Shown: positions 1 to 64,000 of the stretch, in pieces
How positions within the stretch are numbered: the first letter of the stretch is position 1
Layout: each line of letters begins with the position of its first letter
Origin: Candidatus Latescibacterota bacterium
GTDB taxonomy: Bacteria; Latescibacterota; UBA2968; GCA-2709665
DNA length: 64,000 bases
Assembly: GCA_965203805.1 (NCBI GenBank)
Contig: OZ241917.1
Location: 608,001-672,000 of the forward strand
Reading direction: 5' to 3'
Position numbers and translations under genes: made by a program
Notes under the pieces: model-generated
Databases searched by the model: none
What the model was told of the DNA's origin: nothing
Seen by the model: only the letters and a program-made list of their open reading frames with translations

Positions 1-1
1 C

Positions 2-1555
2 CCGGGCGTCACCGAGAGTTTTTTCCTTGGGATCGAGAAGGGCGCGGGGGTGCCGTGGGGGGCGTGGCTCGGCCCCGTTTTCTGGGCGATGTCCGCCGGC
101 GCGGCGATGACCGCCATCGGGATTGGGCTTACGGCGGTCTTCCAAAAGCAGTGGGTCCGGCACGAGCGACTCACCTATCCCCTGGCACAGGTGCCGATTG
201 ATCTGACGGAAGGATTCGACAGGAAACGAGGCTGGCCGCCGTTTGTGCGGCGGTGGATTTTCTGGGTGGGCTTCGCAATATCGGCCGTCCCCCTGTTGTG
301 GAACCTGATCGAATACTGGAGTCCCGGCTTTCCCCGCCTGGCGATTTTCGACGCCTATTACGGCCCGACCGGCCCCAGGGGTGCGGAGTTATCGCGTTAT
401 CTGCAGCCCTTTTCCTACCGAATGTTGCCCACCGTCCTGGGCTTTACGTTTCTGTGCGATCTGAATATCCTGTTCAGCATATGGTCGCTGTGGATCTCCG
501 GACAACTGGGCCTGTACGCAATGTCCAGGGTTGGATTCTCCGTGGGGCTGGTCGGGCAGGAAGCCAAACCGTCCACAATACTCGGTCTGTTCACCCACGG
601 CGTCAGCATGGGCCTGGTGGTATGGACCCTGTGGGCGGCCCGGGGTCACCTGAAGAGGGTATTTCGGCAGGTCGTCCTGCCGCGAGATGACGAAGAGCCG
701 GAGACTGCGATTCTGTCTCCCCGGCTGGCTCTCTCTGCGGTGCTGGCCGGCGGTCTCTATATGGTCTTCTGGCTGAACAGGGCGGGCTACAGCGTATCCA
801 TCGGTCTGTGCTGGTTGCTGCTCTTCTGGGCGAGCATCCTGGTTGTGATGAAATTCCTGGCCGCAAGCGGGTTTGCCTATCTGTTTCCCAGTTTCGGCAC
901 CTCGATTCTGAACATGACCGTGGGTGCAAACCGGATGAATGAGTCCACCCTGGTAGGGCTTCGCCTGGTGAACTGGCGGCTTCTGGCGGGCTGGCGGCTG
1001 CCGGCGGCGCTGCCTCACGTGGAACGGCTGGTCGGGCGATCGGGGCGTACTGGATGGGTGGTGGCCGTCAGCCTGGTCGCGGGCATGCTGGCGGCGATCG
1101 TCTACACGGTTTCCATCTGTTACCAGGAGGGCGGCAGCACGTTCCGCACGTGGTCTCTGGTAGGCGCGCCAAGAGGAATGTACGAGGGAATCGCGAAAGC
1201 GGTTGCGGATACGGATCCCGAGGTCACCGATCCGGGGAAAATCGGCGTGTGGGTCCTCGGGGCCCTGACTGCGGGCGCCATCCAGTTGATGCAGAGCCGA
1301 TTCTCCTGGTGGCCGCTGCATCCGCTCGGGGTCATGCTGATGTCGAGCGGTTACGTTCGGCTCTACGTGCTGGACATATTCCTGGTGTGGCTGGCCAAGT
1401 TGATGGTGCTCCGTTTTGGCGGCATCTCACTCTACCGCCGCGTCAAACCGTGTTGTTACGGATTGATCGTGGGCTACGTTTTCGCGGTGGGCTGTTCCTT
1501 TCTGGTGGATCTGATCTGGTTTCCTGAAGGCGGGCACTACATCCATGGGTATTAG
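2..1555 (+). CDS. DUF6785/DUF6784-type polytopic membrane protein, putative transporter (5' end outside window)
   Basis: Frame is open from position 2. Many TM helices and family-like motifs (QWVRHERLTYPL, WWPLHPLG, KLMVLRFGG). Confidence 0.7.
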   Translation, partial: PGVTESFFLGIEKGAGVPWGAWLGPVFWAMSAGAAMTAIGIGLTAVFQKQWVRHERLTYPLAQVPIDLTEGFDRKRGWPPFVRRWIFWVGFAISAVPLLWNLIEYWSPGFPRLAIFDAYYGPTGPRGAELSRYLQPFSYRMLPTVLGFTFLCDLNILFSIWSLWISGQLGLYAMSRVGFSVGLVGQEAKPSTILGLFTHGVSMGLVVWTLWAARGHLKRVFRQVVLPRDDEEPETAILSPRLALSAVLAGGLYMVFWLNRAGYSVSIGLCWLLLFWASILVVMKFLAASGFAYLFPSFGTSILNMTVGANRMNESTLVGLRLVNWRLLAGWRLPAALPHVERLVGRSGRTGWVVAVSLVAGMLAAIVYTVSICYQEGGSTFRTWSLVGAPRGMYEGIAKAVADTDPEVTDPGKIGVWVLGALTAGAIQLMQSRFSWWPLHPLGVMLMSSGYVRLYVLDIFLVWLAKLMVLRFGGISLYRRVKPCCYGLIVGYVFAVGCSFLVDLIWFPEGGHYIHGY

Positions 1556-2321
1556 TGAATCGGCGCGCGACGCGGCCATCGACGTCCGCGGCGTAAACAA
1601 GGTGTTCGAGAGCGACGCGGCGCGGGTGGTGGCGCTGAGGGACGTGAATCTGCAGGTTCCGCGGGGCGCTTTCGTGAGTGTCGTCGGTCCCTCCGGTTGC
1701 GGCAAGACCAGCCTGATGCGCATCGTCGGTGACCTGGAGGTCCCCACGTCGGGAACCGTTCGCGTGAACGGGAAGATGCCGGGAGATGCGAGAAAAGCCA
1801 GGGAAATCGGCGTGGTTTTTCAAAGTCCCGCGTTGCTCGGCTGGCGGACGGTGGCAGAGAACGTGGGGTTGCCGGGTGAGATTTTCAACGATAGCGGGGT
1901 GGCGGCCAAGGCCCATGAAATGGTGCGGACCGTGGGGCTGGAGGGTTTCGAGCAGTCCTATCCAAGGCAATTGTCGGGTGGTATGCAGTCGAGGGTGGCC
2001 ATCGCCCGCGCGCTGACGTACAGGCCCGCCGTGCTGCTGATGGACGAACCGTTCGGCGCCCTGGACGAAATGACGCGCGAGCGAATGCAATTGGAACTGC
2101 TCCGTATCTGGAGGGGGGCAAGGCCCGCGGTCCTGTTCATTACCCACAGCATTCCCGAGGCCGTTCTGCTTTCGGACCGCGTCGTGGTGATGTCGCCCCG
2201 GCCGGGCCGGCTGGTCGAAGACGTGGCGGTGGATCTGCCAAGACCCAGAAACTCGGAACTGCTTGCCCGGCCGCGTTTCGTTGAAATGGTGACGCACCTC
2301 AGGACGCTGCTGGGGGGTTAA
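1545..2321 (+). CDS. ABC transporter ATP-binding protein, NitT/TauT/SsuB family
   Basis: Walker A GPSGCGKT, signature LSGGMQSR, Walker B LLMDEPFGALD, ITHSIPEAV. Confidence 0.95.
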   Translation: MGISESARDAAIDVRGVNKVFESDAARVVALRDVNLQVPRGAFVSVVGPSGCGKTSLMRIVGDLEVPTSGTVRVNGKMPGDARKAREIGVVFQSPALLGWRTVAENVGLPGEIFNDSGVAAKAHEMVRTVGLEGFEQSYPRQLSGGMQSRVAIARALTYRPAVLLMDEPFGALDEMTRERMQLELLRIWRGARPAVLFITHSIPEAVLLSDRVVVMSPRPGRLVEDVAVDLPRPRNSELLARPRFVEMVTHLRTLLGG

Positions 2322-2347
2322 TCACCGGGGAAACCGAACCTGTCCGA

Positions 2348-3319
2348 TCAGGGTACAGGGGGCAGCAGGTCGGCAACGAAGAGCCCTGCTATGTCTATCT
2401 TTCGGTCGATGAGACCCAGGTCGAACAGAATGTCCTGTGTATGCGACCACCGTACCGTGGTTTGCGCACCCAGCCCGAGGCGTTCCACGTCCGGGCTCAT
2501 CAATATGGGGATCAGCTGTTCGAAATTGGCGCGATTGAAGCCGGCATCGCTCTCCGGGCGCTCGGCCATGTATGCGGCAACGGCGTCATCCGGGTGGTCG
2601 ACGGCGTAGCGCCAGCCTTTCAGGCTCGCGTGGACGAATCTGCGCACGATGTCCGGATTGTCTTCAAGGTAGTCGGCATTGGCAATAATGTTGGTGCTGT
2701 ACAGGTCGATACCGTATGCGGCGAATGAAATGCGGGTCACCGCCCGCCCCCGGAGTTCGACGGTGACCGGCTGGTCTTCGGTATACCCCAGCATGGCATC
2801 GACCTTTCCCGCAAGCAGGGGGGCAGGGCTGGATTCCGTCATTCCCATCACCTGCAAACTGTCTTCATCGATGCCCACCTTCTTGAGAAAAGCCTGGAAT
2901 TCCCGGTGTTTGGTACCTCCGACGTTAACGCCGACCCGTTTGCCGATCAGATCATCCGGTTTTCGGATGTTGTTCTCTTCCAGCGCGTACACCACAACCG
3001 GCGAATGCTGGTTGATCACGGCGAGGGAGACCACGGGGATGTCTCTCGCGCGGGCAATGACCGTAGCCGATCCGCTGGAAATCCCGAGCGGGTATTTTCC
3101 GCTTCCCACCAGACGTGCCGTTGTGGGTGCGCCGGTGCCTTCGAGTATCTCAACCGCGATCCCCTTGGCGTCGTAATATCCTTTTGCCTTTGCCACAAAG
3201 AAGCCGGCGTGCTCCATCTGGGCCTTCCAGTCCAGAAGCAGCTGAATCCGGTGTCGTGTATCGGGCGGACTGCCGCACGCAGTCAGCAAAGCGAAGAGAA
3301 GCCAGACAAGACGGTTCAT
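2348..3319 (-). CDS. ABC substrate-binding lipoprotein, NMT1/THI5-like
   Basis: Start MNRLVWLLFALLTAC (lipobox); LDW...HAGFFVAKAKGYY...G.VEI motif. Confidence 0.88.
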   Translation of the reverse strand: MNRLVWLLFALLTACGSPPDTRHRIQLLLDWKAQMEHAGFFVAKAKGYYDAKGIAVEILEGTGAPTTARLVGSGKYPLGISSGSATVIARARDIPVVSLAVINQHSPVVVYALEENNIRKPDDLIGKRVGVNVGGTKHREFQAFLKKVGIDEDSLQVMGMTESSPAPLLAGKVDAMLGYTEDQPVTVELRGRAVTRISFAAYGIDLYSTNIIANADYLEDNPDIVRRFVHASLKGWRYAVDHPDDAVAAYMAERPESDAGFNRANFEQLIPILMSPDVERLGLGAQTTVRWSHTQDILFDLGLIDRKIDIAGLFVADLLPPVP

Positions 3320-3353
3320 CGAGACCCTCCCGGTAAGAGGTCTGCGTGGAAGT

Positions 3354-4145
3354 TTAACGCCTGAGCGGCTCATGGAAATCACCCCAGCGTCTGAGCAGGA
3401 GTTTTTCCAGGCCTTCAACGATGAGGAAGAGGAGTGTGCCCATCGCGCCCAGCACCACCAGCGCTGCGAACATGAGATCGGTTGCCAGCTCGGAGTTGGC
3501 CAGCCGCGTGAGATGTCCCAGGCCGGCGCTCGCGCCCACGAATTCTCCCACCACCGCACCGATAACGCTCAGGGTGACACAGATTTTAAGGGCGGCGAAG
3601 AGATATGGAATCGCATGCGGCAGGCGGACTTTAATCAGTATCTGCCGTCTTCCCGCGGATAGCGCCCGCATCAGATCCAGAATGAGCGGATCTACGGCGA
3701 GCAGGCCGCGTGTCGTGTTGATGATGACAGGGAAAAAGGAAATGAGCGCGGCGATGACGACCTTGGGAAACAGTCCGAGGCCGAACCAGACGATGAAGAG
3801 AGGAGCCAGCGCTTCTTTCGGGAAGGTCTGGGAGGAGATGACGATGGGATAGAGCATTCGCTCGATAATGGGAGATCGAGCCATCAGAATGGCGCCCGCG
3901 ACGCCCGTACCGGCGCCAAGCAAAAAACCCCAGAGCGCTTCCTGCAGGGTCACCCAGGCATGGGACAACAGCGTGTAGCGCGCCGAAATCAGTTTACCGA
4001 GGATTCGGGACGGCGCGGGCAGGATATAGTCGGCGATGTTCCAGGCGATTACCAGCAGTTCCCAGATGCCGAGCGTGACGAAAACGAACCCAAGGGACAG
4101 GCCGTACTCCCGGACGAGGGCGCGGACGACGTTGACCAGGATCAC
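3354..4145 (-). CDS. ABC transporter permease, NitT/TauT family
   Basis: LPAPS.I, APLFIVWFG.G, VRLPHAIPY, AVVGEFVG motifs; GTG start overlaps the upstream TGA (GTGA). Confidence 0.9.
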   Translation of the reverse strand: MILVNVVRALVREYGLSLGFVFVTLGIWELLVIAWNIADYILPAPSRILGKLISARYTLLSHAWVTLQEALWGFLLGAGTGVAGAILMARSPIIERMLYPIVISSQTFPKEALAPLFIVWFGLGLFPKVVIAALISFFPVIINTTRGLLAVDPLILDLMRALSAGRRQILIKVRLPHAIPYLFAALKICVTLSVIGAVVGEFVGASAGLGHLTRLANSELATDLMFAALVVLGAMGTLLFLIVEGLEKLLLRRWGDFHEPLRR

Positions 4146-4519
4146 CGCTCGAACAGGATGATCTGGGCCTGGATCGCGCCGGCCTGGTTCTGATATTCGG
4201 GGTTTTCGTTCATCGCCATAAACAGTGGTCCTTCGTAGGGTGAAAAAAGGTCGAAGTAGACCCCTGCCGCCAGGGGCGGGTTGTCCGGTCCGATTCTGCA
4301 GATCAGGGCGCCCACGTTGGTGCCCGGGAGAAGGTACTCGTCCCCGGCCAGGAGGCCTTCGACGCCGTTCGCGCCACACCAGGTGATCGTGGCAGGACGC
4401 ATCTCGGGCGACCAGATGCCTTCGGCCGAAATGACGACTCGCTGATCCTTCTGGACCCGCAGATACAACTCCTGCCAGATCGCGTTCGGACGGACGGTCT
4501 TGTTGATGGTCAGCGGCAT
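4142..4519 (-). CDS. LecA/PA-IL-like lectin-fold protein
   Basis: 125 aa; ISAEGIWS, GALICRIG and MNENPEYQNQAG resemble PA-IL IVAAGWAS, GALVMKIG and YNDVPGTYGNNSG (by eye). Confidence 0.55.
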   Translation of the reverse strand: MPLTINKTVRPNAIWQELYLRVQKDQRVVISAEGIWSPEMRPATITWCGANGVEGLLAGDEYLLPGTNVGALICRIGPDNPPLAAGVYFDLFSPYEGPLFMAMNENPEYQNQAGAIQAQIILFER

Positions 4520-4670
4520 GGGGCGGAATTCTCGATTGCAGGTCTGATAAAAGGAGTCGGTCGCCTGCTACAAGATAGGACCGTGTGCCGCCAATGTCAA
4601 GAGGGAGGTCCGAGGGCGACCTGCTGCCGGTCGAGCCACGGAATCGGTCGGAAGGCCGAAGGGATCCACG

Positions 4671-6434
4671 ATGAAATTCCATATGACCCTGGACTTCAGG
4701 GACGACTTCACCGCCGCCGAGGTGCCGTGGACCGCCGAGAGATTCCGTGAATATATCCGGCTCGTGGCCGACCTGGGGATGCAGGGCATTCATTGGATCG
4801 AGATGGGGGATAAGGAGATGGGCAAGTGGGATCGGGGTTCTTCGACCGATCTCAGGGGTGGCGCCCGCGCGTTCGTGGAGGCCGTACCCGACCCCCTGGC
4901 GTTCCTGTGCGAAGAGGCCCATCGCGCCGGCATGAAAGTATACGCGGTACACAAGATCAACGATATGGCCAGCTTCGGGCCGGGCCGGTTTTATCCTCTG
5001 GGTGCGGCGCCCGACGTATTGCCGGGCATTCCCCAGATCGGCGGATCGGGCCAGATGGCGTTCCGGTGGCTTCGCGAGCATCCGGACCGGCGCGTGGAGA
5101 TTCATCCTTCTTTGTTGGAGACAGCGCGCATCCGGAAACCGGTGCGTACGATCCGCTTCTGGCACGAAACCGACCGCCTTGAAAGGGCTCCGGACGTTCA
5201 GCTGTTTGTCAGCGAGACGAATGCGCAATACGCACCCTACGGGGGCGGCGGCAGAACCGACGTTTCCGTACGGAAGAGAACGCCGCCGGCATTTGCGCCC
5301 GCGCCGGAGAGGCGTCTGGCGAAGACAGGGGAATTCGCATGCGTCGAAATTACCGGGCTTGAGATATCACAACCGTTTTTCTGCGTCCGCTTTAATGGCG
5401 CAGCCGGCCTTACCAATACACTGACGGCCCTCATGGAGGTTGAGGACGCCGCCGGAGAACCCGTCGCCTTCACCTGGGGATTCTTCCCGAGGTCCGACTA
5501 TTCGAGATCTCTCGGTACGTTCGAGAAAGCCGGCATCGGGTTTGACGCCAACTGGTACATTCCTTTTGAAGACCATCCGGGAAAACACGACTGGCAGCAT
5601 TCCGCGGGAAGGTACCGGCTGAACCTGGATAAGGTGCCCTTTGTCGGGATCGCCCGCGGCAGAAACCGATACCTGACGTCTGCGGTCGAACTCGGTTATC
5701 CCGACGTCAGACGCTGGCTGCTCGATATCGTTCAGTATGAGCTGGACGCCGGCTGCGACGGGGTGGACATACGGGTCGAGAGCCATACTCAGAATATGGA
5801 TCTTGAGAATTACGGATTCGGGAAGCCCGTTGTCGACGCGTTTCGGAATCGATACGGCGTTGACATCACGCGCGAGTCGTTCGACCGGGGCGCATGGCGG
5901 AAGCTGCGGGGAGAACATTTCGATATTTTTCTCAAGGACGCGTCCGACCTGGTCCGATCACAGGGGAAGGAACAATGGATACACCTGACCGGATATCCCG
6001 GCATGGACCGGGAGCCCCGTCAACCGAGTCTGCATCAGATGTACTGGAACTGGCGGAAATGGCTGACGGAAGGCTGGGTGGACGTTGTGAATTTCAAGCG
6101 ATTTCAGCTGAGCGGGCTTTCGCCCGGTCAGCAGGAGGAAATCGACGGGTTCTACAGGAAGGCCCGGAACGTCTGCCGGGAACTCGGACTGCGAATGGCC
6201 TGCACCCCCAATCCGAGATACGAGGGCATGAGCGAGCAGGATTTCGTGGACATGGAGCTGCGGAACATCCATCGTATCGCACGGGACGGGTTCGAGGTCT
6301 ACAACTTCTATGAGGGGTGTACGTACATTCGCCTGACCGAGCACGGATTCCATGTTGGCGCGCAGGACCTGTGGCGTAGAATCCGCGATTGGCGTCAGGA
6401 AGACAATCGCGTACCGGGGCGGGGCGGCTCTTGA
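4671..6434 (+). CDS. Hypothetical TIM-barrel protein, glycoside hydrolase-like (GHL10-like)
   Basis: Long ORF with DPLAFLCEEAHRAGMKVY, YPDVRRW and GCDGVDI segments typical of GHL10-like barrels. Confidence 0.55.
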   Translation: MKFHMTLDFRDDFTAAEVPWTAERFREYIRLVADLGMQGIHWIEMGDKEMGKWDRGSSTDLRGGARAFVEAVPDPLAFLCEEAHRAGMKVYAVHKINDMASFGPGRFYPLGAAPDVLPGIPQIGGSGQMAFRWLREHPDRRVEIHPSLLETARIRKPVRTIRFWHETDRLERAPDVQLFVSETNAQYAPYGGGGRTDVSVRKRTPPAFAPAPERRLAKTGEFACVEITGLEISQPFFCVRFNGAAGLTNTLTALMEVEDAAGEPVAFTWGFFPRSDYSRSLGTFEKAGIGFDANWYIPFEDHPGKHDWQHSAGRYRLNLDKVPFVGIARGRNRYLTSAVELGYPDVRRWLLDIVQYELDAGCDGVDIRVESHTQNMDLENYGFGKPVVDAFRNRYGVDITRESFDRGAWRKLRGEHFDIFLKDASDLVRSQGKEQWIHLTGYPGMDREPRQPSLHQMYWNWRKWLTEGWVDVVNFKRFQLSGLSPGQQEEIDGFYRKARNVCRELGLRMACTPNPRYEGMSEQDFVDMELRNIHRIARDGFEVYNFYEGCTYIRLTEHGFHVGAQDLWRRIRDWRQEDNRVPGRGGS

Positions 6435-6478
6435 ACACTCGGCCGTTGCCCGGTTGCGGGAAAGGGGATACGTGAGCG

Positions 6479-8026
6479 ATGTGGAACGACGTAATCAACG
6501 TGGGAACCGGAAAACAGTTGTTCGTGGATTCGAAGTTCGTCGAAACCAGCGCGGGCGTGTCGTTTGTCATGAACCCGCCGTATCAGGTGGACGAACCGGT
6601 ATTGATGCCCGATACGCCCTGGGAACGGCTCGCCGGAGCGTGTTTCGGCGTCTATAGCAGCATCCTCAAGGGAGACGACGGAAAGATCCGCGTCTGGGTT
6701 CACGTTCGCACCGGAGTCTACCAGTCCGGCCGGGACGAAGCCCACATCGCCTACGCCGAGTCCGTCGACGGCATCCATTTCACCCGGCCGGTGCTGGATC
6801 TGGTTGAATCGAATGGAACGAAAGAAAACAATGTCGTAATCCCGGCCAACATCGGCGGAAGTTCCGCATGGATCGACCCGCACGCGCCGCCTGAGTCTCG
6901 CTATAAGACCCAGGCGAAAGTCTATTCGCCACCCGAGGTATGGGGACATCTGCACATGCACGGATCGCCCGATGGGATTCACTGGAAGCTCTTGTACGAC
7001 GTGGCGTTGAGTCGCGGCGGGTGGGATACGCAGACCATCGTGTTCTGGGATCCGGCGGTCGGGCGCTACGCGATGTATACCCGGCACTGGTTTGCGAAAC
7101 GGCATGGGACGGCAGAAGGCAATCTAAACTACCGGACGGTGCGCAGGCTGGAATCCGAAGATTTGCAGGAATGGGGAAATCAGCGAATCGTCATGCGGCC
7201 CGACGACACCGATATGGACACATACGATACGCCCTTTCCCCTTCGCCCCGAAGGGCCGGAACGTCCTTACGGGCGGGCGCCGATGGACTACTACGGGGCA
7301 TCGGTATTCAAATACCCGGACCCCGACGGCGTGTACGTCATGCTGGCCAACGCAAACTGGTATTGGTTCGACCGCGAACCCGTGGTCACCGTGGTCCGCG
7401 ACGATATGGGCGTTGCGCGGGAGGAGACGCAGAATATCTACGGCCCCAGCCGTTTCGACGTCCGTCTGTCCGTCAGCCGGGACGGTATTCATTTTCAGCG
7501 GTGCGGCGGGCGCAAGCCCATTCTGAAGCCCGGCAGGGAGGGAAGTTTCTCGTCCCGCATGGTGTGGGCGATGCCGAATCCGATACAGATGGAGGACGAG
7601 TTGTGGATCTATTATAGCGGAATGAACAGGGACCACGACGGTATCGTCGATCCAATGGCGGGGAAACTTCTCAGCGGCATCGGGCGCGCCGTGATGCGCC
7701 TGGACGGGTTTGTGTCCGCGGATGCCGGCTACGGAGGCGGTGAACTGGTCACGCCACCGGTTCGATTTGAGGGGACGCAACTGGAATTGAACCTGGATAC
7801 CGGCGGGGGAGGTTCCGCGAAGGTTGAACTACAGGATCATCTGGGCCGGCCGATCGCGAAATTCGCCGAATCGGACGCGTCCTATCTCTGCGGCAATTCG
7901 GTTCGAATGCCCGTACGTTGGGGCGAGAGAAGCCACCTGGGCGAACTGGCGGGCCAACCGGTCAGGATACGCTTTGTCATGCGCGACTGCAAGCTTTATG
8001 CGTTTCAGTTCACGACACCGGGGTGA
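6479..8026 (+). CDS. Five-bladed beta-propeller glycoside hydrolase-like protein (GH32/43/130-like)
   Basis: QLFVD start, repeated S.DGIH[FW] Asp-box motifs, RLDGFVS and C-terminal LYAFQF. Confidence 0.7.
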   Translation: MWNDVINVGTGKQLFVDSKFVETSAGVSFVMNPPYQVDEPVLMPDTPWERLAGACFGVYSSILKGDDGKIRVWVHVRTGVYQSGRDEAHIAYAESVDGIHFTRPVLDLVESNGTKENNVVIPANIGGSSAWIDPHAPPESRYKTQAKVYSPPEVWGHLHMHGSPDGIHWKLLYDVALSRGGWDTQTIVFWDPAVGRYAMYTRHWFAKRHGTAEGNLNYRTVRRLESEDLQEWGNQRIVMRPDDTDMDTYDTPFPLRPEGPERPYGRAPMDYYGASVFKYPDPDGVYVMLANANWYWFDREPVVTVVRDDMGVAREETQNIYGPSRFDVRLSVSRDGIHFQRCGGRKPILKPGREGSFSSRMVWAMPNPIQMEDELWIYYSGMNRDHDGIVDPMAGKLLSGIGRAVMRLDGFVSADAGYGGGELVTPPVRFEGTQLELNLDTGGGGSAKVELQDHLGRPIAKFAESDASYLCGNSVRMPVRWGERSHLGELAGQPVRIRFVMRDCKLYAFQFTTPG

Positions 8027-8147
8027 TGGCGGCAGCACCGCTGAAAGTCCCGGTTTTACGGTTCCGTATTTCCGGTCGTCAAGAATGATGCGCTGAAGTG
8101 TACTGCCCCTGTGGAAGCCCGGGCCGCACATCGAATTGGAGGAGTTG

Positions 8148-8609
8148 ATGTCCGAATACAATGTCGTTGTCAAGTTCGTCAAACCGGTCCGGGTTGCTTC
8201 CCGGCGCGAATCCATTCCGGAGTTCAGCGCGATCGGTTCGGCCATGGACTGCATGTACAAAGAGGTCGTCTCGTATATCGACGAACATAACGGGAGGATC
8301 GCGGGACCGGGAATCACCGTCTGGCACGGCGCCCTGGACGCGGAGGCGGCCCTACCGGTTGAGCAGCCGCTGCCGGACGGGGATCGCGTACACGTTTGGG
8401 AGTTGCCGGGAGGCGAAATGGCCTGTGGGGTCCACCGCGGCGCTTTCGACGGTTTCCGCAAGGCATACGAGACCGTTCGCCGGTGGATAGGTGACAACGG
8501 TTACCGGATCACGGGACCCGGGCGCGAAGTCTACCTGCACTTCGCGCCGGGGGGAGACCCGAGAGACAACGTGACCGAAATACAGTTTCCCGTGGTCAAA
8601 GCGCAGTGA
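8148..8609 (+). CDS. GyrI-like small-molecule-binding domain protein
   Basis: HRGAFD...AYETVRRWI..NGY.I.GPGREVY...TEIQFPV; GGAG RBS before the ATG. Confidence 0.85.
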   Translation: MSEYNVVVKFVKPVRVASRRESIPEFSAIGSAMDCMYKEVVSYIDEHNGRIAGPGITVWHGALDAEAALPVEQPLPDGDRVHVWELPGGEMACGVHRGAFDGFRKAYETVRRWIGDNGYRITGPGREVYLHFAPGGDPRDNVTEIQFPVVKAQ

Positions 8610-8616
8610 GAAATGA

Positions 8617-9435
8617 CTACGCGTATTTTTCGAGAAGCGCCTTGCTCTTCAGAACACCCTCGTAATCGTCGGTTCTGCCTTCGAATTCAATTCCGTAGGG
8701 GTTTCCGTAGCCCGCGTCCCTGAGGATGCCGATGGCGGCGGCGCATTCGATCTCCCGTGACTCGCCGTCAGCCGCAAAGCTGAGAAATTTCGCGTGGGTC
8801 GCCCAGGCGTACGGAGCGACCCTTCTGAGGTTTTCGAGCTTGTCGTCTTCGGGCGGCCAGTTGAGAAAATCCGCAAGGACGCGGCAGTGGTCGTTTCCCA
8901 CGGCGTCCATGACCCGCAGGATGTTGTCCGGCGATACCGATACGCCCCCGTGATTCTCCATCAGCAGTCGTATGCCCGCCTGCGCGCAAAGTTCCGTGAG
9001 TTCTCGGAAGCTGTTGATGCACTGTTCAATATGCGCTTCCCTGACCGGCTCGCCCCGGCCGGGACCGGTGTTGGCGCGAAACGCGTTGCAACCCAGCGCC
9101 AGGCAGGCGTCGATCCACTTTTTGTGATTCTCAACGCCCAGTTTTCGTTCTTTTTCGTCCAGAGAGGAAAGGTCGCCGTGGCCGTCGACGGCGATGTTCA
9201 GCAGCCCGACGCCCGCATCCTCCGCGCGTTGGCGAAGTTCGTCAGGATACCCCCTGGCCAGACGACTGGTGGCGGGACTGTCCGGATTCTCGAAGACGAA
9301 GAATGGGCTATTGAGTTCCAGCAGGCGTATGTCGAATGCTTCAACGGCAAGGGCGGGAAAGTCCAGCAGACGCAGCGGGTTCTCCTGACTCCTGAACCGC
9401 CGCTGGATGCTCCAGCCTGCGAGCGAGATTTCCAT
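8617..9435 (-). CDS. Sugar phosphate isomerase/epimerase (xylose isomerase-like TIM barrel)
   Basis: LMENHGG, ADFLNW, THAK and GIEFEG metal-binding motifs; GGAGG RBS. Confidence 0.85.
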   Translation of the reverse strand: MEISLAGWSIQRRFRSQENPLRLLDFPALAVEAFDIRLLELNSPFFVFENPDSPATSRLARGYPDELRQRAEDAGVGLLNIAVDGHGDLSSLDEKERKLGVENHKKWIDACLALGCNAFRANTGPGRGEPVREAHIEQCINSFRELTELCAQAGIRLLMENHGGVSVSPDNILRVMDAVGNDHCRVLADFLNWPPEDDKLENLRRVAPYAWATHAKFLSFAADGESREIECAAAIGILRDAGYGNPYGIEFEGRTDDYEGVLKSKALLEKYA

Positions 9436-9661
9436 GGGGTTGCCTCCGTCGTTGGTCCGGGTTTGCGCTTGCTTTTGCATTGGCCTGCGAATATAATATC
9501 CCGCCGTATGCATCGCCAGCGCTTCCTGCTCGTCCGGCGCCAGGAGCAGCCTGGGGAACGCAGGCGCCCGTTGGAGGGGTCACGCGGCCCGGCCGATAAA
9601 CGGGTGCGGCGGATCTTTCTCACGGATGCGGGTTTCGACCCTGTGATCGAAAGGATATCCC

Positions 9662-11230
9662 GTGAAAGGCATGGTAACCGCGCCACAACCGCTTGCGGTG
9701 GACGCGGGCGTCAAGGTGCTGGCCGATGGCGGAAATGCCGTCGACGCGGCCGTAACGGCGGCATTCGTTCAGATGGTGACCACGCCGCGCAGTTGTGGCG
9801 TCGGCGGCTTTGGCATGATGTATATCCACACGCCCCGAACGGATACGATTCTGGATTTTCACGGCAAGGCCGGCGCGCGCGTACGACCGGATATGTGGGA
9901 GCCTGAAATCGTTCGTGAGAACGCCACGGGGTACGGATACACCCTGAGGGGACGCGTCAACGAAGTCGGCTACGGCGCGGTTACAACCCCCGGTACAGTT
10001 GCCGGTCTGTACCGGGCCCAGACCGACTTCGGGAGCATGTCGTGGCGGGATGCGCTCAGGCCCGGCATCGCGGTTGCAGGGGAAGGATTCGAAGCGACCC
10101 GAGCAGAGGCGGCGTCCTGGAAACAGATCCCTACCCCGGAAACGACGCCGTGGATCACCGTGGCGACGTCACCCCGCGAGGGTGGGGGTGAGTTGATCGC
10201 CAACCCGGATATGGCCCGGACATTCTCAATCCTGGCCGAAGGCGGGGAAGACGTTTTCTATCGCGGGGAGATGGCCAGGGCAATTGCCGGCGATATGGAG
10301 CGGGGCGGCGGTTTCGTGACGCTGGAAGATCTCAATCGTTACGAGGTCACGGATACCCGGCCGCTGCAGGCCCCGTATCGCGAATATACCGTCGCCACCA
10401 ACCAGCCTCCCGGCGGGGGGCTGACCATCCTGCAGATGCTCAGGATCCTGGAGGGTTACGACCTTGCGGATATGGGCTACCTTTCGCCGGAGTACGTGTA
10501 TACCGTGTCGATGGCGATGAAGGCGGCCTGGACGGATCGGGCGAATTTTATCGGTGACCCCGCGTTCGTGGACGTACCGGCTGAATCGCTGCTTTGCGAA
10601 GAACGCGCGGCGGCCTGGCGTCAACGCATCGATGCCCGCGAGAAGATCACGATCCCGCGATGGCAGCCGCAGGAGCCGCCCAGCACCACGCACGTCTCCG
10701 TTGTGGACCAGTGGCGCAACGTGGTGGGTCTCACCCACTCGCTGGGATCGGGTTCGGACGTGATTACCCCGGGATTGGGCTTCATGTACAACAACTGTAT
10801 GAATTGTTTCAATCCGGTGCCCGGGCAGGTGAATTCGATCGAACCGGGCAAGACAAGAACGACCGGAATGGCTCCCACGCTGGTGAAACTGGGTGACGAG
10901 CCCTTCTTCAGCGTGGGCGCGCCCGGGGGAACGCGGATCGTGACCGGTATTCTGCACGCCATCCTGAACGTCATCGACCACGGCATGTCCGCCACCGAAG
11001 CGATCGCGGCCCCCCGGTTCGATTGCCAGAGTGACGCGATTGTGGCCCATTCCAGAATCGCACCCTCGATCTGTGAGGGCGTGAGGGCGATGGGCCACGA
11101 GGTCCATTCCCTGCTGAACGGTTATGGCGGGATAGCATCGGTGCACGGCATCATTCTCGATCCGGCAACGGGTACCCTCAACGGGGGGGCCGATCCCGGT
11201 TCGCCCGGAATGGCATTGGGGGTGCAATGA
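9662..11230 (+). CDS. ggt: Gamma-glutamyltransferase family protein (no signal peptide)
   Basis: GGNAVDAAV, catalytic STTHVSVVD, GAPGGTRI and GGADP. Confidence 0.92.
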   Translation: MKGMVTAPQPLAVDAGVKVLADGGNAVDAAVTAAFVQMVTTPRSCGVGGFGMMYIHTPRTDTILDFHGKAGARVRPDMWEPEIVRENATGYGYTLRGRVNEVGYGAVTTPGTVAGLYRAQTDFGSMSWRDALRPGIAVAGEGFEATRAEAASWKQIPTPETTPWITVATSPREGGGELIANPDMARTFSILAEGGEDVFYRGEMARAIAGDMERGGGFVTLEDLNRYEVTDTRPLQAPYREYTVATNQPPGGGLTILQMLRILEGYDLADMGYLSPEYVYTVSMAMKAAWTDRANFIGDPAFVDVPAESLLCEERAAAWRQRIDAREKITIPRWQPQEPPSTTHVSVVDQWRNVVGLTHSLGSGSDVITPGLGFMYNNCMNCFNPVPGQVNSIEPGKTRTTGMAPTLVKLGDEPFFSVGAPGGTRIVTGILHAILNVIDHGMSATEAIAAPRFDCQSDAIVAHSRIAPSICEGVRAMGHEVHSLLNGYGGIASVHGIILDPATGTLNGGADPGSPGMALGVQ

Positions 11231-11361
11231 ACGTTTGGGGCGAATCAAGGTTCCTGCCTGGTTTTGCTCCTCGGCGAGAGTCAATGAACCTCATTATCTG
11301 TCATTAAGGCAAGATCGGTTTTTCGTCCACCTGGACAGCCATAGCCCGGAAAGGAAACGAG

Positions 11362-12561
11362 ATGTTCGAAACGCTCGAGATGGCGCCCGCGGATCCGATT
11401 CTGGGTCTGACCGCCGCATTCAAAGAAGATACCCACCCCGATCGAATCAACCTCGGCGTCGGTGTCTATAAGGACGGCGAAGGAAACACCCCCGTTTTCG
11501 ACTCGGTGCAGCGTGCGGAAGCCCGGGTCCTCGACCGGCAGACCACGAAGGATTACCTTCAGATTTCGGGTGCGCCCGAATATGCGTCGGCAGTACAGGC
11601 CCTCTTGTTCGGCCCGGATCACGAAATCGTCACCGGACAAAGAGCGGCGACTGTACATGTCCCGGGCGGGACCGGGGGACTTCGGGTTGCCGGTGATTTC
11701 GTCCGCAAGCTGTTTCCGCGCGCAAGGATCTGGCTGAGCGATCCGACCTGGGCGAATCATCCCAACGTCTACGGGCACGCGGGTGTGGAGGTCGCGACGT
11801 ATCCCTACTTCGACAAGGAGGCAAACGATCTGGATTTCACCGCCATGCTGGATGCTCTGAGCGGGATTCCCTCAGGAGACGTCGTACTGTTGCACGGATG
11901 CTGTCACAACCCGACGGGTATCGATCCCACCCCGGATCAATGGGCGCAGATCGCCGACGTGGCCGGCGCGCGCGGCTGGATCCCGCTTGTCGATCTTGCC
12001 TATCAGGGGCTCGGGGACGGGATCGAGCGGGACAGCGCGGGATTGAGGTCGCTGTGCAGGCCGGGCGCCGAGTTGATGGTGTCCAGTTCATACTCGAAGA
12101 ATTTCGGCCTTTACAACGAGCGCGTCGGCGCGCTGACGCTGGTGGGATCGTCTTCCGAGGCGGCGCATGCGTTGTTGAGCCAGGTGATGATCTGTATCCG
12201 GGCCAACTATTCGAATCCACCGGCGCACGGAGCGGCCATCGTGACCGAGGTTCTCAACGATTCCGGTCTTCGCAGCCAGTGGGAAGGCGAGGTGCAGCAG
12301 ATGCGGAACCGGATCAACCGGATGCGGGCGTTGTTCGTGGATACCCTCGAGCGGAAAGGAGTACGGCGCGATTTTTCCTTCATCGCGAGGCAGCGGGGGA
12401 TGTTCTCGTTTTCGGGGTTGAACAGCGAACAGGTGGACGCGCTCCGCGATGAGTATTCGATCTATATGGTGGGCTCGGGGCGGATCAACGTGGCGGGTAT
12501 TACCGAGGCGAACGTCGACTATTTGTGCGAATCGATTGCCGCGGTGCTGCGGGCGCCGTAA
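11362..12561 (+). CDS. aspC: Aspartate/aromatic amino acid aminotransferase (class I, AspC/TyrB type)
   Basis: APADPILGL, INLGVGVY, HGCCHNPTG, PLP motif SYSKNFGLYNERVG, GRINVAG. Confidence 0.92.
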   Translation: MFETLEMAPADPILGLTAAFKEDTHPDRINLGVGVYKDGEGNTPVFDSVQRAEARVLDRQTTKDYLQISGAPEYASAVQALLFGPDHEIVTGQRAATVHVPGGTGGLRVAGDFVRKLFPRARIWLSDPTWANHPNVYGHAGVEVATYPYFDKEANDLDFTAMLDALSGIPSGDVVLLHGCCHNPTGIDPTPDQWAQIADVAGARGWIPLVDLAYQGLGDGIERDSAGLRSLCRPGAELMVSSSYSKNFGLYNERVGALTLVGSSSEAAHALLSQVMICIRANYSNPPAHGAAIVTEVLNDSGLRSQWEGEVQQMRNRINRMRALFVDTLERKGVRRDFSFIARQRGMFSFSGLNSEQVDALRDEYSIYMVGSGRINVAGITEANVDYLCESIAAVLRAP

Positions 12562-12649
12562 TCCCCCGTGATCGACCGATGCAGTACGGTGCCTATCTTC
12601 GTGGATTCGGTTGCGCCATGCGCAGTCGGAAAGGTCAGGTGAGTGAACG

Positions 12650-14152
12650 ATGGACCATTCGCTGTTCTGGGGAGACCTGCATACGCACTGTGGGATCAGC
12701 TACGGTTACGGCAGTCTCGAGAGGGCCTTCAGGCTGGCGAGCGAGCATCTGGACTTCTGTTCGGTGGTGGGGCATGCGACGTGGCACGACATGCCGACGG
12801 ATCGAAATCGGCACGGTTACATTATCGACTATCACAGCGAGGGATTCGCACGTCTGAGACGTAATTGGAAGATGGTGCAGGAGACGGTTGCAAAGTACAA
12901 CCGCCCGGGACGGTTCGTCACGTTTCTCGGCTACGAGTGGCATTCGTGCGCGTACGGCGACCACAACGTCTATTACCCGGGCGACGACGGCGAAATTGTC
13001 GAACGCGACAGCCTGGAGGAACTGGACGAGGCGTTTGAGGGTGAAGACGTGATGATCCACCCGCACCACATAGGTTACGGCGCGGGCTTCAGGGGGATTA
13101 ACTGGTCGCATTTCGACGCACGCCGGTCTCCGGTCGTCGAAATACTGTCCGGCCACGGGGGGTCTGAGCGGGACGGCGGCCCCTACCCCATGTATCATAC
13201 CATGGGTCCCAGGCAGTACCGGGGCACGGTCGCGTACGGGCTTGCGCTCGGGCACAAATTCGGGTTTCTGGGAGGCACCGACCATCACGGGGGGTATCCC
13301 GGACATTACGGCGAGGGAAGAACCGGCGTGTACGCGACGGCACTCACTCGCGAAGCCATATGGGAGGCGATTCGCGCCAGACGATGTTATGCGGTAACGG
13401 GAGATCGCATCGGGTTGTGTTTTTCCATCAACGACGCGACAATGGGTGAGGAGGCGTCCGCTTCCGGCGCCCGGGAAATCAGGGTGTCCGCGAGCGGCGC
13501 CGACGCACTGGACCGGATAGAGGTCGTCAAGAACAACCGGCCGCTGAAGCGGGTGTTCGGACCCGCGCCCTCGGTGGCGCCGCCCGATCCCGTGCGGGCG
13601 AAGGTGCGGGTGGAATGGGGTTGGGGCGACAAAGACGAATGGGTGCGCTGGGATGCGGACGTGCGGCTTTCCGATGGACGGCTGGTTTCGGTCGAACCCT
13701 GCTTCTCGGGCGACCCCGTGCTGGCGCCTTCGGCGGACGGCGCGGTATCGGCAACCGGCGAGGAACCCGTTCACGGCATTGTGGCGCAGGATGAACGACA
13801 CGTGGCGTGGTTTTCCCATACCCGCGGCAATGCGCATCCGTACCTGCGGGGGACAAACGCGCTGATTCTGGAATTGGACGCTCCGCACGCCGCCGCTTTG
13901 CAGTTCAGCGTCAACGGTACGTCCTGCCGCTGTCTGCTTTCGGATCTCCTGAAGGGTTCCAGGAGCGAGTTCATCCGGGGATGGCGCTCGGAGGCGATGC
14001 TCGTGCACCGTGCGGTACCCGAGGGCCAGTTGCAGGCGGCGGTGGTGTTTGAAGACGCCGGGCCGGAGCACGAGACCGATTTCTATTACGTCCGCGTGGC
14101 TCAGGAGAACAGCCAGTGGGCCTGGTCCAGCCCCATCTGGGTGTCGGGCTGA
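12650..14152 (+). CDS. DUF3604 / PHP-like metallohydrolase
   Basis: FWGDLHTH, GYEW, HPHH, GGTDHH, and C-terminal YYVRVAQ...AWSSPIW. Confidence 0.85.
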   Translation: MDHSLFWGDLHTHCGISYGYGSLERAFRLASEHLDFCSVVGHATWHDMPTDRNRHGYIIDYHSEGFARLRRNWKMVQETVAKYNRPGRFVTFLGYEWHSCAYGDHNVYYPGDDGEIVERDSLEELDEAFEGEDVMIHPHHIGYGAGFRGINWSHFDARRSPVVEILSGHGGSERDGGPYPMYHTMGPRQYRGTVAYGLALGHKFGFLGGTDHHGGYPGHYGEGRTGVYATALTREAIWEAIRARRCYAVTGDRIGLCFSINDATMGEEASASGAREIRVSASGADALDRIEVVKNNRPLKRVFGPAPSVAPPDPVRAKVRVEWGWGDKDEWVRWDADVRLSDGRLVSVEPCFSGDPVLAPSADGAVSATGEEPVHGIVAQDERHVAWFSHTRGNAHPYLRGTNALILELDAPHAAALQFSVNGTSCRCLLSDLLKGSRSEFIRGWRSEAMLVHRAVPEGQLQAAVVFEDAGPEHETDFYYVRVAQENSQWAWSSPIWVSG

Positions 14153-14264
14153 TTGCGGGAGAATCGGAAAGGGAACGTGGCGTATCGGTGGAAGCGGTCC
14201 GGGGTCAAGCCGCAAGTGATTCGGTCAATCACCGCCGGTGCATCGTCAGGAACGGAGGTCCATC

Positions 14265-15038
14265 ATGGTGCTGAAAGACCGTGTCGCCATCGTGACGGGC
14301 GGGAGTTCGGGAATCGGCCGGGGTGTCGCCCTGGAGTTCGCAAGAGAGGGTGCGGCGGTCGCGGTGGCAGACGTCCGCGAAGCGCCGAAGCAGGGCAAAT
14401 ATCACGAGCAGGAGGTTCGGACACCCACCGTTGAAGAGATACGGAAACTTGGAGGTGACGGGGTTTTCGTCGAAACCGACATGTGCGACGCCGCCGCGGT
14501 CCGGGCTCTGGTGGATCGTACCGTCGGCGCCTACGGCGGACTGGACATTCTGGTGAACAATGCCGGCATCCATATTCCCGGGAATAGCCAGACGCTGACG
14601 ATGGAGGCGTGGGACCGGGTAATGGGTGTCAACATCCGCGGCGTCTTCGTTGCGTCGAGCGCAGCGATCCCGCACCTGAAGCGATCTCAGGCAGGGAGGA
14701 TCATCAACATCGCGTCGGTGCATTCGTTCGGTGGGGGCGGGGGTCCCGCGTACGCGCCCGCCAAAGCCGGTGTGGTCAACCTGACGCGCGACCTGGCGAT
14801 GGAAGTGGCTCCCGACGGCGTCACGGTGAACGCAGTCTGCCCGGGCTACATCGAGACCGCTATTCAGGACTATCTGACGGAGGAACAGATCCGGGATGCG
14901 CTGGAAAAGACGCCGCTTCCCCGATTCGGACTGCCTAAGGATATCGGCCGGGCGTGCGTCTTCCTTGCGTCCTCGGACGCGGAGTGGATCACGGGAGTGG
15001 CGTTGCCGGTGGACGGCGGCTGGCTGGCGCCCGTTTGA
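14265..15038 (+). CDS. SDR family NAD(P)-dependent oxidoreductase
   Basis: TGGSSGIG, NNAG, YAPAK (YxxxK), VNAVCPG, VDGG. Confidence 0.95.
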   Translation: MVLKDRVAIVTGGSSGIGRGVALEFAREGAAVAVADVREAPKQGKYHEQEVRTPTVEEIRKLGGDGVFVETDMCDAAAVRALVDRTVGAYGGLDILVNNAGIHIPGNSQTLTMEAWDRVMGVNIRGVFVASSAAIPHLKRSQAGRIINIASVHSFGGGGGPAYAPAKAGVVNLTRDLAMEVAPDGVTVNAVCPGYIETAIQDYLTEEQIRDALEKTPLPRFGLPKDIGRACVFLASSDAEWITGVALPVDGGWLAPV

Positions 15039-15106
15039 GACGATATGTCAATGGTTCGCCCTGCGGGATGATTGCACGCCCACAGGGCCCGTAATTTGGG
15101 GCGACG

Positions 15107-16174
15107 ATGGAAATCCGGGCCGTCCGCGAGGACGAAATCGAGGAGACGCTCGAACTGCAGCGGCTGGTATTCCGGCCGGACGAGGGGGAAGGAGCGCTCG
15201 ATCGGTACCGGTCGTACGTACGGGACGATCCGAGCTACCGTCCCGAACAGTCGCGGGTTCTCCTCGAAGGCGGGCGAATCGTGGCGCATCTGCGGGTCTG
15301 GGATCGGGAGATCCGCGTGCGGGGCGCCCTGTTTCGAACCGGAGGCATCGGCAGCGTGCTGACCCACCCCGATTTCCGGGGCAGGGGATATGCGCGCGCG
15401 CTGATGCGGAATACAGAGGAGTATCTGCTTGGCGCCGGGTACGACGTGGGACTCCTCTTCTCGATTATCGGCACACCGTTTTACGAAGCCCTGGGCTGGA
15501 CGCCCGTCCCGCTTCCGACGTTTGCTGTCGCCATGAAGTCGGCGCCCTGCGAACGTCTGCCAACCCGTGTGCGTGCCCTGCATTTGGACCGGGATCTGGA
15601 TGCCGTGATGGCAATCTATGCACAATCTTCCGGTTGCCTGACCGGCCCCGAGTCTCGACCGAGAGAGTACTGGAGCGCCGGGCCCTCGAGGCTGCGGGGA
15701 GTATTCCCATCGTGGGGCGTGGCGCAGGATTCGGAGTTGCGGGGCTACGCGACCTTCGATGGGTCCGCCGATCGGATCTGGGTGAAAGAAGGATGCGTTA
15801 AGCCGGCACACGAAGATGCATTCGACGACCTGGCAGCGTGGATCTGCCGGTGCGCCGGCCGGCGCGGAGCGACGTGCATAAAGGGCAGTCTCCCTGCGGG
15901 CCACGGATTGGTGCGCGCGTTCGAACGGGTCTGTGGATCCGCCGCAAGGTGGAACAGCCACGATGAAATGATGTTGAAGGGGATCAACTGGCGCACAATC
16001 AGCGACAGGTTGAACGCGGATCCGCCGTTGGACCTCGCCCCGGCGGACGAGGGCGCCTTCTGGCGCGCGCTGTACGGTCAGGATTTGGAAGGCATGGATG
16101 GGGCGCTGGCGGGATGGATGGCATCGCTGCCGAAGTGCGAAGGACCCTTCTACTGGTGGAGCGATATATTTTAG
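15107..16174 (+). CDS. GNAT acetyltransferase, Eis-like
   Basis: GIGSVLTHPDFRGRGYARAL acetyl-CoA motif; FYEALGW. Confidence 0.85.
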   Translation: MEIRAVREDEIEETLELQRLVFRPDEGEGALDRYRSYVRDDPSYRPEQSRVLLEGGRIVAHLRVWDREIRVRGALFRTGGIGSVLTHPDFRGRGYARALMRNTEEYLLGAGYDVGLLFSIIGTPFYEALGWTPVPLPTFAVAMKSAPCERLPTRVRALHLDRDLDAVMAIYAQSSGCLTGPESRPREYWSAGPSRLRGVFPSWGVAQDSELRGYATFDGSADRIWVKEGCVKPAHEDAFDDLAAWICRCAGRRGATCIKGSLPAGHGLVRAFERVCGSAARWNSHDEMMLKGINWRTISDRLNADPPLDLAPADEGAFWRALYGQDLEGMDGALAGWMASLPKCEGPFYWWSDIF

Positions 16175-18000
16175 GCGATGCGCGATTCAGCCTCGTCCAC
16201 CATACCGTCCAGTATTTGCGCTGCAAGCCTGTCGATTGCGGTCTTCGTCGCCTGGAGGTTCGTTCCGCACAGGCGGGGATGGTCCACTGACGCGGCGGAG
16301 ACGTAGTATTTGATCTTGGGTTCGGTTCCCGACGGTCTGGCCGTAACGCGAGTGTGGCCGGCCGAGGTGAAGGTGAAGGCGATGACGTCGCCCATTGCGC
16401 CTCCGATTGTCCGGGTGGTTCCCGTGTGCGGGTCCAGCGCCAGGCCTTCCCTCCTGTCGAAGATCTCCACGACGTTGCGGCCGCCGATCTCTCGCGGTGG
16501 ACGATTCCGCAGGGATTCCATAATGGAAACGATGTCGCGGCTCCCCTGCGCACCGGCCCTGGACACGGACCGCTGGATCTCCCTGAAGTAGCCGTATTCC
16601 TCATAGATATCGTCCAGGTATTCCCGCAATGTGCGCCCACGGGCTTTAAACTCAGCGGCGCATTCGCACAGGAGGACGGCAGCCACGGCCGCGTCCTTGT
16701 CTCTGGTGAACGATCCGGCCAGATAGCCGTGGCTCTCTTCGGCGCCGAACAGGAATTCGGACCCGGGCGGTAGATCGGCGATGATCCGGCCGATGTATTT
16801 GAAGCCGACCAGCAGGTCGTCCACGACCCTGGCGCCGAAGGCGCGTGCGATGATGGACGTCAGATCCGTCGTAACGATTGTCTTCGCGACAACCCCGTCC
16901 GCCGGCAGTTCCCGGCGGTTCTTTTTTGCCTGCAGGAGATAGTGGCAGAGAACGACGCCAATCTGATTGCCATTGAGCGCAAGCTCCTCGAGCGGTGCGT
17001 CCCACCCGGCCCTGGAATCCGGAACGGCGCAACCGAGCCGGTCGGCATCCGGGTCGCTGGCGATCACCATATCGGCGTTGGTCTCGGCGGCTTTTTGAAC
17101 GGCCATAGCCAGGGCCCGGGGATCTTCCGGGTTGGCGACGCCTTCGGGGACCGTGGGAAAGTTGCCGTCGGGTTGCGCCTGCGAGGGTACGATGTGCAGG
17201 TCCCCGTAGCCGAGGACTTCGAGTGCCGGCAATATCGACGTCGCCCCCACCCCGTGGAGCGGCGTGTAGACCACCCGGACATCGCGTCCGGTTCCCAGGG
17301 AAAGGTCGGCCAACTCACGATGGTAGCGGGTGTCGACGATGCGGTCGAGCGTTTCGATGAGACCCTGTTCGACCGCCTGGTTGAAGTCGAGTCTTGCTAT
17401 CGTGCGTACCGAGTTGACTTCCGCGATAATATTTCTGTCGTGCGGCGGTACGATCTGGCCGCCGTCGGACCAGTACACCTTGATTCCGTTGTCTTCAGGC
17501 GGGTTGTGACTGGCGCTGATTACCACGCCGGCGACCGCGTTGGTAAGCCGGACCGCGAAGGAGAGTTGGGGGGAAGACCGACAGGACTCGAAGATTCTGG
17601 CTCGGATCCCGTTTCCGGCAAGAATGGCCGCGACCTCACCTGCGAACCCCTTTGAATTGTTGCGGGTGTCGTATGCGATGACCGCGCCGCGCCGCGGAGC
17701 ATCGCGGCCGGATTTGAGGAGGTATTGCGCGATGCCCTGCGCGGCTTCGCCGACGGTTCGCAGGTTGATGCGGTTCGGGCCCGGTCCCATCGCGCCGCGG
17801 ATGCCGCCGGTGCCGAATTCGATCCGGACGCGAAAGGCGTCTTCCAGTTCGTCCAGGTCTTCTTCCCGCACCAGGGTTCGGATGTCCTCGACGGTCGCGG
17901 AGTACCCTGGATCCCTGAGCCAGAGTGCGGCGTTCTTGCCGGCGGCCTTGGAAAGTCTGCCCTCATCGACCCAGACCCGGATCTGTCCTATCGGGTCCAT
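16171..18000 (-). CDS. pgm: Phosphoglucomutase/phosphomannomutase family
   Basis: FGTGGIRG, phosphoserine ISASHNP, metal loop DPDADR, EESHG, RPSGTEPKIK. Confidence 0.93.
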   Translation of the reverse strand: MDPIGQIRVWVDEGRLSKAAGKNAALWLRDPGYSATVEDIRTLVREEDLDELEDAFRVRIEFGTGGIRGAMGPGPNRINLRTVGEAAQGIAQYLLKSGRDAPRRGAVIAYDTRNNSKGFAGEVAAILAGNGIRARIFESCRSSPQLSFAVRLTNAVAGVVISASHNPPEDNGIKVYWSDGGQIVPPHDRNIIAEVNSVRTIARLDFNQAVEQGLIETLDRIVDTRYHRELADLSLGTGRDVRVVYTPLHGVGATSILPALEVLGYGDLHIVPSQAQPDGNFPTVPEGVANPEDPRALAMAVQKAAETNADMVIASDPDADRLGCAVPDSRAGWDAPLEELALNGNQIGVVLCHYLLQAKKNRRELPADGVVAKTIVTTDLTSIIARAFGARVVDDLLVGFKYIGRIIADLPPGSEFLFGAEESHGYLAGSFTRDKDAAVAAVLLCECAAEFKARGRTLREYLDDIYEEYGYFREIQRSVSRAGAQGSRDIVSIMESLRNRPPREIGGRNVVEIFDRREGLALDPHTGTTRTIGGAMGDVIAFTFTSAGHTRVTARPSGTEPKIKYYVSAASVDHPRLCGTNLQATKTAIDRLAAQILDGMVDEAESRIA

Positions 18001-18205
18001 TGCCACTCTTTGTTTTTGGACGCTCCTGCCGAACATGCGTCAATTCCGTTGAATACAACCAGGAAGAACCCTCATGCGTAGATGTCGAATCTCGCGTATC
18101 CTAATATATCCTTTGTAAAGCCGCGATCAACAGATAAATCGCTTGACTTTCGCAAGGCATTGTGCATATTGTCCGTAAGTGAAACAGTTATAAGGAGTTG
18201 GTCAA

Positions 18206-18886
18206 ATGACTATACTCTGTTTACTGCTGTTTGCGCTCGCCATGATCGTTCTGCCGCCGTTCCGCCTCCGGGCGCGCGGCCACAATGGCGGCGGGCGGGG
18301 ACCGGCACTGGAAATACGTTTGAGACCGTGGATCGGTCTGGCCGGTTTCCGGCTCTTCTACGCTGACGGCGGTTGGCGCGCCGGCGCGCTTCTGGGTTGG
18401 TGGGCCGTGGGGGCATCGCCGTTGACGAAGGAAGAGGGTCGGAAGAAGAAACGAAGCGGCGCAGAACGCGTCGGGACGGAGCCGGCCGAACCTGACGGCT
18501 TGCCGGCAACGGTCGAACGGCTGGCGAGGGCCTGTGTCTATATCAAAAGACAGTGGGCGCCTCTAAGACGGTCTGCGTTTCGCTTCCTGAACGGTTTTCG
18601 TCTGCGCCGCATCACATGCCAGGTCGTTTTCGGCGCATCCGATCCGGCCACGACGGGGCAGGTTTTCGGATATGGCATGGCGGTCTCGTCCATGATCGGG
18701 GCCAGGGGATTCCTGGATGTAACGCCGGATTTCACGAGACGGCGTCTGGATGGAGATGCCGAAGTGGAAATCTGGATTTATCCCCATCGACTATTGTGTG
18801 CGTTCGCGGGTATCGGGTGGCGCGCGGGGCTCGCATGGTTCTCCGAACGACGCAGCCGAGGATGGACTCTATCAACGGGCTGTTAA
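18206..18886 (+). CDS. DUF2953 domain protein (YtfI-like)
   Basis: FGASDPATTGQVFG and VTPDF motifs; AGGAG RBS; adjacent to a YtfJ-family gene. Confidence 0.7.
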   Translation: MTILCLLLFALAMIVLPPFRLRARGHNGGGRGPALEIRLRPWIGLAGFRLFYADGGWRAGALLGWWAVGASPLTKEEGRKKKRSGAERVGTEPAEPDGLPATVERLARACVYIKRQWAPLRRSAFRFLNGFRLRRITCQVVFGASDPATTGQVFGYGMAVSSMIGARGFLDVTPDFTRRRLDGDAEVEIWIYPHRLLCAFAGIGWRAGLAWFSERRSRGWTLSTGC

Positions 18887-18895
18887 GGAGGCAAT

Positions 18896-19294
18896 ATGTC
18901 TGTCGAGGATCTCATCAAAACGGTCATGACGGAATTCCGACAAATCGTGAAAGCGGAGACGGTCGTGGGTGAGCCGATCGATGTGGGCGGCACGGTTGTG
19001 GTTCCTGTATCCAGGATTTCATTCGGCTTCGGCGCGGGCGGGGGTTCGGACAAGTCGGACGGTGGCGGGAGCGGCACCGGAGGCGGGGCATCCGTCGAAC
19101 CCCTTGCATTTGTCGTAATCCGAGACGGAAAAGCCCAGATCCTGCCCGTTCGGGAGAAAGAAGGGTCCATCAAGGGATTGCTGGATCTGGCGCCGGACAT
19201 TCTGTCGAAGGTAAGAGGGTTCAAGGAGAAGCGAGACCGCAGGAAAGCCGAAACGGACGCCGAGGCAGTTTCCAACGACGACGTAAGCGCGTAG
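18896..19294 (+). CDS. ytfJ: YtfJ/GerW family protein
   Basis: TVVGEPI..G.VVVPVSRISFGFGAGGG...GGGASVEPLAFVVI. Confidence 0.88.
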   Translation: MSVEDLIKTVMTEFRQIVKAETVVGEPIDVGGTVVVPVSRISFGFGAGGGSDKSDGGGSGTGGGASVEPLAFVVIRDGKAQILPVREKEGSIKGLLDLAPDILSKVRGFKEKRDRRKAETDAEAVSNDDVSA

Positions 19295-19306
19295 GCCGGG
19301 TCAGCC

Positions 19307-20536
19307 ATGGTTCGGCTTCTGCTCCTCCTTCCGACAACGACCTATCGCACGCACGATTTCATGGCAGCGGCGGAAGCCCTCGAGATCGCCGTGGTCGTGG
19401 GGTCCGAACGCCGGCAGGCGCTTGCCGCTGAGACACCCGGGAGCACGCTGGTTCTGGATTTCGCAAGGCCGGCCGCGTCGGTCGAGCGGATTGTCGCCTT
19501 TGACAGGGAATACCCGGTCTGTACGGTGGTCGGGGTAGACGACGAGACCGTCGTGCTCGCCGCGATGGCCTGCAGCGCGCTCGGACTTCCGCACAATTCG
19601 GTGGCGTCTGTCCGGGCATCCCGATACAAACACATCATGCGCCGCATGCTTGCGAAAAAAGGCCTGCCCTCGCCGGGGTTCAGGCTTTTTTCGTGTTCAG
19701 AACGTCCGGAAGCCGCCGCCGCGACGGTCGACTACCCGTGCGTACTGAAACCCGTGTTTCTTTCTGCCAGCCGGGGTGTGATTCGGGCGGATAACGAAGC
19801 GGAATTCGTGGCGGCGTACCACCGCATTGCAGAGATGATTTCCGGATCTGCGCACAACACGCCGGAAGGCGGAGACTGTATTCTCGCGGAAGACTACATT
19901 CCCGGCCGGGAGGTAGCGCTGGAAGGATTGCTGGCAGAGGGCGTGTTGCAGACCCTGGCGTTGTTCGACAAGCCGGATCCCCTTCGCGGTCCGTATTTCG
20001 CCGAGACGCTGTACATCACGCCCTCGCGGCTGGCCGAATGCATCCAGGCGCAGATACGGGAAACCACGCAGCAGGCCGCACGCGCCCTGGGGCTGAGCGT
20101 GGGGCCGGTGCACGCGGAGCTTCGCTTGAACAGGCGAGGCGCTTACGTGGTGGAAATCGCCGCGCGGTCCATCGGCGGGCTTTGTTCGCGCGTTTTGTGC
20201 TTTGGCGCCGGCGCCTCGCTCGAGGAACTGATTCTGCGCCAGGCGAGCGGGTTGCCTCCAGGCGATTTGCGGATGGAAGACGGCGCGGGCGGCGTAATGA
20301 TGCTGCCGGTGCCGAAACGGGGCGTTCTGAGGTACGTGCGGGGGACGGAAGCGTCACGGCGCGTGCCCGGAATCATCGACGTCGCGGTCACGGTTCCTTT
20401 GGGTCAGCGCGTACAGCCGCTGCCCGAGGGAGACCGTTACCTGGGGTTCATCTTCGCACGCGCGAAGACACCCGCGGCCGCGGAAGCGGCGCTCAGGGAG
20501 GCCGGGGGTCTGCTCGATGTCGGGATTGAGGAATAG
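19307..20536 (+). CDS. ATP-grasp domain protein
   Basis: YPCVLKP...SASRGVIRA, EDYIPG.EVALEG, HAELR and EIAARSIGG. Confidence 0.9.
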   Translation: MVRLLLLLPTTTYRTHDFMAAAEALEIAVVVGSERRQALAAETPGSTLVLDFARPAASVERIVAFDREYPVCTVVGVDDETVVLAAMACSALGLPHNSVASVRASRYKHIMRRMLAKKGLPSPGFRLFSCSERPEAAAATVDYPCVLKPVFLSASRGVIRADNEAEFVAAYHRIAEMISGSAHNTPEGGDCILAEDYIPGREVALEGLLAEGVLQTLALFDKPDPLRGPYFAETLYITPSRLAECIQAQIRETTQQAARALGLSVGPVHAELRLNRRGAYVVEIAARSIGGLCSRVLCFGAGASLEELILRQASGLPPGDLRMEDGAGGVMMLPVPKRGVLRYVRGTEASRRVPGIIDVAVTVPLGQRVQPLPEGDRYLGFIFARAKTPAAAEAALREAGGLLDVGIEE

Positions 20537-20586
20537 AAAATCCGCAAACCGGTTGTCGCTCGGGTTTTTCTCTGCGACGCCTCGGA

Positions 20587-22014
20587 TTACACAAGAGCAA
20601 ACTGCTCTTCGGTGGGCTCCGCTCAGCAGTACCAGGGTTCGGTAAGGCGGGGAACGGGCCGGAGGGACGGCTCGAAATCCGGATTTCGAACTGAAGTCGG
20701 ACGATCCAGCCGTGTGTCGACAGTCGAGCGGATCCGGTGAAAGATCCGGCGCCGGGTGGCGTCCCGATTCTGAAGCCGCGTGACCAAAAGGGTGAGTTCG
20801 CGTTGAAGCCGGTCCAGACGGGCGTCGGGATGGGTCCACGGGTACGTCAGGTCTTCGTCCGAAAACGGCCCGACCAGGCCCCGGACCCGGGCAAGTTCCA
20901 GAAGTCTCGATCCCCGGGGAATGAGAAGCCGGATGGTCAGCTGCACCGGGGATACGTTTTCAACCAGGTCCAGTTCGGCGACGGTATCGAGGAAACCGGC
21001 GTACTGATCAGCGGTGGTCCAGGGTGTGAAGGGGATGAACGTGGGGTTCAATACCAGGCCGTACCGGCGGAAGAGTTGTACGACCTGGATGAAGTCGTCG
21101 GCCGTATGGCCCTTGTCCATCAGCGTGAGGACGCCGTCGTCGAGTGACTCCACGGCGGTCGTAACAATGGCGCACCCCGTCTTCCGCAGTACCGGAAGAA
21201 AACGGCGGTATTTCAGGAGGTGTTCGATCTTGACGGTAATATCGTACGTTAATTCGGGAAACCTCGCGTGGAGTTTCCGAATCAGGGGTACTGCGTGTCC
21301 GATGCCGTTGAAAAAGTCGGGGTCGCCAAACGTGATGTGCGTGGCCCCCTCGTCAACCTGTTTCGCGATGTCGTCCAGCACGACCTCCGCCTGAACGATG
21401 CGGAATCTGCCGTTGTATACGGGAACCACCGGGCAATGGCGGCAAAGGTGCTTGCAGCCCCGACTCGCCTCCGTATAGCCCACGGTCTTTTCCTTTCCGG
21501 CGCCCGTGGAGAGCCGCGCGTAATTTGAAAGGTCCGGCAGACCCGTTCGGTCGGGCGGAAGAAACCGCTGTCTGCCCAGAAAGACGACGGGTTCGGACCG
21601 GCAGTGCGAGTCCTCCGGGTTCGTCCTGAGCCGGTTGCAGAGACGAAGCAGGCCCGTTTCGAATTCCCCGCCGAGGACCGTCTGCGCGCCCAGACCGCGA
21701 AGGTAAGATTCATTGACCGGCGCGTACAGACCGTAGAAGCAGAGGTGGGCATCGGCGTTCAGGGCACGTACCTTCCCCACCAGGGGTACGGCCAGCCGCG
21801 TGGCGGTATGCATCGGGACGTAGAACGCCACCAGGTCTGCGGCGCGAACGGCCTCGTGCGGAAAACCGTCGATCGAGAGATCCGCGAGCACAACATCCAT
21901 TCCATGCGCCCGTAACCATGCGGCCGGCGATGCCAGACCGAATGGCTGACGCCCGAGTTCGTATGTCGAAACCAGAACGATCCTGAATGGAGGTGTCCGG
22001 ACAGTTGTTTGCAT
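20587..22014 (-). CDS. CUAEP-tail B12-binding radical SAM selenoprotein (TGA at 20625-20623 = Sec)
   Basis: CxxxCxxC motif (GCKHLCRHC) after a B12-binding-like N-domain. EPWYC-TGA reads on as AEPTEEQFALV-TAA, and a SECIS-like hairpin follows. Confidence 0.88.
20593..20609 (-). promoter_or_regulatory. Putative bacterial SECIS element of the radical SAM gene
   Basis: Stem AAGAGCA/TGCTCTT with loop GTT, 20 nt after the UGA. Confidence 0.7.
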
Positions 22015-22026
22015 GACCTCTTCAAT

Positions 22027-22090
22027 CGCCCAAAACGCAACGGCAGACGCGAGGGGAGACCCCCGGTCGTCTGCCGTTGCATTTTGGGCG
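22027..22090. repeat. Long intergenic inverted repeat between nfuA and the radical SAM gene
   Basis: CGCCCAAAACGCAACGGCAGACG ... CGTCTGCCGTTGCATTTTGGGCG (23-bp arms, 1 mismatch). Confidence 0.8.
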
Positions 22091-22093
22091 GTG

Positions 22094-22678
22094 TTATTTT
22101 GAGGCCTGGTAGTACGGGTTCTCGCCGTCCGCGTGTTCGGTAATGTCGAGAATCTCGTCGATTTCGGGCACGGCCTCCTTAATCAGAACCTCGACACCCT
22201 GTTTGAGTGTCACGTCGACCATACCGCAGCCCTGGCATCCGCCCCCGAACTGAATGTATGCTTTGTTGTCCTTCACGTCGATCAGTGAGATATGACCGCC
22301 GTGCATCGCCACGCTGGGATTGATCTTCTCGTCGATGATGTTCTGGATCTTCTCCGCGGCGGTGCCCTTAAGGTGCGGCGGTACCCTGTTGGGGTTCTCA
22401 ATTTTAAAGCCGCGGCCCATCAGGCTGTCCACAAAGTCCAGAGTGATGTCCTGCGCGTACGGGGCGCTTTCCGGATCGACGTAGATATTGAACCCGTCGA
22501 ATGGCGTGACCTCGTCCGCCTCCTCTTCCTGTCCGCGGGCAACGAACGCGAGCCGGTAGTTGGCCTGCAGCGGCGATACCGCTTCCGCCTTGACACGAAC
22601 CCCAACGATGGCCGACTCCTGGTTCCGGATCAGGTTGACGACCTCTTTCTGCGCGGCCTCTGTAACGGTGATGTTCAT
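22094..22678 (-). CDS. nfuA: Fe-S biogenesis protein NfuA
   Basis: Degenerate A-type N-domain plus NifU-C domain with HGG...GGCQGC, DITEH. Confidence 0.9.
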   Translation of the reverse strand: MNITVTEAAQKEVVNLIRNQESAIVGVRVKAEAVSPLQANYRLAFVARGQEEEADEVTPFDGFNIYVDPESAPYAQDITLDFVDSLMGRGFKIENPNRVPPHLKGTAAEKIQNIIDEKINPSVAMHGGHISLIDVKDNKAYIQFGGGCQGCGMVDVTLKQGVEVLIKEAVPEIDEILDITEHADGENPYYQASK

Positions 22679-22718
22679 ATCGACGTTCCCTTCAGAGAGA
22701 TGTGCGTTGCCAGGGCGG

Positions 22719-23213
22719 TCAGGATTCCAGCGCCGCTGTTGGCTTCGCAGGATGTTCCCGGTCGATTTTCTCCTGGATCTTCATCAGCGCGGACAGGAGA
22801 TCCTCGGGGCGGGGCGGACAGCCGGGCACGTAGATATCCACCGGCAGGAACTGGTCGACGCCCTGCACCAGGGTATACGTATTGAATACGCCCCCTGACG
22901 ATGCGCATGCGCCCATCGATATCACCCATTTCGGATCCGGCATCTGATCGTAAATCTTCTTGAGTACCGGCATCATCTTAATTGAAATCCGCCCGGATAC
23001 GATGAGCAGGTCGGACTGGCGGGGCGAAAACCGAACCGCTTCGGCGCCGAACCTGGCCATGTCGAAGCGCCCCGAAAGCGTGGCCATCATTTCGATGGCG
23101 CAGCAGGCCGTGCCGAACGGCATCGGCCAGAGGGATGACTTGCGCGCCCAGTTTATCATCTTGGACAGAGTGGTCGTGATAACATTGTCACCGAGTCCCG
23201 ACTCAAGTCCCAT
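22719..23213 (-). CDS. nuoB: NADH-quinone oxidoreductase subunit B paralog inside the suf operon
   Basis: [25 protein letters not shown] and PGCPPRPE; all four N2 Cys retained. Confidence 0.92.
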
Positions 23214-23318
23214 TGGTCACCTCTGGCAGAATGGTTGGATTCGTTGCATTTGGTTGCCGTCGGCGGCATCGAGCCTACGGCACTCCCGCCACCCGCCCAA
23301 AAAAAACCGGGCAGGCTG

Positions 23319-23798
23319 TCAGTCAGATACCTGAATCAGCTCCTTCGTCACGTTTTGCAGACACGCATCCGTGTCCTGTTCTTCTCCCAGCAGGTCATTC
23401 AGGGTAACGCGGCTCAGCAACTGATCGATCACGGACTGTACCGACGTCCAGAGCGACCTGATCGAACAGTCGACGGAGTGCGTGCACAGTGCGACCTGGC
23501 CGGCGTGTTCGTCGCAGAATTCCGGACTGAAGAGGCGGCCGCCGAGCGCCGACAGAACATCGCCAACCACCACCAGGTCGGCCGGTTGTGCGAGTTTGTA
23601 CCCTCCCGACTGACCTCGAACGCTCTCCACGAATCCCCCGAGGCGCAAGAGGCGCATCAGCTTTGCGACATTGGGAACGGAAAGGCCCTCAATCCGGCTG
23701 ATCTCCGATATGGAGAGGCCGCCGCCGGTTTCTCTCTGCCGCCGGCCGATCTGAAGCAGGCACCGAAGCCCGTATTCTTCCCCGGCGCTCAATTTCAT
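23319..23798 (-). CDS. Rrf2 family transcriptional regulator (IscR-like, 3 Cys)
   Basis: EYGLRCL, wHTH SVRGQSGGYKL, C..(8)..C..(4)..C, LW...TL.DL. Confidence 0.9.
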   Translation of the reverse strand: MKLSAGEEYGLRCLLQIGRRQRETGGGLSISEISRIEGLSVPNVAKLMRLLRLGGFVESVRGQSGGYKLAQPADLVVVGDVLSALGGRLFSPEFCDEHAGQVALCTHSVDCSIRSLWTSVQSVIDQLLSRVTLNDLLGEEQDTDACLQNVTKELIQVSD

Positions 23799-23941
23799 AG
23801 CGCTATTGTATTCCTCTGTGCGGATTGGATGGCTGGACTGTTGCATCAGCCCGGTCAACGGCAGCAAGGATCCTTCGATGTCGCGAGCCGGGATTTTATT
23901 CTTGCGATGGAAGCGCGTCCTGGCGAGTCGCTGAAACCGGG

Positions 23942-24436
23942 CTACAGCAGTCCGAGTTCGAGCCTTGCGGCTTCGGACATCATTTCAGGGTTCCACGGCG
24001 GGTCGAAGGTCAGGTCCAGGTTGACGTCCCGAACGCCGTCGACCGATCGGGTGGCGCTTTCTACCTGTCCGGGAAGGATTCCGGCGGCCGGACAGGCGGG
24101 GGAGGTGAGGGTCATGCGGACGTACGTCATCCCGGTGGGTTCGACCTTGATGTCGTAAATGAGGCCGATATCGTAGATGTTGACCGGAATCTCCGGGTCG
24201 AATACCGTACGATGTGCGGCGATGATGTTCTCCCTGACGGCTTCGGTGTCTACCGGGCCGCCGGATTCGGCCGTTGTCTGCCGTTCTTCCGCTCGTCCGG
24301 CGGCGTGCGCTTCCAGCGCGCTTGTGTCGACGGGAATCGCATTGTCTTCCGCGCCTGCGTCCGGTACGCCTTCTCGAGCCGCGTCCTCGTCTTCCCTGTC
24401 GTTACTGTAGAGACGGTTCAGCAATCGGTCGAGCAA
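23942..24436 (-). CDS. sufT: SUF Fe-S assembly protein SufT (DUF59)
   Basis: DPEIPVNIYDIGLIY, MTLTSPACP, FDPPW. Confidence 0.9.
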   Translation of the reverse strand: MLDRLLNRLYSNDREDEDAAREGVPDAGAEDNAIPVDTSALEAHAAGRAEERQTTAESGGPVDTEAVRENIIAAHRTVFDPEIPVNIYDIGLIYDIKVEPTGMTYVRMTLTSPACPAAGILPGQVESATRSVDGVRDVNLDLTFDPPWNPEMMSEAARLELGLL

Positions 24437-24459
24437 AGCGAAATCCTCCTCATCTTCGA

Positions 24460-24912
24460 CTACTCGGTGGTTACCGGCTGGCTGTTGTTTTCAAGTGCGG
24501 CCAGCAGGGCGTGCCAGGCGAGGGTTGCGCATTTGATGCGCACGGGAAACTCGCGCACCCCGGTAAATACGGCCAGTTTACCGATACCGTCCGAATCGGG
24601 CCGGGACGAAACATCGCTGGTCACGATGTCGTGGAACTTACGGAATAACGACTCCGCTTCCCGGAGTGTCAGGCCCTTGACCGCATCGGTCATCAGGGAC
24701 GCCGACGCTTGCGAAATGGCGCATCCGGCGCCCTGAAAGGCGATATCCGCGATCCGGTCGCCCTCGAATTTGACAAAGACGTTCAGGCGATCGCCGCACA
24801 GCGGATTGTTGCCTTCGGACGTCCGGTCCGGATTGACCATGATCCGGAAATTTCGCGGACTCCTGTTGTGGTCCAGGATGACCTGCTGGTAGAGTTCCCG
24901 AAGATCGGACAT
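24460..24912 (-). CDS. sufU: SUF system NifU-family protein SufU
   Basis: LYQQVILDH, NPLCGD, GCAISQAS, RIKCATLAW. Confidence 0.93.
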   Translation of the reverse strand: MSDLRELYQQVILDHNRSPRNFRIMVNPDRTSEGNNPLCGDRLNVFVKFEGDRIADIAFQGAGCAISQASASLMTDAVKGLTLREAESLFRKFHDIVTSDVSSRPDSDGIGKLAVFTGVREFPVRIKCATLAWHALLAALENNSQPVTTE

Positions 24913-26192
24913 TAGCGAAAGACCTCACTGGCCGTATGCAACGCGCGCACAAGGGTGTCGATGTCTTCGCGCGTATTGTAGAACGCGGTGGCCGCTCGCG
25001 TCGTTGCGGGGATGTTGAAATGGCGCATGACGGGCTGAGCGCAGTGGTGTCCGGCACGGACCGCCACGCCTTGCAGGTCCACGATCGTGCCGACGTCGTG
25101 CGGGTGGACGCCATCCATCACAAAGGAAATGACGCTGACTTTCTCTTCCGCCGTGCCGACGATTCTCAAATCTGGAATCTCAGAAAGGGCGTCCGTGGCG
25201 TAGGAGAGCAGGTCGTTCTCGTATGCGGCGGCGGCTTCCAGGTCGACCCGGTTCAGATAGTCGATGGCGGCGCCCAGGCCGATACAACCTGCAATATGGG
25301 GCGTGCCGGCCTCGAATCGGGCTGGCGAATCGGCATAGGTGGTCTTTTCGAAAGTAACCTCGCAAATCATCCCCCCGCCTCCCCGGTAGGGCGGCATCGA
25401 AGCCAGCAGTTCGCTTCTTCCGTAAAGAACCCCAATGCCGGTCGGACCGTACAGCTTGTGCCCCGAAAAGGCGTAAAAGTCGCATCCCAACGCCTGAACG
25501 TCCACCTTGAAGTGCGGGACCGCCTGGGCGCCGTCGAGCAGAACGGTGATTCCCCGTTCGCGTGCGAGTTTCACGATGGCGGAGACTGGATTGCGGGTGC
25601 CGAGGACGTTGGAAACATGAACGACGGAAACGAGCTTCGTGCGCTCGTTCAACTGCCGTTCATACTCTTCAATCAGCAACTCTCCCCGGTCGTTCATGGG
25701 AATCACGCGCAGCGTTGCACCTTTTTCCTCGCAGAGCATCTGCCATGGCACGATATTCGAGTGGTGCTCCATGGCGGAAACGAGGATTTCGTCTCCCGAA
25801 TCCACATGCTCGCGTCCGAACGTCTGCGCAACCAGATTGATGCTGTCCGTCGTGCCGCTGGTGAATACGATTTCCCGGTCGTGGGCCGCGTTCAGAAACT
25901 GACGTACCTTGCCGCGCGCACCCTCGTAGGAATCCGTAGCAACCTGGCTGAGATAATGGACCCCGCGGTGCACGTTGGCATTTGCCGCTTCGTAGAAGAC
26001 TTCAAGCACGTCAAGTACATTCCTGGGCTTCTGGGTTGTCGCGGCATTGTCGAGGTAGACCAGCGGTTTATCCCGAACGGACTGGCCCAGAACCGGAAAA
26101 TCCCGGCGGATACGGTAGGGATCGAACGGACCCGCGCGCTCGACGGGCGGACTGGAGAGCCGTTCGGCGAGGACATGTGCGGACGGGCTCAT
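24912..26192 (-). CDS. sufS: Cysteine desulfurase SufS
   Basis: YLDNAATTQKP, SGHKLYGPTG, RAGHHCAQP. Confidence 0.95.
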   Translation of the reverse strand: MSPSAHVLAERLSSPPVERAGPFDPYRIRRDFPVLGQSVRDKPLVYLDNAATTQKPRNVLDVLEVFYEAANANVHRGVHYLSQVATDSYEGARGKVRQFLNAAHDREIVFTSGTTDSINLVAQTFGREHVDSGDEILVSAMEHHSNIVPWQMLCEEKGATLRVIPMNDRGELLIEEYERQLNERTKLVSVVHVSNVLGTRNPVSAIVKLARERGITVLLDGAQAVPHFKVDVQALGCDFYAFSGHKLYGPTGIGVLYGRSELLASMPPYRGGGGMICEVTFEKTTYADSPARFEAGTPHIAGCIGLGAAIDYLNRVDLEAAAAYENDLLSYATDALSEIPDLRIVGTAEEKVSVISFVMDGVHPHDVGTIVDLQGVAVRAGHHCAQPVMRHFNIPATTRAATAFYNTREDIDTLVRALHTASEVFR

Positions 26193-27514
26193 GTCAGATT
26201 CCCGGTGTCTCGCACCCGTTCGAATTTTTCCATGATAATCCGTTCCAGATAATTTCGGACGGGCACGGGCTTGACTCTGTTCAGGATGTCGATAGCGAAA
26301 GCGTGTACCAGGATACGCTGTGCGGTGCCGTAATTCAACCCGCGTGAGCGCAGGTAGAAGACTGCGTTCCGGTCGAGTTGCCCGATGGTCGCACCGTGCG
26401 AGCACTTGACCTGGTCGGCATAGATTTCGAGTTGGGGCTTGGTATTGATATCCGCATCGTCGGAGATGAGCAGGCTCTGGTTGCTCTGGTAGGCGTCGGT
26501 CTCCTGCGCCTTCTGGTGAACGTGTATCTTGCCGCGGAACACGCCGCTGGACCGGCCCCCGAGGATTCCTTTGTAGAGTTCGTGGCTGTTGCAATTCGGT
26601 TCGGCGTGTTCGATCAGGGTATGGTTGTCGATATGCTGCTCGCGGTCGGTCAGATAGAAGCCGTTGACCGTGGCTTCGCCGGCTTCACCCGCCAGCAGCG
26701 CGTTGACTTCGTTGCGCACCAGCTTGCCGCCGAGAGAAATGGCGTGCGTCGAGACGTCGCTCCGCGCGCCCTGCCGGCATTGCATGGTGGCGATATGAAA
26801 CGCCTCCGGGCTCTCGAGTTCCAGCTTGTAGTGGTCCACCATCGCGCTGTCGCCGGCGATTACTTCCGACACGGCGTTCGTGAAATAGGCGCCGCCGCCG
26901 GTATAGGTTTCGACGATGGTGGCCTGGCAGTTTTCTTCGGCCAGGACCAGCATGCGCGGGTGCGAAATGGAAGCCGCGTCTGAAGCGGATGAAACGAAAA
27001 TCACGTGGATAGGCGCCTCCACGGCGGTACCCCGAGGGATATATATGAAGGCGCCATCCTGCAGGAATGCGGTATTGAGGGCGACGAAAGGACGCTCTTC
27101 GTAGGCGGCGTGCCGTGCGATATGGTCTTCGACCCAATCGGGTTCGGTTGCCAATAGCTCCGCGAGACTGCCGGCGCGTACGCCGTCGGGAAGATTTCCG
27201 GTGCGTGAGTTTTCGGCGCTGAAGAATCCGTTGATGAAAACCAGGCGCGATGTCGCAAGATCCCGGATGGCGTCTTCCGTTTTCCAGACCCGTTGTGCAT
27301 CGGCATCCGTCGACGTGCGAAACGAAGTGCGGACCAGAGGTGCGACGTTTGTATGAAACCAGGCTTCGTCCCTCGTGCCCGGAAACCCGAGTTCCTCAAA
27401 TCGTCTGATTGCCGATCTGCGAAGTTCGTGCATGGGTGTCGCGGATCGGCCGTTCAGGCTTTCTTCAAGTGTGGCGAATGCCGTCAGGTAGGCGTGCATG
27501 CCCTTGTTGACCAT
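26189..27514 (-). CDS. sufD: Fe-S assembly protein SufD
   Basis: KPQLEIYADQVKCSHGATIG, FYLRSRG; an alternative start lies at 27538. Confidence 0.93.
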   Translation of the reverse strand: MVNKGMHAYLTAFATLEESLNGRSATPMHELRRSAIRRFEELGFPGTRDEAWFHTNVAPLVRTSFRTSTDADAQRVWKTEDAIRDLATSRLVFINGFFSAENSRTGNLPDGVRAGSLAELLATEPDWVEDHIARHAAYEERPFVALNTAFLQDGAFIYIPRGTAVEAPIHVIFVSSASDAASISHPRMLVLAEENCQATIVETYTGGGAYFTNAVSEVIAGDSAMVDHYKLELESPEAFHIATMQCRQGARSDVSTHAISLGGKLVRNEVNALLAGEAGEATVNGFYLTDREQHIDNHTLIEHAEPNCNSHELYKGILGGRSSGVFRGKIHVHQKAQETDAYQSNQSLLISDDADINTKPQLEIYADQVKCSHGATIGQLDRNAVFYLRSRGLNYGTAQRILVHAFAIDILNRVKPVPVRNYLERIIMEKFERVRDTGNLT

Positions 27515-27530
27515 GGTGCGGCTTCCTCTC

Positions 27531-28304
27531 TTAATCATCGGCGAGTCGGACCGCCGACTCTTCGCGAATCCAATCGTAGCCTTCGGCTTCCAGCTTCTGA
27601 GAGAGTTCCTTGCCGCCCGATTTGACGATACGGCCGTTCAGAAGGACATGCACGAAGTCGGGTACAATATAGTTCAGCAGCCGCTGATAGTGGGTGACAA
27701 CCAGGACCGCCCCTCCAGGAGACTTTCGGTGAAGCGTATTCACGCCGTTGGCCACGATTTTCAAGGCGTCGATGTCAAGCCCGGAATCCGTTTCGTCCAT
27801 AATGGCCAGCCTGGGTTCGAGCATGGCCATCTGGAAAATCTCGTTGCGTTTCTTCTCGCCACCGGAGAAGCCCTCGTTGACCGACCGGTTGAGAAAGGCC
27901 TCGTCCATTTCCACCAGTTTGAGCTTCTCCTTGGAAAGCGCAAGAAAATCCATCGCGTCGAGTTCTTCGTGGCCCCGTGCCTTGCGGAGTTCGTTGAGTG
28001 CCGTCCTGAGAAAATAGGCGCTGTTTACGCCGGGAATTTCCACGGGATATTGAAAGGCCATGAAGATGCCGGCCTGGGCGCGTTCTTCCGGGTCCAGTTC
28101 CAGCAGGTCTACGCCCTCGTAGTGTACCGAGCCCCGGGACACCTCGTACTCTTCCCGTCCGGCCAGTACCTGGGCAAGGGTGCTCTTGCCGGATCCGTTG
28201 GGACCCATTATGGCATGGATTTCGCCTGCTTTGATTCTCAGGTCGATACCGGAAAGGATGGGAGTGCCCTCGACGCTTGCGTGCAGGTCGTTGATTTCCA
28301 GCAT
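27531..28304 (-). CDS. sufC: Fe-S assembly ATPase SufC
   Basis: [38 protein letters not shown]. Confidence 0.96.
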
Positions 28305-28429
28305 TCGCGTTCCTCTTTGAAGACTGTCCGTGTTACGGGGGTGAAGCGCGGTTTAACGGGTCGTTAATGCAGGCCTCGAGGGAAGCCTTGGATGCGTAAA
28401 CGGTTTCTCCGTTCGTCGCAGGATGCACA

Positions 28430-29896
28430 CTACCCGACGCTGCCTTCCAGGCTGATGCCGAGCAGCTTCTGCGCTTCAACGGCGAATTCCATGGGGAGTT
28501 CAGCCAGCACCTCCTTGCAGAAGCCGTTGACGATCATGGAGACGGCGTCTTCTGTGGAAATACCGCGCTGGTTGCAGTAGAAGATCTGATCTTCGCCGAT
28601 CTTGGAGGTGGAGGCTTCGTGCTCTACCTGCGAGGTGGTGTTCCTTACGTCGATGTAGGGGAAGGTGTGGGCCCCGCACTGGTCGCCGATGAGCATGGAG
28701 TCGCATTGCGTGAAGTTGCGGGCGTTCACTGCGCCCTTCAGAACCTGGACTCGCCCCCTGTAGGTGTTCTGACCGTTCTTCGCGGAAATGCCTTTCGATA
28801 CGATGGTGCTGCGCGTATTCTTCCCAAGGTGAATCATTTTGGTGCCCGTATCGGCCTGCTGGCGCCCGCTGGTTACGGCGACGGAGTAGAATTCTCCGAT
28901 GGAGTTATCGCCCTGGAGAATGCAACTGGGATATTTCCAGGTGATGGCCGACCCGGTTTCCACCTGCGTCCAGGAGATCTTGGCATTCGCGCCGCGGCAG
29001 GCGCCGCGTTTCGTTACGAAGTTGTAGATGCCGCCCACGCCGTTTTCGTCGCCGGGATACCAGTTCTGAACTGTTGAGTACTTGATCTGCGCGTCGTCCA
29101 GGGCGACCAGTTCCACAACGGCGGCGTGGAGCTGATTCTCGTCTCTCTGCGGGGCGGTGCAACCCTCGAGATACGATACGTAGGCGCCTTCTTCGGCGAT
29201 AATGAGCGTCCGTTCGAACTGGCCGGTATTGGCGGCGTTGATGCGGAAGTACGTGGACAGTTCCATCGGACACCGCACACCCCGGGGGATGTAGCAGAAA
29301 GAGCCGTCGGTAAAGACGGCGGAGTTGAGCGCGGCGAAAAAATTGTCGTTGTACGGCACGACGGAACCGAGATATTTCCTCACCAGTTCGGGGTGCTCGT
29401 GCACGGCTTCAGAAAACGAACAGAATATGACTCCCAGTTCGGAAAGTTTGTCCTTGAACGTGGTGGCCACTGAAACGCTGTCGAAAACCGCGTCGACCGC
29501 GACGCCGGCCAGCATCTTCTGCTCCTCGAGGGGGATGCCCAGCTTCTCGTACGTCCGCAGGATTTCAGGGTCTACCTCGTCGAGGCTCTGCAGCGTCTCC
29601 GCCTCCCTGGGCGCCGAGTAATAGATGATACTCTGGTAGTCGATGTCCGGATAGTCGACCATCGCCCACTGCCGGCATTGCTTGCGACGGGTCGGATCTT
29701 CCATCTTGAGCCAGTTGTGATAGGCTTTGAGCCGCCACTGCAACAACCAGTCGGGTTCGCGCTTCTTCCGGGAAATGAAGGCAATGATATCCTCGTTCAG
29801 ACCGGGTGGCGCGGCGTCCTGTTCGATGTCCGTTACGAAGCCGTATTTGTACTCTCTCGTCGCGAGTTCTTCGAGTTCCTGTACTTCGTCACCCAT
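28430..29896 (-). CDS. sufB: Fe-S assembly protein SufB
   Basis: [39 protein letters not shown]. Confidence 0.97.
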
Positions 29897-29982
29897 CGGG
29901 TGCTCCTTTCATTGGCTTGAAAGGGCATTAGTTTCGTTGCATTTTCTGTGACGTGACAATAAAGATTCCTGAACTTAACCGT

Positions 29983-30011
29983 AACATACCCAATCCGCAT
30001 CCATGTGTCAA
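29983..30011 (-). promoter_or_regulatory. Putative sigma70 promoter of the suf operon
   Basis: TTGACA-N17-TATGTT on the minus strand in an AT-rich intergenic region. Confidence 0.55.
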
Positions 30012-30233
30012 GATTAAAAATGTACGAAAAAGTCAAGTTTGCCGGATCCGCCTCGGGCCGGGCCCGACGCTTCCTGCGGACGGGATGTCCGACAGGTGCT
30101 TTTCCCTTGACAGAAGCGCCAGGTTTTCGCTTATTTATCGCCGTCGATTCCGAATGCGTACGGCGTTGGAATTCAGGCCTGCGCCGTCACGTGGCCCCTG
30201 CTCACCGCGCGTCACCTGATGAGGCCCTGTACG

Positions 30234-30653
30234 ATGCTGGATCAATATGCCAATGTCCTGATTTTTCTGGGAATCGGCGGGCTCTTCGTGGTGGTCAATC
30301 TGTTCATCGGCAGTCTGATCCGGCCCCGGAATCCCAGCGCGGAGAAACTGAGTACGTACGAGTGTGGTGAAGAGCCCGTGGGCGGATCGTGGATTCAATT
30401 CAACATACGGTTTTACGTGATTGCCCTGGATTTCATCATCTTCGACGTCGAGGTTGTACTGCTGTATCCGTGGGCGGTGGTGGCGAATGATTTCGGCTGG
30501 TACGGCTTCGGCGCAATGTCTGTATTCGTGGTGGTTCTCCTGCTCGGCCTGGCGTATGCCTGGCGGAAGGGGGCCCTGGAATGGGTTCGTCCCAAGCTGT
30601 CGGGCCGGCAGGCGCCGGTGGCCGCTTCGACAACGGGGAGCCGCGTGGGCTGA
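30234..30653 (+). CDS. nuoA: NADH-quinone oxidoreductase subunit A
   Basis: YECGEEP, FYVIAL.FIIFDVE, YAWRKGALEW. Confidence 0.95.
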   Translation: MLDQYANVLIFLGIGGLFVVVNLFIGSLIRPRNPSAEKLSTYECGEEPVGGSWIQFNIRFYVIALDFIIFDVEVVLLYPWAVVANDFGWYGFGAMSVFVVVLLLGLAYAWRKGALEWVRPKLSGRQAPVAASTTGSRVG

Positions 30654-30736
30654 TCGCCCGCGGCAGGCGCGGGAACCGAATCGCGGCGTTTCACATTAAT
30701 AAGTCCGGCTGAATGCTTCAGGAGGCAGGCCCTTCC

Positions 30737-31222
30737 ATGGGAAAGCTCACAGGTCGTTTCCAGGATAACGTCATCGTGACGTCGGTCGACTATTTCGTCA
30801 ATTGGGCGCGGTTGTCTTCGCTCTGGCCGATGACATTCGGACTGGCGTGCTGCGCCATCGAAATGATGGCCACGGGCGCGTCGCGATACGACTGGTCGCG
30901 TCTGGGCATGGTCCCGCGCGCCACACCCCGGCAGTCCGACCTGATGATCGTGGCCGGTACGGTCACACTGAAAATGGCCACACGCGTGAAGAAGCTGTAC
31001 GACCAGATGGCGGAGCCCCGGTACGTCATGTCCATGGGCTGCTGCGCCACCTCCGGTGGCCCGTACTGGCAGCACGGTTACCACGTTTTGAAGGGTGTTG
31101 ACCGCGTCGTGCCGGTGGACATCTATGTCCCGGGTTGTCCGCCGAGGCCGGAGGCCCTGCTCGAAGGCGTCATGAAACTTCAGGACAAGATTCGCATCGA
31201 TTCCATCGCGAAAGTGAGCTGA
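30737..31222 (+). CDS. nuoB: NADH-quinone oxidoreductase subunit B
   Basis: [21 protein letters not shown]. Confidence 0.96.
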
Positions 31223-31265
31223 ATTTCGCGCACGGTCTTTCCCGGACGGCGGGTGGGGGCAACCA

Positions 31266-31736
31266 ATGACGCCGCAGGAGATCTTCGACCGGCTGAAGGC
31301 AACGTTCGGCGACCGGGTCCTGGATCTGACGGAGAACGTGGATCCGTTTATCCGGGTAAATGCCGGCGCAATTGCGGATATCGGTCTGTACCTGCGGGAC
31401 GACGAGGCGATGCGCTTCGAGTCACTGATGTGTCTGAGCGGGGTGGATTATCCCGAGCACCTTACGGTGGTCTATCATCTGTTCTCCACGACCCTGGGGC
31501 ACAAGATTACATTGAAGACGGAGGTGGGGAGAGACGACCCCCATGTGCCGACCGTGGAAGGGGTATGGCGGGTGGCGAACTGGCACGAGCGCGAAACGTT
31601 CGACATGTTCGGGATCATTTTCGACGGCCACAGCGACCTGCGGCGCATCCTGTGCCCCGACGATTGGGAAGGCTGGCCCCTGCGCAAGGACTACGAGGTC
31701 CAGGAATATTATCGCGGCATCAAGGTTGAGGTGTAA
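31266..31736 (+). CDS. nuoC: NADH-quinone oxidoreductase subunit C
   Basis: ANWHERETFDMFGI.F.GH.DLRRIL...WEGWPLRKD. Confidence 0.95.
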   Translation: MTPQEIFDRLKATFGDRVLDLTENVDPFIRVNAGAIADIGLYLRDDEAMRFESLMCLSGVDYPEHLTVVYHLFSTTLGHKITLKTEVGRDDPHVPTVEGVWRVANWHERETFDMFGIIFDGHSDLRRILCPDDWEGWPLRKDYEVQEYYRGIKVEV

Positions 31737-31739
31737 ATT

Positions 31740-32939
31740 ATGGCAGGGATTCCACGGGCGGCGGCAGAGGTGACGGTGGAGCGGCCGGGTCTGCCGCCGG
31801 CAGCGGACATGGAGGGCGACAATCTCAGCAGCGAACTGATGACCATTAATATGGGACCCCAGCATCCCAGCACGCACGGGGTGCTGCGCCTGGAGATCAG
31901 GACGGACGGAGAAATCGTCGAGGAGGCGAAACCCCACATTGGTTATCTGCATCGATGCTTCGAAAAGCATTCCGAAAATCTGCCGTATCCACAGGTGATC
32001 CCGTTCACGGACCGAATGGATTACCTGGCGGCGATGAACAACAACCTGGGGTACGTGCTGGCGGTCGAGAAACTCCTGGGGCTCGATATTCCGGAGCGCG
32101 TGGAGTACATCCGGGTCATCATGTGTGAGTTGAACCGGATTGCGAGCCATCTGGTTTCGTTCGGGACCTATGGAATGGATATCGGGGCGTTTACGCCCTT
32201 TTTGTTTGCCTTCCGCGAACGGGAGGATATCTTCGACCTGTTTGAGATGACGTGCGGTGCCCGGATGTTGTACAACTACATCTGGGTGGGCGGGGTCTCT
32301 CACGATCTGCCGCCGGGATTCGTGGAGCGCTGCCGGAACTTCCTGGCCGCATTCGAAGGGAAACTCAAAGAGTATAACGACCTGCTGACGTACAATAAGA
32401 TCTTCATTGAACGCACGGCCAACGTCGGCGTGCTTTCGCTGGAGTCGGCGTACAGCCACAACATTACCGGCCCCAATCTTCGGGGGTGTGGAGTGAAGTG
32501 GGACCTGCGCCGCGACGAACCTTATTCCATATACGACCGGTTTGAGTTCGACGTGCCCTGCGGCGGAGGGGAGATGGGGACCCTGGGGGATTGCTGGGAC
32601 CGGTACATGGTGCGGATTCGCGAAATGGAACAAAGCGCGGGGATCGTATCCCAGGCGCTCGATCAGTTGCCCGAGGGCGGCGACGTACAGGCGGCGGTCC
32701 CCAGGAACGTCCGCCCTCCCAAAAACGCCGAGTGTTACGTGCGCAGCGAGAACCCCCGGGGCGAACTGGGGGTTTACGTGATCAGCGACGGATCGAACGT
32801 GCCGTACCGGGTACGGGTGAAGTCGCCCTGCTTTACGGTGATGAGTGTTTTTGATGAACTTGCCCGGGGCCATTATCTGGCGGACATTATCGCCATTATC
32901 GGAAGCATCGATATCGTACTGGGTGAGATCGACCGTTAG
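31740..32939 (+). CDS. nuoD: NADH-quinone oxidoreductase subunit D
   Basis: NMGPQHPSTHGVLRL, GYLHR, DRMDY, C-terminal GEIDR. Confidence 0.96.
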   Translation: MAGIPRAAAEVTVERPGLPPAADMEGDNLSSELMTINMGPQHPSTHGVLRLEIRTDGEIVEEAKPHIGYLHRCFEKHSENLPYPQVIPFTDRMDYLAAMNNNLGYVLAVEKLLGLDIPERVEYIRVIMCELNRIASHLVSFGTYGMDIGAFTPFLFAFREREDIFDLFEMTCGARMLYNYIWVGGVSHDLPPGFVERCRNFLAAFEGKLKEYNDLLTYNKIFIERTANVGVLSLESAYSHNITGPNLRGCGVKWDLRRDEPYSIYDRFEFDVPCGGGEMGTLGDCWDRYMVRIREMEQSAGIVSQALDQLPEGGDVQAAVPRNVRPPKNAECYVRSENPRGELGVYVISDGSNVPYRVRVKSPCFTVMSVFDELARGHYLADIIAIIGSIDIVLGEIDR

Positions 32940-32948
32940 GATTGCCTT

Positions 32949-34121
32949 ATGCTCGAATTAGCGGCGGCTCTCGTAGACGAGGTGGGATTCTTGAGCGCGG
33001 TGCCGATCGGCCTGCTGTCCGTTGCGCTGGGGCTGCTCGCCGGGATCGTCGTCGTAACGCTCGTCGCCGTTCTGGGCCTGATCATGGTTTATATGGAAAT
33101 GAAGATTTCCGCCCACATCCAGGACCGTCTTGGGCCGATGCGAACCGGGGGTTGGCACGGCTGGGCCCAGCCGATTGCCGATGGCGTCAAACTGCTGCTG
33201 AAGGAGGACATCATACCTGCAGCCGCGGACAAACCCCTGTTCATTCTGGCCCCCCTTCTCGTCTTTTCCGGAACCCTGGCGATCTTCGTGTGTATTCCTT
33301 TCGGCGGCAGCCTTATCGTGAGCGATCTCAACATCGGGATCTTCTATATTCTCGCCATTTCGTCGCTTGGCGTGCTCGGCATTCTCATGGCGGGATGGGC
33401 GTCCAACAACAAGTGGTCTCTGCTCGGCGCGATGCGCTCTGCGGCGCAGGTCGTCAGCTACGAAATTCCCGTGGCCATGGCGTTTCTGAGTGTGATCCCG
33501 CTTGTGGGCACTCTGAGCACGCAGGAACTGGTCGCGGCGCAGTCCGGATCGATATATCACTGGCTCGTTTTTCGCAATCCCTTTACGTTCCTCGCGTTCA
33601 TTCTTTACTTCATCGCCTCGCTTGCAGAGGTCAACCGGACGCCGTTCGATATCCCCGAAGCCGAATCCGAACTGGTTGCGGGGTACCACACCGAATACAG
33701 CGGTATGCGGTTCTCGTTCTTTTTCGTGGCGGAATACGCGGCGATGGTTGCCGTGGGCATGGTCGGGGCGGTCGTGTTTCTGGGCGGCTGGCAGGCGCCG
33801 TGGGGCGGCTCATTCCCGGCCGGTCCCATATGGATGATCGGAAAGGGACTGTTGCTGGTCGCGGTGCAGATGTGGATACGCTGGACCCTTCCGCGGCTGC
33901 GCGTCGACCAGTTGATGTTCGTGGGCTGGAAGGTGCTCACGCCGGCCGCGTTTCTGTGCTTTCTGGGGTCGGTCGCCTGGCACTTTGCCGCTCCGGAGTG
34001 GCTGCAGGAACTCGCCAAGGTAGGACTGATGGGCGTGATGGCGGTCGTTCTCGCTTTCCTCTTGCGTTCAGCCGCCCAGGGACTGATGCAGGGGCGGACG
34101 CAGCGCGCCCACACGGCATAA
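32949..34121 (+). CDS. nuoH: NADH-quinone oxidoreductase subunit H
   Basis: QPIADGVKLL.KED, NRTPFDIPEAESELVAGY.TEYSG. Confidence 0.96.
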   Translation: MLELAAALVDEVGFLSAVPIGLLSVALGLLAGIVVVTLVAVLGLIMVYMEMKISAHIQDRLGPMRTGGWHGWAQPIADGVKLLLKEDIIPAAADKPLFILAPLLVFSGTLAIFVCIPFGGSLIVSDLNIGIFYILAISSLGVLGILMAGWASNNKWSLLGAMRSAAQVVSYEIPVAMAFLSVIPLVGTLSTQELVAAQSGSIYHWLVFRNPFTFLAFILYFIASLAEVNRTPFDIPEAESELVAGYHTEYSGMRFSFFFVAEYAAMVAVGMVGAVVFLGGWQAPWGGSFPAGPIWMIGKGLLLVAVQMWIRWTLPRLRVDQLMFVGWKVLTPAAFLCFLGSVAWHFAAPEWLQELAKVGLMGVMAVVLAFLLRSAAQGLMQGRTQRAHTA

Positions 34122-34182
34122 GAAGTTCGGCGCGTTGGTCCACATTCAGGATCTTACGGACTCCTCCTTCATAGGTGACGCA

Positions 34183-34668
34183 ATGGCATCGTATTTCAGG
34201 AATCTCTATCAGTCGGCTGCTTCCATCTGGACAGGCTTGAATATCACGTTAAAGCATCTGTTCACGCCGTCGATAACGCTGGAGTACCCGGACGAGCGCT
34301 GGCAGATGCCGGAACGGTCGCGGAACCAGTTGTTCAACGATATCGACGATTGCATCGGCTGCGATCAGTGCGCAAGGGCATGTCCGGTGGACTGCATCTA
34401 CATCGAGTGTGAAAAAGCAGGTCCTGACGAGGATCTCGGCCTGACGTCCAAGGGGACCAAGAAGCGGCTGAAGGTTCTCCGTTTCGACATCGACATGGGG
34501 CTCTGCTGCTATTGCGGCCTCTGTACGTATCCCTGCCCCACTGAATGCCTGATTATGACCCCGAATTACGAGTCGTCCGTTTACGACCGGACGGACCTGG
34601 TCTACCGGTACGCCCGTCCCTGGGACTACGAAAAAGAGCCCGCCGACGCGGAGTCTTCGGATCGCTAG
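34183..34668 (+). CDS. nuoI: NADH-quinone oxidoreductase subunit I
   Basis: Two 4Fe-4S motifs: CIGCDQCARACP and CCYCGLCTYPCP. Confidence 0.93.
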   Translation: MASYFRNLYQSAASIWTGLNITLKHLFTPSITLEYPDERWQMPERSRNQLFNDIDDCIGCDQCARACPVDCIYIECEKAGPDEDLGLTSKGTKKRLKVLRFDIDMGLCCYCGLCTYPCPTECLIMTPNYESSVYDRTDLVYRYARPWDYEKEPADAESSDR

Positions 34669-34758
34669 CGGAACGCGAAGCGCCGGGAATGCCGGAGCCG
34701 GTCACGGCGCAGTCGGGCAATCGGCAAAAGGCGCGGGACGTCCAGGATTGGTTGACAT

Positions 34759-35280
34759 ATGGAACTTTCGACAATCGTATTCTACCTGTTTGCCGCGGTG
34801 ACCGTCGGGTCGGCGGCCGCGGTCGTGTTCGTAAGCCGTCTGATCTACGCGGTGTTTGCCCTTCTGTTCACGTTTTTCGGTGTCGCCGGTCTGTACGTCT
34901 TTCTCGACGCCGACTTCCTGGCGGGCGCGCAGGTGCTGATTTACGTCGGTGGCATTCTGATTCTGCTGCTCTTCGGCGTGATGTTGACCAACCGGATCTA
35001 CGATCTGAATCTTCTGTCCGAACGGGTGCAGTTTCTGCCCAGCCTGGTTGTCGTCGGCGCTGGATTCGCACTCCTGGTCATGGTGATCATGAAGACGTCA
35101 TGGCCGCTGTCCGAGGGTCCGTCGCCGGCTTCCAGTACAGCGGAAATCGGGAGATCCCTCATGACAACCTACGTCCTTCCGTTCGAGGTGGCCGGCATGC
35201 TGCTGCTGGCGGCCCTGCTCGGCGCATCGATGCTGGCGGGAAGCGGGAAGGGGCAGGAGGAGGATGAGGGGGAGTTATGA
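34759..35280 (+). CDS. nuoJ: NADH-quinone oxidoreductase subunit J
   Basis: AQVLIYVGGI..L.LFGVML, YVLPFE. Confidence 0.93.
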   Translation: MELSTIVFYLFAAVTVGSAAAVVFVSRLIYAVFALLFTFFGVAGLYVFLDADFLAGAQVLIYVGGILILLLFGVMLTNRIYDLNLLSERVQFLPSLVVVGAGFALLVMVIMKTSWPLSEGPSPASSTAEIGRSLMTTYVLPFEVAGMLLLAALLGASMLAGSGKGQEEDEGEL

Positions 35281-35582
35281 TTGCGCTGGAGCACTATCTG
35301 GTCGTTGCGGCCATTCTGTTTTGTCTGGGAATTCTGGCCGTTGCCACCCGTCGCAACGCAATCAGCATCCTGATGGGGGTGGAACTCATTCTGAATGCCG
35401 CCAACCTGAATCTCGTCGCGTTCGCGCGGTTCACCGATTCGGGATTCGGGGGTCAGGTATTCGCCGTTTTCGTAATCGTCCTCGCCGCGGCCGAAGCGGC
35501 GGTTGCGCTGGCGATCGTTCTGAATATCTACCGCAATTATCAGATGGTCAACATCGACAGACTGAACTCATTGAGCGGTTGA
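35277..35582 (+). CDS. nuoK: NADH-quinone oxidoreductase subunit K
   Basis: LMGVELILNAANLN, AAAEAAVALAI. Confidence 0.95.
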   Translation: MIALEHYLVVAAILFCLGILAVATRRNAISILMGVELILNAANLNLVAFARFTDSGFGGQVFAVFVIVLAAAEAAVALAIVLNIYRNYQMVNIDRLNSLSG

Positions 35583-35600
35583 CGTCTCCCGGGGGAGTGA

Positions 35601-37688
35601 ATGCCCTTGAATCTGCTCCTGATTCTGTTGATCCCCGTACTGCCCCTTGCGGCTTTTGCCGTACAGGCGTTCTGGGGGCGGCGCCTTCCCCGCGGGGGCG
35701 ATTGGGTGCCCCTCGCTGCGATTTCCATTTCATTTCTGCTTTCTCTCCGGTACTTCATCCTCGCACTTTCTGCCTACGATCCGGCCTGGCGCCTGGAGTT
35801 CGATTCGTGGGTCTGGCTGGACCTGAGCATCGCGAAGATCGCCGTTGGCCTGCTGGTCGACAATATCACCGCCGTCATGCTGATGGTTGTCACGGTCGTA
35901 AGTGGACTGGTGCACCTCTATTCGGTCGGCTATATGCACGGAGACCCGCGTTATTCTCGGTTTTTCGGGTTCCTGGCCATTTTTTCCTTCTCGATGCTGG
36001 GCCTGGTTCTGGTCGATAATTTCCTGCTGCTCTATGTGTTCTGGGAACTCGTGGGGCTATCATCCTATCTGCTGATCGGCTTCTGGTACGAAAAACCTTC
36101 GGCGGCTGCGGCATGCAAGAAAGCGTTTCTGGTAAACCGCATCGGGGACCTGGGCTTTTTCGTGGGCATCATGATCGTCTTCTGGAAGGTCGGCGCTTTC
36201 GACTATGCAAGTGTCTACGACGGGGTTGCCAGCGGGCGGCTTGGCGGGGGATTGCTTACGGCTGCCGGTCTGTGCCTGTTCTGCGGCGCGGTGGGTAAGT
36301 CGGCGCAGTTTCCACTACACGTCTGGCTGCCCGACGCCATGGAAGGCCCCACGCCCGTCAGCGCCCTGATCCATGCCGCGACCATGGTTGCCGCGGGTGT
36401 GTATATGGTAACGAGGATGTTCCCGATCCTTACGCCGGACGCGCTTTTGGTGATCGCCTACATCGGAGCGATCACGGCGATTCTGGGCGCGACCATCGCC
36501 GTGGCACAGTACGATATCAAACGCGTCCTGGCATATTCGACCATCAGTCAGTTGGGATACATGATCATGGGTCTTGGCGTCGGCGCGTATGTGGCGGGGT
36601 TTTTCCATCTGATGACGCACGCGGCCTTCAAGGCCTGTCTCTTCCTCGGATCGGGCAGCGTCATCCATGCGGTGGAACACGCGTTCCATAAGACACATAA
36701 CGATCTCGACCCGCAGGATATGCGGAACATGGGCGGGTTGCGGGCGAAGATGCCGCTGACTTTCTGGACCTTTCTGATTGCGACCGTGGCCCTGGCCGGT
36801 GTGCCGCTAACCTCCGGTTTTCTCAGCAAAGACGCAATACTGGCCGGAGCGCTGGGATTCGGCGGTTTCTCCCGGCCGGTCCATTTCCTGCTGCCGCTGA
36901 TCGGGTTTGCCGCGGCCGGATTAACGGCCTTTTACATGTTCCGGCTGATTTTCCTCACGTTTTACGGAAAGCCGCGGGAAAAGTCCCTTGTCGAGAACGC
37001 CCACGAATCCCCTGGCGTGATGACGGTTCCGCTGATTGTGCTCGCGGCACTGAGTTTCTGGATCTTCTATGCCTGGAACCCTCTGGGCGGAGAGGGCTGG
37101 TTTCACCACCTCGTCAGGGTGCCTGAAGCCGGGTTGCAAGCAGCCGGAGGCGCACCGTTGCCGGTTGGCGCGGGCGCGGAAGTCTATGCGGCCGGATCGG
37201 GCAACGACGCGGCCGACGCGGCGCACTACCCGGCGATGGTCCTCTCGTTGCTTGTTGCCGCGGCCGGCATCTATACGGCGTATCGCAAGTACTACAACCG
37301 GCGGGAAGAGATGATCGCACTGGAGGCGTCGTCGCTTCAGTCGGGTGGATTCTTCCGAACGCTGAACCGCAAGTGGTATTTCGACGAACTGTACGACGCC
37401 AGCTTTGTCCGGGCGGTCATGGTCGGCCGTACGGTATTGGACTGGTTCGACTCCCGTATTGTAGACGGGCTCGTGAATCTGTCCGCGACGTTTACCCGGG
37501 GCATTTCCTTTATCGATCGCCTGTTTGACGAATGGGTGGTCGACGGCCTCGTGAACGCCGTTGCCGGGGTGATCAGGTGGGCCGGCGGTGGGTTGAGACG
37601 CATTCAGACCGGACGCCTCCAGACCTACGTGGTCCTGGTGATGGGAGGTATTCTGGCGCTGATGGTCATCAGATTGATGGTGTCCTGA
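35601..37688 (+). CDS. nuoL: NADH-quinone oxidoreductase subunit L
   Basis: GKSAQFPLHVWLPDAMEGPTPVSALIHAATMV. Confidence 0.96.
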   Translation: MPLNLLLILLIPVLPLAAFAVQAFWGRRLPRGGDWVPLAAISISFLLSLRYFILALSAYDPAWRLEFDSWVWLDLSIAKIAVGLLVDNITAVMLMVVTVVSGLVHLYSVGYMHGDPRYSRFFGFLAIFSFSMLGLVLVDNFLLLYVFWELVGLSSYLLIGFWYEKPSAAAACKKAFLVNRIGDLGFFVGIMIVFWKVGAFDYASVYDGVASGRLGGGLLTAAGLCLFCGAVGKSAQFPLHVWLPDAMEGPTPVSALIHAATMVAAGVYMVTRMFPILTPDALLVIAYIGAITAILGATIAVAQYDIKRVLAYSTISQLGYMIMGLGVGAYVAGFFHLMTHAAFKACLFLGSGSVIHAVEHAFHKTHNDLDPQDMRNMGGLRAKMPLTFWTFLIATVALAGVPLTSGFLSKDAILAGALGFGGFSRPVHFLLPLIGFAAAGLTAFYMFRLIFLTFYGKPREKSLVENAHESPGVMTVPLIVLAALSFWIFYAWNPLGGEGWFHHLVRVPEAGLQAAGGAPLPVGAGAEVYAAGSGNDAADAAHYPAMVLSLLVAAAGIYTAYRKYYNRREEMIALEASSLQSGGFFRTLNRKWYFDELYDASFVRAVMVGRTVLDWFDSRIVDGLVNLSATFTRGISFIDRLFDEWVVDGLVNAVAGVIRWAGGGLRRIQTGRLQTYVVLVMGGILALMVIRLMVS

Positions 37689-37694
37689 CCTGCC

Positions 37695-37835
37695 GTATGG
37701 TGTCCCGGAACAGGTTGCCTGACGTCGGCCGACGAGTCGCCCGACTGGCATTCTCCGTCCCGTCGACAAACTCAATGCAACCGGACTGGATCAACCGGCA
37801 ATCGAATGATGACGTTATTTCGGGGACACGACACT
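37695..37835 (+). mobile_element. MITE-like repeat family 1, copy A (nuoL-nuoM spacer)
   Basis: TGTCCCGGAACAGGTTGCCTGACGTCGGCCGACGAGTCGC core shared with copies B-D; right end TTTCGGGGACACGACACT is an imperfect terminal inverted repeat. Confidence 0.7.
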
Positions 37836-37919
37836 TGCTGCCTGCGGTACGCGCCACTGGCGGGCCTGCGAGCCGTCCGCCGTGTGCCGTGAGATTTCGA
37901 AGAGGGAGGTAGCCGACAG

Positions 37920-39497
37920 ATGGCTCAATGGATTCTGACACTGTTGACGTTTGTTCCCGTGCTCGGGGCCGTGGTGATTCTACTCCTGCCCGGAAAGTCG
38001 GTGGATGCGATTCGCCGGGTCGCGCTGGCTGCGACGGGGCTCTGTCTTCTGATGGCGGTCTGGCTGTACCAGGATTTCGATCGGTCCGTGCCCGATATGC
38101 AATACGAAGTGCGGCTGAACTGGATCGAGTCGTTCAATATCCAGTATTATATGGGCATCGACGGCCTGAGCGTCTCGATGGTGCTGTTGACGGCGCTGTT
38201 GGGCTTCCTTTGCGTACCCGCATCCTGGAACATCCAACGGGGGGTAAAGGGATATTTCGCACTGTTTCTGCTGCTCGAGACCGGCATGCAGGGTGTATTC
38301 GTGTCGCTCGATTTCTTTCTGTTCTACGTGTTCTGGGAAGTGATGCTGCTGCCGATGTATTTCCTGATCGGGATCTGGGGAGGCCCTCGGAAGGAATACG
38401 CGGCCATCAAGTTCTTCCTCTATACACTGGCGGGCAGCGTCCTGCTATTGCTGGTGATGCTCGCGTTCTACTTCAATGTCACAGATCCCGATACGGGGAA
38501 ACATACGTTCAATATGCTGGTGATGATGGACCAGGCGAACCACTCGGAGTGGCTGCGGGCCGGAATGATCTTCGGGTATTCGGCTCCGGTGATGATCTGG
38601 TTTGCCATGTTCATCGGCTTTGCCATAAAGGTGCCGCTGTTCCCGTTCCACACCTGGCTTCCCGACGCCCATGTCGAAGCGCCGACGGCCATCAGCGTGA
38701 TTCTGGCGGGCGTGCTCCTGAAAATGGGCACGTACGGCATTCTGAGGTTCAACTATCCGATGTTGCCGGACGTGACCCGTGACTTCAGCTATTTTCTGGC
38801 CGTGATCGGGGTCATCAACATCATCTACGGCGCGCTCGTCGCATTGGCGCAATCGGATCTGAAAAAGCTCGTGGCGTACTCGAGCATCAGTCATATGGGG
38901 TTCGTGATGCTCGGTATGTCCTCGTTTACGCCCCACGGAATCAACGGTGCGGTCTTCCAGATGTTCAACCACGGCACGATTACGGCAATGTTGTTTCTGC
39001 TGGTGGGCGTCATATACGACCGTGCGCACCACCGGTATATCGTGTATCCCAATGATTACGAAGATCCGGATTTACGCGGAAAACTGGGATTCGGCGGGCT
39101 GTGGTCGCATATGCCGGTATATGGCAGTCTGACGATGGTGGCGTACTTCGCCGCGCTGGGATTGCCGGGCCTTTCGGGATTTATCAGCGAAGCGCTCTGT
39201 TTCCTGGGTGCATTCCAGGTCCATCGCACCATGACCATCCTGGGCACGCTCGGGGTACTTCTGGGCGCGGCGTACATGCTCTGGGCCTTTCAAAGACTGT
39301 TCATGGGGCCGTTTAACGAACGGTGGAAGGACCTGCCAGAGATCAACGGCCGCGAGATTTTCAGCCTGGCGCCGCTGGCGGTCATTGTCATTGTGCTGGG
39401 CATCTATCCCGCACCGGTTCTCGACCTTCTCGCCCAGTCTCTGGGAGAGCTCGTAAAGGACCTGAACGGACCGGTGATGTCCGTGTTGCAGCAATAG
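37920..39497 (+). CDS. nuoM: NADH-quinone oxidoreductase subunit M
   Basis: KVPLFPFHTWLPDAHVEAPT, LKMGTYG, AYSSISHMG. Confidence 0.96.
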   Translation: MAQWILTLLTFVPVLGAVVILLLPGKSVDAIRRVALAATGLCLLMAVWLYQDFDRSVPDMQYEVRLNWIESFNIQYYMGIDGLSVSMVLLTALLGFLCVPASWNIQRGVKGYFALFLLLETGMQGVFVSLDFFLFYVFWEVMLLPMYFLIGIWGGPRKEYAAIKFFLYTLAGSVLLLLVMLAFYFNVTDPDTGKHTFNMLVMMDQANHSEWLRAGMIFGYSAPVMIWFAMFIGFAIKVPLFPFHTWLPDAHVEAPTAISVILAGVLLKMGTYGILRFNYPMLPDVTRDFSYFLAVIGVINIIYGALVALAQSDLKKLVAYSSISHMGFVMLGMSSFTPHGINGAVFQMFNHGTITAMLFLLVGVIYDRAHHRYIVYPNDYEDPDLRGKLGFGGLWSHMPVYGSLTMVAYFAALGLPGLSGFISEALCFLGAFQVHRTMTILGTLGVLLGAAYMLWAFQRLFMGPFNERWKDLPEINGREIFSLAPLAVIVIVLGIYPAPVLDLLAQSLGELVKDLNGPVMSVLQQ

Positions 39498-39570
39498 TCG
39501 ATTAAGAGGGATTCCGATTTTCTGAGCGTCAGCGCGGTACGGGCTCGACGCAGACCGGAGGTACGACCTT

Positions 39571-41100
39571 TTGGCCGAGGCCATCGAAAACGCGATTGCA
39601 GTGAATCTGGACGGCCTGCAATACATCTGGCCGGAGATCATCGTCACGTTCGCGATTATCGGCATTGTGACCGTCGATCTGGTCCTGACCGGAAAGAAGA
39701 AGGCAGTGTTGACGGGGCTTTCGCTCCTTGTGCTCGTGGTCTGCCTGTTTTCGATCGCGGGGTTGTACGACGAGGCGCCCAGGTCGCTGTTCATGGGCAT
39801 GATCGCACTGGATGGCTTCGCCCTGTTCTTCAAGCTGCTGATTGTGGTCACAACGATCGTGGTCACGCTGTTTGGACTGCAGTCGCGCGACATCGACGCC
39901 GATCGAATCGGTGAATTCTACGCGCTCTTTCTCTCTGTTGCGCTGGGCGGCTTTCTGATGGCCGGCGCCACAAATCTGCTGATGATGTATCTGGCGCTCG
40001 AACTGGTCAGTCTGCCGTCGTACGTGCTGGCCGGCTATCAGAAGCAGGTCCGGCGATCCAACGAGGCAGCGCTGAAATACGTGGTGTACGGCGGGGTGTC
40101 GTCCGGCATCATGCTATACGGATTCTCATTGATCTACGGATTGACGGGCACGCTGGACATCTATGGAATCGCGGCTCGACTGGGCACCACCGCGCCGTAT
40201 GAACTGACGCTGTTTCTCGGCGCGACGCTCGCGATGGCGGGGTTTGGGTACAAGGTGGCTTCGGTTCCATTTCATTTCTGGTGTCCGGACGTCTACGAGG
40301 GCGCGCCCACACCCGTGACGGCGTTTTTCTCGGTTGCGCCGAAGGCGGTCGGTTTCGCCATGCTGGCACGGTTCTTTTACGTGGGTCTGTCCGCTTACGA
40401 TGGCGCTTCCGGCACCGGCGCCGCGTTGGGCGTGGCCTGGCCGCAGTTGCTCGCCCTTATTTCCGCATTTACGATGACACTGGGCAATCTGACGGCCATC
40501 TGGCAGCGAAACCTGAAGAGACTGCTGGCGTACTCGAGTATCGCCCACGCGGGTTATATGATGATGGGCGTAGTGATGCTTTCGTCGGCAGGTCTGAAAG
40601 CCGTGATGTTTTACGCGGGCGCCTATCTGTTTATGAATCTCGGTGCGTTTCTGGTCGTTCTGCTGTTGGCCGAAAAAACCGGCAGCGAAGACATCGACGA
40701 TTACAGGGGGCTCGGCTGGCGGTCGCCCTGGATTGCGCTGACGATGTCCGCGTTTCTCTTTTCGCTCACGGGATTGCCGCCGACGGCGGGATTTGTTGGA
40801 AAGGTGTATCTGTTTGCCGCCGTGGTTGATGGCGGGCTCTATTGGTTGGCGGTGGTGGGGGCGCTGAACAGCGCCGTTTCCCTGTATTATTATGCAAGGG
40901 TCGTGCGCGCCATGTACCTGGAGAAGCCTCTTTCCGACACGCCGGTTGTGATATCTCCGTTCGCCACGGGGACCCTGGCGGTATTATTTGTCGGTACGCT
41001 TCTGTTCGGTGTGTACTGGGCGCCGCTGGCCGACTTGGCCGAAACGTCTACGGCGATCTTTCTGAACGGTAGTGACGCAGTGCAGGCGATGGTCCGGTAA
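39571..41100 (+). CDS. nuoN: NADH-quinone oxidoreductase subunit N
   Basis: EAALKY, VPFHFWCPDVYEGAPTP, LAYSSIAHAGY; TTG start with GGAGG RBS. Confidence 0.95.
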   Translation: MAEAIENAIAVNLDGLQYIWPEIIVTFAIIGIVTVDLVLTGKKKAVLTGLSLLVLVVCLFSIAGLYDEAPRSLFMGMIALDGFALFFKLLIVVTTIVVTLFGLQSRDIDADRIGEFYALFLSVALGGFLMAGATNLLMMYLALELVSLPSYVLAGYQKQVRRSNEAALKYVVYGGVSSGIMLYGFSLIYGLTGTLDIYGIAARLGTTAPYELTLFLGATLAMAGFGYKVASVPFHFWCPDVYEGAPTPVTAFFSVAPKAVGFAMLARFFYVGLSAYDGASGTGAALGVAWPQLLALISAFTMTLGNLTAIWQRNLKRLLAYSSIAHAGYMMMGVVMLSSAGLKAVMFYAGAYLFMNLGAFLVVLLLAEKTGSEDIDDYRGLGWRSPWIALTMSAFLFSLTGLPPTAGFVGKVYLFAAVVDGGLYWLAVVGALNSAVSLYYYARVVRAMYLEKPLSDTPVVISPFATGTLAVLFVGTLLFGVYWAPLADLAETSTAIFLNGSDAVQAMVR

Positions 41101-41186
41101 GCGCGCGGCACTGGCGGTCCATACCACTGCGCGCAGCATCTCTTGAGACCCCGAAAGGCAGATGCCTTTACAGATCTGGCAAACTG

Positions 41187-41220
41187 AAGGCCCCGCGATA
41201 TTGTCTCGCGGGGCCTTTTT
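41187..41220 (+). terminator. Rho-independent terminator of the nuo operon
   Basis: AAGGCCCCGCGA-loop-TCGCGGGGCCTT followed by a T run. Confidence 0.8.
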
Positions 41221-41227
41221 CTGAACT

Positions 41228-41543
41228 GGTGTCATGTCCCAAAACACCTCACCATTCGGCCGCCTGCCTGCGCAGTGCCCTGCCTGCCTGTGCGTGTACG
41301 CACGCCTGCCTGCGCAGTGCCCTGCGCAGTGCCCTGCGCTGCAGGCAGGCAGACAGGCGCTGCAGGCAGGCCGATTCATCCCGTCGCTCGACGTTGCTTG
41401 TGCTGGGCTTGTCGCAGTGCCATCGCTCGCCGACCTTGCCCACGTCGCCTGTGCTCTGGCGCCGGGTCCGGAGCCTCTCGAAGGATGCGAGCCAGGCGAC
41501 TCGACGGCCGAATTCAGGCAACTAATTTCCGGGACAGAATACT
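41228..41543 (-). mobile_element. MITE-like repeat family 1, copy B (inverted, with internal expansion)
   Basis: Reverse complement matches copy C over about 110 nt and at the GAATGGTGAGGT.TTTTGGGAC end. Confidence 0.75.
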
Positions 41544-41555
41544 GGGATACACTGT

Positions 41556-41981
41556 CTATCCCCAGGCTTTTCCGCTTGCGCTTCTCTTTTTCTTCTTCAG
41601 ATCGCTTTTCTCGACCAGAAAACCGAGCAGATTCTTGCGTCCGAGGGTTCTGAGATAGGTCAATAGTGAGATTTCGGCTTCCTTTGCGTTGAGCTTGTGG
41701 GTTTCGCACAATTGCTTAATCATCGAAGCCACCGACGTGCGTCCGTTGCACATTTTCCAGACCTGAGAGCCAATCTCATCCAGCACCAGCGTCCGTTTCT
41801 CAGGCACCCAGAAGATCTTGGAAAGGATCTTCACTTTCGTGGTATCCGCACGCTTTAACGTGATCGTGACTTCGTCGTCCTTGTTCGTCTTCCACTCCAG
41901 CCGGTCGTTCCGGGTGGGTTTGGAGTTGAACATCGCCTCCCGGCTGATCTTGGGCTGTTTTTTCGATGAGAACAGGGACAT
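41556..41981 (-). CDS. Stand-alone PqqD-family (RRE-like) protein
   Basis: LDEIGSQVWKMCNGRTSVASMIKQL...LLTYLRTL.RKNLL winged-helix pattern. Confidence 0.75.
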   Translation of the reverse strand: MSLFSSKKQPKISREAMFNSKPTRNDRLEWKTNKDDEVTITLKRADTTKVKILSKIFWVPEKRTLVLDEIGSQVWKMCNGRTSVASMIKQLCETHKLNAKEAEISLLTYLRTLGRKNLLGFLVEKSDLKKKKRSASGKAWG

Positions 41982-42029
41982 TCGTATTCCTCTGGTCCGG
42001 AGATGCCAAAGGGACGCGCCCCGGGCGCT

Positions 42030-42989
42030 TCATTCCGAGGGGACGGACTCCCGGTGGCAGATAACGGCGCGCCGGGCATTCTCGATGTCCGGCACATCCT
42101 TGCGTTTCTTGTAGTAGGTGTGTACCGCATAAATCTTGTTGACCTGTCTGCAGGTCCAGACGCGGGCCTCCATGTTCAGGCGCGGTCGCACATTCCAGAA
42201 CGGCAGCGGCATCAGCAGACCCCGCCAGCGGCTTTTCGGTTTTCCACGTAGGCTCAGACCAAAATGGTCTCCAAAGTTGGTCTCACTCGCGTCCAGATTG
42301 ACGTGGCGCAGGTTCTTGCGGAAGAACTCCTGGTACCAGTCGAGAAGGGTCCGATTCTTCAGGAGCATTTCGGCAAGGCTGAGCCGGTCGAACTGAAGGA
42401 TACTCTGGCCTTTCTGGAAACAGAGGCGAAGGTGTCCGGACTTGAGGTCGTAGGTTTCCAGAGAGAACTGCGGAGGCGACGAACAGACGAGATCGTAAAG
42501 CGCCCACGTTCGGTCGCAGTCGGGTGCGGTATCCCGGACGGAGTTAAAAATTCGCCTGATATTGTCTACTGCGTCTTCTTCCAGCTTCGTCCTGATCTTA
42601 ATCAGGAAAAGCCGATCCGACAACATGCTGTAGAAAGCCAGCGCATGGATTCGGTACTCGGCCTGCCAGGCGAAAACAACTGGCGTAACCGCATCGGGCA
42701 ATTCCAGCCATCCCGCATCGGGAGTGCGTTCGACGTCGAGTTTCTTTTTCTCCTTGCGGGCACTCTGGGAGAGTCCATCCACAAAGCGGTCGACGAGTGA
42801 CGCGACCCTCTGGTCGCCGCGGGCGTCCTTCCACTCGATCTCCAGCCTCGCAAGCGTCGGATCGTCGAGGCGGACGCTGCCGGCCTTGAAATCGCCCGAT
42901 ATCTTGCCGGGATTCCACTCCAGCGGGACCTCGACTGTCAGCCCGTGCCATCCGAACAGAGACCAGTCTGAATAACGCAAAGACTTCAA
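42030..42989 (-). CDS. Hypothetical protein (two repeated W.[LG]..L...P..[WF] modules), co-transcribed with the PqqD-like gene
   Basis: Long ORF; TTG start with GAGG RBS (ORF track extends to 43055). Confidence 0.65.
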   Translation of the reverse strand: MKSLRYSDWSLFGWHGLTVEVPLEWNPGKISGDFKAGSVRLDDPTLARLEIEWKDARGDQRVASLVDRFVDGLSQSARKEKKKLDVERTPDAGWLELPDAVTPVVFAWQAEYRIHALAFYSMLSDRLFLIKIRTKLEEDAVDNIRRIFNSVRDTAPDCDRTWALYDLVCSSPPQFSLETYDLKSGHLRLCFQKGQSILQFDRLSLAEMLLKNRTLLDWYQEFFRKNLRHVNLDASETNFGDHFGLSLRGKPKSRWRGLLMPLPFWNVRPRLNMEARVWTCRQVNKIYAVHTYYKKRKDVPDIENARRAVICHRESVPSE

Positions 42990-43220
42990 GGGGCGCCACC
43001 CTCGGACGAAAGATTCCGGAATATCGGATGGATAAATATACGTTCCCCGGCACACCTGTCAAGAACTTTATGTTTTAACTAAGTATAGGTTTTGCAATGA
43101 CTTGTATTGAGTCTTCGAGCCGGGATAGCGTGGATTTCAGTTTTCGCGCCTGTTTGTATTCGATCATATATCGGGCAGTTCCCCGGATGCGGCAACCTGC
43201 CGTGCTTCGTAAAACAGTGG

Positions 43221-43249
43221 TTGACGAATGAACTAATGTTCACTATATT
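43221..43249 (+). promoter_or_regulatory. lexA sigma70 promoter with an SOS box (TGAAC-TAAT-GTTCA, 43229-43242) in the spacer
   Basis: TTGACG-N17-TATATT enclosing a perfect GAAC-N4-GTTC palindrome. Confidence 0.75.
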
Positions 43250-43348
43250 CAAATGAGCAGTGCGCGCAATGGTGGTCACTTGCAGATCGGGCGGGACCGG
43301 TTCCTGGCGAACCCTCCCGTATGGCGTTGGTTATTGAGGAGATGTGTG

Positions 43349-43978
43349 ATGCGTCAGAAGCTAACGGACAGGCAGAGAGAGATTTACGAATTTATCGCCC
43401 GGACGATACGGGACGGCGGCGCTCCTCCGACAATTCGCGAGACCATGGATGCGTTCAACATCGCTTCCACCAACGGCGTAAGAACCACGCTGGCCGCACT
43501 CGAAAAAAAGGGCTACATCAGCAGGCGCCCTATGGTGTCCCGAGGTATCGAACTTAAGGACTACGTCGAACGCGAATACCTAGGGGAATCCACGTCGCGA
43601 GAGGTGCCGGTCATCGGGCGCGTGGCTGCCGGGGAGCCCATTCTGGCAACCGAAAATGTGGAGAGTACGGTGGCTGTGGATCGTTCCTTTCTGCCGTCTG
43701 CAGATGTTTTCGTCCTTCGGGTCAAGGGTGAGAGCATGCGGGATGCAGGGATTCTGGATGGAGACTACGTTGTGGCGCGTCATCAGGATACGGCGAATCC
43801 GGGTGAAATTGTCGTGGCGGTGATCGGGGAGGAGGCGACCGTGAAGCGGTACTTCCCCGAAGCCGGCCGGGTACGGCTCATCCCGGAAAACGAGGCGTTC
43901 GAAACCATTGAGGTGCGACCGGGCCGGGATGACTTCCGCATTGCGGGCAAGATTGTGGGCCTGATGCGTCGATTCTGA
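43349..43978 (+). CDS. lexA: LexA repressor
   Basis: LTDRQREI, PPTIRE, Ala-Gly cleavage site VAAGEP, catalytic GESM and ATVKR. Confidence 0.96.
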   Translation: MRQKLTDRQREIYEFIARTIRDGGAPPTIRETMDAFNIASTNGVRTTLAALEKKGYISRRPMVSRGIELKDYVEREYLGESTSREVPVIGRVAAGEPILATENVESTVAVDRSFLPSADVFVLRVKGESMRDAGILDGDYVVARHQDTANPGEIVVAVIGEEATVKRYFPEAGRVRLIPENEAFETIEVRPGRDDFRIAGKIVGLMRRF

Positions 43979-44063
43979 GGCAACGCAGCGATGGCCCAGG
44001 CGGCATGCCCCCTTGTTTTTCGAGGGGGTTATTTTTGCGTCTCCGCGGCCCGTGGATCCCGAT

Positions 44064-45176
44064 TCAAACCAGCTTCCGAACAAACCGTTTGCCCGGGAGC
44101 TGCTCCGCAAAGCCGGCCAGTTCCAGGGAGAGCAATGCCGTCAGCGTGTCTGAGGCCGGCATTTCCGTCCGGTCGGCAATGGCATCGATGTGGGCGGGCA
44201 CGTCGACCGAAAGGCACTCTAAAGCCAGACGTTCCGGCTTCGGAAGATTCGCGGGTTCGCCTGCAGGGGGTTCTCGGGTGTATCGCGGCCGGAGTCGTGT
44301 CAGGTGGGGACGGAGTTCATCCAGTATGTCCTCCACCGATTGTACGAGAACGGCGCCCTGCCTGATAAGCCGGTTTGTGCCGCGGCTTCGGCCTGAATGA
44401 ACGGGACCCGGAATGGCGAAGACCTCTCGATTCTGTTCCAGGGCCAGCCGGGCGGTAATCAACGCGCCACTGCGTTCACCCGCTTCGATAACCACGACGC
44501 CGAGGCTGAGTCCACTTATGATCCTGTTACGGCGAGGAAAGTTGTGGGCTTCTGCGGACGCGCCCATCGGGAATTCGGAAATTGCGGCGCCGTTTTCGCT
44601 CACGACCTGCAAAAGATCCTTGTTCTGCGGCGGATACGGCCTGTCCAGCCCGCTTCCCAATACGGCGACGGTGTATCCACGTGCGGCAAGTGCTCCCCTG
44701 TGCGCGTGTGTATCGATTCCGGTGGCCAGTCCGCTGACCACGGTAATCCCGTGGCGTACCAGTTCTCCGGAGATCTGAAAGGCAGTATCCCGTCCATAGG
44801 AAGTGAATGACCGGGAGCCGACGACCGCGACGGAAGGAAGCGCACAGACGTCGATGGTTCCAAGCACATAGAGAATGGGCGGCGGCGCATAGGCCTGACT
44901 AAGATAACCGGGATAGTCAGGGCTCTGTAGAGTCAGAAGGTGAACCCCTGTATCTTCGGCGCGTCGAAGCTGTTCTTCCGCCCAGGACGGGTCGCGTTCC
45001 GTGCGGATGGCCCCGGCGAGTTCGGGGCCGATGCCAGGCACGGAGCACAAGTGTGCGCAGGTAGCCCTCAAGACCTCTCGCGGTGTGCAAAACTGACGCA
45101 GCAACGCGGAGAATGCGACAGGCCCCAGTCCGGACACAGAGTGAAGCGTCAACCAGTCTAGGATATCTTTGGACAT
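44064..45176 (-). CDS. dprA: DNA-processing protein DprA
   Basis: VVGSR, VSGLATGID, FPRRNRIISGL, SGALITA, C-terminal wHTH. Confidence 0.95.
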   Translation of the reverse strand: MSKDILDWLTLHSVSGLGPVAFSALLRQFCTPREVLRATCAHLCSVPGIGPELAGAIRTERDPSWAEEQLRRAEDTGVHLLTLQSPDYPGYLSQAYAPPPILYVLGTIDVCALPSVAVVGSRSFTSYGRDTAFQISGELVRHGITVVSGLATGIDTHAHRGALAARGYTVAVLGSGLDRPYPPQNKDLLQVVSENGAAISEFPMGASAEAHNFPRRNRIISGLSLGVVVIEAGERSGALITARLALEQNREVFAIPGPVHSGRSRGTNRLIRQGAVLVQSVEDILDELRPHLTRLRPRYTREPPAGEPANLPKPERLALECLSVDVPAHIDAIADRTEMPASDTLTALLSLELAGFAEQLPGKRFVRKLV

Positions 45177-45255
45177 CTTCTCAGGGAATACCGGTTCGCT
45201 GCAACCAGCGGTGGCCACCCGGGCGAGGTGTATGACGGGTTCGATCTACCTGAAG

Positions 45256-45270
45256 GCAATAGGCGTGCCA
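45256..45270 (-). promoter_or_regulatory. Putative sigma54 (-24/-12) promoter upstream of dprA
   Basis: TGGCACGCCTATTGC matches TGGCACG-N4-TTGC, 80 nt upstream of the dprA ATG. Confidence 0.6.
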
Positions 45271-45419
45271 AAAGAAAAACACGCTATTGCGGCGGAAAAC
45301 GCGTGGAAGGGTGAAAGTGGCTTTCAGAACCTGGTGCCGGCTTCGAAAGAATCGTGCAGGAAGGATATTACGGGGAAGGTGAGCGTCTGCGCTATCCGGC
45401 GGGGATTGCCAGCGAGTGA

Positions 45420-46478
<1,059 letters not shown>

Positions 46479-46555
46479 TTACGTCTCCGTCTCCGGGATG
46501 GATGTCGCATGCCGGCGCGGCTTTCCTGCAAACCGTCATGTGCTGAAAGGAGCGC

Positions 46556-47032
46556 TTACGCGAACTTCCCTTTCAGTCGGTCTTCGACCGCAGGCGGCAC
46601 AAATGCCGTCACGTCACCGTCAAATCGCGCGATTTCACGCACAAGCGTGGAATTCAGATACGCATAGTCCAGGCTGGGCATCAGAAAGAGGACCTCCAAT
46701 TGAGGTTCCATCCGGCGGTTGGCAACCGCCATCGCGATTTCCAGCTCATATTCGGTGGTCGTACGAAGACTGCGCACGACGGTGAAAACGCTACATTTCC
46801 TGGCAAAGTCTACGAGCAGTCCGCTGTATTTCATGACTTCCACATTGGGACAGTGGGATGAAACCTCCTGTATCATGCTTACCCGTTCGTCAGGCGAAAA
46901 CAGCGGTTGCTTCTCAGGATTAATGCCCACGGCGACGATCAGCCGGCTGCAGAGTTTCGCCGTTCGTTCGATCAGGTCCAGATGACCGTATGTTACCGGA
47001 TCGAAGGTGCCAGGATAGATCGCCGCGTTCAT
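46556..47032 (-). CDS. coaD: Pantetheine-phosphate adenylyltransferase
   Basis: AIYPGTFDPVTYGHLD, STLVREIA. Confidence 0.95.
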   Translation of the reverse strand: MNAAIYPGTFDPVTYGHLDLIERTAKLCSRLIVAVGINPEKQPLFSPDERVSMIQEVSSHCPNVEVMKYSGLLVDFARKCSVFTVVRSLRTTTEYELEIAMAVANRRMEPQLEVLFLMPSLDYAYLNSTLVREIARFDGDVTAFVPPAVEDRLKGKFA

Positions 47033-47988
47033 GATTTCTCCTCTTCGAGTGCCATGTGAGCCAATCCGCCTGGAATGCTGAATGCAGATTGGCTCACCAG
47101 AAAATGGCGCTGCGGGTCTGGGAGCGTCTCTGTCGTGCATTTCGAAAAAGGCGCGAGGGTCTCGAGTTTCGGTACCTGCTTCGCCTCAAGATGACGCGAA
47201 AGGGTCGCGATCTGGGCATTCTCGCCACACAACAATACCCGACGATATCCGCCGGACCGGCGTCGGTGCGCCTGGGGGTCTCCACCGAGCCAACGACGTA
47301 TCGTGGCTTCGGTTTTTTCCGCGAACGTTTTATCGTGCGTATGCGTCCCTGCCAACCCGTTATCCTCGTCGGGACGCTCCATGAAGGCAGCCTCGGCTGC
47401 AATCAGGAAATTGGATTCCGCCGCCACAAAATAAATCCAGGGTTGTACAACCATAATACCTGCGATCCGGGACCCGATCCCGTTCTCCGCTAAACGACAG
47501 GCGTGATACAGACCCATGGGCTCGGCTTCCAGCCGAAACTGGTCCACACCAAGGGACACCAGTAATTCAGACCAGAATTCGAAGACCTCCTTGCGGACGG
47601 CAAACCAGTATGCTGTTCGTCCGGAGGCGACGTAATCCACGACGTACCGGTCGATGGGGTCGACCAGAGTCTGCGCTGCCTCCCAGGCGATGTGTTCCAG
47701 TCTGTCGCCGGCAGAAGCCTGTTCCAGCGGTGTTTTCTGCAAATGGAAGAAGCCCCCTCCGGGAGAAATCAGAACGGACCCCGTCGCGTCCTTGACCTCA
47801 TCGAATCCTCGCCGCAGACTCTCACCGATGCATTGCCGGACCTGGGCGGGAACAGGCCACCGGGGAAGCAGGGGCGACGTCAGCCTCGATTCGAAAAGGG
47901 TGCAGAGGCGGTATCCCGCGCGCGTCCGCTCCAGACTCGCCATCCGAAGCAAACCCCCCGAAATTTGAATTCCTGTTGCCCGGTTCAA
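47029..47988 (-). CDS. Hypothetical protein, possibly PilM/actin-like fold
   Basis: GIQISGGLLRM N-terminus, IAWEAAQTL, VLLCG and GLA near the C-terminus; overlaps both neighbours. Confidence 0.5.
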   Translation of the reverse strand: MNRATGIQISGGLLRMASLERTRAGYRLCTLFESRLTSPLLPRWPVPAQVRQCIGESLRRGFDEVKDATGSVLISPGGGFFHLQKTPLEQASAGDRLEHIAWEAAQTLVDPIDRYVVDYVASGRTAYWFAVRKEVFEFWSELLVSLGVDQFRLEAEPMGLYHACRLAENGIGSRIAGIMVVQPWIYFVAAESNFLIAAEAAFMERPDEDNGLAGTHTHDKTFAEKTEATIRRWLGGDPQAHRRRSGGYRRVLLCGENAQIATLSRHLEAKQVPKLETLAPFSKCTTETLPDPQRHFLVSQSAFSIPGGLAHMALEEEKS

Positions 47989-48389
47989 GGGGTGCTCACC
48001 GTAATTTTCGAACCCAGTCTCTCCACGGTTTTTCTGCCAATCCCCTTTATCCGCGTCAGATCGTCCACGGATTTAAACGGCCCGCGCTGATTGCGGTCGT
48101 CCACAATTCGGCGCGCGGTTTTGGGACCGATCCCCCGCAGCCGGGTCAGTTGTCCGGCTGAAGCCCGATTCAGATCGATCGGGCCGCTGTCCTGCTTCAC
48201 AATCTCGGCCTTGTGCCGGCTTTCGGGAACGGGTACCGCACCCTTTTGGACGTGAAAGTCCGGAATGTCGCGGTCTCCATAGCGCTCTACCAGATTGACT
48301 GCCCCGCCGATCAGCAACGCGGCCGCCAGACCCAGCAACACAACCCGTTCTTTCCGATTGAAGGAAAACATAGAGACTCCGGTATCCAT
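47985..48389 (-). CDS. comEA: ComEA family helix-hairpin-helix DNA-binding protein
   Basis: N-terminal TM; IDLNRAS..L..L.GIGPKTA.RIV..R...GPF.SVDDL..IKGIG. Confidence 0.92.
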   Translation of the reverse strand: MDTGVSMFSFNRKERVVLLGLAAALLIGGAVNLVERYGDRDIPDFHVQKGAVPVPESRHKAEIVKQDSGPIDLNRASAGQLTRLRGIGPKTARRIVDDRNQRGPFKSVDDLTRIKGIGRKTVERLGSKITVSTP

Positions 48390-48422
48390 CTTGGGATGAA
48401 ATTGAACTGATGGCGGATGACC

Positions 48423-51400
48423 TCAATTGAAACGAATTTCTCCCCAAACCCGGAATTCCCAGACCCTGTTGTTCAGGTCGCGCAGCTTGTCCTTCCGGTT
48501 CTCGTGGCGAAGACGGGTGCCGCCGGTGAATTTGCTGCTGAACTGGTATTGACCCGCCAGGCTGGCGTGCCAGCGGTCATCGCTCTGGCGCACAACGGCC
48601 TGTTCGGTCTCGGTGGCTTCCGCGTTCCGGGGAATTTCCCTCTTGAGGCTGGTGTTCGTGCCGTATTCGAGCGTCAGGTCCAGGTTGCTTTGCAGTTTAC
48701 TGAAGAACTTGGAACTCAACGAATATCTGAGGGATGCCGTGAACTGGGAGGTCTCGGTGATGGTCGTTCCAATAAGACGCTCCTCCAGCGTTGGCTGTGC
48801 CACGGTGGTGTCCGCAGCCACGTTGCGCTGGTACCGGAGGTCGTTCTGCCGGCTCCGGTTCGTACTGAAATTCGTGTGCATCTTGTTCTTCCACCGGGCC
48901 TGCCATCTGATGAGAGGCCTGAAGTCCGTTCTCCGGGTATCGCTGGTCAGAACGTCGTCTTCGAGACCGCCGTCCCCGCGGAAGATACGGTTTGACTTGT
49001 AATTGAAGTTCACGTTCGAACTGGCGAATAACCACCTCAGGACCGGTAGTTCGCCGAGACCCCGCCACTGCGCGGAAAAACTGGGGAATTCGAGCTTCTG
49101 TTCTTCCGTATTGGCATTGCCGAAACTCCTCACATGATTAAACGTCAGATGGGTATCGCCGCGAAAACCGGCAGGCAGGCGGACACCGCCTTTGAACGTC
49201 GCATTGTCGGTGATGTTTCTGGTATTTACGCGTGAAACGCCCCCGGATCCGTAACGGGGCGATGTCGTGGTGTCGGCCAGGCCGAGTTGAAATCGGATGT
49301 CAGGGCGCCGCCTGAGACCGAAGAGATTGAACGTGCGATTTCGAGTGACATTGGCCTGCACGGCTTCCAGCGAACCGCCGAGCCTTCCGATAAGCCGGAC
49401 GACCGAAAACCCTGTCTGGCCTTTTGACGGACGCGCCAGGGGGCGAAAGAGCCCGGGCAGGTTCAGGCTCAACCGGCCGCCGACGCGGCCGGAGGTGCCC
49501 ACGGTAAGACCTCTGCGTTCGTTGCCGATGGACGTCCGCTGGCCGCCGGTTTCAAGCCGCTCGCGAAATCGGGAGGAATAGACGGTGTTTATGTTGAGCC
49601 ACTTGGATAACCGAGGCGTGAAGTTGAATCCCACCTCCTGATTTCGCGTGGTTTCGCGGCCGAACTGCAGTCTGGTAACATCAAAGGCGTTCCGGAGGTC
49701 CCGGTTCACCGCAATGGAGTAGTTGGCGGTCAGGCTTCTGAAGGGCGTCAGTTTTATAACGAAACTCTCGTTGAGATTGAACGTCTGGTTCAACACGGCA
49801 ATGACGTCGGACGTGTCGCCTTCAACCGCGGAAAAGGAGCGTCTGTTGATGTTCTTCCGATCAAAACGCATGTTGTATCGGAGCGTTGAGGGAAGGTAGA
49901 AGAGCTGGACGCCCTCAAACCTGGAACCCATAATCGGGACCCAGCTCAGGATTCTCACCCCCCTCTGATTGGGCCAGTTGACGTCATAGCTGAAGCTGCC
50001 GTTGAAATTCTGTTCGTTGTTGGACCGGCGACGTGTGATCGCCCCGCTGACCGCGTTGTTGGTCAGAAAGTTCAGAGACGCATTGATCCGGTCGAACAGG
50101 AGCCGGGCGATCCAGCGAGGGTCTCTGTTGGCCCGGCGTTTTCGCATGGATACGTTGAATCGGGACGACGCGCGGACCGCGCTCTCTCTGGACTTCTGCT
50201 GGTCGGTCAGTACGATGTCGGAACCCTGTCGAATACGTGGAACGGACCCGTTACGGAGGTAGTTGAAGCGTACAGGAATGGTGGTGTTCCACCGATCCGG
50301 CAGAAACTTGTTCAGATTGAACGAACTGTTCATGCTGACCTGTGTTGTCGTGTTTCCGGAGGATCGCCCCTGAAGATCCTGAAAGTCGCCGCTCCTGCGT
50401 TCCAGGTTGAGGCTCACGTTGCCCAGATCGGCCAACGTGGTCTGTACGTTTAACAGCATGGAGACGGCATTCTTCTTTCGGATCCGATCGACACGCAGTT
50501 CGTCCAGCCAGATCTCGTTTTCACCCTCCAGGGGAAAGGCTCCGTTATTGGTGACGCCAATCACGAACGACTTGATCTTTGAAAGCGCCGGGTTGCCTCG
50601 AACAGTATACGTGCCGCCGTGCAGGTGCGCGCGTATCTGATCGGCTTCGCTGTCATAGTCGGCAAGGACTTCCACCGTAGGCAGGGAGAGACGCAGGGTG
50701 TCGGACGCCTGCCCGGTGGCCTTCAGGTCCGTGAGTCTACCCTTGATTTGAGAAAGTACATCGAGCTCGATTTTGAATGTATTGTCTTCCGGCGACCAGC
50801 CGCGATAAACGGGCTTTCTGAACTCGTAGAAGTTGAGCGAATCCTCACCGATGGGTGAAAACCTCACGAAGAGCTCGATCGGACTGAAGCTGCCGGTTGT
50901 CGAATCGGGACCGACCGGGAAATTGTCTTCATAGGTGGTGGATGTGGGATTGCCTCCGTGTACGAACATGGTCATCAGACCGTATCGCGTGTAGTTCTGA
51001 CCCTCCGTGAAGGTTCGCGATGCCGACACGCTTTCGCCCGGGTAGAGGTCTTCAAAGCGGAGAACCAGGGACCGTTCCAGGAGTTGCCTTCCGGTTTGCG
51101 GGTCGGTTTCACGTTCGAGGCCCGGCGGCAGTTCATAGACCTGGTTGTCGGTACCGATGGTGGCCACTCTGAAGTCGCCCGATCGTTGGTGTTCGGGAGA
51201 TTCATCCTCGAGCCAGTCGCTGCCCACGGCTGCAAGTGTGTAAATATCCAGCGACGTCGTATCGTCGTGTTCGATCCAGATTCGCGCAAAGTCGAATACG
51301 CCGGCGAAGGTGGTGTCCGGATTGCCTTCGACGCTGCGCGGCGCATTGCTGCCGCGCAACGGGATACGCAACAGCCTCCAGGGACGGTCTGAAGGATCCG

Positions 51401-54400
51401 ACTGGCTGCCTATGACGAGCACCGAGGGCCCGTCGTAAATGCCCGTTGCCGGATTCCAGCCCCGATCGGATGCCAGATTGACGCTATAGTGCAGATAGTT
51501 GTTCCGGGTGTCCAGGATGCCGTTCTGGTTCAGGTCTTCGGAATCCGGCCTCTGTTCCCGTTCCGGATTGTTATTCTGAGTGCCGTTTACACCGGGCGGA
51601 TACCGGAAACGAAGGTCGCCCTGGTCGAAGTCCACGTCCTTGAAGTTGTCATCCGACGGGTCGTCGGGTACGGTGACGCCGGGGAAGATCAGCCTGAAGA
51701 CCGAGTCTTCCTGCGCGTCGGTCAGGCCGTCCAGGCCGATATCCTCTTCAGGAATCGCCACGTCATCTCCCGTAGGAAAACCCGGGAGGGGTTGGTCTTC
51801 GGTACGAAATTGCCCGGGAGGCGGCGGATTAAACGTCGCGTGATCGAGCAGCAGATCGGCCCGTTCAGAGATTTCACCGAGGTCGATGTGCAGCCGGCCC
51901 GAATTACCCCTTATCCAGAGTTCGACAAACTTGGATCGCGAGAAATCCATGCCAAACAGGTACGTCGAAATGCCCGCCCAGGAGTTTTCAGGGAGGCCGC
52001 CGGCAGGATTCCGTGAGGTCACAGGAAAGCCGTTGGTCCGACGCGGCTCGAACCGGATACTGAGAACATCGTCCACAATGCTGTTTTCCACCGGAATATC
52101 GTCTCGCCCCGGCTGTATTTCGTAGATGGAATACCGGTCGCGGTCCACCCGATTATACCAGGTGAGGCGTCCCTTCGGCTCGGAAAGCGGGAGTCCGTTC
52201 CGCGTTGGGCTGCTGCCCTCGGACCAGACGTATTTGAAGGTGGAAACCGTCTTCCTGCTCTCGGCGCCTTCAAAATCGTCGATGTACGCCACGTTTTTGA
52301 CGTTCGGGTTGGGCAGGCTCTGTGCGACTTCCATGTCCACGTTGAATGCCGAGGGCGCCTGGGTGGAAATAAACGGCAGCCTGTTGACGAAGTCGGTGAG
52401 GATCTGCGGTTTGAAACGGAACCTTCCGTTCAAGTCCCAGATCAACGTCCGGGCCGGCTCCTCGCCCACGCGAACCCGCTGAGTCCTGGCACTTTCGCTA
52501 CCGTAGAGCAGGCTCATTCCCACCATGGAAACGTTGTCTCTGAACGGGTGTTCCGCCCGGATGCCGACGAGGCTCTTCTGCCCGCCCCCCAATCCAAATT
52601 GGCCCTTGGACCCGTAATTGATCACCAGGTTGGCGGAGGGATCGGCCGCCAGGTCCGCTGCTTCGCCGACCAACTCGACCTCGCCGTTTTCGTATTCGAT
52701 GAGGTAGTCCCGCCCGCGTGTCAGCCGGCGATTGTTCAGCAGGACCTCCTCGCTGTCTTTGATCAGGCCAAAACCCAGGTAGAACGTCGTGGATCTGTTC
52801 TTCGAACGGATGCGAAGGAAGTACTGTCCCTTTTGCGCTCGCGTGGTGTTATTGGTCGTGTTGTAGATTTCGGGCACCCTCGCGTCGTCCGCCAGCGCCT
52901 CCGCGCCGACTCCGCGTTCGCCAAATGGTTCCAGGTCGGGAAAAACAAGGTGGCCGGTCAGCAGATTGAGTCCGGGCAGGTTCGTGCCGCCGTCGATGTC
53001 GATGAGATTGTCCGGAGGGGAGGACTCCGAGGCGCCGTTGGTGTGTTTGTCCAGGCCGAAGATCTGGAGGAAGGGCGTACCACGCTGGTTGTCAACCGCC
53101 TCCTGACCTGCCACGTCTCTCAGGATCTCCAGTTCAAAACCTTCCGGTTCGATGTCGCGGTCACCCAGGAAGTACACATTTCGCCACGCCAGATCCCAGG
53201 AGGGGAATTCTGGCCGCTGCTGTCGGGCGTGAATGAGTTTCAGTCTGATCTTCGCGTCCGGATTCGAGGGGTCCTGAATGAAATTCAGGTCGCCGAAGAC
53301 GCGCCCGTCGGACGTCCGGTATGCGACCGCAAGCGTATGACCCCGCAGGACTCTCTGGCGGGTCATGATCAGATAGCCCCTGGCGTCCACCAGAAACTCG
53401 GACCGGTCCAGTTCGTGGAAGAACCCCTCTTCGACGCCCCCGCTTTGCGCGCCATTAGCGCCGGCATCGGGCTCCGGAGCAGGTCCGGTCGACCAGAACG
53501 CGTAAGCGATCCCGCGCCCGGCGCGCTGCTCGATGTCGTTGCGGTCGTTGAAGTCGTTCACGAAAACACGTACGGAACCGATGTCCACCAGGTCCTGACG
53601 GGCGGGTTCGTCCGGAAAACTCTGGCGATGCGCGAGGTCGAGAAAGAAGTAACGGTTTTCTTCGTATTCGTAGTCACGTACTCTGTGCGCGACTTCCTCC
53701 GCCTGACCCTGGTAGGATTTCCGGTTGCTTGCGCCCCGGTCGTGGCTTGTAACCACCGTCACGTCCAATCCGCCCAGACGTCCGCGGCCCTTAAGGCCGA
53801 ACAGACCGCTTCGATTGGACGAACTGAAGCCGACCAGACGGGTGCCGGGCAGGCTGAGCGACGTCCGGCCCGCCTCGATCTCCTGGATAATGTCGTCTTC
53901 GTCTCCGTCGTACCGGAATTGGAGCGATTCACTGATATCGGATTGACCGCGGCTGTCCTGCTGGAGGTTCAGCGTAATGCGGTCGCCGATGGTGCCCTGG
54001 ACATTCAGTTGGGATTCCTGCTCGAAATTGACGGTGAAGCCCTCGGCCGCCCTTGCGCGTACGGTCTGCGCCTGTCCGCCCACCGTGGTGTTCAGGCCGG
54101 ACAGATCGATGCGCCGCGATCCGGTAATCTTGATATTGGTGTCGCCTTCACCGGTAATGACACTCAGCGCCTTGGGTACCTTGACGGGAATCTTGATATC
54201 CACCAGCGCGCCGCCGGCGCCCCGCCGTGCCCTCACGGGCAGGCTCAGCGTTGCAGCGGCCACGCGACCGAAATCCGCGTCGAATTTGTACGCGGACAGG
54301 CCCTTCAAGGTGATGACGGCCGGTATGCCGTGGACGACGTCGCCGCTGGCGCGATAGACCATCAGCGTGCCGGTCCCTGTACTGAGCAGCCGGGTCACCG

Positions 54401-54647
54401 TCTGGGTGAACTTCCGGCGCTGTCGAAAGAGCGGCTGAAAGGCGGTGGAACGGGAATAGGTCAGCTTTCCGGGGGAACGATGGAAAACGTGCGCAGGTGT
54501 CTTTCCGAAGGAGAGCCTGATGCCGGGTTCGGCCCGGAGCGCGTCCGAATCGGCAAGAAGACATGTGCAAAATGCCCATGCGAGGACCGCACGGAACGAA
54601 TGGGACGATCCCCCCTGTGAATCTCTAAAGATGTTTGGGATCTGCAT
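48423..54647 (-). CDS. sprA: SprA/Sov-like giant outer-membrane beta-barrel (T9SS translocon homolog), about 2070 aa
   Basis: GDEDDIIQEIEAG, GLFGLK, WRNVY.LG, AYIDDFEG, IDLGEISE, EDLNQNG and IWLDELR motifs; amphipathic C-terminus ending EIRFN. Confidence 0.85.
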   Translation of the reverse strand: MQIPNIFRDSQGGSSHSFRAVLAWAFCTCLLADSDALRAEPGIRLSFGKTPAHVFHRSPGKLTYSRSTAFQPLFRQRRKFTQTVTRLLSTGTGTLMVYRASGDVVHGIPAVITLKGLSAYKFDADFGRVAAATLSLPVRARRGAGGALVDIKIPVKVPKALSVITGEGDTNIKITGSRRIDLSGLNTTVGGQAQTVRARAAEGFTVNFEQESQLNVQGTIGDRITLNLQQDSRGQSDISESLQFRYDGDEDDIIQEIEAGRTSLSLPGTRLVGFSSSNRSGLFGLKGRGRLGGLDVTVVTSHDRGASNRKSYQGQAEEVAHRVRDYEYEENRYFFLDLAHRQSFPDEPARQDLVDIGSVRVFVNDFNDRNDIEQRAGRGIAYAFWSTGPAPEPDAGANGAQSGGVEEGFFHELDRSEFLVDARGYLIMTRQRVLRGHTLAVAYRTSDGRVFGDLNFIQDPSNPDAKIRLKLIHARQQRPEFPSWDLAWRNVYFLGDRDIEPEGFELEILRDVAGQEAVDNQRGTPFLQIFGLDKHTNGASESSPPDNLIDIDGGTNLPGLNLLTGHLVFPDLEPFGERGVGAEALADDARVPEIYNTTNNTTRAQKGQYFLRIRSKNRSTTFYLGFGLIKDSEEVLLNNRRLTRGRDYLIEYENGEVELVGEAADLAADPSANLVINYGSKGQFGLGGGQKSLVGIRAEHPFRDNVSMVGMSLLYGSESARTQRVRVGEEPARTLIWDLNGRFRFKPQILTDFVNRLPFISTQAPSAFNVDMEVAQSLPNPNVKNVAYIDDFEGAESRKTVSTFKYVWSEGSSPTRNGLPLSEPKGRLTWYNRVDRDRYSIYEIQPGRDDIPVENSIVDDVLSIRFEPRRTNGFPVTSRNPAGGLPENSWAGISTYLFGMDFSRSKFVELWIRGNSGRLHIDLGEISERADLLLDHATFNPPPPGQFRTEDQPLPGFPTGDDVAIPEEDIGLDGLTDAQEDSVFRLIFPGVTVPDDPSDDNFKDVDFDQGDLRFRYPPGVNGTQNNNPEREQRPDSEDLNQNGILDTRNNYLHYSVNLASDRGWNPATGIYDGPSVLVIGSQSDPSDRPWRLLRIPLRGSNAPRSVEGNPDTTFAGVFDFARIWIEHDDTTSLDIYTLAAVGSDWLEDESPEHQRSGDFRVATIGTDNQVYELPPGLERETDPQTGRQLLERSLVLRFEDLYPGESVSASRTFTEGQNYTRYGLMTMFVHGGNPTSTTYEDNFPVGPDSTTGSFSPIELFVRFSPIGEDSLNFYEFRKPVYRGWSPEDNTFKIELDVLSQIKGRLTDLKATGQASDTLRLSLPTVEVLADYDSEADQIRAHLHGGTYTVRGNPALSKIKSFVIGVTNNGAFPLEGENEIWLDELRVDRIRKKNAVSMLLNVQTTLADLGNVSLNLERRSGDFQDLQGRSSGNTTTQVSMNSSFNLNKFLPDRWNTTIPVRFNYLRNGSVPRIRQGSDIVLTDQQKSRESAVRASSRFNVSMRKRRANRDPRWIARLLFDRINASLNFLTNNAVSGAITRRRSNNEQNFNGSFSYDVNWPNQRGVRILSWVPIMGSRFEGVQLFYLPSTLRYNMRFDRKNINRRSFSAVEGDTSDVIAVLNQTFNLNESFVIKLTPFRSLTANYSIAVNRDLRNAFDVTRLQFGRETTRNQEVGFNFTPRLSKWLNINTVYSSRFRERLETGGQRTSIGNERRGLTVGTSGRVGGRLSLNLPGLFRPLARPSKGQTGFSVVRLIGRLGGSLEAVQANVTRNRTFNLFGLRRRPDIRFQLGLADTTTSPRYGSGGVSRVNTRNITDNATFKGGVRLPAGFRGDTHLTFNHVRSFGNANTEEQKLEFPSFSAQWRGLGELPVLRWLFASSNVNFNYKSNRIFRGDGGLEDDVLTSDTRRTDFRPLIRWQARWKNKMHTNFSTNRSRQNDLRYQRNVAADTTVAQPTLEERLIGTTITETSQFTASLRYSLSSKFFSKLQSNLDLTLEYGTNTSLKREIPRNAEATETEQAVVRQSDDRWHASLAGQYQFSSKFTGGTRLRHENRKDKLRDLNNRVWEFRVWGEIRFN

Positions 54648-54704
54648 GCGTGAATCGGACTGTCTTGAAAGGGGAAGGGTCCAGGCTAATTGGAAGAGAG
54701 TCTG

Positions 54705-54858
54705 CAGTCCGTTGAAAAAGTCGCTCTGCAGGCGAGGCATTGTGGCCGAAGACAAGGCGCGCGACAGACTCGAATCTCTGGATTCGGGGAGGGAGCGAAA
54801 CGCAGTAATTCGGTCACAATGGCCGGACGCAGCTCGGATGGACGTTATCAACGGGTTG
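54705..54858. mobile_element. MITE-like element family 2 (IS5/IS1182-type ends) in the sprA leader
   Basis: Terminal inverted repeats CAGTCCGTTGAAAAAGTC ... GACGTTATCAACGGGTTG; the right end recurs at 18849-18882. Confidence 0.65.
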
Positions 54859-55088
54859 TCAGGTTAAAAATACCGAACACCGCGTTAAAGATCAAGGGAA
54901 AACCCTGGCCGGACAAATGGCAAATAAGAATAATAAAAACAAATAGTTATACAGTGAAATCTTCATCCGGGCTGCGTGAGGGGTTGAGAAAGGGCTACCG
55001 TCGATGGAAAATTCCCGTATATTCTTGCGGCTTCTTGCGCCAATATCTTTAACTCTTTTGAAAACAAACGGTTCCCCGGAGAAGTGAC

Positions 55089-56387
55089 ATGTTGCTGTAC
55101 CGGTATGTGCTTAAAGAGCATGTCGCACCGTTTGTTTTCGCATTCTCGGTTATCATGTTTCTCCTGGTCGTCGACCTGATTCTCCAGAAGATGGATCTGA
55201 TGCTGGGAAAGGGCATAGCGCCGGGTGTGGTTCTGGAACTGTTCCTGCTGAATACCGCATGGATGATCGCCCTGGCGGTGCCAATGGCGGTCCTTGTCGC
55301 CACCCTGATGGCTTTCGGCCGATTGGCCGTCGACGGTGAAGTCTCCGCCATGCAAGCGCTTGGCATCGGGGTCTTCCGGGTGATGTGGCCCGTACTGATG
55401 GCAGGAGTCGCGCTTTCGCTCGGACTGGTAATCTTCAATGACCGGGTACTGCCGGAATTCAACTATCGGGCGCGGCTGCTCATGGGCGATATTCAGCGCA
55501 AGCGTCCGGCAGTCGCCCTGGAGGACCGCAGCGGTGTCTTTATCCAGGATTTCGCCAACTACAGGATTCTGATTGGCGATATCGACAGGCGGACTTCGGT
55601 ACTCAAGGATGTCCTGATATATAAGTACGAAGCGGGGGGATATCCGGTATCCATTGCCGCCGAAACCGGCCGGATTCGAATTGACGGCGAAAATGACGAG
55701 GCGCTGGTGACACTGGAGAACGGGGAGTGGCATCGGGTGGATGCGTCAGATCCGGATGTCTACTTCCGGTCACGTTTCAAGAAGAAGAATCTGCGCCTTG
55801 GCGAAGCCGGCCGGCAACTCATACGCACCATGTCACACTATCGGACGGACAGAGAGATGGGACTTGGGGCAATGATGGACAGGGTGCATGCCTATCAGCG
55901 GGAGGCGTCAACCCTGAAGGCCGAATCCGCGGACAGCGCGGCTTCCGCTTTGAGGCGCCTGCTTTTCGCGCCGGGAGCCGAACGCAGGGCTTTCGGGATC
56001 GTGGCGGACCTGGCCACGCGTTTACGCACCGACACCGCGATTCGACATCACAAACTCCGCCAGGCGGATCGGTACCGGGTTGAGATCCACAAAAAGCTCT
56101 CGATTCCCGTTGCATGTATTGTCTTTATTTTGGTGGGCGCTCCGCTCGGCATCCGGGTGCGCGGGAGCAGCCCCGCTGTCGGCGCAGGAATCAGCATTGG
56201 GTTTTTTCTCCTGTGGTGGCTCTGTCTGATCAGCGGAGAAACGCTCGCTGACCGCGGATACATTCCGCCCTGGGTTGCCATGTGGAGCCCCAACTTCATC
56301 GTTCTCTCGTGTGGTTCCTGGCTCGTGTGGGGCACCTTGTTCGAGTGGCGATTCGAGGTGTTGAGAGGCAGGCCGTGCGCATCCTGA
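55089..56387 (+). CDS. lptF: LPS export permease LptF family
   Basis: LYRYVLKE, PMAVLVATLMAFGRL..DGE..AMQA.G, EIHKKLSIP. Confidence 0.88.
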   Translation: MLLYRYVLKEHVAPFVFAFSVIMFLLVVDLILQKMDLMLGKGIAPGVVLELFLLNTAWMIALAVPMAVLVATLMAFGRLAVDGEVSAMQALGIGVFRVMWPVLMAGVALSLGLVIFNDRVLPEFNYRARLLMGDIQRKRPAVALEDRSGVFIQDFANYRILIGDIDRRTSVLKDVLIYKYEAGGYPVSIAAETGRIRIDGENDEALVTLENGEWHRVDASDPDVYFRSRFKKKNLRLGEAGRQLIRTMSHYRTDREMGLGAMMDRVHAYQREASTLKAESADSAASALRRLLFAPGAERRAFGIVADLATRLRTDTAIRHHKLRQADRYRVEIHKKLSIPVACIVFILVGAPLGIRVRGSSPAVGAGISIGFFLLWWLCLISGETLADRGYIPPWVAMWSPNFIVLSCGSWLVWGTLFEWRFEVLRGRPCAS

Positions 56388-57445
56388 GTCGATACGTAAA
56401 CAGACAGTTCCTCGTATACCTGGCGCTTTGCTTCTCCGGATTCCTGGCCGTATTCGTTGTTGTGGACCTGGCAGGCCGGCTCAGTGGCTTCATTGACAGA
56501 AGTGCGGGCGGTGGAACGATCCTTTTGTATTATATACTATCCATCCCATATATGGGAATTCTGACGTTACCCATGGCGATGTTGCTGGCGAGTCTCTTTT
56601 GCTTTGGCAGCTTGTCTCGCTTCGGTGAGCTTGCCGCAATGAAGTCCGCCGGTATATCCCTTGACCGCGTTGCCGCGCCGGTTCTGGCGGCTGCCCTTCT
56701 GGTGTGTGCCGTATCGTTTTTCCTGACCGACCGGGTGATGCCCGGCGCAAACCGCAAACGTGCGTCAATTACCCAGGTCAGGCGTCAGGACGTCTCAAAT
56801 CCAGTGGTCTCGCAGGTCATCCTTCAGGACGTGGACGGACAGATCCTCTCGGTCGGCACCTACTTCCGCAATGAAGCGCGAGGAACGGAAGTGATGCTGG
56901 ACAGGTACGACGGAACACGTCTGGTAGAAAAATTGCGTGCCGGGGAGATGGCGTGGCAGAACGAAAGGTGGACGTTTCTCAGGGGTGAAGTGAGACGGTT
57001 TCCAGCGGAAGGCGCCGAACAGGTGATCCGGTTCCAGGCGATGCCTGCGCGGCGCGTCACGCTAAGACCCGAAGATCTGGCGCGGGAAGTTCGATCCGTG
57101 GATGAGCTTAGCTTTTCCGAGCTTACGGAGTTTATTCTGCGCAAACGACGCATGGGCGACGACTCGGTACGGGTGGAGGTCGCGCGCCATATGCGCCTGT
57201 CATTCCCGTTCACAGGATTCGTAATGGTGTTATTCGGCATCTCACTTTCGTCCCGGACCCAGCGTGCGGGGAAGCCTCTCCTGGTGGGTATTTGTCTGCT
57301 GATTTCGTTTGTCTATTATGGGTGCATTCAGGCCGGCCGGGTAATGGGCTGGAACGGCATTCTCCCGCCGCTGTGGAGCTCCTGGGCCGCCAATTTCCTG
57401 TTTTTGTGTCTGGGCGTTGGCTTGCTGGCCAGGACCAGACGGTAG
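56375..57445 (+). CDS. lptG: LPS export permease LptG family
   Basis: ILSRY, PMAMLLA..GEL.AMKSAGIS, WAAN; GTG start overlaps lptF. Confidence 0.88.
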   Translation: MRILSRYVNRQFLVYLALCFSGFLAVFVVVDLAGRLSGFIDRSAGGGTILLYYILSIPYMGILTLPMAMLLASLFCFGSLSRFGELAAMKSAGISLDRVAAPVLAAALLVCAVSFFLTDRVMPGANRKRASITQVRRQDVSNPVVSQVILQDVDGQILSVGTYFRNEARGTEVMLDRYDGTRLVEKLRAGEMAWQNERWTFLRGEVRRFPAEGAEQVIRFQAMPARRVTLRPEDLAREVRSVDELSFSELTEFILRKRRMGDDSVRVEVARHMRLSFPFTGFVMVLFGISLSSRTQRAGKPLLVGICLLISFVYYGCIQAGRVMGWNGILPPLWSSWAANFLFLCLGVGLLARTRR

Positions 57446-57523
57446 CGGATTCGTCGCCGTACAAAGAAAGAAGACGCATCGTTGATGCGCCTTCTTTTTC
57501 GGGCTTACTGCATGGAAAGTCCA

Positions 57524-58498
57524 TCAAAAACGGGACAGGCGACTTCTCCGGGTGTTCTTGTTCCGGATGTATTTGCGAGGATTTTCCACGATTTCTTCCT
57601 CGCCGACTTTCCTGGTTACGCCATAGTGCAGATGAGGCGCCGTTGCACGTCCGGACCTTCCCATTCTGCCGATCACCTGGCCGCGTGTGACGAGTTGACC
57701 CACTCCCAGCGATGGTTTTTTCAGCAGATGGGCGTACAGCGTCCTGTAAAACGGGTCGTGATCGAGAGAAATGTACCAGCCCAGATATTTGTCTCTGCCC
57801 ACTGATTCCACCCGGCCGTTGGCGGTAGCGAGAATCTTAGTGCCGGAGCGACCGGCGATGTCGATGCCTTTATGAAACTGCCTGGCGCCGGAAAAAGGAT
57901 TCCTGCGGTAGCCGAAACCCGACGAAATCCAGCAACCTGACTCGGGTGGAACAGGAAGAATGGATGGGGTATGCAGCCGGGCGATTTCGTTCCGATTGAG
58001 GATGGAGGCAATATGCACGAAACTGTCTTCGAGGAAACGGGCTTCCCGCAAGAGCTGGTCCACGTCGGTGTATGCCTCTGTAAGCCGGTTGCCAATTTCC
58101 TGAGGCACCCGGCCTTCCCACTCCGGCTCACTCGTGGAATACCCGCCCACGCCCATTTTCCGCACCTCGTCACCCGGTTCCGCCAAATTGACCCAGGACC
58201 GGAACATGCGATCCATCTCGGTGAGATCGTTGACGTTTTCCCGTAGTCCTTCCACCTTCTGCTGCAACCGGTTGACCTGCTGTTTGAGCACGGAGTTTTC
58301 AGACGTCAATGCGAGCAGTCTCTTCTCCTGCTGGTGGTTCACAAAATACCCAAGCGCATAGAAGACGACAGCGAGGGTAAGACACCCGAACAGCAATACG
58401 GCCCCGATACCCCAGACGGTGGGGCGCGAGGCCCTGACTTGACGCATCTGATCTCTATTGTGTGGTATGACCATCAGCGTCAGGTTTCTTTTCCACAT
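57524..58498 (-). CDS. M23 family metallopeptidase with coiled coil
   Basis: HKGID (HxxxD), TLYAHL, APHLHY (HxH); N-terminal TM and coiled coil. Confidence 0.92.
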   Translation of the reverse strand: MWKRNLTLMVIPHNRDQMRQVRASRPTVWGIGAVLLFGCLTLAVVFYALGYFVNHQQEKRLLALTSENSVLKQQVNRLQQKVEGLRENVNDLTEMDRMFRSWVNLAEPGDEVRKMGVGGYSTSEPEWEGRVPQEIGNRLTEAYTDVDQLLREARFLEDSFVHIASILNRNEIARLHTPSILPVPPESGCWISSGFGYRRNPFSGARQFHKGIDIAGRSGTKILATANGRVESVGRDKYLGWYISLDHDPFYRTLYAHLLKKPSLGVGQLVTRGQVIGRMGRSGRATAPHLHYGVTRKVGEEEIVENPRKYIRNKNTRRSRLSRF

Positions 58499-58704
58499 TG
58501 AACGTGCCTTTCGTCTGTTGATTGCTGCTGAAGTTTACCTGCGGCCGACCGTCAGCCTGGTAGTCTGGAAGTTAAGAACTTTACCGGGTTTCTGTCAAGG
58601 CAAAACTGGACCGATCTTGTGAATCTGGGGATCCGGAACCCGCGAGTGTACGGGCCAGTCAAGCACCACGCTGCGGGTCCTGGATCGGGTATACGTATGC
58701 TTCC

Positions 58705-60054
58705 TCAGGCTGCCTTGATGTGGTCGATCACCTCGGCCTTGAGCGCCTCTCTCAGCAACGGGTTATCGACACAGAAGATACGTACGACCTTGGCCTGCGT
58801 CTCAAAATTGCCGATCAGATACTCCTTGAGCATGGAAACTTCCGGGTCGTCGAAATGGAGGGGATCGGCCTTGTCGACAGGGATGTGGGATCCGAAGTAG
58901 ACATTCAGGTTTACTTCGGGGCTCTTGCCAAGCCGGGGAATATCGATGAGAATTTCGTCACCGTTGAGTGGGAGCCCGGTCTTCGTGCCGAACGCCCTGC
59001 ACAGTCCAATTTCGAGCATGCGCCGGTCCGTTGGATGGTAATACAACCTCTCGAGTCTGGCGGCCAGTCCCTTTTCTCGCTCGTGAGGAAAGAAGACTCT
59101 CGCGACCTTATGGAGTTTTCGGCGTTTCAGGCGCCCGATCATGCTGTTTCGTCGATCGACGCCCAGTCGGTCCATTTCCAGTTCCAGGCGATGAATCAGG
59201 TCGGCTTCGGTCGCCCGGTTGAAGTCTCCTTCGCCCAGGCTGGACGCATGATGGTGCAACAGGTCCTGGACGCCACGTTTGAACATTGCGTTGGCAGACC
59301 GCACCGCGTGATGCCAGTAGACGTTTCGATACATCAGATAGCTGGTGAATACAAGGGCTTCCACCGCCGAGACACCCTTGTAGGTGATTGCGGGGCGCTG
59401 TCCCTTCGGATCGTACGTTATCGAGCCCAACAGGCGGTCGCGGTTGACGGATTCGCCGAACGGCACACCGCAGTAACGCGCGTCTCTCAGCAGGTAGTCG
59501 ATTTTGTCCGGATCGAGTGTACCGCTCAGAATGTGCGCCAGGCGCAGGTCCTCATCGGGGATGGACACGTTTCGGTTGCGATAGTCAATCACGTTCGCCA
59601 CCCGAAGGGGGTCCGTCTCCGCCTGTATCAGCGCGCGGTTGACTTCGGTAGAGGCGTCGAGTATGATCTGCCGCCCGCGCTCCTCGTGATCGGAGAAAAA
59701 CATCTGCATTTCTTCGAGTACGTGGCAAAATGGATAGTGCCCGATGTCGTGCAGGAGGCTGGCTGCCAGCAGGACGCGTGCGTCTTCGATCGTGACGTCC
59801 AGGGGCGGGTCCGCCAGGACAAGCCGGCGCAGAAACTGCCCTGTTATGTGAAAGACGCCCAGAGAATGTTCGAACCGGGAATGGCGCGCGCCGGGATACA
59901 CGAGAAGTACGTGGCCAAGTTGCGAGATGTCGCGCAGGCGCTGGAATTCTTCGGCGTCAACGAGCGGAACCAGATAGTGGGGAATGTGGATGTGTCCCCA
60001 AATGGGGTCCCGGATGGCCTTGCCCGTATCCAGAAACCGGAGGTCGATGCGCAT
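58705..60054 (-). CDS. HD-domain phosphohydrolase (SAMHD1/dNTPase-like)
   Basis: IRDPIWG, FQRLRDISQLG, HSRFEHSLG, LLHDIGH, DKIDYL.RD. Confidence 0.9.
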   Translation of the reverse strand: MRIDLRFLDTGKAIRDPIWGHIHIPHYLVPLVDAEEFQRLRDISQLGHVLLVYPGARHSRFEHSLGVFHITGQFLRRLVLADPPLDVTIEDARVLLAASLLHDIGHYPFCHVLEEMQMFFSDHEERGRQIILDASTEVNRALIQAETDPLRVANVIDYRNRNVSIPDEDLRLAHILSGTLDPDKIDYLLRDARYCGVPFGESVNRDRLLGSITYDPKGQRPAITYKGVSAVEALVFTSYLMYRNVYWHHAVRSANAMFKRGVQDLLHHHASSLGEGDFNRATEADLIHRLELEMDRLGVDRRNSMIGRLKRRKLHKVARVFFPHEREKGLAARLERLYYHPTDRRMLEIGLCRAFGTKTGLPLNGDEILIDIPRLGKSPEVNLNVYFGSHIPVDKADPLHFDDPEVSMLKEYLIGNFETQAKVVRIFCVDNPLLREALKAEVIDHIKAA

Positions 60055-60372
60055 AGTCGGATGCCCGGTGCGTGGCCGTTGCGGGAAGGAGAAACGACGT
60101 ACACGATCGGTCGGAAAATCACTGGCGTGACGCCCGTCATCGGCGATTTTCCCGTGTTCGGCTATTCGAAATATCGGCATCGAAGGGTCGCGTGTCAAGT
60201 CTCGCGGCCTGAAAGGGACTTCCCCTGCGCGCAGGCTGTTGAAATTGAAATTCGCATTACGTTTCGGTATTCCGCGGCAGAAGAGGCGTGAACGGACGTT
60301 GACGCCGGCCCGGCGCCGTCAACGCCTGGATATCGGCTGCCGGAGGCCGACCGCATTTCGAAGAGGTCGCCG

Positions 60373-61095
60373 ATGATTGCCCTTGAGGCGTGGTGGGAAG
60401 GCCCGCCGCGTCAGGCGCGTGTGGCGGTGATTGCGGAAATGTGCAGGGTGCTCGACGAGACTCTCGGCGGCTCATCCCGGGACCTCAAACGCGTGCGTCC
60501 GGACGGCCTCGATGCGCTGATGCGGACCATCCTGTCCCAAAACACGAACGACGAAAACCGGGACAGGGCGTACGACAGGATGCGTGCGCGGTTTCCGGAT
60601 TGGCGTGACGTGATGGCAGCAGACACGGCGGCCTTGAAGGACGCCGTCCGCGTGGCGGGACTGGCGAATTCGAAGGCCCCGAACATGCAGGCGTTTCTAA
60701 ATTGGTTGGAGCATGAACGGGGGAGCTTGAATCTGGACTTTCTCAGGCACCTATCGAACCAGGCCGCGGTCACCCTGTTGACGAAACATCGAGGCATCGG
60801 GATCAAGACAGCCTATATTGTGTTGGCTTTTGCCTTCGACCGCGACCTGTGCGCGGTGGATACGCACGTGTATCGCGTTCTGCGTCGGGTTGGGGTTGTC
60901 TCGGCGCGATGCGGTCGCGAGAAGGCACACACCGAACTCGCGCCTCTGGTCCCGAAGGGTCAGGCCAGGCCGTTTCACATGAACATGGTTGATTTCGGCA
61001 AGACGGTGTGTACCGCCAGAAAGCCTTCCTGCGGCGTCTGTCCTGTTTCCCGTCTGTGCAGATACTATCGCGAAATACAGGGCGGACGCATCTGA
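60373..61095 (+). CDS. nth: Endonuclease III family DNA glycosylase (HhH-GPD, 4Fe-4S)
   Basis: ILSQNT, GIGIKTA, VDTHV, CTARKPSCGVCPVSRLC. Confidence 0.88.
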   Translation: MIALEAWWEGPPRQARVAVIAEMCRVLDETLGGSSRDLKRVRPDGLDALMRTILSQNTNDENRDRAYDRMRARFPDWRDVMAADTAALKDAVRVAGLANSKAPNMQAFLNWLEHERGSLNLDFLRHLSNQAAVTLLTKHRGIGIKTAYIVLAFAFDRDLCAVDTHVYRVLRRVGVVSARCGREKAHTELAPLVPKGQARPFHMNMVDFGKTVCTARKPSCGVCPVSRLCRYYREIQGGRI

Positions 61096-61153
61096 CTGGG
61101 AACCGTTCTGAATACGGCCGCAACAACGGGTTGCCCCCGCGGGGGCGTGTGCG

Positions 61154-62407
61154 TCAATCGATTCTGATTCGCTGAAGATCGAACGAGTCGACATTGTAGG
61201 GCTCGAAAGTATCGTCGTCGCCGGGTGTGTAGACCGCGACATAGAGATTCCGATCGTCGTTATCGATGACGATGCCGCGTTCTTTGAGATTTCCGGCCGC
61301 GAGAAGATAGTTCGTCTCCAGTTTTGTCCGCGTATCGAATTCAACGATAAATACACCCGCTTCATCGGCGTCTGTGGGCGCGACGAACAGACGTCGGCCG
61401 TCGCGGCTCAACGCAAGCCCCAGAGCGGGAGACTTGATTTCGTATTTGCCCGTCAGCGTCAGGTCGCGTGCGCTGAATACCCACAGATCCTCGACGTTGC
61501 CGCGGTCATCCGGGTCTGCCAACCCCAGAAAGAGATGGTCGTTGGAAGGTCCCATGACAAAATCGTTGATCCTGGCGGAGAAACTGAAGCGGGTTGACGT
61601 GGTCTCTGTCGTTGGGAAATGCCCTGAGGCGTCGTATTTCAAGACATTGTTCCTGGCGGCAACGAAGAGCTTACGGTCGCCGTGGTTCATCAGCAATGCG
61701 CCCGAACGCACATTCCCGCTGGTTTCCAGATTGTCTGCAATGGATACCGCAATCAGCAGCGGTTCATCCAGCGAGGACACATAGACAATCGAATCGGTCC
61801 CGCAGACGATGTGGGATATGTCATTCAGCGAAAACGGAACGGTCTTAAGTATGGTGAACGCATTCAGATCGATTATTTTCAGGTTCGATTCGCCGTTCAG
61901 TCCCACCACCAGACGGCGCTGGTCCGGAGTGACGTCGATGTCGATGGGGTGGGATCCTACCTGAAGGCTCCCTTCGACCACCATCTGTTTGCCAGTGTGA
62001 ATGCGGAGTATCCGGTTGTTTCCGTAGTCGGCAAGGTACAGATACGGCTGGACCGGATCCATGACCATATCAGAAATATTCACGCCAAGTTTCAGGATAT
62101 CGAAATCTCTGATTTCGTAAAACCGCTCCGGCTCTTCGTCGTCGAAATAGAGCGAACAACCCGACACGACAAGAGACATGGACAGGGCAAAAAAAAGGAA
62201 CCGGCCACTTGTTTTTCCAATGAGGCGAATGCCGGATCGCCAGGTGTTCAGTCCCGGAAACAGGTTGCCTGAACTCGGCCGTCGAGTCGCCAGGCTCGCA
62301 TCCTTCGACAGGCTCCGGACCCAGCGCCTGAGCGCAGGCGACCCGGGCAGGGTCGGCGAGCGAATGGTGAGGTATTTTTGGGACGGGACACTAGAGCGAG
62401 AAGACAT
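61154..62407 (-). CDS. YncE/YVTN-type beta-propeller lipoprotein; MITE copy C lies in-frame in its 5' end (start uncertain)
   Basis: Lipobox VSGC; repeated blades (VGSHPIDIDVTPD, GLALSRDGRRLFV). Confidence 0.75.
   Translation of the reverse strand: MSSRSSVPSQKYLTIRSPTLPGSPALRRWVRSLSKDASLATRRPSSGNLFPGLNTWRSGIRLIGKTSGRFLFFALSMSLVVSGCSLYFDDEEPERFYEIRDFDILKLGVNISDMVMDPVQPYLYLADYGNNRILRIHTGKQMVVEGSLQVGSHPIDIDVTPDQRRLVVGLNGESNLKIIDLNAFTILKTVPFSLNDISHIVCGTDSIVYVSSLDEPLLIAVSIADNLETSGNVRSGALLMNHGDRKLFVAARNNVLKYDASGHFPTTETTSTRFSFSARINDFVMGPSNDHLFLGLADPDDRGNVEDLWVFSARDLTLTGKYEIKSPALGLALSRDGRRLFVAPTDADEAGVFIVEFDTRTKLETNYLLAAGNLKERGIVIDNDDRNLYVAVYTPGDDDTFEPYNVDSFDLQRIRID
62243..62394 (+). mobile_element. 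MITE-like repeat family 1, copy C
   Basis: GTGTTCAGTCCCGGAAA ... TTTTGGGACGGGACACTAG terminal inverted repeats; ends in CTAG. Confidence 0.75.
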
Positions 62408-63356
62408 AGGACGTGCTCAGTTCGATCAGATAGTCGGACGTCAGCTGGCTTTCGTTCACGTTTTGAAATACGACGATGGGCAGGTGAAATTCAACACTCA
62501 GATTGTCCAGGACATTAAGCCCCAGTTCCGGCGAAAGATACGTCCACTTCCCGCCGCGTTCTCTTGTAATCTTGCCGAACTGGTATCGATCCCTTGACGT
62601 GATCAGGTTTTTCAGACTCAAGCCGCCGAAGAACCAGCCGTCGCCGGCGTATTCCAGAGACAGGCTTGCGTGCAGTTCGTTTCCGTATTTGTAGCCGTAT
62701 ATGTTCTGCCGTGTGGTGATGCGGGTAAAGACGCCTCCGGAGACCGTCAGATCTTCAAGTCGTTGAACTACATTGAACGCGAGAATCGGATCCACGCTAC
62801 CCGATCCGATCTGAAGATTGTCGGAGAAACGTTCGCCGTATTGATCTAATGCATTAACGGATCCGTTTGCCAGCTTCAATCCAACCCCGACATTCATACC
62901 GGGAAAGCCCGCCTTTAGAGGTGCGGCGTAATTCAACATGACCACAATATCGCCCAGCCCGGAAGCATGCCGGACATACTTCCCTCCCTCATATTGATTG
63001 TGGTTCTGGCCGCGCAGCAGCACTTTTTCATTGGTCACGGAACGAAACGGGACGGCAAGCGCAAGACCGATGCGTCGGGTCACACCGTACGAGGCAAAGA
63101 TGGTGGTCGTGGCATTATCGGTACGCTCGCGATTGACGTTCGGGATCGCACGAGACCCGTAGTGGGGGTCGGACAGGAACTCGTAGCCGTAGTGAACGCT
63201 GAGCTTCAGGTGGTCCTGGACGCCCAGGCTGTTCTGCATCAGGCTTCCGCCCGGAAGCACGGGACGGCGTCAGCTGACGCCGCCTTGAGCGTTGGCGGCC
63301 GGGGCCGTGAAGGATTGCGTGATGATGAACAGACAGAACGCTGAGTACAAACGCAT
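62391..63356 (-). CDS. Putative selenoprotein outer-membrane beta-barrel (MetA-pathway/'transporter'-like); TGA at 63272-63270 = Sec29
   Basis: GAGG RBS + ATG + signal peptide MRLYSAFCLFIITQSFTAPAANA, in frame through QGGVS-TGA-RRPVLPG with the 289-aa ORF. Barrel motifs GLGDI, LQIGSGSVD, YKYGNE. Confidence 0.72.
63243..63258 (-). promoter_or_regulatory. Putative bacterial SECIS element of the barrel gene
   Basis: GCTTCC-GGGC-GGAAGC hairpin starting 11 nt after the UGA; G-initiated loop. Confidence 0.65.
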
Positions 63357-63418
63357 ACCGGGTTTCCTCAATCTCTGGATTTTGAACGCGAGGCTGGCGT
63401 CCGGGTTTCACGGGTTGA

Positions 63419-63447
63419 AATATACCTTACATGAGTCTGGATGGCAA
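63419..63447 (-). promoter_or_regulatory. Putative sigma70 promoter of the barrel-propeller operon
   Basis: TTGCCA-N17-TATATT on the minus strand. Confidence 0.55.
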
Positions 63448-63525
63448 GGCGGATTTTGATTCGTGACACGACATAGAGCCCAAATTTACATATCTTTACA
63501 TAGCCCGCCGTCGCGCTGTTTTTGC

Positions 63526-63554
63526 TTGACACCGTGGGACGATTGGGCTATCTT
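63526..63554 (+). promoter_or_regulatory. Sigma70 promoter of the tRNA operon
   Basis: TTGACA-N17-TATCTT. Confidence 0.7.
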
Positions 63555-63598
63555 TAACCACCGCTTTTCAGCGGACGGCTTCGTGCGCCGGACTTGTG

Positions 63599-63672
63599 GC
63601 TCCCGTAGCTCAGCTGGATAGAGCAACTGCCTTCTAAGCAGTAGGTCGCAGGTTCGAGTCCTGCCGGGAGTG
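63599..63672 (+). tRNA. tRNA-Arg(TCT), CCA not encoded
   Basis: Acceptor GCTCCCG/CGGGAGT, anticodon arm ACTGC-CTTCTAA-GCAGT, GGTTCGAGTCC T-arm. Confidence 0.95.
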
Positions 63673-63686
63673 TATTGTGGCAGTTC

Positions 63687-63840
63687 GCGTTCTGTCCCGG
63701 AAACAGGTTGGCTGATTTCGGCCGACGAGTCGCCCGACTCACAAAGCCCCTGAGTGAGTTGACCTGGGCAAGGTCGGCGAGCGAAGGGAACGCTGCGAGA
63801 CGGGATGAATGGTAAGATATTTCCGGGTCGGGAAGATTAG
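63687..63840 (+). mobile_element. MITE-like repeat family 1, copy D (tRNA spacer)
   Basis: TCTGTCCCGGAAACAGGTTGGCTGATTTCGGCCGACGAGTCGC...GGGCAAGGTCGGCGAGCGA...GAATGGTAAGATATTTCCGGG. Confidence 0.7.
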
Positions 63841-63841
63841 T

Positions 63842-63919
63842 GGTGGGTGTAGCTCAGCTGGTTAGAGCGCCTGGTTGTGGCCCAGGAGGTCGGGGGTTCA
63901 AGTCCCCTCACTCACCCCA
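63842..63919 (+). tRNA. tRNA-His(GTG) with encoded G-1 and CCA
   Basis: G-GTGGGTG/CACTCAC-C-CCA; anticodon arm CCTGG-TTGTGGC-CCAGG. Confidence 0.95.
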
Positions 63920-63939
63920 TTTTTTTCGCTATCTCTCGC

Positions 63940-63977
63940 CTTTGGTTCCCTCATTGGGTGTGAACCAGAGGTTTTTT
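63940..63977 (+). terminator. Rho-independent terminator after the tRNAs
   Basis: CTTTGGTTC...GAACCAGAGG stem followed by TTTTTT. Confidence 0.65.
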
Positions 63978-64000
63978 CACGTCCGCCATTTTCCATGATT

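Follow-up and report, generated by a model that had tools for sequence, protein, structure and literature searches.

An in-frame TGA at positions 63272-63270 (minus strand) of the window, the whole 64,000-nucleotide stretch of DNA analyzed here, is almost certainly read as selenocysteine (Sec), as judged from sequence comparison. The gene that carries it belongs to a widespread family of Sec-containing outer membrane (OM) barrels, which is cut short in public annotation and unlisted in selenoprotein catalogues. The same TGA, flanking peptide and downstream hairpin were found in 57 distinct homologous sequences, a recurrence far beyond chance. The reading of the TGA as Sec is supported by its conservation, by the covariation of the hairpin and by the complete sel machinery of the source genome. 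The whole explanation that we propose, i.e., one exported OM barrel selenoprotein gene in a conserved cassette with Sec most likely serving as a soft-metal ligand, is probably correct.

The selenoprotein gene lies at 62391-63356 on the minus strand; the 29th of its 321 codons is that for Sec, and a TAG stop ends it at 62393-62391. Direct reading and translation gave the frame MRLYSAFCLFIITQSFTAPAANA, QGGVS, the TGA and RRPVLPGGSLMQ, which reads on to the TAG; RRPVLPGG follows the TGA and leads into the barrel, which ends at 62391. The arrangement described in the first-pass annotation, an ATG at 63356-63354 followed by a signal peptide, QGGVS, one TGA and the barrel, was thus recovered in full. 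The signal peptide (63288-63356, residues 1 to 23) ends in A-N-A, and homologues show an equivalent hydrophobic leader ending in A-x-A, then Q. The putative cleavage site is a reading by the A-x-A rule; with cleavage after A-N-A, Sec (residue 29 of the precursor) would become the sixth residue of the mature protein. The 289-aa ORF given by translation table 11 (62391-63260) starts with MLPGGSLMQ and has no hydrophobic leader, as previously noted. Upstream of the ATG, the two elements already proposed were also located: GAGG at 63369-63366, 9 nt 5' of the ATG and possibly a ribosome-binding site, and a sigma-70-like promoter candidate, TTGCCA-17 nt-TATATT, at 63447-63419 (minus strand for both). 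The latter is a consensus match (10/12 positions), and the same consensus scan returned 4 sites in the region versus 1.4 expected. A scan of the window at Rfam gathering thresholds gave two tRNAs and nothing else. A second Sec gene had been announced for this window; two crude scans, one looking for pairs of ORFs on either side of a TGA and the other for C/U redox motifs, revealed nothing convincing, which does not imply its absence.

The search of 168 Latescibacterota genomes revealed barrel matches in 18 of them. Exactly one TGA was present in 34 of the 35 match rows, that is, in all 34 full matches, the 35th row covering residues 267 to 321 only. A wider search returned 70 loci, of which 61 constitute the close family; 60 of these 61 have TGA at the Sec column, in at least five related phyla (the records are labeled Latescibacterota or Gemmatimonadota, KSB1, Calditrichaceae, Fidelibacterota, and Marinimicrobia). 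The context of the TGA in the close family is (signal peptide)-AQGG[VI]S-U-RRPxLPGG. The Ser before the TGA has AGC/AGT or TCC/TCA as codons and the two Arg after it have CGN or AGR, and this variety of codons indicates that the frame is conserved on either side of the TGA, coding conservation being found both upstream and downstream of the in-frame UGA among the homologues. The conservation of the column, one of the checks proposed in the first-pass annotation, is therefore well established. Near-identical DNA contigs from two other studies span the TGA unchanged, as do contigs from two RNA libraries, which may derive from DNA. Since the TGA is conserved across genomes and phyla and is kept in independent contigs, a sequencing error or a strain-specific nonsense mutation is ruled out.

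The expectation that homologues might carry Cys at this position did not hold. None of the homologues seen, whether in the close family or among distant relatives, showed Cys at the Sec column, the Cys of distant relatives being 2 to 3 residues off, and the classical Sec/Cys pair is consequently missing. A Cys homologue at the Sec column is a customary criterion of search pipelines and is not required by the mechanism. The only non-TGA forms of the close family, the protein records P0017 and P0019, have Ser, and the more distant relatives P0086 and P0091 have Glu or Ala. Trp at this column was rejected: the W in P0037 and P0038 is an artefact of the gene caller, the matching loci having TGA there. 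P0038 is 96% identical to locus L077 when TGA is read as W, and P0037, at 91% identity to L076, shows W at the TGA stop of that locus as well; this rejection rests on the two matching loci, P0037 and P0038 being known as proteins only. W is also shown by P0059 and P0077. The ten best public protein matches are all 282 aa long and cut at the TGA, and the public annotation consists of ORFs of 282 to 289 aa.

The hairpin GCTTCC-GGGC-GGAAGC reported in the first-pass annotation is present at 63258-63243 (minus strand), 11 nt past the TGA. Its conserved core is a 5-bp stem (63257-63244) that begins 12 nt after the UGA and places the loop 17 nt from it; the sixth, outer pair was unpaired in 20 of the 57 sequences. 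RNAalifold selected the same five pairs and found no conserved lower helix below them. Paired cells made up 93.9% of the hairpin in the 57 sequences versus at most 69.9% in slid controls, and its covariation score (0.253; shuffle mean of 0.127) was reached by none of 500 shuffles. The hairpin, CUNCC-NGGN-GGN'AG, lies within Leu-Pro-Gly-Gly-Ser codons, and pair 24-33 joins two synonymous third codon positions. This pair was found as CG in 33 sequences, UA in 19, UG in 3, AU in 1, and GC in 1, hence in four Watson-Crick types, and it was never unpaired (0/57). The loop of 4 nt is NGGN in 54 sequences and GGUC in the other three, with G as second base in all 57, and the stem has 5 to 6 bp. These values, like the spacing, agree with the published rules for bacterial SECIS elements, which give a loop of 3 to 9 nt, a stem of 4 to 16 bp, a G among the first two bases of the loop and a distance of 16 to 37 nt from the UGA (PMC13188914). 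The folding-energy limit applied was −7.5 kcal/mol or lower: the hairpin of the window has −8.0 kcal/mol, and 41 of the 57 sequences reach the limit by the hairpin alone and 55 by the minimum-energy fold of 48 nt. For the window's own 48 nt, taken as a single sequence, the minimum-energy fold favors a competing G+C-rich pairing (−13.2 kcal/mol).

Bacterial SECIS elements of the Escherichia coli fdh type (model in PMC13188914) are similar in the 4-nt loop, the 5- to 6-bp stem, the 17-nt spacing, the G followed by G/U at the start of the loop and the location inside the coding sequence. The hairpin of the barrel gene differs from them in being very short, with no conserved lower helix found. A close counterpart is provided by selD of the same genome, where the UGA is followed by GUCAGUCC-GGUC-GGACUGA; the apex is almost the same, and the loop likewise lies 17 nt after the UGA.

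The source genome encodes selA, selB, selC, and selD, all above curated cutoffs, so the machinery whose presence was to be checked is complete. The tRNA-Sec gene selC (73.4 bits) adjoins selB (370.7 bits) and selA (559.2 bits), and selD (358.7 bits) has a TGA of its own. We found selB above the cutoff in 17 of the 18 barrel-bearing genomes and in 128 of the 168 Latescibacterota genomes; being this common in the phylum, its co-occurrence with the barrel says little. SelB and tRNA-Sec would recode the UGA, guided by the short hairpin with its loop 17 nt downstream.

The product (12-strand OM barrel precursor) matches PF13557 (Phenol_MetA_deg) by a small margin (25.5 bits versus a cutoff of 22), and this domain is precomputed on part of the public homologues. 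The AlphaFold2 model of the read-through product (pLDDT of 85, pTM of 0.80; residues 24 to 45 at pLDDT of 52 to 74 only) is a 12-strand barrel like those of the COG4313 and FapF channels. The best structural match in Foldseek was FapF (5o65; E = 5e−14; TM of 0.64/0.68), and the COG4313 channel 4rl8 was also matched (E = 3e−13; TM of 0.64/0.74), while no chain of a solved structure was matched in any meaningful way by a profile search. Pput2725 of Pseudomonas putida F1 (4rl8), of the COG4313/PF13557 class, shares with our protein the 12 strands and a short N-terminal segment before strand 1; the ∼14 N-terminal residues of Pput2725 block its lumen from the periplasmic side (PMC4493636). It differs in sequence (∼13 to 14% identity), and the barrel described here carries Sec in the N-terminal segment, has a lipoprotein partner and often a thioredoxin-like gene, and shows no link to genes for the catabolism of hydrophobic substrates in its neighborhood, so that uptake of hydrophobic molecules found no support in the gene context. 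FapF, an amyloid secretion channel, has an N-terminal plug in its 12-strand barrel, but the identity is 14% and fap-type neighbors are lacking: the barrel locus has no fap operon context, its neighbors being the propeller lipoprotein, the redoxin, tRNAs, and endonuclease III.

An exported OM selenoprotein is not without precedent, since predicted families of Sec-containing OM beta-barrels have been catalogued (PMC13188914, Table 1; PMC12013277). The catalogued OM selenoprotein families NF049945 and NF041027 were not matched by the read-through protein, for which no NCBIfam family was found at E values up to 1; they are unrelated. The catalogued families differ in barrel size and either carry a CxxU motif or lack one, whereas the present family has a lone Sec at mature position 6.

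The barrel has a regular partner. A gene for a beta-propeller lipoprotein (61154-62158, minus strand; lipobox LVVSGC and weak SGL and Lactonase propeller matches) lies directly downstream of the barrel in 46 of 48 type-1 loci. Its mature part starts at the lipobox Cys (codon 62158-62156), its start codon being uncertain, and behind the lipid Cys comes an acidic stretch like that of surface lipoproteins in this superphylum. Three runs of a barrel-propeller complex model gave 0.73, 0.73, and 0.65 (median of 0.73), versus 0.00 for the best control; the runs shared at least 77% of contacts, with a partner pLDDT of at least 87. Of 80 solved complexes, 58 attain this mark, as do 2 of 110 mismatched pairs, counts that hold only roughly, own alignments having been used. 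The modeling supports the binding of barrel and propeller lipoprotein to each other. The pair is reminiscent of the barrel and lid of SusC/SusD, in that the modeled lipoprotein sits on the loops that standard topology places outside; it does not belong to that class, as its 12-strand barrel lacks both a plug domain and TonB dependence and its lipoprotein is built as a beta-propeller instead of a TPR fold. A selenylsulfide link between Sec and a conserved propeller Cys was ruled out: the 43 orthologues have no invariant Cys save the lipidated one.

A secreted TlpA-like CxxC thioredoxin (PF08534) is encoded directly upstream in 14 of 47 type-1 and 12 of 12 type-2 loci. The second barrel copy of the source genome also has such a gene directly upstream; its other neighbors (an amidohydrolase, PhyH, an acyl-CoA dehydrogenase, a GcvT-like protein, and a methyltransferase) gave no metal-specific hint. 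The redoxin gene is missing beside many of the Marinimicrobia copies.

According to the first-pass annotation, related “transporter” barrels carry Cys in the N-terminal segment, and CC, CxC, or CxxC was indeed found directly behind the signal peptide in 65 of 120 distant full-length relatives. These “transporter family” barrels (mature Q-x-C-C-S-G-G-x-P, mainly from Bacteroidota) belong to the same superfamily (profile E values from 1e−39 to 1e−19) and likewise have a chalcogen motif right behind the leader and a lipoprotein gene directly downstream. They are only 20 to 26% identical to the Sec barrel and differ from it in having Cys-Cys instead of one Sec, in the position of Q-x-C-C (2 to 3 residues nearer the N terminus and not in the Sec column) and in their partners. 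A metagenome scan, run with a narrowed alignment, gave 69 Cys-Cys loci, with a DUF3179 lipoprotein gene downstream in 62 and, upstream, a heavy-metal P-type ATPase in 16, an HMA protein in 14, and a TonB-dependent receptor in 13. Thioredoxin and propeller queries had no match in 80 Cys-Cys loci. The source genome has no close paralogue of the Cys-Cys type. The earlier proposal of a metal-binding channel is thus backed indirectly by the heavy-metal context of the Cys-Cys relatives, and for this protein it is still inference; the offset of the motif, the low identity, and the different lipoprotein partner make the transfer of a metal role to the Sec barrel weak.

The mechanism that we propose is as follows. 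The mature chain Q-G-G-V-S-Sec-R-R-P would continue into a 12-strand OM barrel of the COG4313/PF13557/FapF fold class, whose face, extracellular by standard topology, would be capped by the propeller lipoprotein. The selenol would sit on the short N-terminal segment, the part that closes the lumen of related channels from the periplasmic side, and could there bind a soft metal or metalloid in transit through the channel, in place of the Cys-Cys motif that distant relatives have, while the thioredoxin-like partner might keep it reduced. Of the roles considered for Sec, that of a soft-metal ligand in this segment is the most likely, at about even chances; no conserved Cys, His, or Met partner was found for it in the barrel, and it would be a single chalcogen ligand. 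We infer the position of Sec in the lumen, its ligand and the direction of transport from these comparisons.

Other readings differ in where they depart from this proposal. The TGA might really be a stop, arising by nonsense mutation or assembly error or closing a short upstream ORF (the protein then having 282 to 289 aa), or be read through with a standard amino acid. The annotated ORFs of that size and the lack of Cys at the column fit this reading, but a barrel that lacks a signal peptide would have no way to the OM, and conservation in the 57 distinct sequences covers the leader in frame, the TGA, and the peptide from there to the called start. With a hairpin that covaries at synonymous sites, a TGA kept in independent assemblies and a genome that decodes Sec elsewhere, we consider it extremely improbable. 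The UGA could also act mainly as a selenium-dependent expression switch, the chemistry of residue 6 being of little matter. It occurs very early, at codon 29, so that failed recoding would leave a harmless 28-residue peptide; Ser replaces Sec in two relatives, and there is no conserved Cys partner. A pure switch needs none of the G-G-[VI]-S-U-R-R-P that is kept across at least five phyla with varied codons, however, and the Cys-Cys of the superfamily in the same segment points to chemistry there, which makes this reading very unlikely.

The selenoprotein may instead be real and its selenol a redox or chalcogen-transfer center, not a metal ligand, forming Se-S or Se-Se adducts with an oxidized or a sulfane/selenium substrate that comes in by way of the channel, or reducing an extracellular substrate held by the propeller, with regeneration by the TlpA-like protein. 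The two invariant Arg behind Sec might suit an anionic substrate, and most of the catalogued selenoproteins are redox proteins (PMC13188914). The secreted CxxC redoxin directly upstream (14/47 type-1 and 12/12 type-2 loci) also favors this role, but the gene is absent beside many Marinimicrobia copies. TlpA-type proteins also serve in the assembly of metal sites, and this neighbor therefore does not discriminate between metal and redox roles. The barrel contains no CxxU or UxxC resolving partner, and the Cys-Cys relatives adjoin heavy-metal ATPase and HMA genes, not redox enzymes. A redox or transfer center is accordingly unlikely, albeit the least so of these alternatives. A further, improbable reading is a three-part selenol relay across the OM in phyla of the FCB group, in which the propeller at the surface would capture a thiophilic metal or metalloid, the Sec of the plug receive it, and the periplasmic TlpA-like reductase release it. 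The ligand of such a relay could be selenium itself. According to a 2026 review, a specific high-affinity selenium uptake system is not known from bacteria, and the relay, if true, would be their missing dedicated uptake route.

The barrel family is missing from the 2026 catalogue of 119 selenoprotein families. Selenoprotein surveys lean largely on Sec/Cys pairs and soluble redox folds, and the public entries that we looked at are truncated at the UGA, as in the ten best matches, or have Trp at that position. The Sec barrel is nevertheless conserved in Latescibacterota, KSB1, Calditrichota, Fidelibacterota, and Marinimicrobia, the last being abundant in the ocean. The family brings selenium chemistry into an OM channel and is tied to a much larger uncharacterized set, the N-terminal Cys-Cys barrels of heavy-metal loci. 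This offers a testable entry point to the movement of soft metals or chalcogens across the OM of these bacteria. The Sec barrel gene ought to be included when genomes of these phyla are annotated and their selenoproteins counted, and prediction tools can usefully be tried on its very compact SECIS, which has a stem of 5 bp and a loop of 4 nt.

The barrel gene, on the minus strand of the window (62391-63356, 321 codons), truly encodes a selenoprotein; it is conserved widely and has been annotated wrongly. The table-11 ORF of 289 aa (62391-63260, minus) has no leader, as the first-pass annotation had pointed out, and re-reading of the minus strand reproduced its layout exactly: a GAGG at 63369-63366, an ATG at 63356 opening the leader MRLYSAFCLFIITQSFTAPAANA and then QGGVS, a TGA at 63272-63270 after which the frame goes on as RRPVLPGGSLMQ..., a TAG stop at 62393-62391, and a hairpin GCTTCC-GGGC-GGAAGC at 63258-63243. 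The promoter-like TTGCCA-17-TATATT proposed there was recovered by a consensus scan (63447-63419, minus). Just upstream of the promoter region, on the plus strand, are tRNA-Arg(TCT) (63599-63672) and tRNA-His(GTG) (63843-63919).

The TGA is conserved among homologs. A genome search found barrel matches in 18 of 168 genomes of the phylum, giving 35 match rows, 34 of which had exactly one TGA, while the remaining row was a C-terminal fragment. The window's own genome has two copies (the second, at G000:C1:61344-62285, is 52% identical), as does each of the other 14 genomes in the genus. A wider scan using one genome per species yielded 70 loci, of which 61 constitute the close family, in records labelled Latescibacterota or Gemmatimonadota, KSB1, Calditrichaceae, Fidelibacterota, Marinimicrobia/Neomarinimicrobiota and "FCB group." The TGA occupied the column in 60 of these 61 loci, in the context leader-AQGG[VI]S-U-RRPxLPGG; in the one left over, L096, the match begins only at residue 123 and the column is unreadable. 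A locus from another family of the phylum (L026, 30% identical) also showed A-V-A-U-R-R-P. Among homologous loci, the Ser codon 5' of the TGA varies (AGC/AGT or TCC/TCA), as do the Arg-Arg codons 3' of it (CGN or AGR). The residues are thus kept while the codons vary, and therefore both sides of the TGA are translated in this frame. The site was unchanged in DNA contigs from two other studies and in contigs of two metatranscriptome libraries, which can contain DNA and so attest presence rather than transcription. An error or a strain-specific nonsense mutation is contradicted by the conservation across loci and by these unchanged contigs. Sequence nearly identical to window 61154-63450 occurs in public runs labelled sponge, coral and marine metagenomes (seven studies), labels that suggest an invertebrate-associated marine habitat for this bacterium.

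The best ten of 72 homologs in public protein databases are all 282 aa long and start at the Met after the TGA, as they would if it were a true stop, a reading we consider unlikely. Of the 11 homologs aligned, 5 extend to the leader, with Ser (P0017 and P0019) or Trp (P0037, P0038, and P0059) at the column. P0038 is 96% identical to locus L077 translated with TGA as Trp, and P0037 is 91% identical to locus L076, with Trp at the position of the TGA stop of the latter. Since both match loci that have TGA, the Trp forms most likely arose when genes were called with a code in which TGA=Trp, and a genuine Trp at the column is rejected on the strength of these two matches. Public collections contain such translations of the family as P0037, P0038, P0059 and P0077, P0037 running even past the natural stop.

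The hairpin after the TGA was analyzed in an alignment of 57 distinct contexts of 54 nt. The RNAalifold consensus was a five-pair stem (CUNCC/GGN'AG) with a 4-nt loop, which retains the core of the hairpin drawn at first pass; its sixth, outer pair proved weak, being unpaired in 20 of 57 contexts. In every context the third base of the Leu codon paired with that of the second Gly codon (CG 33, UA 19, UG 3, AU 1, GC 1), a pattern that selection on the protein cannot explain because both positions are synonymous. Over the whole helix, 93.9% of cells were paired, against at most 69.9% with partners slid, and the covariation score (0.253; shuffle mean, 0.127) was reached by none of 500 shuffles. 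The bacterial SECIS model requires a loop of 3 to 9 nt, a stem of 4 to 16 bp, a G in the first two loop positions, a spacing of 16 to 37 nt and an energy of at most -7.5 kcal/mol (PMC13188914, Fig. 2 legend). The element agrees with this model, with a UGA-to-loop spacing of 17, and the hairpin alone attains the energy threshold in 41 of 57 sequences. The window's own hairpin has an energy of -8.0 kcal/mol; the minimum-energy fold of its 48 nt is a competing G+C-rich structure, which counts against the hairpin.

The selA/selB/selC/selD genes sought after the first pass are all present in the window's own genome. The tRNA-Sec gene (selC), selB and selA lie side by side at G000:C1:1837983-1841498 (73.4, 370.7, and 559.2 bits, respectively), and selD is at G000:C1:2775468-2776391 (358.7 bits). 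The latter is itself a selenoprotein gene, with its own TGA at C1:2775495 and a SECIS in which the UGA is followed by GUCAGUCC-GGUC-GGACUGA, the loop likewise starting 17 nt after the UGA. An identical GGUC loop is found in three Marinimicrobia barrel genes. Of the 168 genomes of the phylum, 128 have a selB score above its cut-off. Of the 18 that carry the barrel, 17 do so, and the remaining one is an 80%-complete assembly. Recoding of the UGA to Sec in the barrel gene is well supported.

The product belongs to a known fold class of outer-membrane channels, and the chemistry at its N-terminus is new. The Pfam match to PF13557 was marginal and an NCBIfam search gave no family match. The AlphaFold2 model (35-row alignment; pLDDT, 85; pTM, 0.80) was of the outer-membrane barrel type anticipated at first pass, with twelve strands as read from the DSSP string and less certain residues 24 to 45 (pLDDT, 52 to 74). 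Foldseek ranked FapF (5o65; E = 5e-14) and the COG4313 channel Pput2725 (4rl8; E = 3e-13; TM, 0.74) at the top, with FadL and porins well behind. The barrel fold is shared with Pput2725, whose first ~14 residues are folded into the lumen from its periplasmic end (PMC4493636); by analogy with this feature of Pput2725, Sec (precursor residue 29, mature residue 6) would lie on a lumen-plugging N-terminal segment. PF13557-type barrels are not among the 119 prokaryotic selenoprotein families listed in a 2026 review (PMC13188914, Table 1), which includes two other outer-membrane families (an MtrB/PioB-like barrel and a TonB-dependent receptor). Searching full texts gave no paper joining "selenoprotein" with PF13557, COG4313 or Phenol_MetA_deg. 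Among the papers listed for selenoproteins together with Marinimicrobia, Latescibacteria or SAR406, none dealt with this family, which survey supplementary tables might list.

Distant relatives carry cysteines near this position. When 1.84 billion representatives were searched with a profile, 2,752 matched at E ≤ 0.001 and only 27 at E ≤ 1e-30. Among the 120 of 150 listed matches of at least 290 aa, whose N-termini were inspected, 65 had CC, CxC or CxxC just after the leader, 12 had one Cys, 17 had none, and 26 failed a crude leader test, several of these visibly with Q-x-C-C. The commonest form was [AS]-Q-x-C-C-[ST]-x-G-x-P. The first-pass statement that related "transporter" barrels carry Cys in this segment was thus borne out, with the pair 2 to 3 residues before the Sec column when aligned on the conserved Pro. 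These relatives mostly lack a Pfam or NCBIfam name; the clusters that resemble them consist of "transporter family" proteins, chiefly from Bacteroidota, which is a lead only. Of 80 metagenome loci from one Cys-Cys clade (L132-L211), 69 had a recognizable barrel ORF, followed in 62 by a DUF3179 lipoprotein gene. The genes upstream code for a heavy-metal P-type ATPase at 16 loci, a small HMA protein at 14 or a TonB-dependent receptor at 13, neighbors being named with Pfam from one representative each. DUF3179 is listed among families with selenoprotein members (PMC13188914, Table 1). This cassette looks like an uncharacterized module for metals in the outer membrane of marine bacteria resembling Bacteroidota.

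The Sec barrel has its own partners. A lipoprotein gene (window 61154-62158, minus) lies directly downstream in 46 of 48 type-1 loci; of the two exceptions, one is a locus that stops short of this position and one is arranged as in type 2. Its product has a lipobox (LVVSGC), a mature start CSLYxDDEEPExFYE and weak SGL and Lactonase beta-propeller matches in Pfam. Complex models of the barrel residues after Sec with the mature lipoprotein scored 0.73, 0.73 and 0.65 in three runs (best control, 0.00), with at least 77% contact agreement and partner pLDDT of at least 87; of 80 solved complexes 58 attained that mark, as did 2 of 110 mismatched pairs, counts that are only rough because our own alignments were used. 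Contacts involved barrel residues 66-76, 110-126, 254-255 and 302-303 (precursor numbering), probably on the outer face given the usual topology of such barrels, and conserved lipoprotein stretches 5-19, 262-269, 286-290 and 312-318. The models support predicted binding of the two proteins. A secreted redoxin gene (FWATWCxxC) is directly upstream in 14 of 47 type-1 loci (labelled KSB1, Calditrichaceae, Fidelibacterota, some Marinimicrobia and several uncultured bacteria) and in 12 of 12 type-2 loci, which also contain NHL propeller and methyltransferase genes; it is absent beside other Marinimicrobia copies. The second copy of the window's genome, at L032 (G000:C1:59844-63785), reads AQPGVS-U-RRP, is 52% identical and follows the order NHL propeller, secreted WCKTC redoxin, Sec barrel and SAM methyltransferase, which is the same in 12 of 12 type-2 loci.

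The selenol, carried on the channel's N-terminal segment, could bind a soft metal or metalloid, and the channel would work together with the surface lipoprotein and a periplasmic reductase. We give this preferred role, to which the metal-related neighbors of the Cys-Cys barrels may be relevant, roughly an even chance. The foremost alternative is a centre for redox chemistry or chalcogen transfer, for which the neighboring redoxin could equally be a partner. A UGA acting purely as a selenium-dependent switch seems improbable beside the kept residues around the column.

The spacer between barrel and lipoprotein genes is filled by a dispersed repeat of ~120 nt (window 62243-62364), also found at 41423-41542, 63689-63743 and 37702-37757. 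Blastn returns 39 genomic matches to it, of which eight are 88 to 92% identical over ~120 nt, and in metagenome contigs its summed depth is ~20-fold higher, with many loose ends. The start of the lipoprotein is ambiguous (62219-62407): the 417-aa ORF from the ATG at 62407 is extended by 75 residues, most of which are translated repeat, and several relatives start at a Met aligned with the window's ATT at 62221-62219. Between this ATT and the lipobox there is only one ATG/GTG/TTG, 7 residues before the Cys.
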